A DNA stretch of 32,000 bases. It comes from Fibrobacterota bacterium (GTDB lineage Bacteria > Fibrobacterota > Fibrobacteria > UBA11236). The stretch spans positions 116,120 to 148,119 of the forward strand of contig JAQBPN010000007.1 in assembly GCA_028287505.1 (NCBI GenBank), written 5' to 3'. The notes under the pieces were generated by a model that was not told the DNA's origin, did no database searches, and was given only the letters and a program-made list of their open reading frames with translations. The first letter of the stretch is position 1. Every line of letters starts with the position of its first letter. The position numbers and the translations under genes were made by a program. Positions 1-32,000 of the stretch are shown piece after piece.

Positions 1-1321
1 CGGCTTGGCTGGAGAGAAGCTGCATCAAGGCCATCTCGGTATTTTCCTTGGCCATCAGGCTCATGCGATAGGCGTCCAGCAAAGTCATGAATTCGCTTTT
101 GCCGCCCTGGTAGGCGGAGAGGGTGGATTCAAGCGCCTGCCTGGCCTGCGGCACCAGCACCGCCTTGGAAAGGTGCGCCAGCTCTTTGCTGCTTTGCGCC
201 TTCAGCAAGGCTTGCTGCGCCCGGGCCAGGACCATGTTCCGCATGTCGGCGTATTCCTCCTCGGCCTGGCCCAGATTCGCTTTGCTCTGGACCACGCCCG
301 CTTTGTATTTCGGCAGGGACCACAGGGCCACGGGCACGTTCATGCTCACCGCCACGGACCAGTAGTCCTGCAATTCGCCTCCGTGCGTGCCCGCGGGCAT
401 CGCAAGCATGTCCTTGTAGGATCCTCCCACTATGAAGTCCGGCCAGTATTCCTTTCTGGCCATGGCCCCCTCCGCCTCCCGCATCTGAATGGAGGCTTTC
501 ATGGCCTTGAGGTCGGGATGCCCGGATTCCAGGATCGGTCGGATTTGATCGAGCGACCAATCCACGTCCGCCGGAACCAGCGAATCGGTTACCGGGATTG
601 CTTGCGCGGTTTTCCGGTCCACCAGGGCATTCAGCATGCCTTCCATGGCCTTGCGGGATTGCACCAGGGTGATGCTGTCGGTTTTCAAATGGGTCAGCTC
701 GGTCTGGGCGCGCAGGATATCCGCCTGGCGGCCCATGCCAACCTCGTATTGCCGGCGGGCGATCTCCAGCAGGCGGTTCATGAGCGCCTGATTCTGGCCG
801 TTGATTTCCATGCGCCGGTCCAGCAGGTAAAGCTCGTAATAATCCGTCTTGACCTCGCGGACCACCCTCCGCTTCAGCGCTTCCAGGCCGGACTCGCTCA
901 TTTCCGCGTGCTTGTGCTCGGCCTCGATCCGTGAGGCGGTTTTGCCGGGGAAAGGGAAGGACTGCTGGACTGAGTAGTCGATCTCCATTTGATCTTTGAT
1001 GGGATTGGGAAAGGACTTCACGGGAGCCTGGTAGAATTCCACGCCCACCTGCGGGGGCTCCAGATACCACGTATGGCCGGGAGAGGAGTGGAGGGATTTC
1101 ACCTGGAATTCCGCGGCTTTGATGCGCCGGTTGTTTTTCAGGGCCTGCGCCACCAACCCGGGCAGGGAGTCTCCCGCAATCGCCGAAGTCGCCGCAATCG
1201 CTGGAATAGCGGCGGTATCCGCCGGTGTTCCTTGCGCCATTTCATGGGCATGGGTCAAAACGATACCCAGCAGGAACGGCAATGCCAGGCAGGCTGCGGG
1301 ATGGGGATGATTCGGAAACAT
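1..1321 (-). CDS. TolC-family outer membrane efflux protein (CusC/CzcC-like), 3' end beyond window
   Basis: The minus-strand frame from ATG at 1321 is open to base 1: MFPNHPHPAACLALPFLLGIVLTHAHEMAQG...LVAQALKNNRRIKAAEFQ...DYYELYLLDRRMEINGQNQALMNRLLEIARRQYEVGMGRQADILRAQTEL...LLDAYRMSLMAKENTEMALMQLLSSQA. This has OEP helical repeat character. It is missing from the ORF track, presumably because there is no in-window stop. Confidence 0.85.
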   Translation of the reverse strand, partial: MFPNHPHPAACLALPFLLGIVLTHAHEMAQGTPADTAAIPAIAATSAIAGDSLPGLVAQALKNNRRIKAAEFQVKSLHSSPGHTWYLEPPQVGVEFYQAPVKSFPNPIKDQMEIDYSVQQSFPFPGKTASRIEAEHKHAEMSESGLEALKRRVVREVKTDYYELYLLDRRMEINGQNQALMNRLLEIARRQYEVGMGRQADILRAQTELTHLKTDSITLVQSRKAMEGMLNALVDRKTAQAIPVTDSLVPADVDWSLDQIRPILESGHPDLKAMKASIQMREAEGAMARKEYWPDFIVGGSYKDMLAMPAGTHGGELQDYWSVAVSMNVPVALWSLPKYKAGVVQSKANLGQAEEEYADMRNMVLARAQQALLKAQSSKELAHLSKAVLVPQARQALESTLSAYQGGKSEFMTLLDAYRMSLMAKENTEMALMQLLSSQA

Positions 1322-1489
1322 GTCCTACGTCCTTCGATTTGGAATCCACGAATGCTTGGGGAGGAATGATCGCGACGATTCCCGGGGCCTCCGAATCATC
1401 CGGGCCGCATGGAAAAATCCAGGCGCCGGATCGGAAGACCGGGAACGGGAATGCGCAAAACTCCCGGAACGGGAGTCCGCGCGGGGATT

Positions 1490-1999
1490 CTAAATGAGGA
1501 GGCGGAGCGTGGTCAGGTAGACTGGAGGACTGGCTCCGGTCTGGAGGCATTGCGGAACCGGGAAACCCGGCGCATCCAGGGAAACCATGGGAAGCAGCGC
1601 GACGACCAGGCCGGTCATGTCCGGCACCGGAACATGTTCGGAAACCATTTGCGGAAAGTTCTGGTTGGAATCCTGGATGCAGCATCCGCTCGGCATCGGG
1701 CCGGGCTTGCTTGCATCCTGATTGCCGGCGGAGGTTTTCGCCGGGGGGCAGCAGGAATGGGTCGCGGCCATCCCGGCATGCTTCGTCCAGGAAGATATGA
1801 TGAACTGCCCCAGGCGATGGTTCACCATGCAGCAGCTGAAAGCCTGGCTGGAGAAAAAGACGGCGATCAAAAGGGAGGCGAAAACACCCCGGTATTGATT
1901 CCTGCTAATCCACGACATAGCCATAATATACCATTGGTACCCGGAGGCCGGGCAAGGTTTCAAGATAACCGCGGTCTCCCAAAATGCCAAGGAAGCCAA
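1490..1999 (-). CDS. Small Cys-containing, probably secreted or membrane-anchored hypothetical protein in the copper cluster (true start may be 1924 or 1918)
   Basis: ORF with hydrophobic N-terminus FASLLIAVFFSSQAFSCC and paired cysteines (FSCC, HSCCPP, GCC). Sits between copA and the tolC-like gene on the same strand. Confidence 0.55.
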   Translation of the reverse strand: MASLAFWETAVILKPCPASGYQWYIMAMSWISRNQYRGVFASLLIAVFFSSQAFSCCMVNHRLGQFIISSWTKHAGMAATHSCCPPAKTSAGNQDASKPGPMPSGCCIQDSNQNFPQMVSEHVPVPDMTGLVVALLPMVSLDAPGFPVPQCLQTGASPPVYLTTLRLLI

Positions 2000-2036
2000 A
2001 ATGGCTCCCGTTTACGCTCCGGTTACCCCGTACCCC

Positions 2037-4343
2037 TCACCCCATATGGGGCGTTGGGCGGAATTTCTTCAGCCTCAGGCTGTTTCCCATCACGAACGCG
2101 CTGGACAAGCCCATGGCGGCTCCCGCCAGCACGGGATTCAGGTCCCACCCCAGCGGATGCAGGACGCCCGCGGCCACGGGTATCAGGACGATATTGTACG
2201 AGAAAGCCCAGAACAGATTGAGCCGGATGGTGCGCATCACGGCGCGCGCCAAGCCCAGGATGCGGGGCACGCCGCGCAGATCCCCCGACATCAGGACGAT
2301 GTCCCCGGCCGCGATGGCCACGTCGGAACCGCTCGCCAAGGCCAGCCCCGCGTCGGCCGAGGCGAGGGCGGGCGCATCGTTGATCCCGTCCCCGACGAAT
2401 GCGATCTTGCCGCCTTCCCCTTCTTTTCCGCCCGCCCGTAACGCGCCGATGACCTCCGCTTTCCCGCCGGGGGGCAGCCCCGCCCGGACATCCCCGATTC
2501 CCAGGGATCCGCCCACCGCACGGGCGGTCGCTTCCTGATCCCCGGTCAGGATCAGCAGTCGCATGCCCATCGCCCGCAAACTCTCCACGGCCTCGCGCGC
2601 TTCCGGCTTGATCGGATCTGCCACGGCCGCCAGGCCCACGCAGCGGCCGTCCACGGCGATATGGATCAGCCCCGCCCCTTCCGCCCCCAATCGCGCCGCG
2701 TCCGCGGCGAAACCGTCGTAAGCGGCGCCCCAGGCCTCCATCAGGCGCGGCGAGCCCACCGCCACCTTATGTCCGGCGATTTCCCCTTCCACGCCCAACC
2801 CCGGCAGGGAGCGGAACGAAGTCGGTACCGCGGGCGCCACGCCTTGCCGGCGGGCGTATTCCACCAGGGCCCGGGCCAGGGGATGGCCGCTGCGCGCCTC
2901 CAGGGCCGCTCCCAGGGCCAGCAGCTTTTCCTCCGGCCAGCCGGGCGCCGCCGAGAACCAGGTAACTTCCGGGTTTCCCTGGGTCAGGGTCCCGGTCTTG
3001 TCCAGCGCCAGGCAACGGGATTCCGCCAGGGCCTGCAGGGCGGCCCCGTCCCGGACCACGGCGCCCAGTTCCGCGGCCCGGCCGGTGCCGGCCAGGATGG
3101 CGGCGGGCGTAGCCAGGCCCATGGCGCAGGGGCAGGCGATCACCAATACCGCCACCATATGGATCAGGGCCGTGGAAAAAGCCGGCGCCGCCCCCAGCAG
3201 CAGCCAGCCCGCGAAGGTCAGCGCCGCCACGGCTAGCACCACGGGCGTGAAAATCCGCACCACCTTGTCGGCCGCGTCCTGGATGGGCGGACGCGCCGCC
3301 TGCGCCCCTTCCACCAGGCGGATGATGTTGGCCAGCACCGTGTCGGCTCCCACTTTTTCCGCGCGGAAGGTGAAATACCCGTCGCCGTTGAGGGTGCCCC
3401 CCGTAACGCGGTCCCCGGCCCGTTTGGATTTGGGAACCGCTTCCCCCGTGAGCATGCTTTCGTCCACGCGGCTTTCTCCGGAGAGGACCACGCCGTCCAC
3501 GGGCACGCCGTCCCCGGGCCTGACCGCCAGCTCATCGCCCGGGATCACGGCGGCGATCTCCACGTCCATCTCGGCGCCGCGCCGCAGCAGGCGGGCCCGG
3601 GAAGGCTTGAGTCCCAGCAGCCGTTCGATGGCCTGCGCGCCCCGGCCCTTGGCCTTGGCTTCCAGGAATTTCCCGGACAGCACCAGGGCGATGACCACGG
3701 CGGCCGCTTCGAAATAGACATCGCGCGCCCCGGGAGGGAACACGGCGGGAACCAGGGTGGCCGCGGCGCTGGACAGGTAGGCGGACCAGGTTCCGATCAT
3801 GACCAGGGAATTCATGTCCGGGCTCCGGTCCTTGAGCGCGCGCCAGCCCCGGCGCGCGAACCTCCGGCCGGGACCGAACATCACCGGGGTGGCCAGCGCC
3901 ATCTGCAACAGGTTCCAGAATCCCGGCGCGGGATTGATGCGCATGCGCCAATCCATCAAAACCGGAACCATCATGGGCAGCATGGACAGGAGCAGCACGG
4001 GGATGCCGAAGAGCAGGGCCAAGGTCAGATCCCGCTTCAATACTTCCAACTCGCCGGCGCCGACGGGACCGTCCTTGAGCGCCACCGGCCCGTATCCGGC
4101 TTCCCGCACTTGCCGGAACAGCTTCTCCTCGTCCACCAGGGCCGGATCGAAACTCACGTCCGCCCGGGAGGTGGCCAGGTTCACGCGCGCGTCGGACACG
4201 CCCGGCAGCTTGCGGAGGGCCCGCTCCACGCGCCCCACGCAATTGGCGCACGTCATCCCCTCCACGCCGAAACCGGCATGGCCTTCCGCGGCCCCGGCAG
4301 GCGCTCCCGACGGGCCGTTTTCTTCAGCGGTACTTGAGGACAT
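2037..4343 (-). CDS. copA: Copper-translocating P-type ATPase
   Basis: HMA motif [28 protein letters not shown] (CPC metal site), DKTGTLTQG phosphorylation motif, [11 protein letters not shown]; full length 768 aa. Confidence 0.95.
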
Positions 4344-4614
4344 CCATCAGTTCCTTTATCAATTCCTTTTCATCTCCGCGCGCTTGCGCCGTGGCCACGT
4401 GGTTCTGCAGATGGCCTTCCAGGACCACGTCGTTCGCCCTGTCCAGGCCGCCCACCACGGCCTTGATCTGCCGCATCACGTCCACGCAGTAGGTGTCCTC
4501 TTTTTCGAGCATGCGCAGCACGCCTTCCAGATGGCCTTTGGCGGTGAGCAGCCGCTTGGCCGCGGCCTCGCGGGTTTCCGCCGGCATGCAAAGGTGTTTG
4601 TCGTGTTTATGCAT
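4324..4614 (-). CDS. csoR: CsoR/FrmR-family metal-sensing transcriptional repressor
   Basis: 96 aa, [54 protein letters not shown]. Typical CsoR Cys/His ligand spacing. Overlaps the copA start. Confidence 0.88.
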
Positions 4615-4629
4615 CGGGCCCTCGCTGAA

Positions 4630-4656
4630 ATACCCCTCCCCCCCTGGGGTGGGTAT
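4630..4656. promoter_or_regulatory. Putative CsoR operator upstream of csoR-copA
   Basis: ATACCCCTCCCCCCCTGGGGTGGGTAT: near-palindromic ATACCC(C/A)-type arms around a C/G-rich core, 16 nt upstream of the csoR start. Confidence 0.6.
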
Positions 4657-4775
4657 GCATCAAGATATCCGAAAAGCCGGGAAAAAGCAACCCCGGCGGA
4701 ATTTGCCCGGAAATAGCCGAAAGGGAAGACTGAAACCCCGTTTCGGGGCCCGGGTGGGATTACTAATTTTCGGAG

Positions 4776-4970
4776 ATGTTCGACCGCATCATGGAAAATT
4801 CCATGGCTCTTTGGATGCTGGTCTCGGCGTTGTTCCCGGTATTCTGCCTCGGTACCCTCATCAAGGCCGTGCTGCATTTCCGGAGGACGCGGGAGTTGCT
4901 GGAATACGTTCCCGGGCCTCCCGTCTCCCAACCCAGATTCAAACCGGACGACTGGGTCCCCAGTCCCTGA
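4776..4970 (+). CDS. Small (64 aa) putative membrane protein
   Basis: MFDRIMENSMALWMLVSALFPVFCLGTLIKAVLHFRRTRELLEYVPGPP...: one hydrophobic helix followed by a basic segment. In the divergent gap between csoR and the 4980..6065 gene. Confidence 0.45.
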   Translation: MFDRIMENSMALWMLVSALFPVFCLGTLIKAVLHFRRTRELLEYVPGPPVSQPRFKPDDWVPSP

Positions 4971-4979
4971 TCCCCCGGG

Positions 4980-6065
4980 TCAGGCCGCAGCGGACCTTCC
5001 GGCCCTTCGCCAAAACCGCTCCCGCCCCACCGTCCACGCATAGCAGATGACGATCAGGGCCCCAATGGCCGCATCGCCCTGCCAGGCCTTTCCCAAGGGA
5101 CGCATTCCGCCCTTCAGCACCAGCATGGCAAGCAGGGACAAATGCAGGATGTACACGTCCAGGCTGTGCCGGCCCATGGGCAGCAGCCAGCGCGCGGTTC
5201 TTTCCAGGGGACGGCGCAGCAAGGCCAGGATGGCGTAGGCCAGGACCACCAGGGAAGCGATCATGGGCACCAGGATGGGCCGGAGATTGTAATAGGGAAT
5301 GCTTTTCTCCACGCGGACATTGTCGTTCATGCGGGCCACGATGCGCGCGGTTTCGTAGCGGCCCAGGGGTTTGGAAAAGATGTCGGCGAAAGGGTGGCGG
5401 CCCAGGAGGATCGCCAGCGTCAGTAACGCCACGGTTACCAGGCCCGCGCGCGCGGGGCGGTTCCCGGATTCCAGCGCCAGGGCCCCCAGAGCGCCCAGGC
5501 AGGCGAACAGGAACAACGGCAGCAAGGGACTGTTTCCGCCGTTGAGCACGAATACCTTCAAGCCCCGCGCGTCCAGCCACGCTTCCAGGCCCAGCAGCGC
5601 CGCGCACACCGCCAGCAGGATGGGAATGGGCCGGGACGCGCTCACCAGCAGCATGCCGGCGAGGATGGTATAGGCGATGGTGGCGAGGATGCCGCTCATG
5701 GTCACGGCGTCCGGCAGATGGAAACCCTCCTCCAGGGAATAGAACACGCAGGAGAGGATCCAGAGCATAGCCGCACGGACCATCTGTTTGCGGTACCAGA
5801 GGGCGCGCCCGCCCGGCCGGTTCCGGAAGGATTGCCAAGAGTGGGCCAGGGACGTGCCGACCAGAATCAGGAACAGGGACGCGGTGAGCGGTTCGATGAG
5901 CAGGGAGAAACGGCTCCATCCCCGGCGCTCGTCCCAGGAGATGAGGCGGGTGGTATGGGAAGCCATCATCAGCAGCACCGCGATCATGCGCAGGGCGTCC
6001 AAGGCCACGTCGCGCCGGCGAGGGGTGGCGGAAGGTTGCGGTTCCGTTTCCGGCATGGGTGGCAA
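4980..6065 (-). CDS. Polytopic membrane protein resembling heparan-alpha-glucosaminide N-acetyltransferase/acyltransferase families
   Basis: 361 aa, DVALDALRMIAVLLMMASHTTRLISWDE...EPLTASLFLILVGTSLAHSW...LPMGRHSLDVYILHLSLLAML, multiple TM helices. Confidence 0.65.
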   Translation of the reverse strand: MPPMPETEPQPSATPRRRDVALDALRMIAVLLMMASHTTRLISWDERRGWSRFSLLIEPLTASLFLILVGTSLAHSWQSFRNRPGGRALWYRKQMVRAAMLWILSCVFYSLEEGFHLPDAVTMSGILATIAYTILAGMLLVSASRPIPILLAVCAALLGLEAWLDARGLKVFVLNGGNSPLLPLFLFACLGALGALALESGNRPARAGLVTVALLTLAILLGRHPFADIFSKPLGRYETARIVARMNDNVRVEKSIPYYNLRPILVPMIASLVVLAYAILALLRRPLERTARWLLPMGRHSLDVYILHLSLLAMLVLKGGMRPLGKAWQGDAAIGALIVICYAWTVGRERFWRRAGRSAAA

Positions 6066-6090
6066 GGTAGAATTTACGGAGACGCGGCGA

Positions 6091-8484
6091 TCAGAAGGCT
6101 TCGGGCTTGCCTGAGGCCAGGAAGCGGGAAATCCCGGACAGGTATTCCTTGGAAGTGCTGTAGCGGGTGAAACCCCACTTGCGGTTCCCGGTTTCGATCA
6201 CGGGCAGGTTCAGGGTATCGCCGGGATGGACTTCGTTCAGGGCCTTGCCGGGATTGTGCTTTTGCAGCAGCCAGAACGGGATTTCCCGCTCCAGCGCCCA
6301 GTTCCACAGGTTCATGCCTTTTTCCACCCGCAGGGGTTCGGTGACGGAGACATAGTAGTTGCTGTAGAAATCCTCTTCGATGGCGCGGTAATATTCCTCC
6401 CGCCGTTTCACGAATTCCCCGGCCTTGTCCTCCGCCAGGGGGATGCGGATTTTCCGCCCCATGCGGAAGTCCCGCGGGTTGCGGATTTTGTTCAGGTTGC
6501 GCAGCGTCTTCTCCGGCACCCAGGCCCATTCGGAATAGTGGGACAGGGTTTCCTCCGTGCCCGCCTGGATGGACAGGTTGCCGTCCGCGTAGGTGTACTC
6601 CAGATTATAGATGGCCGGATTGAAGCGATCCATGGGATGGGCCAGCTTGTCCATGTCCGAGGCCTGCAACGATAAGGTCGAATCCATCACGCGCTCTTCG
6701 GCGGGAACCGGTGAGGCGGAAATCGCGGGGGTTACCGGAGCGAGGACCGCAGGCGCGGGCGTTGGCGCAATGGCTTTCACGGCCGCGGCCTGGGGAACCG
6801 ATGCCGGCTTGGCGGGCGTCAGCGAAGCCACGGGCCCGATGGCTTGGGGAAGCGAGGGGCTGCCGCTCCCGGAAGCCTTCAGGGCCGCCGCCTTGTCCTT
6901 GGCCGAAGCCGCCGCCACCGGTTGGTTCACCGCGGGAGGAACGGATGGGGGCGCTGGGGCGGGAGCGCCGGCCGCGCTGATCGAGGCTTGGGGTTTCACG
7001 GTCACGGCGGCTTTCTTTTCCCCGATCCGGCGCTTGGGCTTTTCCGGCTTGACCGAAGCCAGAGCGTTCTCATCCGCATTGCCGACCTTGTCCTGGGTCA
7101 TGGAGAGAGGCAAGGTCGCATCGGGCAAAGAATCGGTCACGGCCGCCGCGGCCGCCGAAGTCCCCGCGCCTTCCGCCATCGCCACCGCCACCGGAGCCTC
7201 GACTGTCTTGCCGCCGGAAGCGGCCGCGATGGTCCCCGGTTTTGTCGCGCGGGAAGCGATTTCCACGCCGCCCAGCCTGGCCGCCAGCGAAGACGCATCC
7301 AGCGCCAGGGGCAACCGCAGGGAGAATCCCTTGGGCAACTGCCCGTTGCCGCGGAAGGTCGCGGGCCTCAGCGCCAGATTGTATTCCTCCAGATCCTCGG
7401 GTGACAGGCCGGTTACCGTGCACAGATAGCGCGTGCCCATGGGCTTGGACAGCACCAGGTAGCGGAACTGCAAGGGTTCCATCTTGCGCAGTTCCGGGAA
7501 CAGGGAGTCGGCCTTGAGAGCGATGCTGGACGCGGCCAGGAATTCCGCGTAGAAATTCTTGGAGGCGAAGCCGAAGGAGTTGGAGTAGTAGCTCTTGATG
7601 ATGGTGCCCAGGTCCCGGGTGCCGGCCTGTTTCACCGCATTCGCCACCCCTCCGGGCCCGTGATTGTAGGCCACGATGGCCAGCGGCCAGCTCTTGAGGG
7701 ATGCGAAGTTCCCGGACAGCATGCGGGCGGCCGCCAGCGTCGAAGCCTGGGGATCGCGCCGCTCGTCCACCTGGTACCCCACCTTCACCTTGTACCGGCG
7801 CGCCGAGGACTTCATGAATTGCCACATGCCCGCCGCGCCTACCTTGGAGTAGGCGAAAGGATAGAAGGAGGATTCCACGTGGGGCAGGAACTTCAAGCGC
7901 GAGGGAACGCCCTGCTCGGCGAAGATGGAATCGATGAGGGGAAGATAGCGGTAGGATCGTTCCAGGCCGGCGCGGTACTTTCCCTTGAGACCGCGCTGGA
8001 AGCGCAATCGCTGCGCGGAAAGCATGATGCCGGTGCTGTCCCAGAAAGACGGAAAGGTCGCCTTCAGCTCCCGTTCCTGGGTTGTCCAGGCGGCGCTGTC
8101 CTTGGAGAGCATCACGCGGATCTCTTCCTGCAAGGCGTGCACGTGGCCCTCCACCACCTTGGAAGTCGCGCGGCCCTGGCCGGGAGCCTGCACTTTGCGG
8201 AAGACCAGATCCGGGTAGAAGGGATCGTGGATCAGGCCTTCGTCGTCCCCCACCTCCACATAGATGGCGAACCAGAAGCGGGCCTGGTCCAGGATGAATT
8301 CGTCCGCCGGAAAGGTGGCATCGGTGACGATGGGATAATGCTTTCCTTCGAAATACCCGGATGCCAAGGCCCCGCATGGCGCGGAGGCGAGGATCATTCC
8401 CGTGAGCAAAAGACCCGGGAAAGGAAAGCGGGGCTTCGGAACCGGACCGGAGAACGGGCGTTTTCCTCGAAAGAAATCGGGCAT
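6091..8484 (-). CDS. Large lytic transglycosylase (MltD/SLT-like catalytic domain) with C-terminal LysM-like segments
   Basis: VPSRLKFLPHVESSFYPFAYSKVGAAGMWQFMKSSARRYKVKVGYQVDERRDPQASTLAAARML is the SLT/MltD signature (catalytic E, GMWQFM). The long Ala/Pro linker and C-terminal NKIRNPRDFRMGRKIRIPL / NPGKALNEVHPGDTLNLP segments are LysM-like. Confidence 0.82.
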   Translation of the reverse strand: MPDFFRGKRPFSGPVPKPRFPFPGLLLTGMILASAPCGALASGYFEGKHYPIVTDATFPADEFILDQARFWFAIYVEVGDDEGLIHDPFYPDLVFRKVQAPGQGRATSKVVEGHVHALQEEIRVMLSKDSAAWTTQERELKATFPSFWDSTGIMLSAQRLRFQRGLKGKYRAGLERSYRYLPLIDSIFAEQGVPSRLKFLPHVESSFYPFAYSKVGAAGMWQFMKSSARRYKVKVGYQVDERRDPQASTLAAARMLSGNFASLKSWPLAIVAYNHGPGGVANAVKQAGTRDLGTIIKSYYSNSFGFASKNFYAEFLAASSIALKADSLFPELRKMEPLQFRYLVLSKPMGTRYLCTVTGLSPEDLEEYNLALRPATFRGNGQLPKGFSLRLPLALDASSLAARLGGVEIASRATKPGTIAAASGGKTVEAPVAVAMAEGAGTSAAAAAVTDSLPDATLPLSMTQDKVGNADENALASVKPEKPKRRIGEKKAAVTVKPQASISAAGAPAPAPPSVPPAVNQPVAAASAKDKAAALKASGSGSPSLPQAIGPVASLTPAKPASVPQAAAVKAIAPTPAPAVLAPVTPAISASPVPAEERVMDSTLSLQASDMDKLAHPMDRFNPAIYNLEYTYADGNLSIQAGTEETLSHYSEWAWVPEKTLRNLNKIRNPRDFRMGRKIRIPLAEDKAGEFVKRREEYYRAIEEDFYSNYYVSVTEPLRVEKGMNLWNWALEREIPFWLLQKHNPGKALNEVHPGDTLNLPVIETGNRKWGFTRYSTSKEYLSGISRFLASGKPEAF

Positions 8485-8758
8485 TGTGAGTCCAGGAAAA
8501 AAGGAGTCTTCAAACTAAAAAACCAGGGCGGTCGGCACGAGACTTAAGCCGGCGACTCAGGGTCCATTATATCCGTCTGCGGGACGGATCTGCAAGCCGG
8601 GCAAACCGCTTCAGTCGACGGCTCGTAAGATATGCCGCAATCGGTCCTGGAATCCCCGTTCATGGCCGCTTAGGCAACGGTGGAATCGGACCGGGTGGAA
8701 ATGAAAAGCCCCGCTGGGAGCGGGGCTTGGTTCAGTCATTCGACATCGGGGACGGAAC

Positions 8759-9973
8759 CTAGGGGACTTTGGCCCCAGGCGGCTCTTTTTCATCCTCTTC
8801 ATCGTCGTCATCCTCTTCTTCATCCACTTCCGGTTCGCCTTCGGCCGCGGGTTCACCCTCTTTTTTCATCAGGGTGGGATGGAAATCGATCTTGCGGGCT
8901 TCTTTGGTCTCGCCCAAATGGAGGATTTCCGCGCAATCATCGCAATAGCCGAGTTCCTTGTCGATGGTGAAACGCTCGGAGACGTGATTGATGCCGCATT
9001 TGGTGCAAAGCTGGGGACGCAGCATGTTGCGCTTGAAGATGTGCTGATGCTCCAGCTCGCGTTCGATGCGCTCGACCAGTTCCTCGGGGCTTTCCTCGCC
9101 CCCGCTGCCGCGGCGGCGATTCTGGATATCCGCCGGGATGGGGGAAGCGGTGGTCTTGTCGCCGCGTTTGATGATGCGCTCGGCGCCGGCGGCCACTTCA
9201 TGGAAAAAGGATTTGTTGATTTTCTTGACCACGACCTTCGCGTCGGCGGGAAGGTTCTTGAGCTGCTGCTTGGCAACGGCGTCCTTGACGGCGGAAAGGG
9301 CCTTGGTGGGCGGAACCTTGTCCTTGGCGGCGGCGCGCGCAGCGGTGGCGGCAAGGCTGCGCTGGGCTTTTTCCATCGGGCCTTTGGCCGGAGCCAGCTT
9401 GGGCACCTTGGGTACCTTCGGGATTTTCGGCGCGGCAGGGGGCTTGGGCGGCTTTACCGCCTTGGGTGCGGCCGGCAATTTGGCCGGAGCCGCGGCTTTG
9501 GCGGGAGGCGCAACCTTGGCGGGCTTTGCGATCACCGCGCCGGCCTTGGTCTCATCCTTTTTCCCCTTTACGGGAATGGCAGCCACGGCCTTCTTAGGGG
9601 CCTCGGCTTTTTTCGCCGCCTCGGGCTTTTTCTTGGTGGGAGCGGCAACGGCCTTGGTGGCATTGGCTCCCTTGGGAGCCGGCATGGGCTTGACCGCGGC
9701 CTTCTTGGCCGGAGCGACCGCCTTAGCGGGAACGGGTTTTTTGGCGACGGACTTTGCGGTTGCCGCGGCCGGTTTGGCGGAGGCGGTAACCTTGGAAGGC
9801 TTTTGCTTGGAGTTGTTTTTGGCGGATCCCTGCTTCACATCTTCCTTTTTGGCTGCTCTCGGCGCGCTACCCTTGGCATTGTTAGTAGACCATTTCTGGC
9901 TCACGGCCCCTAGGGCCGTTCGCGGCTTTAGCGCTGCTTTGCCTGATTTGGCATTTTTTTTCGCCGATGCCAT
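8759..9973 (-). CDS. Lys/Ala/Pro-rich histone H1-like protein with C-terminal DksA/TraR-type four-Cys zinc motif and acidic tail
   Basis: N-terminal ~230 aa low-complexity K/A/P repeats; C-terminal LCTKCGINHVSERFTIDKELGYCDDCAEIL; then EVDEEEDDDDEEDEKE. Confidence 0.8.
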   Translation of the reverse strand: MASAKKNAKSGKAALKPRTALGAVSQKWSTNNAKGSAPRAAKKEDVKQGSAKNNSKQKPSKVTASAKPAAATAKSVAKKPVPAKAVAPAKKAAVKPMPAPKGANATKAVAAPTKKKPEAAKKAEAPKKAVAAIPVKGKKDETKAGAVIAKPAKVAPPAKAAAPAKLPAAPKAVKPPKPPAAPKIPKVPKVPKLAPAKGPMEKAQRSLAATAARAAAKDKVPPTKALSAVKDAVAKQQLKNLPADAKVVVKKINKSFFHEVAAGAERIIKRGDKTTASPIPADIQNRRRGSGGEESPEELVERIERELEHQHIFKRNMLRPQLCTKCGINHVSERFTIDKELGYCDDCAEILHLGETKEARKIDFHPTLMKKEGEPAAEGEPEVDEEEDDDDEEDEKEPPGAKVP

Positions 9974-10091
9974 AAGTTGGATCCACTCCCTTTAAAAGAG
10001 GCGCAAAAGTGCGAAGGCTCCTGAAAAGGTAGTATGCAAACACGCTATTTTGGGCGTTTGCGCAATCGACGGTCCCCGATGGGGGAAAAAC

Positions 10092-10634
10092 CTACTTCAC
10101 CTCGGTGATTTTCAATTCCAATATGGGATCGCCCCGTTCAAGTCGGGTCAGGACGTCAAAGCCGGAAATGAGCTTGCCGAAAATCGTGTGCCGCCCATCC
10201 AGGTGGGGCTGGGGCATGTGGCAGATGAAAAACTGGGATCCGGCCGTATTGGGGCCGGCATTGGCCATGGACAAGGATCCTGCCTCATGCTTCAAATCGT
10301 TGTGCTCATCGTCGATTTTCCACCCCGGACCGCCGGTTCCATCCCCATTGGGGTCCCCGCCCTGGGCCATGAAGCCCTCGATGATGCGATGGAAGGCCAG
10401 GCCATTGTAAAAACCGGAATCGACCAGATGCAGGAAATTGGACACGGTGTTGGGAGCCTGTTTGAAGTAAAGCTCCAGCTTCATCGTGCCCTCGTGGGTC
10501 TTGATTTCCGCGAAGATTTGCTTGGTTTTGCTGTAATCCCGGTTGTATTGACGCCCGGTCTGGGCGGAAACCAGGGAAAGGGAGAAAAGCATAACGGGCA
10601 AAAAGAAGCGCGTCGAGAAGTACTTTGCAATCAT
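10092..10634 (-). CDS. Peptidyl-prolyl cis-trans isomerase, cyclophilin type, with signal peptide
   Basis: SNFLHLVDSGFYNGLAFHRIIEGFMAQGGDPNGDGTGGPGW...SMANAGPNTAGSQFFICHMPQPHLDGRHTIFGKL. Confidence 0.93.
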   Translation of the reverse strand: MIAKYFSTRFFLPVMLFSLSLVSAQTGRQYNRDYSKTKQIFAEIKTHEGTMKLELYFKQAPNTVSNFLHLVDSGFYNGLAFHRIIEGFMAQGGDPNGDGTGGPGWKIDDEHNDLKHEAGSLSMANAGPNTAGSQFFICHMPQPHLDGRHTIFGKLISGFDVLTRLERGDPILELKITEVK

Positions 10635-10791
10635 AGGTTTGACCCGAATTGAAAGGGAAGATTTCTAACCGAGCATGAATTTAGTAAATATTCCCGCGGA
10701 AAACCCGTCAAGTGGGGGTCAAACCGGGCTTCCGGAACTGACGCCCGTCCCCGATTTTGGTACCTTTGTCCCCTCTTTCTGACGGAAACCC

Positions 10792-12597
<1,806 letters not shown>

Positions 12598-12600
12598 TTA

Positions 12601-12718
12601 GGCTCGTCGCTCAGGAGTTGCAGCGAACAGCCCATCAGGGGCTGTGAGCCACCCGGTCGACATCTACAACTGCAAACTCCACGCTCCTCACTTTTATAGG
12701 CTTGCCGGCTCGTCGCTC
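12601..12718. repeat. Short palindromic element bracketed by 12-nt direct repeats
   Basis: GGCTCGTCGCTC at 12601-12612 and 12707-12718. Internal near-inverted arms GGAGTTGCAG (12614-12623) and CTGCAAACTCC (12670-12680). Inner hairpin CAGCCC (12628-12633)/GGGCTG (12639-12644). Confidence 0.5.
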
Positions 12719-12789
12719 CGGCTCGCCTGTTTTTGCTACCTATTCGGGTAGCAACCGCTTCCGCATTCTGTTAGCACATATCCGGCCAT

Positions 12790-14733
12790 ATGCCGGCCGC
12801 AAGGCCGGAGGGAGGATCCCTGAATCGCACCGCTTTGATCGGATTCGCACTGCTCTCATGGGCATGGGACGCCCATTCCCAAGGCGCGTGGATCCGGCAG
12901 GATCCGCGGCCTGCGAATATGCAACTCAACGCCGCCGATTTCGTCGACTCCCGCCACGGCTGGGCTGTGGGGACGGGCGGAACCGTTCTCAGGACCACGG
13001 ACGGCGGGGATACCTGGACCCCGCAATGGTCCGACACGTCCTTCAGCGCCGTTTCCGTGGACTTCCTCAATCCGGACACGGGATGGATTTGCGGATTCCC
13101 GGCAACGATCCTCAAAACCACGGACGGAGGCGGTACGTGGACCGTGAAAAAATTGGGCGGAACCGGACCTCTGTACGCCATCCATTTTCACGATGCCCGG
13201 CTTGGCTGGACGACCGGTGAGGGCGGCTATATTTTCCGGACCCGGGACGGCGGGTCCACCTGGGACACCTGTCCCCGGGCGACGGAATGGAGCCTGAAAT
13301 CCATTCAATTCATAAACGCATCCAAAGGCTGGGCCATGGGGGAATACAGCTCCATCGTCACGACGGAGGATGGAGGAACGAGTTGGAAATCCTTGGGAAA
13401 GGTGGGAGAGTTCATCGCTGCGTCCCAGTTTCTGGATGCGGATACGGGATTCGCGGCCGGAACCACGGGAAATGTTTTCAAAACCGCAGACGGCGGCGTA
13501 TCGTGGATGCAATTGAATCCCCTGACCATAAAAGACCTTTTCGCGATCCATTTCGCGGATTCCCGGACCGGATGGGTGGCCGGACGGGCGGGCTGGATCA
13601 GCAAGACCGTGGATGGGGGGGCTACGTGGACGGCGCAGGATTCCCGCGTGCCCGTCACCCTCTACGCCATCCCGTTCGTGGGCAAAGACACCGGCTGGTT
13701 TGCGGGAGATAACGGCACTCTCGGCAAGACCACGGATGGGGGCGCCACGTGGACCTTTCCGCCCAACGCCGTCAAGAGGTCCCTGCGATCCGTCCACTTT
13801 ATCGATGCCGAAACGGGATGGGCCGCGGGAGACGCCGGCACCATCCTCGGCACCACGGACGGCGGACTGCACTGGTTGGATCGCAATCCGCCCACCCGGG
13901 AGGACTTCGGGGCCATCCATTTTCCGGACGCCAAGCATGGGTGGGCAGTGACGTTTTCGGGGTCGGTTTTCAAATCGGAGGACGGCGGGATCGGATGGAC
14001 GCTGCAGAAGAAATTGGGGAACAATCCCTTGGCCAGCGTGTGGTTCATCGATGATCGCAACGGATGGCTCGGCCGTGAACACGACTTCGTACGCAAAACC
14101 GAGGACGGAGGGGAAACTTGGATACCCCAGGATAGCGCCACCTTCGGCGCCGCAAGGATACGCTTCGCCGATGCCCTTCGGGGTTGGGCCTCGGACGGCA
14201 GGCGGCTGCTCCGGACCCGGGACGGCGGCAAAAACTGGGACAGCATCAGGACCACCGAGGCCCTCCGGGGATTCGCCATGGCGTCCGCTGATTCCCTGGT
14301 CGGCATCGGAAGCGGCTTTTTGGTCCATCGCACCTTCGACGGCGGAACCCATTGGTCGGCGGCGGACGTCCGTACGGAAGCGATGGGCTCCAATGCAGTG
14401 GCTTTCGCGAAATCGGGAGAGGTCTGGGGCGTGGGCATAGGCGGGGAAATCACCGGGTCCAAGGACGGCGGAGCGACCTGGACACGGGTGGGCGGCAAAG
14501 CCGACAAGGCCGATCTGCATGATGTATTCCTGTTGGACGGCGGCGGCGGATGGGCGGTGGGAGACAGTGGGGTCATCCTTAAATACGATGCCAACGCTCC
14601 CGCTTCCATAGCGACCGGAAAAAGCCCCCATGTGGATTACCGTAAGCGAAATAGATCGGCGACGACCATGCCCGGCCGCAAAATACCCTGGCTCTCCGGT
14701 TGGTTCGATTTCCTGGGACGCCGCAACCTTTAG
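12790..14733 (+). CDS. YCF48/BNR-like beta-propeller protein, probably secreted (start may be CTG at 12820)
   Basis: More than ten tandem repeats of the form GWxxGxxGxIxxTxDGGxTW; signal-like segment LNRTALIGFALLSWAWDAHSQG. Confidence 0.85.
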   Translation: MPAARPEGGSLNRTALIGFALLSWAWDAHSQGAWIRQDPRPANMQLNAADFVDSRHGWAVGTGGTVLRTTDGGDTWTPQWSDTSFSAVSVDFLNPDTGWICGFPATILKTTDGGGTWTVKKLGGTGPLYAIHFHDARLGWTTGEGGYIFRTRDGGSTWDTCPRATEWSLKSIQFINASKGWAMGEYSSIVTTEDGGTSWKSLGKVGEFIAASQFLDADTGFAAGTTGNVFKTADGGVSWMQLNPLTIKDLFAIHFADSRTGWVAGRAGWISKTVDGGATWTAQDSRVPVTLYAIPFVGKDTGWFAGDNGTLGKTTDGGATWTFPPNAVKRSLRSVHFIDAETGWAAGDAGTILGTTDGGLHWLDRNPPTREDFGAIHFPDAKHGWAVTFSGSVFKSEDGGIGWTLQKKLGNNPLASVWFIDDRNGWLGREHDFVRKTEDGGETWIPQDSATFGAARIRFADALRGWASDGRRLLRTRDGGKNWDSIRTTEALRGFAMASADSLVGIGSGFLVHRTFDGGTHWSAADVRTEAMGSNAVAFAKSGEVWGVGIGGEITGSKDGGATWTRVGGKADKADLHDVFLLDGGGGWAVGDSGVILKYDANAPASIATGKSPHVDYRKRNRSATTMPGRKIPWLSGWFDFLGRRNL

Positions 14734-15125
14734 GCGAGGATGCTCACCGCATGCGCGAAAAAACCATGCCGCCAAGACCGGTCCGCTCGCCATTTACAAA
14801 GCTGCTTTTAGCCCTCTTGAGAAAGATCCCCAAAGGCAAAGTGGCCTCCTATGGACAGATCGCGGCCCTGGCCGATCATCCGCGCGCCGCGCGCCAGGTG
14901 GTGCGCCTGTTGCATACTCTTTCCGAACGCGAGAACCTGCCCTGGCACCGGGTGGTCAACCGTAACGGGCATATTTCCCTTCCCATGGAAGGCGCAGGCG
15001 GCCTGCAACGTCGCCTATTGATCAAAGAAGGCGTAAAAGTGAACGCGCAAGGAGCGATGGATTTGGAACGGTTCGGATGGAAGCCGGAAATGAAGCCGCG
15101 CAAATCCGCGCTTCCTCGCGGGTAA
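14700..15125 (+). CDS. Alkyltransferase-like (ATL) protein of the MGMT family (likely start 14751)
   Basis: IPKGKVASYGQIAALADHPRAARQVVRLLHTLSERENLPWHRVVNRNGHISLP: MGMT DNA-binding domain with active-site Cys replaced by Trp (PWHR). Confidence 0.88.
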   Translation: MVRFPGTPQPLGEDAHRMREKTMPPRPVRSPFTKLLLALLRKIPKGKVASYGQIAALADHPRAARQVVRLLHTLSERENLPWHRVVNRNGHISLPMEGAGGLQRRLLIKEGVKVNAQGAMDLERFGWKPEMKPRKSALPRG

Positions 15126-15131
15126 AACCCA

Positions 15132-15806
15132 TTAATGGATTTTCAAAACGATGCGGCGGTTCTTGGCCTGATTGGATGAAATCGGCTTCCCGTCGCCGTC
15201 CACGTTGGGCACCTTGGGCTTGGTGTCCGCGTAGCCCGCCGCCTTGAGGCGCTCGGACGGAATGCCTTTTCCGATCAGGTACTTGACGATGTTGGTGGCG
15301 CGCGAAACCGAGAGTTCCCAGTTGGACGGGAACTGGAGGGTATTGATGGGAATGTTGTCCGTGTGGCCCTCGATGTCCACCGCGAACTTGTAATACTCGA
15401 TGCGTTGGATGGCATCGGCCACCTTGTCCATGTTCGCCCGCGCCGAGGGTCCGATATCCGCCTTGCCCGGATCGTAGATGGCCGAACTCGAGAATTCCAC
15501 GATGATGCCGTCGCGCCCCAGATCGATGTTCACTTCGCCGCGCTTCCGCTGATCCGCCAGGAGCGAATCCAGGTCGTGCTTGATTTCGCCCAGGGGCGTC
15601 TTCACGTCCTTGTCCTTGCCGATATCGCTGCGCAGGCCCTTCTTCATCTGTTCGAAGAGCACCGGATCCACATGGGAGACGGAAAGCATGGCCAGGAAAA
15701 AGGCCATCAGGAGCGTCACCATGTCGGCGTAGCTCATGAGCCAATCCTCTTCGACCCCTTCGTGTTCCGGGACGCGGTGGCGGTTGTGGTGTTTTCTGAT
15801 GCCCAT
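15132..15806 (-). CDS. motB: MotB-like stator protein
   Basis: TM with ion-binding Asp (WLMSYADMVTLLMAFFLAML) and OmpA-like peptidoglycan-binding domain (DIEGHTDNIPI...NWELSVSRATNIVKYL...NRRIVLKI). Confidence 0.92.
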   Translation of the reverse strand: MGIRKHHNRHRVPEHEGVEEDWLMSYADMVTLLMAFFLAMLSVSHVDPVLFEQMKKGLRSDIGKDKDVKTPLGEIKHDLDSLLADQRKRGEVNIDLGRDGIIVEFSSSAIYDPGKADIGPSARANMDKVADAIQRIEYYKFAVDIEGHTDNIPINTLQFPSNWELSVSRATNIVKYLIGKGIPSERLKAAGYADTKPKVPNVDGDGKPISSNQAKNRRIVLKIH

Positions 15807-15815
15807 GGAGAGCGC

Positions 15816-16625
15816 CTACTTGCCCTTCTTGGCGGCCCCGGGCTTGTCGCCGAACATCGAATACTGATCCTTGCGGTCCAGGTAGGAATTCATCTTGTCC
15901 TGGATGTACATGGCCGGCTTCTTTTCCATGATCAGGACCAGGGCCTCCAGGATCAGGTAATGGCGGAAGCGCTCGATGCTCAGGGTCTGCTTCACCTTGG
16001 TGGAGGAAGGCATGAATACGAAGCGGGCGAAGAGCAGGCCGTATAACGTGGCGGTCAGGGCCAGGGAAAGTCCCGGTCCCAGCTTGGACGGGTCTTCCAG
16101 CTTGCCCAGCATGACGATCAGTCCCAGCAGGGTGCCCACCAGGCCGAAAGCCGGAGTCATGGATCCCATGGAAGTCAGGATGGTGGATCCCTGCAGATGG
16201 CGGAAGTAATGTTCTTCGATGTTGGTGGTGCCGAACTCCCGGATGTCGTCCGGCTTGTAGCCCGTGCTGGCCAGGGTGAAGATGTACCTGGTGAATTCGT
16301 CCTTGCTGGACTTGGCGATGGAGTCGTAGCCATTCTGGCCCTCGGCCTGCACCTTCTTGGACCATTCGCCCGCGAGCCTCACATCCTGGATCAGGCTCTT
16401 GGAGGAGATATCCTGCTTGACGAATATCTTCAGGGTGGCCCTGAAGGCGTTCCACACGTATTGGAAGCGGAACCCGATGAAGGTAACCGTAACGGTACCC
16501 CCGAAGACGATGGCGAAGCTGCCCAGGCTCAGGAAAACCTGCCAGTCCTTGGTTTCATGGAGGATTCCCAGGGCTATGACCAGGAACCCGAAAACGACGC
16601 CGCATACCGTGGATAGGGAGATCAT
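15816..16625 (-). CDS. motA: MotA-like stator protein
   Basis: 269 aa, four-TM topology, TPAFGLVGTLLGLIVMLGKLEDPSKLGPGLSLALTATLYGLLFARFVFMP signature; 9 nt upstream of motB. Confidence 0.92.
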   Translation of the reverse strand: MISLSTVCGVVFGFLVIALGILHETKDWQVFLSLGSFAIVFGGTVTVTFIGFRFQYVWNAFRATLKIFVKQDISSKSLIQDVRLAGEWSKKVQAEGQNGYDSIAKSSKDEFTRYIFTLASTGYKPDDIREFGTTNIEEHYFRHLQGSTILTSMGSMTPAFGLVGTLLGLIVMLGKLEDPSKLGPGLSLALTATLYGLLFARFVFMPSSTKVKQTLSIERFRHYLILEALVLIMEKKPAMYIQDKMNSYLDRKDQYSMFGDKPGAAKKGK

Positions 16626-17914
16626 GGGGCCTTTTCCTCTTTGGCTGCCTTCGCATCCTTGGGCGCGCCGGACATCGCGTCTTTTGACGCGCCGGGGAGC
16701 GGGATCTTGGCCTTCTTCTCTTCCGGCTTGCTTTTGTCGGCGGCCTTGGCGGGAGAAGCGGGAGGGACGGGAGCAGCGGCCGGGGCGGGTGCCGGAACCG
16801 GCGTTGTGACCGGAGCCGGGGCGGGCGTCTCCGCGGCGTCCGCTTCGGGGGCCGCTTCGTTTTCGGCGGCGGGAGCGGCGGCGGGTTCAGGCTCCGGAGC
16901 CGGGGGCGCGGCGGGGCGCGCCTGGGTGGGCTTGGCCAGATGGGTCGCGCGCTGGACCGGAGCGGCGGCCTCCGGGATCGGTGCCGCGACCGGTGCGCCG
17001 GCGGAGGAGGCCGGAGCCGCGTTCAACTGTCCGTTGTATTCCTCCGGGAAGGGAACCTGGTCCGCCTCGGGCAATGCGGCCGCGGAAGGGCGCGGAGCGG
17101 GGCGGGGCATGATGGGGCGGGGATTGGGCGATCCCCGGCCGCCCGGAGTGCGGGTCTTCTCGAGCATGTTGACCACGGCGGGCATGTCGGGATTGAGGCG
17201 CAGGGCTTCCATCCATTCGCGCCGCGCCATGCCGCCCTGTCCCATCATGTAGTGGATGCTGCCCGCCAAGGCGTGGCCTTCCGCGGTGGAACGCGCATCC
17301 AGGGAGGATCGGACGGCCTGCATGGCCTCCGGGAAGCGCTTCTGGTAGAAAAGCTCCTGGGCCTTGCGGATGCCCGTCAGTACCTTGGAGGTTACGTCCT
17401 CGTAGTCTCCCTGTTCCTCTTCGGCGGGCGGCGTTTCGGGTTTGGCGCGGGCGCGCGGATCCTGCGGTTGCTGGTGTTGCGCCGGTGGCTGACGCAAGGC
17501 ATTCCGCTGCGGGTCCGGATCCGGTTGGGCCTGCCCGTCCTGATCCTCCTGGGAAGGCGGCCTGGGTTCCGGATTGGCCGCTTTCGCCCGCTGGGCGGCA
17601 TGATGCTCTTCCGGTTCGCGGGCGGCGTGCTTGGCTTCTTCCGAGGGAGGCGGATTCGGCTTTCCGGTCATTTCCAGGTACAGATCCGTGGACCCCAGAT
17701 CGATGGTCACGTTGGCATCGGTGCTTTTGTTCGCGTAATGGAAACTGATGCTGCCTTGGCCGTTTTCGCCCGGTTCGGTTTCCGGCCCGGCCTGGGACTG
17801 GGAGGGAGCGGAACTCCTGACGTCGGGATCGGGGGCGCTTCCACCGCAACCAAGCAGGAGCATTGCGGCCATGACGGCCGAAGCCGCCGCGCGCGCGGAT
17901 GCCTCGGCCGTCAT
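16622..17914 (-). CDS. TPR-containing Pro/Ala-rich lipoprotein (track ORF extends to 17971; ATG at 17914 preferred)
   Basis: MTAEASARAAASAVMAAMLLLGC|GGSAPDPD lipobox; TPR-like AQELFYQKRFPEAMQAVRSSLDARSTAEGHALAGSIHYMMGQGGMARREWMEALRLNPD; stop overlaps the motA start (ATGA). Confidence 0.78.
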   Translation of the reverse strand: MTAEASARAAASAVMAAMLLLGCGGSAPDPDVRSSAPSQSQAGPETEPGENGQGSISFHYANKSTDANVTIDLGSTDLYLEMTGKPNPPPSEEAKHAAREPEEHHAAQRAKAANPEPRPPSQEDQDGQAQPDPDPQRNALRQPPAQHQQPQDPRARAKPETPPAEEEQGDYEDVTSKVLTGIRKAQELFYQKRFPEAMQAVRSSLDARSTAEGHALAGSIHYMMGQGGMARREWMEALRLNPDMPAVVNMLEKTRTPGGRGSPNPRPIMPRPAPRPSAAALPEADQVPFPEEYNGQLNAAPASSAGAPVAAPIPEAAAPVQRATHLAKPTQARPAAPPAPEPEPAAAPAAENEAAPEADAAETPAPAPVTTPVPAPAPAAAPVPPASPAKAADKSKPEEKKAKIPLPGASKDAMSGAPKDAKAAKEEKAP

Positions 17915-17933
17915 GGCCGCCCGCGACCGCGGC

Positions 17934-19088
17934 TTAGAACGTGTAATGCAGATAGGTGAGTTCATAGGCAACGGGTTCCAGGGTCAGGAAACGATTTTCT
18001 TCATCGGCGCCGAGACCTTTCAGTTTGTTGTTGAGGGGCATGAAAAGAATGCCTCCGCCCAAGGTGAAATGGCGGCTGACGCGCGACTTGTAACCCACCG
18101 TGAGCGTGCTGAGATGCCCGCGATTGTTGAAAGGGACGAACTCCTTGTAACCCACGTATGTTCCGAGCCAGTAGCCCAGATCGGGATTGGATTTCCGGAA
18201 GAAAATCCCCAGCATCTCGATGCCGAAATTCACCATCTGGATGTTGAAGTTGACCGCCAGGCTGTCCGGCCCGCCCGTGCCGTTGGCGAAACCGTACCCG
18301 AGGGAAACGGAGAAGAGCAGGAACTTGTCCGGGGTGACCGCTTCGCTGACCGTGCCTTCGATTCCGTACATGGTGAGGGCCAGGTTGGAGAGGGTGTCCA
18401 GTTTGGGGCGGCCGAGCGAATCGGAGGCGACCGCGCTGGGGACGATGCCTTCCTGGATGGGGAAGCGGGTCACGTTGGCGGAGGCGCTCCAATCCAGGTT
18501 CCAGATGTCCGGCTTCTTCTCGTTGGGTCCGGCCACGAAGCTGTTCGACCAGACGATTTCGCCCGTGCGGTGGCGGAACACCTTCAGGTTCAGGATCACG
18601 TCGTTGTCCGCGCTTTTGGAACAGGAGCCTTCGATATAGCCGTCCACGCGGAGCTTGTCCCCCAGCTTCCAGAGATCTTCCATGGACGGCAGGGTGTTGG
18701 AGAACTTGAAGGTGCTGTCGGTGGCCACCACGCGGAAAGTCCGGAGTTCCGGGGACGTGACCACGGTCTTGCGGCCTTCCTTGCGGAACACCTCTTCGAT
18801 CTGGGCCTGGATGTAGCGCGAAATGCCGGGGCTGAATTCCTTGGGATCCACTTTGATCTGGGACAGGGCGATGCGATCGATGTTGGGAGGGATGTCGCCC
18901 ATGGTCTTGGACAGGCGCCCCATGATCTCCGCTATCTGGCGGAGGCCGGTGGAACTGGGCGCGAAGGGATCCGGCGAAGACGCGGCCGCGGAAGCGGACG
19001 GCGCGCACATGGCCAGGCATAAGGCCAGGCACATGCCCATGATCGGGGCCGGGAGGAAACCGGCCCTGTTCGCGGAGCCGGAAATCAT
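17934..19088 (-). CDS. Secreted protein with FlgO/CsgG-like N-terminal domain and C-terminal putative outer-membrane beta-barrel
   Basis: Signal peptide; PNIDRIALSQIKVDPKEFSPGISRYIQAQIEEVFRKEGRKTVVTSPELR...LWKLGDKLRVDGYIEGSCSKSADNDVILNLKVFRHRTGEIVWSNSF; then alternating amphipathic strands ending in LTYLHYTF (C-terminal aromatic). Confidence 0.65.
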   Translation of the reverse strand: MISGSANRAGFLPAPIMGMCLALCLAMCAPSASAAASSPDPFAPSSTGLRQIAEIMGRLSKTMGDIPPNIDRIALSQIKVDPKEFSPGISRYIQAQIEEVFRKEGRKTVVTSPELRTFRVVATDSTFKFSNTLPSMEDLWKLGDKLRVDGYIEGSCSKSADNDVILNLKVFRHRTGEIVWSNSFVAGPNEKKPDIWNLDWSASANVTRFPIQEGIVPSAVASDSLGRPKLDTLSNLALTMYGIEGTVSEAVTPDKFLLFSVSLGYGFANGTGGPDSLAVNFNIQMVNFGIEMLGIFFRKSNPDLGYWLGTYVGYKEFVPFNNRGHLSTLTVGYKSRVSRHFTLGGGILFMPLNNKLKGLGADEENRFLTLEPVAYELTYLHYTF

Positions 19089-20941
19089 ACCGGCCTCCCC
19101 GAATGCTTGATTTCGTCGCGGATCCTGTGGAGGAGGCGGCGTTGCGCGGCCTCGGACTCCTTGGGCGTGGCGTCCTTGGAGCCTTCCATGCCCCCGGACA
19201 CCATCATCTGCATGCGTTCCGGCAGCAGGGAAAGGACTTTGGCGCGGATGGGCGCTTCCACGTGGAGGAGGGCCAGGATGAGGGTCTCCTGATCCAGACC
19301 CTGGAGGACGGTGCCCAGGAACTTGTCGGGCAGTCCGACCACTTCCGGCAGGGTAACGTACCGGTTACGTAATTTCTCGCCCAGGCCCAGATCCATTTCG
19401 GAGATGGAGTGGATGTACTGGAACTGCATGTTGAGGGGCAGGCTGTCGATCAATTCCAGGATGCTGTCCACGCCGTCGGCGGCCACGTAGCGCATGTTGC
19501 CCACGTCCAGGGCCTTGAGGGACAGCCGGTCCGCGATTTCCTTGTACACGGTGACCGGGATATGATCGATGTTCCCCATGGCGATCAGGAGCTTGGCCCG
19601 GTTGTCGGGATCCGTTTTCTGCAGGATGCCGCCGGCGACTTCGCCCGGCAATTGCGCCAGCACCAGGCCCACTATCCCCAGGGATTCGTCGCGCAGGATG
19701 TGCATGATCTGCTGTTCGTTCATCTGCAGCAGGAACCCGAACATGTCCTTGTATTGGTCTTCGTCCATGTGGCCGTTGGCCAGGTTCTGGTACTCGCGCT
19801 TGAATTCCTTGTACACGGTGAGCATGTCTTCGGAGGTGGGCGTCTCCCCCGCGTTCATGTGCATTTCCAGCTTTTGCGCGATATCGCGCCCGAGTTCGGG
19901 GGCGATCACGCCCATCAGGCGCGCGTCCAGGCTGGCGATCATGGCGGCGGAGTCGCGCATGCCCTTGTCGGGGTCGCGCTGGATCCAGCTCTTGATGATC
20001 TGGCCGCAATGTTTGGGGCTGCCCACGAAGCAGTTCAGCAGAAAGGGGCGGAAGGCGCCGAGTTCGGAAGGCTGGCCCTTGCCCGCGTCCGCCTTGCGGG
20101 CCGCGGACTCCCTGGGAGGCTCGGGCGCGGGAACGGGGGCGGGCGGATACTTGTCGTTCCGTTCGCCGCGGGACGAACCCATGATGGCCCGCGAGACCAT
20201 CCACACGCAGGCGAGGATAAGCAGGCAGATGATGACCAGGGGAATCAGGGAGGGAAGATGGTCGGTATAGTTGCCGAAGGGATTGGCGGCGGCCTTGTCC
20301 CTGGCATCCTCTTTCTTGGAGGCCGTGTCGTTCTTGGCCGGGGCCTGGGCGGCCGGCATGGGAGGAGGATCCACCGGCTTGCGGTAGTTGGTCAGGGAAC
20401 GGTTGTCGCGCGGGAACACGCCTTCGTGGACGGAGACTCGGTCACCCCGCGGCTCGTCCAGGCGCGTGGCCATGGTCAGCAGATTGCGGATGAACTCCAC
20501 GTCCTTCTGGGAGTATCCGGTATCCACCAGGATGTCCAGGGTAACCGCCTGGATACCCCCGGGATTGCGCGCCGCATCGTCGGCGGAGGGAACCGGAGCG
20601 GAGGGCTGTACGGTTTCCGGCAGGAAAGGAAGTCCCGGCAATTGCTGGGGCATTTCGCCCGAAACGGCGGCGGGGTCGTCCCCGCCCAGTTCCATTTCCG
20701 GCGGCGGTTCCATTTCGACTTTGGCTTTGACGAGATAGGTCGATTCTTCGTAATAGCGCGCGAGCGTGCGCGAGGCGATGTTCTCGTAGTATTGGGCCAG
20801 CTTCGCGGCCTGGTCCAGGGGCGGCCTGGCGCCGGCCATGGAGGGCTGGGCGGTCGCGTGGGCCGCCATCCCCAGAACCAGGGACAGACTTGAGATTTTA
20901 CAGGCGATGGACATGGCAATGCTGATTATACAACCCGGCAT
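19085..20941 (-). CDS. FliF-FliG-like fusion: signal peptide, periplasmic RBM3-like domain, one TM helix, FliG-like cytoplasmic middle/C-terminal domains
   Basis: Residues 131-180 GIQAVTLDILVDTGYSQKDVEFIRNLLTMATRLDEPRGDRVSVHEGVFPRDN match the FliF RBM3 pattern. TM at ~229-251 (LPSLIPLVIICLLILACVWMVSRAI). Residues 523-618 KLRNRYVTLPEVVGLPDKFLGTVLQGLDQETLILALLHVEAPIRAKVLSLLPERMQMMVSGG...ESEAAQRRLLHRIRDEIKHSGRP match the FliG C-terminal domain pattern. Start may be 20914. Confidence 0.8.
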   Translation of the reverse strand: MPGCIISIAMSIACKISSLSLVLGMAAHATAQPSMAGARPPLDQAAKLAQYYENIASRTLARYYEESTYLVKAKVEMEPPPEMELGGDDPAAVSGEMPQQLPGLPFLPETVQPSAPVPSADDAARNPGGIQAVTLDILVDTGYSQKDVEFIRNLLTMATRLDEPRGDRVSVHEGVFPRDNRSLTNYRKPVDPPPMPAAQAPAKNDTASKKEDARDKAAANPFGNYTDHLPSLIPLVIICLLILACVWMVSRAIMGSSRGERNDKYPPAPVPAPEPPRESAARKADAGKGQPSELGAFRPFLLNCFVGSPKHCGQIIKSWIQRDPDKGMRDSAAMIASLDARLMGVIAPELGRDIAQKLEMHMNAGETPTSEDMLTVYKEFKREYQNLANGHMDEDQYKDMFGFLLQMNEQQIMHILRDESLGIVGLVLAQLPGEVAGGILQKTDPDNRAKLLIAMGNIDHIPVTVYKEIADRLSLKALDVGNMRYVAADGVDSILELIDSLPLNMQFQYIHSISEMDLGLGEKLRNRYVTLPEVVGLPDKFLGTVLQGLDQETLILALLHVEAPIRAKVLSLLPERMQMMVSGGMEGSKDATPKESEAAQRRLLHRIRDEIKHSGRPV

Positions 20942-21085
20942 TTGGGGAGACTACGGATTTTCAGTTTGCCCCGGAAAGGACAAAGCTTGATAAAAGCTTA
21001 AAGTTCTACGGATGATTTACCGATAACTTCCGGATGAACCGGCGGCCATGCGAAGGCACGGCCGGGCCGGGAGAAGGGATTGGAC

Positions 21086-22789
21086 ATGTCGATAGGGTTT
21101 CGCCTCGCGATATTCGGCGCCCTCGCCTTGTGCGCATGCGATGACGGCACCGTCCATGTCGTCCGTTTCCCTTCCGGAAAAATCCGCGAAATGTGGACGG
21201 AGAAAGGCCCCAATCCCAAGGCCACCGTGCGCGAGGGTCTCTTCCAATCCTTTTTCCCGGACGGAAGCCGTTCCAGCGCCGTGGAATACCGCGGCGGCGG
21301 CAAGAACGGAAGCGCCAGCATGTGGGATGCCGGGGGCCGGCTCCGATTCAAGGGCGAATACAAAGACGACTTTCTGGTGCGGGAGATCCGTTACGACACG
21401 TCGGGAAAGGTGTCCGCGGATCGCCGTTTCTCCGTCAAAACCGATCGGGTCAAAGCCATCGGCTCTTCCGGGGACTCCCTGACGGTCCCGGAAACCTGCG
21501 CCTGGTCGGAGGCCGCCGGCCGGCCGCCCCTCAAGGACGGCCTTTGCACCATGAAGTATGCGGACGGGAAGGTCATGGCCACGCGCTATTACCAATCCGG
21601 AAGGCTGAACGGCCCCGTAAAGGCCTGGTACCGGGACGGCACGCCCTGGATGGACGGTTCCTACGCGAATGCCATCCCCGCGGGCAGATGGCGCACCTGG
21701 ACCCCCGGCGGAAACCCGCTCTGGTCGGCCGCGTACGACAAAGGAGAACGGGAAGGGGCCTGGGAGGAATGGTTCCCGGACGGCGGTCCGAAATCGAAAT
21801 CAGCCTACCGGAAAGGCAAAGCGGAAGGGGGGTATCAGGAATGGTACCCCAGCGGCAAACCCCGCCTGCGCGGGCAATTCCTGGCGGGGCGCCGGGAAGG
21901 CCAGGAAGCGGCATGGTATCCCGACGGCGCCCGCCTGTATTCCGCCCGTTACGCGGGCGGCCAACTGGAAGGGGATTTCTACCAATGGCACCCGGGCGGC
22001 AAACTGCGCCTGCATTGCCGGTTCGCCAAGGGAAAGAAAGAAGGGGGCAGCCGGGTATGGTATCCCACGGGCGTATTGCAGGAGCAGGCCTATTACAAGG
22101 CGGGGCGCCTGAACGGCTCCTATCGCACCTGGTCCGCGGAGGGCGCGCCCATGGCCATGAAGGAATTCCGCGACGGAGCCGTGGCATTCGACTCCAAGGC
22201 GAAGGAGCTCCTGGATCTCCTGGGGGCGGATCAACTGCGCGTGCCCGTGGGCATGATGGGATTCTACTGGGGCATGGGCGCCAAGGAATGCCGCGCCAAC
22301 CTGGGCCTGTACCAGGCCTCGGACGTGCATGCGAACGACGAGGGGATCACCGCGAAGATGATCGCCTTCCCGGATCGCCGCCCCACCCAGGCGCAAATCC
22401 GGCTCTCGTTCAACGGCCAAGGCGAACTATGGGGCATCAAATTGGATTTGCTCCAGCAATCGTCCGGGGACTTCTTCCCTTTGTGCGAGAACCTGGAAAT
22501 CGAAATCGGCGCGGAATTGGGAACGGCGGGACTGCGCAAGGCGGAAGGCGCATCGGATTACAGCATGACGCGGAAAAGGGATTGGGGGAAGTTCACGGTG
22601 ACCACGGGAACGGCCGGGGGCATCCAACAGGACCTGCCGGTCCTGAGCGCGGAAGGATTCAGCCCCGCCGCCAAGGGGTGGTTCCGCTTTTCCCTGGCCA
22701 ACCACCTCTATCGCGAATACGTGAATCCCGCCAACGCATCCATCACGCCTCCGCGTTGGCAGGAAGAGACCTTCCTCGCCGGACGCTGA
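21086..22789 (+). CDS. MORN_2/YwqK-type repeat lipoprotein (track start 21080 is TTG; ATG at 21086 preferred)
   Basis: LAIFGALALCAC lipobox; repeated YxxGxxxGxWxxWxPxGxxxxxxxY units, e.g. YYQSGRLNGPVKAWYRDGTPWMDGSY, YDKGEREGAWEEWFPDGGPKSKSAY. Confidence 0.8.
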   Translation: MSIGFRLAIFGALALCACDDGTVHVVRFPSGKIREMWTEKGPNPKATVREGLFQSFFPDGSRSSAVEYRGGGKNGSASMWDAGGRLRFKGEYKDDFLVREIRYDTSGKVSADRRFSVKTDRVKAIGSSGDSLTVPETCAWSEAAGRPPLKDGLCTMKYADGKVMATRYYQSGRLNGPVKAWYRDGTPWMDGSYANAIPAGRWRTWTPGGNPLWSAAYDKGEREGAWEEWFPDGGPKSKSAYRKGKAEGGYQEWYPSGKPRLRGQFLAGRREGQEAAWYPDGARLYSARYAGGQLEGDFYQWHPGGKLRLHCRFAKGKKEGGSRVWYPTGVLQEQAYYKAGRLNGSYRTWSAEGAPMAMKEFRDGAVAFDSKAKELLDLLGADQLRVPVGMMGFYWGMGAKECRANLGLYQASDVHANDEGITAKMIAFPDRRPTQAQIRLSFNGQGELWGIKLDLLQQSSGDFFPLCENLEIEIGAELGTAGLRKAEGASDYSMTRKRDWGKFTVTTGTAGGIQQDLPVLSAEGFSPAAKGWFRFSLANHLYREYVNPANASITPPRWQEETFLAGR

Positions 22790-22807
22790 AGGGTTGCGCC
22801 GCCGCGC

Positions 22808-23125
22808 TCAGCGGCTGAGCTGCTTGAGCGTTTTCTGCAGAGCCGTAATCTGCTTCTTGAAGGACTTCAAAGCGACCATGGCGGCGTGCACGCTCTTCAG
22901 CTTGCGGCCGTCGAGGCCCTTGGCGGCGGCGCGTCCGGGCTTGCGGCCGCCGGTTTCGCCGTTCATCCAGCGACGCAACGCAATATAGGAAACGCCGAAT
23001 TTCTTTCCCGCCGCGGAGATGCCGCCGCGGCCCTGGCTGTTCACGAATTCGAGGATCTTCTTTTTCTGATCATCGGTATAGCGCTTGCCTGTATTGCCTT
23101 TTTTCCTCGTCTTAGCCAAAGCCAT
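22808..23125 (-). CDS. Small helix-turn-helix DNA-binding protein (transposase-like HTH)
   Basis: From ATG 23125 with GGGAGAGG ribosome binding site: RYTDDQKKKILEFVNSQGRGGISAAGKKFGVSYIALRRWMNGETGG, then a basic, coiled C-terminus. No transposase catalytic domain. Confidence 0.65.
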   Translation of the reverse strand: MALAKTRKKGNTGKRYTDDQKKKILEFVNSQGRGGISAAGKKFGVSYIALRRWMNGETGGRKPGRAAAKGLDGRKLKSVHAAMVALKSFKKQITALQKTLKQLSR

Positions 23126-23241
23126 GTCCTCTCCCGGGGGTATTATGCCTCTCTGAAGAGAAGGCAAAAGTAATAATGATTTAATTTAAATAAAGAAACG
23201 GCTTTAGCAAAATTAATAGTGGGGAAAATTAACAGATTTCC

Positions 23242-24696
23242 CTATTCGGCGAATTCCCGCGGGGAAAATGCGTTCATCGTGTACCAGAAATCCGGCGTCC
23301 AGATTTCACCGCCTTGCCTGGATTTGATTCCGTCCAAGTGAACGTGCGCCACCTGCTGAGGACGCAGCCCTTCCATTTCCAGATAGTACCGCAACCCATC
23401 CTTGGAGGCATGGAGCGATTTCACGGGCACCGGGGAAATATCCTTCTGGGGCCCCCCGTACGCTTCCGTCGGTTCGTACCACCATTGTTTCGCCTGGTAA
23501 CGCGCCGGTTCCATGGCCTCGGCGCCGGGAGGCGCCGAAAAAACCACCTCGAATCCGCCCCGCACCGAATGCACGGAGAGGATTTCGAAAACCTTTTTCC
23601 CGTTCGGCTTCATCCGTTGCAGACCGAATTTCTTTTCCCGCCATCCCCAATTCTGGGTATCCCCGTTCCCGAGCCCGCCCAGGTAAAGGGATCCGTCCGG
23701 ACCCGCGAGCATGCGATGGACGCCCGCTTCGAAACCTCCGGAGAAACGCAGCGCGCATCCCTGCCACTCCCCGGCGACCTTTTCCACGAAGAGGCGGCGC
23801 ACCACTCCGAAAGCGATATCGCCGACGAAGAACTGTCCCGCGTAGGGACCCGTGGCGGCATAGACCGGCTGGGTGGGGGATTTCGAGACCACGCCGTACG
23901 GCAGCCACACCGCGGGCGGCGCCGGGTACCTTTCATCGAACGCCCCGGCGGGCTTGATGTGATGTCCATATGTGCGTCCCGGCACGATATGGATGAACTT
24001 GGAGGCCGGCAGCCAGCTCCCCTGGTTGTCGGTGGCGAACAACCCGCTGTCGGGTCCCAGGCACAGCCCGTCGGGAGCGCGCAGACCGGTCGCGACGATG
24101 TCCAGCTTGCCTTCCCGGGTCATGGAAACCAGCGACCCGCGGCGGGAATCCTTCTGCGGCACCAGGGTGTTCCCGGTCTGGGAGGCGGCCACGGAAAGGC
24201 CCGTGAAGAACCGGCCCTCCTTGTGGACCAGGCCGAACGACCATTCATGGAATGACCCCGTGAAGGGAAGCGCGCCCACCCGGGCCCTGGTTTCCGGCAG
24301 TCCGTCCCCGTCGCCGTCGGTTAGGGCATAGATTGCATCCTGATCGGCCGCGAACAGGGTATCCCCCACCGCGGTCAGGCCCATCAACTCCTTGAAGCCG
24401 CCGGCGGCTTTGCGCGCTTTCATCGCCTTGACGGGGCCATCGTAACCGCTGAGGACATATACTTCGTTGGGGCGCCAGGTGCTCACCGCCATGCGCCCGC
24501 CCGGCAGGAACTCCATCCCGGTCACGCCGGGCTCGAAGCCTTTGGGCCGGATGACGGTAAGGTCGAACCCGGGGTGCACCCGGTCCTCTTCCTGCTCCGC
24601 GGCCGCGAAAGCGGCGGAACAGAAAAAAAGGCCCAGACAAACGGACACCATCGGCAAATGCGGATTTTCCATACGCTCCTCATAAAGCTTTTCCAC
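23242..24696 (-). CDS. Secreted soluble PQQ-glucose/sorbosone dehydrogenase-like beta-propeller (likely start 24672)
   Basis: GFDLTVIRPKGFEPGVTGMEFLPGGRMAVSTWRPNEVYVLSG...DGLCLGPDSGLFATDNQGSWLPASKFIHI...HRMLAGPDGSLYLGGLG. Confidence 0.65.
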   Translation of the reverse strand: MEKLYEERMENPHLPMVSVCLGLFFCSAAFAAAEQEEDRVHPGFDLTVIRPKGFEPGVTGMEFLPGGRMAVSTWRPNEVYVLSGYDGPVKAMKARKAAGGFKELMGLTAVGDTLFAADQDAIYALTDGDGDGLPETRARVGALPFTGSFHEWSFGLVHKEGRFFTGLSVAASQTGNTLVPQKDSRRGSLVSMTREGKLDIVATGLRAPDGLCLGPDSGLFATDNQGSWLPASKFIHIVPGRTYGHHIKPAGAFDERYPAPPAVWLPYGVVSKSPTQPVYAATGPYAGQFFVGDIAFGVVRRLFVEKVAGEWQGCALRFSGGFEAGVHRMLAGPDGSLYLGGLGNGDTQNWGWREKKFGLQRMKPNGKKVFEILSVHSVRGGFEVVFSAPPGAEAMEPARYQAKQWWYEPTEAYGGPQKDISPVPVKSLHASKDGLRYYLEMEGLRPQQVAHVHLDGIKSRQGGEIWTPDFWYTMNAFSPREFAE

Positions 24697-24821
24697 AACT
24701 TAACAAGCCGCGGCCGGCGCGGCGATGCCTCCCGCCCCGCCGTGCCCGCCGGAACGGCCGCCCGTTTTTCTGCCCGGATGATTCATGAAATAGTAAGTAC
24801 TATTAACTATATTTCAGGGGT

Positions 24822-25352
24822 ATGGATGCATTTTTCCGCACCGTCTTCGCCGCGGGTCCGCCCGGCCTGGGACTGCGACCGCGCCCCGGCAGCCTGGACG
24901 CGGCTTCCGTGCGCAAGGCCGTTTCCGCCCAGGTAAGGCCCAGCGCCAAAAGCCCGACGCCGGACAGGATCCGCCTGCTCGAAGGCATCTCACTCCTCTG
25001 GAACGATTGCTGGAAGGAAGCCCATGAAATCGCCCAGGCCAGGGAAGGCGAACGCGATTTCGACCTGCTGCACGCCATCCTCCATCGCCGCGAGGGCGAT
25101 TATCCCAATGCCGCCTATTGGTTCCGGGAGGTGGGGAAACATCCCTGTTACCTTATCCTGGAGAAGAGGATCGCCCCTTTCCTGGACGGGGAATCCGCCG
25201 CCGTCCTGATGCCGGACGGGCGCTGGTCGGCCCTCGCCTTCATCGATCGCGTCCGCGGCCATGCGCGGGAATCCGGCGAAACCGCCGGTTTTCCGGAACG
25301 CGTGCAAGCCGAGGAATTCCGCGCATTCGCGGAATGGCTGTTGGCATACTAA
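24822..25352 (+). CDS. Hypothetical protein (conserved small globular type)
   Basis: 176 aa ORF: LLEGISLLWNDCWKEAHEIAQAREGERDFDLLHAILHRREGDYPNAAYWFREVGKHPCY. Composition is coding-like. Confidence 0.65.
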   Translation: MDAFFRTVFAAGPPGLGLRPRPGSLDAASVRKAVSAQVRPSAKSPTPDRIRLLEGISLLWNDCWKEAHEIAQAREGERDFDLLHAILHRREGDYPNAAYWFREVGKHPCYLILEKRIAPFLDGESAAVLMPDGRWSALAFIDRVRGHARESGETAGFPERVQAEEFRAFAEWLLAY

Positions 25353-25487
25353 TGGCTTGGCAAAGCGGCGGATACCGCCTGAACCGCCTGAATTCCGCGA
25401 TCCGGAAAAGGCGGTTTTTTTCCATTGCCCCGGGTCGGTCAAAACATATCTTCATCTTAGACTTGCACTACGGAAAGGTGGTCTGAA

Positions 25488-25655
25488 ATGTTGAATGCCG
25501 CAATTCTTTTCCTGATTGTCGCCTTGGTAGCAGCCGTATTGGGTTTCGGCGGTATTGCCGGAACGGCGGCCGGCATCGCCAAAATCCTCTTTTTCGTCTT
25601 TTTGGTCCTGGCCGTGATTTCCTTTCTGACAGGTAGACGCGGAACGACGATTTAG
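25488..25655 (+). CDS. DUF1328/YtjA-family small membrane protein (55 aa), absent from the ORF track
   Basis: Direct translation: [55 protein letters not shown]. The [26 protein letters not shown] pattern is diagnostic. Confidence 0.9.
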
Positions 25656-25846
25656 ACACCGCATTTTCCGCATCGGTCCGGCCTATTCGGCAAGGAGGCC
25701 GCGGTTTCAACCCTGAAGCCGCGGCCTCTTTCGTTCCGGGACGCCGTTTCCCCGGCAAAACGGGATCAGCGGGATCATTGCCCGCGGCTCCGGGTTATAT
25801 TTTCCTCCGTCCGGACCAGGCCCGGAAAACGGATCCAGGAGGAAAA

Positions 25847-26644
25847 ATGCTCATCAAAGAAGACAGCGCGGATATCGCAACCCCCAACGGTTCCATGCGC
25901 GTGCATCGGTTCCAGCCGGCCGGGGGCGGACCCTTTCCCGGCCTGATCCTGTTTTCGGAAATATTCCAGGTCACGGGACCCATCCAGCGCACTGCGCGCC
26001 GGTTGGCGTCGCATGGCTATCTGGTGGCCGCGCCCGAAGTCTATCACGAGTTCGAACCCGCGGGCTGCGCCCTGGCCTATGACAAGGACGGCACCGACAA
26101 GGGGAACCGTTACAAGATCGAAAAGGAACTCGCCGCCTACGATGCCGATGCGCGGGCCGTGATCGCCCACCTGAAATCCCTGCCGCAATGCACGGGAAAG
26201 CTGGGATCCATAGGCATTTGCCTGGGCGGCCACCTGAGTTTCCGTTGCGCCATGAACCCGGAAATCCTGGCCGGGGTCTGCCTCTATGCCACCGACATCC
26301 ACAAGCGCAGCCTGGGCAAAGGGATGCAGGACGATTCCCTGGATCGGATTCCGGAACTCAAAGGGGAGATGCTCATGATCTACGGGAAGCAGGATCCGCA
26401 CGTGCCCCAGGAAGGCCGCGATCTCATCTATCGGACGATGACTTCGGCAGGGGTCGATTTCACCTGGCACGAATTCAACGCCCAGCACGCTTTCATCAGG
26501 GACGAAGGGCCGCGTTACGACGCCGCCCTGGCGGATATCTGCTATGCCTTGGCTCTGGAGCTGTTCGGCCGCAGACTGCAAACCGGTTTTTTGGAAGCCC
26601 CCGCGGGCGCGGCTCCGGCTCCGGGACCACTCAAACTGGGGTAA
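25847..26644 (+). CDS. Dienelactone hydrolase family protein
   Basis: PGLILFSEIFQVTGPIQRTARRLASHGYLVAAPEVYHEF...GKLGSIGICLGGHLSFRCA...LMIYGKQDPHVPQEGRDLI...HEFNAQHAFIRDEGPRYDAALAD: Cys nucleophile (GxCxGG), Asp, His. GGAGG ribosome binding site before ATG 25847. Confidence 0.88.
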   Translation: MLIKEDSADIATPNGSMRVHRFQPAGGGPFPGLILFSEIFQVTGPIQRTARRLASHGYLVAAPEVYHEFEPAGCALAYDKDGTDKGNRYKIEKELAAYDADARAVIAHLKSLPQCTGKLGSIGICLGGHLSFRCAMNPEILAGVCLYATDIHKRSLGKGMQDDSLDRIPELKGEMLMIYGKQDPHVPQEGRDLIYRTMTSAGVDFTWHEFNAQHAFIRDEGPRYDAALADICYALALELFGRRLQTGFLEAPAGAAPAPGPLKLG

Positions 26645-26711
26645 CCCAGCGGCTACCCTAAATCGAGATTGCTTCGGGGTGCATTAATCAAATCAATGCA
26701 CCCCGGAATAT

Positions 26712-27812
26712 CTAGAGGTCCACGGCCTTGGCCAAGTCCTTATAGATGCGGCCCACGCGCTCCACTTGGCCTTTGGCCGGAAAGCGTTCGTAGAAACCTT
26801 CCGCTTTGAAGGCCTTTTTCAATTCGATCCAGGGTTGCAGCCGTTCGGCCCAGCGCTTGACCCGGCCCACGGAGGGTTCGCCGTCCTTTTCGGAAAGATC
26901 CGCGCAGACGCGGATGAGCGCTTTGAGGGTGACCGGCCGGGTGACCATGTATCCCGAGTTGCCCCAGATTTCGCCCCACACCTGGGCGGAAGCCTTCAGG
27001 AAGTCCCGGAGTTGCTCGTAATAGCGTTCCGCCTGATGGGTCGGGGAAAGATCTTCCTTCGGATCCCATTCGGATTTGACCCAGCGGTTGATTTCATTGA
27101 AAAGCTCGGCCTGGAGAATCCATTTCTCCTGCTTGCTTTTGCCGCCCAGGCGGTTGATACGGTATTGGAGCGGGCTATCGTCCCGTCCATACAGATGCTC
27201 CACCACGCGGGCTGCGCAACGCTTGTCGGGCGAGGCGAAGGACACCCGCTCGTACAAGTCCACCAAGTGGCTTTTGTTGATGCGGGTGGGGGTGGAGTTG
27301 ATGATGACGAACATTTCCGTGGCGAAATCCTCGCTGCGGCCGTCGAAAATGATGCAAGGCACGTTGATGGATGCGGCCTCGTCCGGACGCTCCCGGAAGA
27401 AGAAATGCAGGGCGGCCAGGCGGTGCTGTCCGTCGATAATCAGGTATTTCCCGTCCGGATCCGACAGATGGCCCACGCCTTCATTGTCCCCGATGCCCCG
27501 GAACCGCAGCTTCTCCGCGGTGAACAGCAATACCGTGCCCGGAATGGGGGGCTGGGTGCTGGCGGTCTCGTAGAAATTGCGGATGGAGCGGATTTTGTCC
27601 CGCGCCATGGTGCGCTGGAAGGCCTTGTCCGATTTCTCGATACGGCCGATGAATTTGGCGATTTCGTCCTCGGCCGGAGCGGGTTCCGCGGCGATGGGCG
27701 TACCCTCGTCGTAGAAACGGCTGCTGAAACGCACCTTCTCCAAGAGCGCTTTCGCCGGATAGGCGGCGAAGTAGAAGATTGCGTCTTTTTGTCGGACCTG
27801 AGTAGCCAGCAT
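26712..27812 (-). CDS. DGQHR domain protein (DndB-like family)
   Basis: KYLIIDGQHRLAALHFFFRERPDEAASINVPCIIFDGRSEDFATEMFVIINSTPTRINKSHLVDLY: DGQHR motif plus FxxINxxxxxIxKSxxxDL. Confidence 0.85.
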   Translation of the reverse strand: MLATQVRQKDAIFYFAAYPAKALLEKVRFSSRFYDEGTPIAAEPAPAEDEIAKFIGRIEKSDKAFQRTMARDKIRSIRNFYETASTQPPIPGTVLLFTAEKLRFRGIGDNEGVGHLSDPDGKYLIIDGQHRLAALHFFFRERPDEAASINVPCIIFDGRSEDFATEMFVIINSTPTRINKSHLVDLYERVSFASPDKRCAARVVEHLYGRDDSPLQYRINRLGGKSKQEKWILQAELFNEINRWVKSEWDPKEDLSPTHQAERYYEQLRDFLKASAQVWGEIWGNSGYMVTRPVTLKALIRVCADLSEKDGEPSVGRVKRWAERLQPWIELKKAFKAEGFYERFPAKGQVERVGRIYKDLAKAVDL

Positions 27813-27938
27813 AAAATCGACCTGCCTTTAAAGTAGGGATGGAATAATCCCTGGTGATGTTCCCTTGTGGAAACGTTCACGGCACCCTCAAAAGATACCT
27901 AGAAGGCCGGATTCTGTATATGGGAACCTGGAAACTTT

Positions 27939-28320
27939 CGCTGTTACCATAGGGTATCATGCAAGAAACCTCCCCCTGGGCCCGTTTTTTCCGGGCGGGG
28001 ACAGCGGTTACCGTGCCCGGTGGAATGGACTACTAATGCCGGCGGGATGGGACGGCCGGGTCCGATCCAAAGAGGGGGGAATCCGGAAGCTACCGGAACA
28101 CGCCGGTTCCGAGGGGATGTCGCTCGCGTCGGCAGGGAAAGGACGGTCCTGGACGCCGCTCCCGTAGCCTGCCCCGGAGAGAGTACCCGGCCGTCCGCGG
28201 GTCCGGGTCCATCATGTATGCAAGCGGGGTCTCAGCCACCCTCGCGCCGGTCCCGAACCCCTCGGAAGCGGGATCCCGGTCCCGGGGACGGAAACCGGCC
28301 CGGCTCCACCGTACCTGATC
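27939..28320 (+). ncRNA. Candidate highly structured RNA/leader upstream of trpB (class unknown)
   Basis: Nested perfect helices: CGCTGT 27939-27944/ACAGCG 28001-28006 enclosing GCCCG 27980-27984/CGGGC 27992-27996; CGGTGG 28018-28023/CCACCG 28306-28311; ATGGAC 28025-28030/GTCCAT 28207-28212; GACGGCCGGG 28051-28060/CCCGGCCGTC 28186-28195; TCCGG 28082-28086/CCGGA 28093-28097; GGCAGG 28131-28136/CCTGCC 28168-28173. Confidence 0.45.
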
Positions 28321-28339
28321 CCGTTTTTAACGGTTTTTT
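28321..28339 (+). terminator. Putative intrinsic terminator/attenuator upstream of trpB
   Basis: CCGTT-TTT-AACGG-TTTTTT: short 5-bp hairpin followed by six T, 108 nt before the trpB ATG. Confidence 0.45.
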
Positions 28340-28446
28340 CCAAGGATTTCCCGGCCTGGAACCGGTTTGCGATAAGCCAAAAAAAGCCGGAAAAGCTACC
28401 TTTCAGGCCTCAAGGGCGCACCTGTTTCCGCGTCCTCAGGAGCGCC

Positions 28447-29690
<1,244 letters not shown>

Positions 29691-29694
<4 letters not shown>

Positions 29695-30497
29695 ACCGCA
29701 TCGACGCCGCCTTCGCGCGCCTCAAGGAAAGCCGGAAGAAAGCCTTCGTCCCTTATATCGTCGCGGGCGTGCCCGGCAGCGATGAAACCGTGGAAATCGT
29801 GCTGGAGCTGGAACGGCTGGGCGCGGACGTGATCGAGCTCGGTTATCCTTTTTCCGATCCCATGGCCGACGGCGTGGTGAACCAGGCCGCCGCCAACCGG
29901 GCGCTGGAACTGGGCGTGGACGCGGACGCGTATTTCGCCATGGTGGCCAAGATCCGCGAACGCTCGCAAATCCCTATCCTCGTCTTCTCCTATCTGAATC
30001 CCATCTTCAAGCTGGGGTTCGACGCCTTCGCGCGCCGCGCCAAGGCCGCTGGCATGGACGGCATGCTGCTGGTGGACATGCCGGTGGAGGAGTCCCTCGA
30101 TCTGCAGGCCATCTGCAAGCGCGAGGACTTGTCTCTGATTTTCCTGGCTGCGCCGACCACGACGCCGGAGCGCCTGGAAAAAGTGCTGCAAGGCGGCACC
30201 GGATTCCTGTATTACATCTCCCGCACCGGCATCACCGGGGAACAGGCCTCCTTCCAGCAGGACTTCGCCGCCAAGGTGGCCGCCATCAAGAAGGCCAGCA
30301 AGTTGCCGGTGGTGGTCGGCTTCGGCATCTCCACGCCCGACCACGTGCGCACGGTCTGCGGGCTGGTGGACGGCGTGGTGGTGGGCAGCGCCCTGGTGCG
30401 CCGCACCTTGGAGAAGAAACCCTTCGCGGACATGCTCGCGGACATCAAGGCCCTCGTGGCGCCTTTGGCCGCTCCCACTAAGGAAACATGGAACTGA
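29691..30497 (+). CDS. trpA: Tryptophan synthase alpha subunit
   Basis: In the 28848..30497 ORF frame from ATG 29691: [29 protein letters not shown]...[13 protein letters not shown]...LLVDMPVEE...[12 protein letters not shown]...VVVGFGIS. 4-nt overlap with trpB. Confidence 0.96.
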
Positions 30498-30748
30498 GCG
30501 ACTGGCGGGGCCGCATCGACGCCCTCAATCTCCAACTGCTGGAGTTGCTGAACGAGCGGGCCAAATGCGCCCAGGCCATCGCCGAGCTCAAGAAAAAGAA
30601 GATGCTGCCCATCTACGATCCCCTGCGCGAGCAGCAGGTCTTCGACGCCGTGCTTTCCAGGAATGCAGGTCCGCTCAGCAACGAGGCCATCCGCCGCATC
30701 TTCGAATGCATCATCGCCGAACATCGGCGCCTGGAGGAATCCACCTGA
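30488..30748 (+). CDS. Chorismate mutase (AroQ class, stand-alone 86 aa)
   Basis: [81 protein letters not shown]. Confidence 0.9.
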   Translation: MELSDWRGRIDALNLQLLELLNERAKCAQAIAELKKKKMLPIYDPLREQQVFDAVLSRNAGPLSNEAIRRIFECIIAEHRRLEEST

Positions 30749-31917
30749 TGGCGCGGACCACGGGTCCCGCGGCCGGATCGGGCGCCTCCGACCAGGCCAA
30801 GACCTGGCGTCCGGGACGGATAGCCGTGGTGGGCATGGGCCTTTTGGGAGCCTCCCTGGCGGAAGCCGCCCGCAAGAGCTGGCCCGGGATCCGCATCACC
30901 GCAGTCTCCTCTCCCGCCACCTTGGAAAAAGCGCGCAAGGCCGGCCTCGCGGACGTAACCCGTGAGTATACGGAAATAGACCAGGCGGTTGCCGACGCGG
31001 ACCTGGTGGTGCTCTGCACCCCCATCAACCAGATCAAAGCCACCCTGGAAGCCTGGATCGTCAAGCCGCCCCTTTGCAAACCGGGATGCATCATCACGGA
31101 CGTCGGCAGCACCAAGGCGGAAATCTGCGCCTTGGGCCGCAAGGCCTTTCCCGCCCATCGGGCCCAGGGCGCCACGTTTATCGGATCGCATCCCATGGCG
31201 GGCAGCGAGAAGACGGGCCTGGAGGCCCGCGATCCCCTTCTGTTCCAGAATGCGTCCTGGGTGATTTGCGCGGACGATGCCCAATCCGAGGCCGCGGACC
31301 GGCTGGAGTCCTTCGCGCAGGGCCTGGGCGCGCGCACCACGCGCATGCTGGCGGAGTTGCACGATAAGGTGGCCGCCCATGTGTCCCATCTGCCTCAGTT
31401 GCTGAGCACGGCCCTGGCGAGTTACATCGGGGAGCGGAAAACCGTGGTGGAAAACTGCCTGCAGATAGCGGGGGGCGGATTCCGGGACATGACCCGGCTG
31501 GCCGCTTCGTCCTTTTCGGTGTGGGAACCCATCCTGCGGTCCAATCTGGCCGCCGTGCGGGAGGTAACCGCGGGGTTTCGGGAGCATCTGGCCGCCCTGG
31601 AAGCGGGCCTGGAATGGGACCTGGGCGCGGATTTCTTCCGCGAGGGAAACCGCCTGCGTGCGCAGCTGTCCACTTCCAAAAAAGGATTCGCGGTCCCCCT
31701 GACGGAAATCCTCCTGGACCTGGAAGACAAGCCCGGCGTGCTGGTGCGGGCCTTCGCCCCCCTGGCGGAGGCGGGACTCAACGTGCTCGACGTGGAGATC
31801 CTGAAAGTCCGAGAAGGCGAAGGCGGGGTTTTGATGCTGGGATTCCAGAAAAGCGAAGAAGCGACTTCAGCGATTGATTTTTTGACGGTGGCGGGTTTTA
31901 AGGTGAGGCTGAGGTAG
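30748..31917 (+). CDS. tyrA: Prephenate dehydrogenase with C-terminal ACT domain
   Basis: RIAVVGMGLLGASLAEAARKSWPGIRITAVSS...VLCTPINQI...ITDVGSTKAEI...FIGSHPMAGSEKTGLEARDPLLFQNASWVIC; the C-terminus ILLDLEDKPGVLVRAFAPLAEAGLNVLDVEILKVREGEGGVLMLGF is ACT-like. ATG overlaps the previous TGA (TGATG). Confidence 0.93.
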   Translation: MARTTGPAAGSGASDQAKTWRPGRIAVVGMGLLGASLAEAARKSWPGIRITAVSSPATLEKARKAGLADVTREYTEIDQAVADADLVVLCTPINQIKATLEAWIVKPPLCKPGCIITDVGSTKAEICALGRKAFPAHRAQGATFIGSHPMAGSEKTGLEARDPLLFQNASWVICADDAQSEAADRLESFAQGLGARTTRMLAELHDKVAAHVSHLPQLLSTALASYIGERKTVVENCLQIAGGGFRDMTRLAASSFSVWEPILRSNLAAVREVTAGFREHLAALEAGLEWDLGADFFREGNRLRAQLSTSKKGFAVPLTEILLDLEDKPGVLVRAFAPLAEAGLNVLDVEILKVREGEGGVLMLGFQKSEEATSAIDFLTVAGFKVRLR

Positions 31918-31937
31918 GTATGACGGCGATGAAGAAG

Positions 31938-31967
31938 GTCGGGCGTCGGGCGTCGGGCGTCGGGCGT
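31938..31967. repeat. Tandem heptamer repeat (GTCGGGC)x4 plus partial
   Basis: Direct reading: gtcgggc gtcgggc gtcgggc gtcgggc gt. Confidence 0.95.
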
Positions 31968-32000
31968 AAAGAAAAATCCAGCAGGAACGGAGCTACGCTC

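Follow-up and report, generated by a model that had tools for sequence, protein, structure and literature searches.

A conserved operon joining a natural FliF(RBM3)-FliG fusion to MotA and MotB, a probable ion-driven envelope machine

A five-gene operon (15132-20941, minus strand) in the window, the 32,000-nt stretch of Fibrobacterota DNA analysed here, encodes a natural FliF(RBM3)-FliG fusion membrane protein (G1), an outer-membrane protein (G2), a TPR lipoprotein (G3), MotA and MotB. Because the cassette includes no further flagellar component, and because distant bacteria, one of them non-motile, also keep it, we conclude that it is probably an ion-driven envelope machine that has yet to be described; no description of it was found in the literature searched. 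We lean, by a small measure, towards a self-contained, non-flagellar module of rotor and stator through which ion-motive force would be coupled to a process in the envelope.

The operon and its products

An ORF check of the window confirmed all five reading frames on the minus strand, and they form one tightly packed operon. The tight coupling described in the first-pass annotation can be read directly: ATGA stop/start overlaps join G1 to G2 (19085-19088) and G3 to motA (16622-16625), and a 9-nt spacer, GCGCTCTCC, separates the motA stop from the motB start. G2 stops 19 nt before the ATG at 17914, the most likely start of G3, which agrees with an independent gene call; a TTG at 17971 is less likely. 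A divergent gene at 21080 marks one limit of the operon, and a convergent gene, which ends at 15125, marks the other. As also noted earlier, the window lacks other flagellar genes, in that none of the 25 ORFs scanned matched flagellin, rod, hook, export or FliM/FliN families. A DndB-like gene lies 6 kb from the cassette.

G1 (19085-20941) is 618 aa long, or 609 aa if read from the annotated start codon (ATG, 20914), and is 100% identical to an NCBI entry named "FliG-like protein [Fibrobacteres bacterium]". Its earlier assignment as a FliF RBM3 and FliG fusion holds both by sequence and by fold. Pfam matches were obtained to FliG_C (5e-14), FliG_M (7e-13), FliG_N (9.5e-5) and YscJ_FliF_C (0.0021). 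Among 42 family members, all match FliG_C and FliG_M, 31 match FliG_N and 12 match YscJ_FliF_C (best E 6.8e-6). Foldseek searches with an AF2 model of G1 (mean pLDDT 75.6) retrieved full-length FliG at 1e-8 and FliF S-ring/RBM3 at 5e-3 to 4e-2, with a target TM-score of about 0.5.

The protein begins with a predicted signal peptide or signal anchor (20846-20914; MSIACKISSLSLVLGMAAHATAQ, read from the sequence; AF2 helix 14-28). This is followed by a periplasmic ring-building-motif domain (aa 42-173, 20423-20818), modelled as alpha-beta, a 52-aa unmodelled loop, and beta-alpha-beta. The domain matches FliF RBM3/S-ring entries 7d84, 8zdt, 6scn and 6sd1, and the YscJ_FliF_C match covers aa 125-173. 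The unmodelled loop occupies the site at which FliF RBM3 bears its beta-collar. Within the loop lies an LPGLP motif (aa 101-105, 20627-20641), a putative partner-binding site; in the 42-sequence alignment L101, G103 and P105 are invariant and P102 and L104 nearly so, and the region has pLDDT below 50. A hydrophobic stretch, LPSLIPLVIICLLILACVWMVSRAIMG, forms the transmembrane helix (AF2 helix 229-255, 20177-20257).

The cytoplasmic part of G1 (aa 292-614, 19100-20068) comprises the N, M and C domains of FliG. It aligns over 312-325 columns with full-length FliG chains 8wiw, 8umx and 3hjl in Foldseek, and phmmer matches G1 to FliG structures at 6e-12. R576 (19214-19216), equivalent to E. coli R281 of the torque helix, is invariant (43/43). 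In alignment with FliG, neither the FliM-binding EHPQR motif nor the MFXF switch hinge is conserved in the family, and the EHPQ equivalent in G1 is ESLG (19676-19687). RBM1 and RBM2 are also missing. The absence of these two domains and of EHPQR rules G1 out as an ordinary FliF or FliG.

The first-pass annotation called G2 (17934-19088) a FlgO/CsgG-like outer-membrane barrel; the barrel is supported, but the FlgO/CsgG-like label is imprecise. G2 is a 384-aa secreted outer-membrane protein, ending in HYTF, that is conserved within the cassette across loci and has no sequence match in Pfam, NCBIfam or PDB. In its AF2 model (mean pLDDT 78.9), the C-terminal beta-barrel (17937-18497) matches OmpA, OmpW and OprG at target TM-scores of 0.45-0.54. 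The periplasmic domain (18531-18944) has the fold of the LpoB C-domain (4q6z, target TM-score 0.70), the TolB N-domain and GNA1162. There is also a weak Foldseek match to a Vibrio LPHT ring chain (8z5n, E 6e-4).

G3 (16622-17914, 430 aa) carries an LLLGC lipobox (17846-17860) whose Cys is nearly invariant across the family, a small conserved N-terminal block (17663-17752) and about two TPR repeats (17180-17383). The spacers and tail are low-complexity and rich in Ala, Pro and Glu. While the single-sequence TPR_2 match is at E 0.001, the family profile matches consensus TPR proteins at 1e-9 to 1e-7.

MotA (15816-16625, 269 aa) is a stator A subunit with a MotA_ExbB match in Pfam (3e-22). It matches NCBIfam models for MotP, PomA and MotA at 1e-40 to 1e-35, compared to about 1e-4 for TolQ/ExbB, and aligns over its full length with MotA/PomA structures 6ysf, 8ucs and 8bri. 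MotB (15132-15806, 224 aa) has a transmembrane/plug segment and an OmpA-like peptidoglycan-binding domain (MotB_plug 9e-17, OmpA 2e-16), and matches NCBIfam MotD/MotB models at up to 5e-49. By sequence, both proteins are clearly flagellar-type, not TolQR/ExbBD-type. The ion path is conserved: P158 and P206 of MotA (E. coli P173 and P222) and D28 of MotB (E. coli D32; 15723-15725) are each kept in 37/37. The parts list proposed earlier for the operon is right.

Conservation, selection and interface residues

Every fetched locus of sufficient length preserves the order of the five genes, as expected of a genuine unit in the earlier annotation. These loci belong to uncultured Fibrobacteria and to Balneolaceae, with identities of about 30%. 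Where flanks are annotated, the neighbouring genes vary, are unrelated between loci and are housekeeping genes. Since the same order recurs while the flanks differ, the arrangement is not due to chance. In the Pfam-annotated loci, no flagellar genes adjoin the cassette. Purifying selection acts on all five genes, with dN/dS of 0.01-0.29 in 32 of the 33 computable comparisons and 0.39 in the remaining one.

The G1 family comprises at least 236 representatives (50% identity level, E≤1e-30); among the best 150, almost every protein has a length of 560-780 aa. One carrier of the cassette is Gracilimonas tropica DSM 19535 (L028, Balneolaceae), and a further taxon (L048) also keeps the five-gene order. 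Reordered sets with G1, TPR, MotA and MotB genes are found at L050 and L051, in a Gammaproteobacteria MAG, where the set includes a G2 homologue, and in another genome. Two distant G1 relatives (L046, L047) have TPR neighbours and no adjacent motAB; a TPR protein always adjoins G1, even there. Among distant variants, L049 has a LysM domain on its G1 homologue and L050 a weak SPOR match on a neighbouring TPR/Sel1 protein. The family is also present in Thalassolituus sp.

Charges at the MotA/FliG interface change together in the two proteins, a covariation that amounts to about one phylogenetic event. In Balneolaceae, MotA K/R at the R90 position goes with FliG E at the D289 position. In Fibrobacteria both of these charges are absent, and MotA D/E at the E98 position and FliG R281 are kept. 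Of the two canonical charge pairs between rotor and stator, the window's clade is missing one (FliG G583/G584, MotA Q93).

A possible mechanism and its alternatives

As a rotor-stator module, the cassette may descend from the flagellar motor core or be its sister, and would work without a flagellum. G1 would sit in the inner membrane with its RBM3-type ring-building domain on the periplasmic side and its complete FliG on the cytoplasmic side. If it behaves like FliF and FliG, it may assemble into a ring with its own FliG on every subunit; engineered FliF-FliG fusions form rings, and the 1:1 covalent arrangement is functional in them (PMC6079021, PMC11481574). MotA5B2-type units, anchored to peptidoglycan by the OmpA-like domain of MotB, would pass H+ or Na+ through the channel of the invariant MotB Asp and MotA Pro residues and push on the FliG C-terminal torque helix with its invariant Arg576. 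Because EHPQR and the MFXF hinge are absent, there would be no C-ring switch and the device would turn in one direction. Work would pass through the G1 transmembrane helix to the periplasmic ring and LPGLP loop, which would face the G3 lipoprotein and the LpoB/TolB-N-like domain of G2, thereby coupling ion-motive force to a peptidoglycan- or outer-membrane-associated process. The loop meant to carry this output is unmodelled (pLDDT <50). The lack of motility in G. tropica (PMC4642740) makes movement of the cell less likely as the general output, and the gliding or adhesin movement suggested in the first-pass annotation found no support in these analyses.

A non-rotating, Tol-Pal-like envelope energiser or tether is a possible, distinctly less probable account. 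The FliG domain would then serve MotAB only as a platform for docking and activation in the cytoplasm, and ion flow would power conformational work, not continuous rotation. This work would be relayed to partners at the peptidoglycan and outer membrane, the TPR lipoprotein and the LpoB/TolB-N-like barrel protein, and would serve division, peptidoglycan remodelling or the integrity of the envelope. The LpoB-C/TolB-N fold of the G2 N-domain fits this, as does the constant pairing of G1 with a TPR protein even without adjacent motAB; Tol-Pal operons likewise carry a TPR protein, CpoB. The LysM domain and weak SPOR match also favour a tether and complicate a freely rotating model, since a "rotor" and a stator that are both bound to peptidoglycan could not turn against each other. 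The non-motile carrier (PMC4642740) points the same way. However, three FliG domains and a conserved torque-helix Arg are more than a docking site should need, the RBM3 domain is retained, MotA and MotB are clearly flagellar-type (MotP/PomA models 1e-40, TolQ 1e-4), and MotA5B2 units are themselves rotary (PMC12704724).

The remaining readings are less probable still. We consider it unlikely that the cassette belongs to a conventional flagellum whose genes lie elsewhere in the genome, as an accessory or alternative part such as a second rotor/stator set or a scaffold like the Vibrio H/T rings or Campylobacter PflA/PflB/FlgP. TPR scaffolds and outer-membrane-linked discs do surround the stators of epsilonproteobacterial and Vibrio motors, G2 weakly matches the LPHT ring chain, and Thalassolituus is a flagellated genus. 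Flagellar genes are also ancestral and common in Fibrobacterota, with flagella common outside Fibrobacteraceae (PMC4704652). However, G1 cannot template an export gate or C-ring because RBM1, RBM2 and the FliM-binding motif are absent, no flagellar gene lies beside the cassette in the window or in Pfam-annotated loci, and Balneolaceae keep an intact cassette under purifying selection, among them G. tropica, for which an absence of flagellar assembly genes is reported (PMC9909488). Gradual flagellar gene loss has been proposed for this family (PMC9909488), as would suit a decaying, functionless remnant of a lost flagellar system, but five intact genes, low dN/dS, invariant catalytic residues, retained translational coupling and a special fusion architecture common to several phyla effectively refute this reading. 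A Zorya-like anti-phage defence system on a MotAB-type motor is disfavoured and highly improbable. MotB matches ZorB models (1.6e-16), as any MotB does, and the DndB-like gene is nearby; against this, there are no matches to ZorA, ZorC or ZorD, MotA matches no PADLOC model, lacks the long ZorA tail and can be aligned with flagellar MotA over its whole length, and the variable flanks are housekeeping genes.

Comparison with known systems

The cassette shares with the flagellar motor core (FliF MS-ring, FliG, MotA5B2) an RBM3-type periplasmic domain, FliG N, M and C domains with the torque-helix Arg, and MotA/MotB with the Asp and Pro ion path, plug and OmpA-like anchor. It differs in having FliF and FliG in one polypeptide, in lacking RBM1, RBM2 and the long beta-collar, in the loss of EHPQR and MFXF, and in its presence in a non-motile bacterium. 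Its operon encodes an outer-membrane barrel and a TPR lipoprotein instead of export gate, rod, hook, filament and FliM/FliN.

Tol-Pal (TolQRA, TolB, Pal, CpoB) is likewise one envelope-spanning operon: its inner-membrane motor is ion-driven and of the 5:2 type, a TolB-N/LpoB-like domain sits on a periplasmic or outer-membrane protein, and a TPR protein and an OmpA-like domain that binds peptidoglycan complete the set. In contrast, the cassette stator is MotAB-type, TolA and a beta-propeller are absent, and the FliG/RBM3 ring protein has no Tol-Pal counterpart. GldLM/T9SS, AglRQS-Glt, ExbBD-TonB and ZorAB also use a MotAB-superfamily ion-driven motor for a non-flagellar envelope output, but their driven element is never FliG or an RBM ring, and their specific components gave no Pfam or PADLOC matches in the cassette. 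The Vibrio FlgT/FlgO/FlgP and MotX/Y and Campylobacter PflA/PflB/FlgP scaffolds surround MotB, in the space between the two membranes, with TPR proteins, lipoproteins and TolB-N-like domains. They resemble the cassette in the weak fold match of G2 to an LPHT-ring chain and show no sequence-level match in Pfam, NCBIfam or PDB; they are built on P and L rings, which the cassette lacks.

Another natural fusion of a shortened FliF (few RBMs and a transmembrane helix) to a FliG-like cytoplasmic part comes from non-flagellated Chlamydia (PMC4768692). As published, it has RBM2, a second RBM-like domain and a cytosolic region homologous to the FliG M region, and is proposed to act with the type III secretion system, with no MotAB partner described (PMC4768692). 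G1 is set apart from that description by its RBM3-like domain, complete FliG and MotAB in the operon. The engineered Salmonella and Vibrio fusions are laboratory constructs with full-length FliF within a complete flagellum, and share with G1 the covalent 1:1 polypeptide, which in their case assembles into rings (PMC6079021, PMC11481574).

Operon structure and gene products

The window comes from the genome of an uncultured Fibrobacterota bacterium. The cassette comprises five ORFs on its minus strand (15132-20941), which encode in order a FliF(RBM3)-FliG fusion (G1, 19085-20941), an outer-membrane barrel protein (G2, 17934-19088), a TPR lipoprotein (G3, 16622-17914), MotA (15816-16625) and MotB (15132-15806). 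The first-pass annotation had described a tight operon set among unrelated neighbours, in a window lacking flagellin, rod, hook, export and FliM/FliN genes, and this description held. Direct reading of the junctions showed ATGA overlaps between the stop of G1 and the start of G2 (19085-19088) and between the stop of G3 and the start of motA (16622-16625), and a gap of 9 nt between motA and motB. The G3 start is more probably the ATG at 17914, 19 nt past the G2 stop; it agrees with a gene called independently on a metagenome contig, and the protein then begins with a lipoprotein signal whose lipobox is LLLGC. A family scan of the window ORFs detected no genes for export apparatus, rod, hook, filament or FliM/FliN. 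The cassette is bordered on one side by a MORN-repeat gene at 21080 that runs divergently and on the other by a convergent gene, methyltransferase-like, whose end lies at 15125, and the remaining scanned ORFs (P-type ATPase, acyltransferase, lytic transglycosylase, LepA, BNR-repeat protein, DndB-like protein, TrpA and prephenate dehydrogenase) have functions unrelated to it. No promoter or terminator in the window exceeded shuffled expectation; a terminator-like hairpin after motB (15111-15098) was not significant.

G1 is 618 aa long (609 aa from the annotated start) and is 100% identical to the NCBI entry 'FliG-like protein [Fibrobacteres bacterium]'. Pfam detects all three FliG domains (FliG_C, E-value 5e-14; FliG_M, 7e-13; FliG_N, 9.5e-5) and YscJ_FliF_C (0.0021), the latter at 19 bits and so under the Pfam cutoff of 23.8. 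Among 42 diverse G1 homologues, FliG_C and FliG_M are found in every protein, FliG_N in 31 and YscJ_FliF_C in 12 (best E-value 6.8e-6). The AlphaFold model (mean pLDDT 75.6) begins with a signal-like helix, followed by a periplasmic domain of the form alpha(42-61)-beta(69-77)-[unmodelled 78-128]-beta(130-139)-alpha(145-158)-beta(168-173), a transmembrane helix (229-255), a disordered linker and approximately 320 residues of helical repeats. In Foldseek searches of the PDB, the cytoplasmic part aligns with full-length FliG over 312-325 columns (E-value 1e-8) and the periplasmic part with the FliF S-ring/RBM3 (E-values 5e-3 to 4e-2, target TM-score ~0.5). The unmodelled insert lies at the site of the beta-collar in FliF RBM3, and it contains an LPGLP motif whose L101, G103 and P105 do not vary in the family, with P102 and L104 nearly invariant. 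These matches confirm the earlier reading of G1 as a fusion of FliF RBM3 with FliG.

The same annotation had labelled G2 as FlgO/CsgG-like, and this label did not stand. G2 (384 aa; 100% identical to the NCBI entry 'hypothetical protein JWO30_540 [Fibrobacteres bacterium]') has no sequence-family match in Pfam, NCBIfam or the PDB. In its model (pLDDT 78.9) a signal peptide precedes an alpha/beta domain (49-186), and the C-terminal part is a beta-barrel whose last residues are HYTF. Fold matches from Foldseek are to the TolB N-domain, GNA1162 and, at a target TM-score of 0.70, the C-domain of LpoB, with OmpA, OmpW and OprG matching the barrel. In G3, the lipobox Cys is nearly invariant among the family and is accompanied by a small conserved block at the N-terminus. 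The protein has about two TPR repeats, and the family profile matches consensus TPR proteins at 1e-9 to 1e-7. The window clade version, at 430 aa, is twice as long as the Balneolaceae homologues (~210 aa), the added length lying in low-complexity inserts rich in Ala, Pro and Glu and in a tail of ~170 aa (88 Ala, 68 Pro). These inserts and the tail may serve as a spacer that spans the periplasm.

MotA can be aligned over its full length with structures of flagellar MotA and PomA, as expected of a stator subunit with four TM helices and a cytoplasmic torque domain, and the MotP, PomA and MotA models score 1e-40 to 1e-35 on it, compared to ~1e-4 for TolQ and ExbB. MotB carries a MotB_plug (TM/plug) segment and an OmpA-like peptidoglycan-binding domain, both exceeding Pfam cutoffs. 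All scores fall under the NCBIfam equivalog cutoffs for MotA, PomA, MotP, MotB and MotD, the best being MotP (137.9; cutoff 394) and MotD (167.2; cutoff 283); the fliG equivalog TIGR00207 likewise gives G1 74.8 bits, under its cutoff of 226.7.

Residues central to the flagellar motor are invariant in the family: MotB D28 (E. coli D32) in 37/37 sequences, MotA P158 and P206 (E. coli P173 and P222) in 37/37, and the G1 torque-helix residue R576 (E. coli FliG R281) in 43/43. The MotA charged residues R90 and E98 face FliG, and the equivalent positions are more variable. In the window clade, Q93 and D101 correspond to MotA R90/E98, and G-G to E. coli FliG D288/D289; in Balneolaceae the former pair is K/R and mostly S/T/N, the latter S-E. 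At the positions of MotA R90 and FliG D289, K/R is therefore paired with Glu in Balneolaceae and Gln with Gly in Fibrobacteria, where an acidic residue is kept at the E98 position. Judged by sequence, this coupled change at the second MotA-FliG charge pair is the pattern that co-evolving partners would show, yet it corresponds to roughly a single event in evolution.

The FliM-binding site of G1 has diverged. The EHPQR motif in FliG_M binds FliM; in the window protein this site reads E-S-L-G, with I at the R160 position. Across the family it reads E-S-x-G/E, Glu alone is conserved, and R160 is replaced by a hydrophobic residue (His/Tyr in three loci). The MFXF hinge aligns with YVTL. The periplasmic part (~190 aa) has a single RBM and no other folded domain, and the model lacks RBM1 and RBM2, which in FliF house the export gate. 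The absence of RBM1, RBM2 and EHPQR excludes G1 as an ordinary FliF or FliG. Because the export-gate-housing domains and the FliM-binding motif are missing, the cassette cannot be an ordinary MS-ring/C-ring pair.

Distribution, conservation and selection

A scan of species-representative genomes returned 40 loci, from uncultured Fibrobacteria and Balneolaceae; the scan rested on one peptide motif, so this taxon list is a lower bound. Two of the carriers are cultured, Gracilimonas tropica DSM 19535 and Balneola sp. EhC07. The gene order G1-G2-G3-MotA-MotB is kept in all fetched loci of sufficient length, in Fibrobacteria and Balneolaceae alike. Flanks differ among the loci with annotated flanking genes, and no flagellar assembly or FliM/FliN genes lie beside the cassette in the other annotated loci. 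Of 35 gene-pair comparisons between relatives, covering the five genes in both phyla, 33 yielded a dN/dS ratio (Nei-Gojobori); in the other two dS was saturated. The ratio was 0.01-0.29 in 32 of the 33 and 0.39 in one MotA comparison. These values and the invariant residues reject the cassette as a decaying relic. Taken together, the data show that the gene set is conserved, under selection and functionally linked.

A profile search with G1 against 1.84 billion representatives gave at least 236 matches at E<=1e-30, and among the best 150 of these 236 nearly all are 560-780 aa long. A short 'FliG' from this search (P0293, 331 aa) turned out to be a fragment on a 1.3-kb contig. Sampled distant loci vary in gene content and order, and profile searches confirmed the homology of their G3 and G2 counterparts. 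One (L048) has the same five genes. In a Gammaproteobacteria MAG (L050, 3191-16819) they are reordered as TPR/Sel1(SPOR), MotA, MotB, the G2 homologue, TPR and G1, and a four-gene version (L051, 7191-14573) consists of TPR, G1, MotA and MotB. Locus L049 (8001-10226) encodes a 741-aa G1 homologue with an N-terminal LysM, followed by a 166-aa protein, MotA and MotB. In two further loci (L046 and L047) G1 has TPR neighbours and motAB is not adjacent. The core that the data show consists of a FliG anchored in the membrane and bearing an RBM3 ring domain, together with a TPR lipoprotein and a stator of flagellar type; the barrel protein is usually added.

Several of these loci have further features. 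Next to the L050 cassette lies a cluster for exopolysaccharide export (BBP2 porin, Wza-like Poly_export, Wzz/GNVR kinase (Wzc) and Wzy_C). Directly after the L051 cassette lie MoxR-type AAA, DUF58, DUF4381 and VWA genes, resembling a Bat/aerotolerance operon, and a pilin-like gene. The LysM of L049 is peptidoglycan-binding, and on a presumed rotor it is hard to square with free rotation. In L047, a 422-aa protein (6725-7993) matches just the periplasmic and transmembrane part of G1, without FliG; its gene lies directly upstream of that for a full-length 777-aa fusion, and the protein may supply a second component of the ring.

Possible function and relation to known systems

The cassette appears not to be tied to flagella, since it is carried by G. 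tropica, which is non-motile (PMC4642740) and for which flagellar assembly genes are reported absent (PMC9909488). This carrier also weakens motility as the output of the cassette. Among other carrier groups, Fibrobacterota outside Fibrobacteraceae are often flagellated (PMC4704652). Flagella have been reported for B. vulgaris (PMC5167729), which is inconsistent with the report of no flagellar genes in the genus Balneola (PMC9909488). A relative is also present in Thalassolituus sp. Thalassolituus is a flagellated genus.

We rate the cassette as a flagellar-type rotor-stator re-used outside the flagellum. The missing ordinary-ring features and the apparent independence from flagella lead us to favour a stand-alone rotor-stator module, whose ring formation, stator contact, rotation and output we infer. 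In such a module, G1 would oligomerise into a ring, MotAB units would act upon the FliG_C domain, and the work would pass through the G1 periplasmic ring and loop to G3 and G2. By comparison, the FliF ring has about 33-34 subunits. Engineered FliF-FliG fusions form rings, making a covalent 1:1 design feasible (PMC6079021, PMC11481574). In its most specific form, this would be a minimal free-standing ion-driven rotary motor, with a homo-oligomeric RBM3/FliG ring turned one way by MotAB, the rotation serving a non-swimming envelope task via the TPR lipoprotein and the barrel; the type III export gate, the axial structure and the switch would all be absent. We hold this form tentatively, as possible but somewhat doubtful.

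The main rival is a non-rotating energiser similar to Tol-Pal. It is consistent with the TolB-N/LpoB-like fold of G2 and the ever-present TPR partner, and the LysM and SPOR domains of distant variants would tether the 'rotor' side to peptidoglycan. However, the motor is not of the TolQ/TolR type (on the cassette MotA, the TolQ model scores 8.6e-5 and MotP 3e-40), the cassette has no TolA, and G2 has a beta-barrel in place of the TolB beta-propeller, the TolB-N-like fold alone being common to both. Zorya or another defence system was rejected: PADLOC yields generic ZorB/MotB matches only, and finds none of the Zorya features (long-tailed ZorA, ZorC/D or E, F, G) in the cassette. The nearest published protein, a chlamydial FliF-FliG-like fusion (PMC4768692), differs in domain make-up and was described without a MotAB partner. 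Full-text literature searching found no description of the cassette; it is not mentioned in a paper on MotAB evolution (PMC12505986), and Cavalier-Smith 2006 holds nothing relevant to it.

There is a substantial chance that the cassette is a new kind of rotary envelope machine. To our knowledge, torque generation by FliG and MotAB is known from the flagellum only, and other motors of the MotAB superfamily (Tol, Exb, Gld, Agl, Zor) have quite different driven partners. If the rotary reading is true, the cassette would be the first example outside the flagellum of a machine driven through FliG. It would be either a living relative of a pre-flagellar rotor-stator stage or an independent re-use, and in both cases an experimental handle on the flagellar motor's origin. 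In the cassette the stator and the ring protein of the rotor are kept, FliF and FliG are fused, switch and export are dropped, and outer-membrane partners are gained. Such an operon would show that the FliG-MotAB pair is able to serve another purpose, and would bear on the old question of what use a proto-flagellar motor had before the filament. Because cultured carriers exist, this can be put to a direct test. Stray 'fliG/motA/motB' annotations in non-motile bacteria, readily taken as remnants of an incomplete flagellum, may also have their explanation in the cassette.

Other genes of the window

Two large genes flank the cassette, encoding a 647-aa BNR/Ycf48-like repeat protein (12790-14733, plus strand) and a 569-aa MORN_2-repeat protein (21080-22789, plus strand); in other loci, homologues of the two are not kept next to the cassette. 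A 366-aa protein (26712-27812, minus strand) encoded about 6 kb away from it matches DndB (1e-11) and GmrSD_N (5e-5) and may be a DNA-modification-associated or defence gene. It should also be noted that in a 549-aa ORF (28848-30497, plus strand) the TrpA domain is limited to residues 289-522, and that the long N-terminal part is probably the ORF over-extended through an upstream gene, the sequence here being high in GC.

Follow-up and report, generated by a model that had tools for sequence, protein, structure and literature searches.

FliG and MotAB are textbook flagellum-specific parts, and in FliF the domains RBM1 and RBM2 house the export gate while the beta-collar holds the rod. How such a rotor-stator pair could be of use apart from the export apparatus and filament has long been asked in connection with flagellar origins. 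In Vibrio, TPR-type periplasmic and outer membrane (OM)-associated proteins of the T-ring and H-ring (MotX, which is Sel1/TPR-like, MotY, and FlgO/FlgP/FlgT) are encoded with MotAB/PomAB or act on them. FliF-FliG fusions engineered in Salmonella and Vibrio are reported to still form MS-rings (PDB 8z4d; PMC11481574; bioRxiv 10.1101/2023.02.06.527414). A search of the literature, with many subscription papers outside its coverage, did not turn up any account of a naturally occurring FliF-FliG fusion or of a nonflagellar FliG-MotAB cassette. The locus described here lies on the minus strand of a 32-kb stretch of DNA from a member of the Fibrobacterota (the window). Five tightly packed genes (15132-20941) encode, in order, a fusion protein, the secreted protein P384, a TPR lipoprotein, MotA, and MotB. 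In the first gene, the C-terminal two thirds of FliF (RBM3, TM2, and the FliG-binding tail) are naturally fused to a complete FliG.

A natural FliF-FliG fusion

The fusion gene (19085..20941) encodes a presumed rotor subunit of 618 aa, which was characterized by ORF analysis, Pfam, hhalign, AF2, Foldseek, and dN/dS. The domains are arranged as signal peptide, RBM3-like periplasmic domain, TM helix, FliF C-tail-like helix, and FliG N/M/C. The ORF runs from 19085 to 20941 without interruption and contains all of the peptides quoted in an earlier note on this DNA, which had proposed that one polypeptide joins FliF RBM3-like and FliG-like parts; each half held up in separate tests. The NCBI start call for the gene is Met10 (20914).

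Residues 1 to 31 (20849..20941) form a hydrophobic segment ending AHA-TAQ that is signal peptide-like by sequence, family alignment, and AF2 (helix 12-28). This segment is predicted to act as a signal peptide, standing where FliF has TM1, RBM1, and RBM2. All three of those FliF elements are missing from the fusion by alignment and AF2, as the earlier note had proposed, and only ~10 residues separate the signal peptide-like segment from the RBM3 helix. The AF2 model of the periplasmic domain has an alpha-beta-loop-beta-alpha-beta topology with a 52-residue loop. Residues 40 to 78 (20708..20824; YYENIASRTLARYYEESTYLVKAKVEME), with pLDDT above 90, make up a helix and strand that are RBM3a-like in AF2 and in Foldseek matches to FliF RBM3, and residues 130 to 178 (20408..20554) make up an RBM3b-like strand-helix-strand ending RGDRVSVHEGVFPR. 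The loop between them (residues 79 to 129; 20555..20707; pLDDT below 50) sits, in the topology, where FliF has its beta-collar insertion. It carries an invariant LPGLP motif (101-105), with L101, G103, and P105 invariant in the family alignment, and AF2 predicts no collar-like beta-hairpin in this low-confidence insertion of ~52 residues. In a Foldseek search of the PDB with the periplasmic domain, FliF RBM3/S-ring chains accounted for each of the best 16 matches (TM ~0.55, prob 1.00, E from 2e-4), and SctJ proteins scored far lower.

At the sequence level, Pfam YscJ_FliF_C matched residues 125 to 173 with 19.0 bits against a cutoff of 23.8. This match is borderline in the single sequence; it recurs in 18 of 44 family members (best E 6.8e-6) and is above threshold in the relative P0175. 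By hhalign, the family profile matched E. coli FliF at 396-435, the end of RBM3 that carries RGDxxxV (82% probability, E 1.1e-5). None of the NCBIfam FliF models matched the fusion at E<=10. Since a profile of the periplasmic domain alone had no significant match among PDB sequences, the FliF likeness is visible in sequence only through the Pfam model and hhalign. The FliF pattern that the earlier note had assigned to residues 131-180 (VTLDILVD...FPRDN, located at 133-180) agrees with both. That note had also regarded an upstream segment as FliF-like. The segment, YYEESTYLVKAKVEME, is present at 63-78, and its fold matches RBM3, but the proposed sequence similarity did not stand: pairwise comparison of the first RBM3 half (residues 40 to 80) with E. 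coli FliF detected no similarity (z <= 2.3, positions scattered), so that fold is the support for this half. Together, the weak Pfam match, the hhalign match, and the fold search support the assignment of an RBM3 fold to the N-terminal half of the fusion.

A single TM helix follows (LIPLVIICLLILACVWMVSRAI; residues 226 to 256, 20174..20266), as had been noted before; it was located at 232-253, AF2 gives a helix at 229-254, and basic residues sit at its C-terminal (cytoplasmic) side. Beyond it, residues 291 to 326 (19964..20071) form helices with PKHCGQIIKSWIQRD, including invariant W319, that resemble the C-terminal FliG_N-binding helix of FliF. The post-TM helix aligned to the extreme FliF C terminus (E. 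coli 535-552) in ~35 of 44 members, with z up to 8. This match is short (~15 residues) and comes from local alignment with shuffling controls only; hhalign did not report it. It suggests that the helix may be a FliG_N-binding element as in FliF.

Residues 327 to 618 (19088..19963) were assigned by Pfam, PDB phmmer, and hhalign to FliG_N (327-400), FliG_M (401-485), and FliG_C (486-618), with the torque helix LLPERMQMMVSGGMEG. FliG_M (49 bits) and FliG_C (53 bits) scored well above chance, and FliG_N was borderline (23.4 bits against a cutoff of 25) and was present in 34 of 44 members (best E 2.9e-10). The FliG-like middle region and FliG_C proposed in the earlier note were both found with Pfam scores above cutoff, the former with ILRDESLG... 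at 415-440 and the latter with LGTVLQGLDQ... at 542-581 and SEAAQRR... at 596-615. E. coli FliG 27-319 aligned to residues 348 to 615 by hhalign (98.4%, E 5.5e-15); profile comparison of the kind suggested in that note matched both FliF and FliG (82% and 98.4%). The full-length AF2 model matched full-length FliG chains in Foldseek over ~315 columns (E 3e-9). The FliG equivalog model TIGR00207 gave 74.8 bits and did not reach its cutoff of 226.7. These profile and model matches indicate that the C-terminal half is a complete FliG N/M/C, in order.

Torque-helix residues were compared at the positions of E. coli K264, R281, D288, D289, and R297. The Arg281 equivalent is invariant (42/42), and K264 and R297 are not conserved. 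The D289 position is Glu in Balneolaceae and Gly or Ser in the Fibrobacterota clade of the window, from which both the Asp288 and the Asp289 charges are absent; this absence counts against a motor. The EHPQR motif for FliM binding has been lost: E125 remains in 41/42 sequences, 37/42 have Ser at H126, P127 varies, and Glu or Gly stands at Q128 and Lys or Ala at R160.

Operon partners and conservation of the cassette

The operon genes are joined by ATGA overlaps, and the P384 start overlaps the fusion stop. P384 (17934..19088; 384 aa) has a conserved N-terminal domain and a C-terminal region with an OMP-like beta-signal (...YELTYLHYTF) whose terminal Phe is invariant, and it is downstream of the fusion in all loci. 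Searches of Pfam, NCBIfam, and PDB profiles with P384 returned nothing significant; the C-terminal motif and two weak matches suggest a putative OM barrel. The TPR lipoprotein (16622..17971; ORF of 449 aa, likely true start ATG 17914 by alignment, TPR_2) has an invariant lipobox Cys, a small conserved N-domain, and ~2 TPRs, with a C-terminal extension rich in Pro and Ala in the window's clade. Its PDB matches were generic TPR matches only.

MotA (15816..16625; 269 aa) is a 4-TM flagellar-type stator A subunit (Pfam MotA_ExbB, 79 bits). NCBIfam models for MotP/PomA/MotA gave 122 to 138 bits (below their equivalog cutoffs), compared with ~22 for TolQ/ExbB, and solved MotA/PomA structures were matched over residues 4 to 254 (E 5e-26). 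MotB (15132..15806; 224 aa) has a TM channel Asp, a plug (MotB_plug, 60.8 bits), and an OmpA-like peptidoglycan-binding domain (60.5 bits), and the channel Asp32 equivalent is invariant (37/37). These profiles indicate that the pair is of the flagellar type. In a loop where the alignment is uncertain, the MotA R90 position is Arg or Lys in Balneolaceae and Gln, Ser, or Thr in Fibrobacterota, and the E98 position is Asp or Glu in Fibrobacterota and variable in Balneolaceae. Arg or Lys at R90 coincides exactly with Glu at FliG 289 (Balneolaceae), and in Fibrobacterota neither position is charged. The rotor-stator charge pair thus appears to covary by clade, in effect as one evolutionary event. 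A 477-aa ORF at 15022-16455 was set aside as a spurious frame overlapping motA and motB. A terminator-like hairpin (15098..15111, minus strand) ~20 nt past the motB stop is a possible end of the operon; it comes from a consensus scan only, in which the number of sites was not above the shuffled expectation. The earlier note had not seen the MotAB stator and accessory genes, and their presence changes the significance of the finding.

Homology searches gave 98 homologues of the fusion, each of ~600 aa, and 40 genome loci. At least 283 clusters (50% identity) carry the N-terminal module, and nearly all of these proteins are 580 to 690 aa. An identical fusion protein has been deposited from a 148-kb Fibrobacteres MAG contig, and cultured carriers include Gracilimonas tropica DSM 19535 and Balneola sp. 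EhC07. Among complete genomes, the cassette is carried by CP064986.1, CP051242.1, OZ244932.1, and G. tropica. The five-gene order is the same in all loci that are not truncated by the end of a contig, in both Fibrobacterota and Balneolaceae, with a fusion identity of only 28 to 30%. The MotA/MotB pair is always downstream of the fusion, and divergent architectures (a LysM type and a split TPR/RBM3 type) still adjoin MotAB. Some relatives carry the LysM glycan-binding domain on the presumed rotor; a homologue search from one such variant, P0181, returned mainly LysM proteins.

These data bear on whether the fused frame is real and functional. The fliF and fliG genes are adjacent and overlapping in the canonical operon of E. 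coli, so one indel could fuse them, and the frame might then be a sequencing, assembly, or frameshift artifact uniting two separate genes. The earlier note had raised whether the ORF is uninterrupted, and the same ~600-aa fused architecture recurs in independent isolates, MAGs, long-read chromosomes, and metagenomes; moreover, the first two FliF domains are cleanly missing rather than merely out of frame. Recurrence has already refuted an artifact, to which we give a negligible probability. The cassette could also be a relic of a lost flagellum, transcribed yet functionless: ~11% of nonmotile species keep some rotor protein without a filament, and flagellar gene relics are known (PMC12199754). 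Against such decay, dN/dS was 0.05 to 0.22 over the four genes tested (fusion, 0.14 to 0.21; P384, 0.12 to 0.22), indicating purifying selection that was domain specific and strongest on RBM3, TM, and FliG. By fusion segment, omega was 0.04 to 0.06 for residues 40 to 78, 0.17 to 0.43 for the loop, 0.06 to 0.09 for residues 130 to 178, and 0.04 to 0.08 for the TM helix. Across 40 loci from two phyla, the reading frames are intact and the catalytic and interface residues do not vary, and the same architecture extends over at least 283 sequence clusters. The kept gene order includes two nonflagellar genes, which decay would not preserve. A relic is therefore strongly disfavored and very improbable.

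A proposed ring motor and its alternatives

No flagellar export, rod, hook, filament, or FliM/FliN genes are present in the 32-kb window, and no flagellar genes were found within 10 kb on either side of the five loci inspected (L001, L003, L004, L047, and L048). A MotA/MotB stator of its own and no other flagellar genes point to a pared-down rotary motor for nonflagellar use. The five genes thus probably encode a machine complete in itself, rotary or at least torque generating, that is driven by ions and drawn from the flagellar motor but built without type III export, rod, hook, or filament; in its best reading, the cassette looks like an envelope-spanning ring motor that is independent of the flagellum. 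The fusion would assemble in many copies through RBM3, on the assumption that RBM3 can assemble a ring without RBM1 and RBM2, into an S-ring-like ring at the periplasmic face of the inner membrane, placing a 1:1 FliG ring beneath the membrane. MotA5B2 units, held to peptidoglycan by the OmpA-like domain of MotB, would pass ions via the invariant MotB Asp and push the FliG_C torque helix with its invariant Arg281 equivalent, so that the ring turns. Through the LPGLP loop, the periplasmic ring may contact the TPR lipoprotein and the OMP-like P384 and perform mechanical work at the OM, for which surface movement, secretion, and envelope remodeling are candidates. Because there is no FliM/FliN switch, the motor would probably be free of chemotactic control. 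The cassette has no recognizable output component, which counts against a motor.

Two other readings keep the cassette functional. In one, the fusion ring is static, an inner membrane platform that both recruits MotAB and gates it, either as a regulated ion channel or as a force generator on peptidoglycan or the OM, nearer to Tol-Pal/Ton logic than to a rotor. A TPR lipoprotein and an OM protein lie beside the motor, as CpoB, Pal, and TolB lie beside TolQR (PMC12204202). LysM-bearing relatives suggest a tie to glycan or peptidoglycan, and free rotation is hard to reconcile with LysM on the presumed rotor when the stator is itself anchored to peptidoglycan; the Fibrobacterota clade, in addition, is without two classical torque-helix charges. 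On the other hand, MotA, unlike ExbB/TolQ, belongs to the flagellar type, with 4 TM helices and a large torque-generating domain in the cytoplasm, the complete FliG including the torque-helix Arg is under strong constraint, and the cassette encodes no TolA/TonB-like transducer. MotA is also known to turn against FliG. On this evidence we consider a static ring unlikely. The other reading makes the cassette an accessory or alternative rotor-stator set within a conventional flagellum encoded elsewhere, such as a second motor type or a specialized basal-body ring. Every recognizable part is a flagellar homologue, Balneolaceae include flagellated species (PMC5167729), and flagella are inferred to be common as well as ancestral in Fibrobacteres (PMC4704652), so that the window's organism may have a true flagellum besides the cassette. 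Set against a place within that flagellum are the absence of TM1 and the gate-enclosing RBM1/RBM2, the shrinkage of the beta-collar to a 52-residue loop, the loss of EHPQR, and the lack of flagellar genes within 10 kb of the inspected loci. The cassette is also present (L029) in G. tropica DSM 19535, which is nonmotile and has only 17 COG-N genes (PMC4642740), too few motility genes for a flagellum. An accessory flagellar set is thus quite doubtful.

A broader proposal can also be made, tentatively and at somewhat less than even confidence: rotary machines that span the envelope and work independently of the flagellum may form a widespread class, with several architectures and at least 283 clusters, of which the cassette would be the first member to be recognized. 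In such machines, flagellar-type MotAB would spin a minimal FliF(RBM3)-FliG ring to power an OM process unrelated to swimming. The torque-generating core of the flagellar motor would then be an autonomous module, selectable without the type III export apparatus, and the cassette would be a living model of "half a motor," either derived from or ancestral to the flagellum. As a conserved and strongly selected case with a defined set of parts, the cassette gives the question of flagellar origins a concrete example, and its presence in cultured strains makes that question testable by experiment. If the ring rotates, the family of ion-driven 5:2 motors would gain a new class of output, and structural and single-molecule studies would gain a minimal rotor made of one protein; if it is static, FliG would be revealed in a new role, as a docking platform for MotAB.

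Comparison with known systems

The cassette is closest to the flagellar FliF and FliG rotor with MotAB/PomAB. They share an RBM3 fold with an insertion between its first two strands, a TM helix next, a C-terminal FliG-binding helix, a complete FliG N/M/C with invariant Arg281, a 4-TM MotA, and a peptidoglycan-binding MotB with a plug and an invariant channel Asp. Unlike the flagellar rotor, the cassette has one polypeptide in place of two and is without TM1, RBM1, and RBM2, which leaves no housing for an export gate. Its beta-collar is cut down to a short loop, EHPQR is gone, genes for FliM/N, export, rod, hook, and filament are missing from the vicinity, an OMP-like protein and a TPR lipoprotein are added, and it occurs in a nonmotile species. 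The engineered Salmonella and Vibrio fusions, as reported, likewise join the FliF C terminus covalently to the FliG N terminus and enforce 1:1 stoichiometry. They are laboratory constructs with full-length FliF in a complete flagellum, whereas the fusion in the window is natural, N-terminally truncated, and outside flagellar loci.

The ring lipoproteins SctJ/YscJ/PrgK of injectisomes also have a Sec-exported N terminus, periplasmic RBM(s), a single C-terminal TM helix, and Pfam YscJ_FliF_C. They differ in being lipoproteins with two uninterrupted RBMs, encoded in a T3SS locus with no FliG and no stator partner; the fusion has just one RBM, interrupted by an insertion, lacks a lipobox, and has no T3SS genes in its vicinity. 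Structural matches to PrgK/EscJ were much weaker than those to FliF RBM3 (E of 0.07 to 0.1 versus 2e-4). The single interrupted RBM, the missing lipobox, the weak fold match, and the lack of nearby T3SS genes do not fit a SctJ/YscJ identity. For the Vibrio T-ring and H-ring accessories, profile searches gave no sequence relation (generic TPR only for the TPR protein, nothing for P384), and a MotX-like role for the TPR lipoprotein is an analogy only.

In the 5:2 ion-driven systems TolQR-TolA-Pal-CpoB, ExbBD-TonB, GldLM/PorLM, and AglRQS, an inner membrane motor of the MotA/ExbB family is encoded with periplasmic and OM partners, as in the cassette; CpoB is a TPR protein (PMC12204202), and the cassette likewise has a TPR lipoprotein. 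By analogy with these motors, the cassette probably couples ion-motive force to work at the OM. It differs from them in using the flagellar MotAB subtype and in having as its coupling partner a FliG ring rather than a periplasmic transducer of the TolA/TonB/GldM type.

An uninterrupted FliF-FliG fusion

The fusion is encoded by an unbroken 618-codon ORF (19085-20941, minus strand), and all of the peptides quoted in the earlier note were located in its translation. A database record of an identical protein comes from a Fibrobacteres MAG, on a contig of 148 kb. Searching for homologues brought up 98 proteins, nearly all with lengths of 590 to 630 aa, from Fibrobacterota MAGs and, at 25 to 34% identity, from Balneolaceae and other groups. 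Across species-representative genomes, 40 loci were identified; these include complete chromosomes and two cultured strains (Gracilimonas tropica DSM 19535 and Balneola sp. EhC07). Complete genomes that carry the cassette include CP064986.1 (Fibrobacterota) and the Balneolaceae chromosomes CP051242.1 and OZ244932.1. The periplasmic domain alone was found in at least 283 clusters (50% identity) at E ≤ 0.001 in an exhaustive profile search, nearly all of 580 to 690 aa with the domain at the N terminus. Recurrence across homologues, loci, and clusters excludes a frameshift or assembly artefact, and the claim of a single uninterrupted polypeptide is confirmed. Database labels for the protein read only "FliG-like" or "FliG C-terminal domain-containing."

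Pfam, PDB sequence matches, profile alignment, and the AlphaFold2 fold all agree with the FliG-like torque region proposed in the earlier note (quoted stretches at residues 415-440, 542-581, and 596-615). FliG_C (residues 512-610, 52.9 bits) and FliG_M (410-482, 49.1 bits) matched above their Pfam thresholds, and FliG_N (327-397) scored just under its own (23.4 bits against 25). Because these domains match while the protein reaches only 74.8 on the NCBIfam equivalog model for FliG, whose cutoff is 226.7, the FliG of the fusion is divergent rather than ordinary. PDB sequence searches returned FliG chains only (best, 3hjl; E 6e-12; residues 409-611), and a profile of the 44-sequence family aligned to E. 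coli FliG over 27-319 (probability 98.4%, E 5.5e-15). In fold, the full-length AlphaFold2 model (mean pLDDT 76.5; most of residues 292-614 above 85) matched complete FliG chains of Aquifex and of the Salmonella C-ring (E 3e-9 over about 315 columns), and its superposition on FliG_C of T. maritima gave 1.5 Å.

For the other half of the protein, the RBM3-like domain claimed earlier was upheld by Pfam recurrence, by hhalign to FliF, and by Foldseek. The Pfam match of the fusion to YscJ_FliF_C was weak (residues 125-173; 19.0 against 23.8; E 0.002). The same family was matched in 18 of the 44 family members (best E 6.8e-6), no other Pfam family recurred on the FliF half among the 44, and P0175, a more distant relative, scored 33 bits, above the Pfam threshold. 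Aligned to E. coli FliF with hhalign, the family profile gave a single match, of residues 143-182 to FliF 396-435 (probability 81.9%, E 1.1e-5). This stretch of FliF comprises the final helix and strand of RBM3 and closes with RGDSLNVVNSPF; a smaller domain-only alignment gave E 0.004. The stretch VTLDILVD...FPRDN, put forward as FliF-like, is present, at residues 133-180 rather than 131-180.

In the AlphaFold2 model, the periplasmic region runs helix 42-61, strand 69-77, loop, strand 130-139, helix 145-159, and strand 168-173, with pLDDT above 90 in the structured parts and low confidence in the 52-residue loop. As modeled, this is a ring-building-motif fold with an insertion at the position of the FliF beta-collar. 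When the domain-only model was searched against the PDB with Foldseek, all 16 of the best 16 matches were FliF RBM3/S-ring chains from Salmonella and Vibrio (E 2e-4 to 1.3e-3, probability 1.00, TM about 0.55). An OsmC/Ohr block ranked next and is regarded as a fold coincidence; the injectisome proteins PrgK/EscJ ranked below it, with a weaker match (E 0.07-0.1). A profile of the periplasmic domain found nothing significant among PDB sequences. The upstream segment said to resemble FliF, YYEESTYLVKAKVEME (residues 63-78), is present and the fold of its half agrees, but no pairwise sequence similarity to FliF was found in that first helix-strand half; because sequence similarity is absent there, the first half of RBM3 is backed by fold alone.

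The hydrophobic helix quoted earlier lies at residues 232-253. The segment before it, NPFGNYTDHLPSL (residues ~219-239; 20225-20285, minus strand), looks by eye loosely like the pre-TM2 segment of E. coli FliF, LPFWQQQAFIDQLL. After the TM comes a conserved helix, PKHCGQIIKSWIQRD, with an invariant Trp319, which in about 35 of the 44 members aligns to the extreme C terminus of E. coli FliF (DPRVVALVIRQWINNDHE, 535-552) with z-scores of up to 8 against shuffles. This FliF terminus is the FliG_N-binding segment in FliF-FliG complexes. RBM1, RBM2, and the first FliF TM are absent, as had been claimed. Since the N-terminal hydrophobic stretch is short family-wide (10 to 14 residues) and is followed by AxA-type sites, the N terminus is probably a cleaved signal peptide. 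The protein can be parsed as a signal peptide, then FliF (RBM3, TM2, C-tail), then FliG (N, M, C), and the interpretation as a fusion is supported.

A conserved five-gene cassette with a flagellar-type stator

The contexts of three divergent homologues showed one gene order: fusion, a protein of ~350 to 375 aa (no Pfam match in these three contexts), a TPR protein (~220 to 245 aa), MotA_ExbB, and MotB_plug plus OmpA. In the window, the four genes that accompany the fusion likewise lie on the minus strand: P384, a 384-aa secreted protein whose ATG overlaps the fusion stop codon as ATGA (17934-19088), the TPR protein (16622-17971), MotA (15816-16625), and MotB, with a plug and an OmpA-like peptidoglycan-binding domain (15132-15806). 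By tblastn of all loci, this order is kept in both phyla in every locus not cut by a contig end. Two further ORFs are spurious and typical of high-GC DNA: one of 477 aa (15022-16455, minus strand) lies in another frame over the real motA/motB, and one of 494 aa (19409-20893, plus strand) is antisense to the fusion gene.

MotA is full-length, four-TM, and flagellar-type; residues 4-254 align to solved MotA/PomA stators (E 5e-26), and it scores 122 to 138 bits on the NCBIfam MotP/PomA/MotA models against ~22 bits on TolQ/ExbB. The MotB channel Asp32 equivalent is present in 37 of 37 sequences. In P384, a signal peptide and a conserved N-terminal domain are followed by a C-terminal half rich in Gly and aromatic residues; profile searches with P384 found nothing significant. 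Its C-terminal half ends in an alternating hydrophobic strand with an invariant terminal Phe (YELTYLHYTF; GYGVKAYVQF), an ending that resembles the signal of outer-membrane beta-barrels. The TPR protein combines ~2 TPRs with a small conserved N-domain, and its lipobox Cys is invariant. It is 417 to 449 aa long in the window's clade versus 206 to 276 aa elsewhere; that clade alone has a Pro/Ala/Glu/Lys-rich low-complexity C-terminal extension of ~200 residues (16622-17250, minus strand), reminiscent of periplasm-spanning proline-rich linkers.

Comparison of the window with four orthologous loci with unsaturated dS gave dN/dS of 0.14-0.21 for the fusion, 0.12-0.22 for P384, 0.08-0.14 for MotA, and 0.05-0.14 for MotB. 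Broken down by region, the fusion has an omega of 0.04-0.15 in RBM3a, RBM3b, the TM helix, and the tail plus FliG, and relaxed values (0.17-0.6) in the loop and linkers.

Two variant loci depart from the standard cassette. Locus L048 (6876-14137) has a rearranged order: the genes for a P384-like protein and the TPR lipoprotein P0175 come first, followed by those for another TPR protein, an RBM3-TM-FliG fusion of 594 aa, a longer MotA of 323 aa, and MotB. In P0175, the TPR module is joined to three RBM3-like repeats, and this locus suggests that the TPR lipoprotein sits in a ring stack beside the rotor. LysM-RBM3-TM-FliG proteins of 720 to 807 aa (P0181, P0201, and P0235) form the other departure; the gene for P0181 (locus L047, 6666-8891) has MotA-MotB directly downstream, and the large protein upstream of it ends in a cassette-type TPR module. 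Because both variants keep them, the recurring core is the RBM3-FliG fusion, a TPR protein, and MotAB.

Other genes of the window were noted in passing. Divergent from the cassette across a 138-bp intergenic region is a 569-aa MORN_2-repeat protein with a signal-peptide-like N terminus (21080-22789, plus strand); other loci do not keep it next to the cassette. An SLT lytic transglycosylase domain occurs in a protein of 797 aa encoded ~7 kb from the cassette (6091-8484, minus strand). A dedicated transglycosylase is a common need of flagellar and secretion machines, but other loci do not keep this linkage either. An ORF at 26712-27812 (minus strand) has a 44.8-bit match to DndB, which is associated with DNA-sulfur modification, and a weak one to GmrSD_N; it is possibly a DNA-modification or defence gene unrelated to the cassette. 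The 549-aa ORF at 28848-30497 (plus strand) matches tryptophan synthase alpha only in residues 289-522; as called, it probably reaches too far upstream or overlaps a trpB-like gene that has gone unrecognised.

A proposed ring, rotating or static

The architecture and the cassette are very well supported. A flagellum-independent rotary function is the reading that we consider best, with moderate confidence. If the MS-ring is a guide, RBM3 domains would build a ring on the periplasmic side of the inner membrane, and FliG, being part of the same chain, would form a 1:1 cytoplasmic ring. MotA5B2 would be anchored to peptidoglycan, and ion flow via the MotB Asp would drive MotA rotation against the FliG torque helix, turning the ring. 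The only conserved periplasmic surfaces able to relay motion are the RBM3 loop (with an invariant LPGLP) and the two secreted partners; on the most economical reading, the ring would act on a TPR-lipoprotein/P384 module at the outer membrane.

A rival explanation, which we keep alive, is that the ring stays still and serves as a platform on which MotAB is docked or gated. The LysM variants speak for it, being awkward for a freely rotating ring. LysM binds glycan or peptidoglycan, and such a domain on a presumed rotor is puzzling; the ring may be static in these variants or may act on glycan strands. Residues at the putative rotor-stator interface bear on the rotary reading. In E. coli, MotA Arg90 is the partner of FliG Asp288/289, and MotA Glu98 is the partner of FliG Arg281. 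In alignment with E. coli FliG, the Arg281 equivalent is present in 42 of 42 cassette proteins, and the Glu98 position of MotA is Asp or Glu in all Fibrobacterota. The Asp289 position is Glu in all Balneolaceae-type proteins and Gly or Ser in the Fibrobacterota clade, including the window (LLPERMQMMVSGGMEG), with a conserved acidic residue 2 positions later in that clade. At the MotA Arg90 position, Balneolaceae have Arg or Lys and Fibrobacterota have Gln, Ser, or Thr, which appears to mirror the split at FliG 289, the alignment of this MotA loop being uncertain. A functioning rotor-stator interface would show matched changes of this kind, which here amount to one clade split.

Relation to the flagellum

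In the literature searched, covalent FliF-FliG fusions are known only as laboratory constructs (PDB 8z4d; PMC11481574). The cassette is absent from surveys of MotAB relatives (PMC12505986), periplasmic force transducers (PMC12204202), and flagellar gene loss (PMC12199754), the last of which expressly asks why non-motile species have rotor proteins. The cassette is intact in G. tropica DSM 19535, which is described as non-motile, with 17 genes in COG class N (PMC4642740). Since flagella are inferred to be ancestral in Fibrobacteres, with loss only in Fibrobacteraceae (PMC4704652), and flagellated species exist within Balneolaceae (PMC5167729), the window's organism may have a flagellum as well. 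No further flagellar genes were found in the 32-kb window, and none in the ±8- to 10-kb flanks of the loci with precomputed Pfam annotation (three homologues, L047, and L048).

The cassette would be a FliG/MotAB torque generator redeployed outside the flagellum, and the chance that it stands for a new class of envelope machine is considerable. EHPQR, the motif by which FliG binds FliM, is not conserved in the fusion family: H126 is Ser in 37 of 42 proteins, P127 is variable, Q128 is Glu or Gly, and R160 is Lys or Ala. The fusion is set apart from FliF by its lack of TM1, RBM1, and RBM2 and from canonical FliG by its score below the equivalog cutoff and its lack of EHPQR, so that it belongs to neither. 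The cassette lacks the FliF domains in which a flagellum houses its export gate, and it has lost the motif that binds FliM; as seen in the window and the flanks inspected, it does not qualify as a flagellum, and its parts are homologues of flagellar ones.
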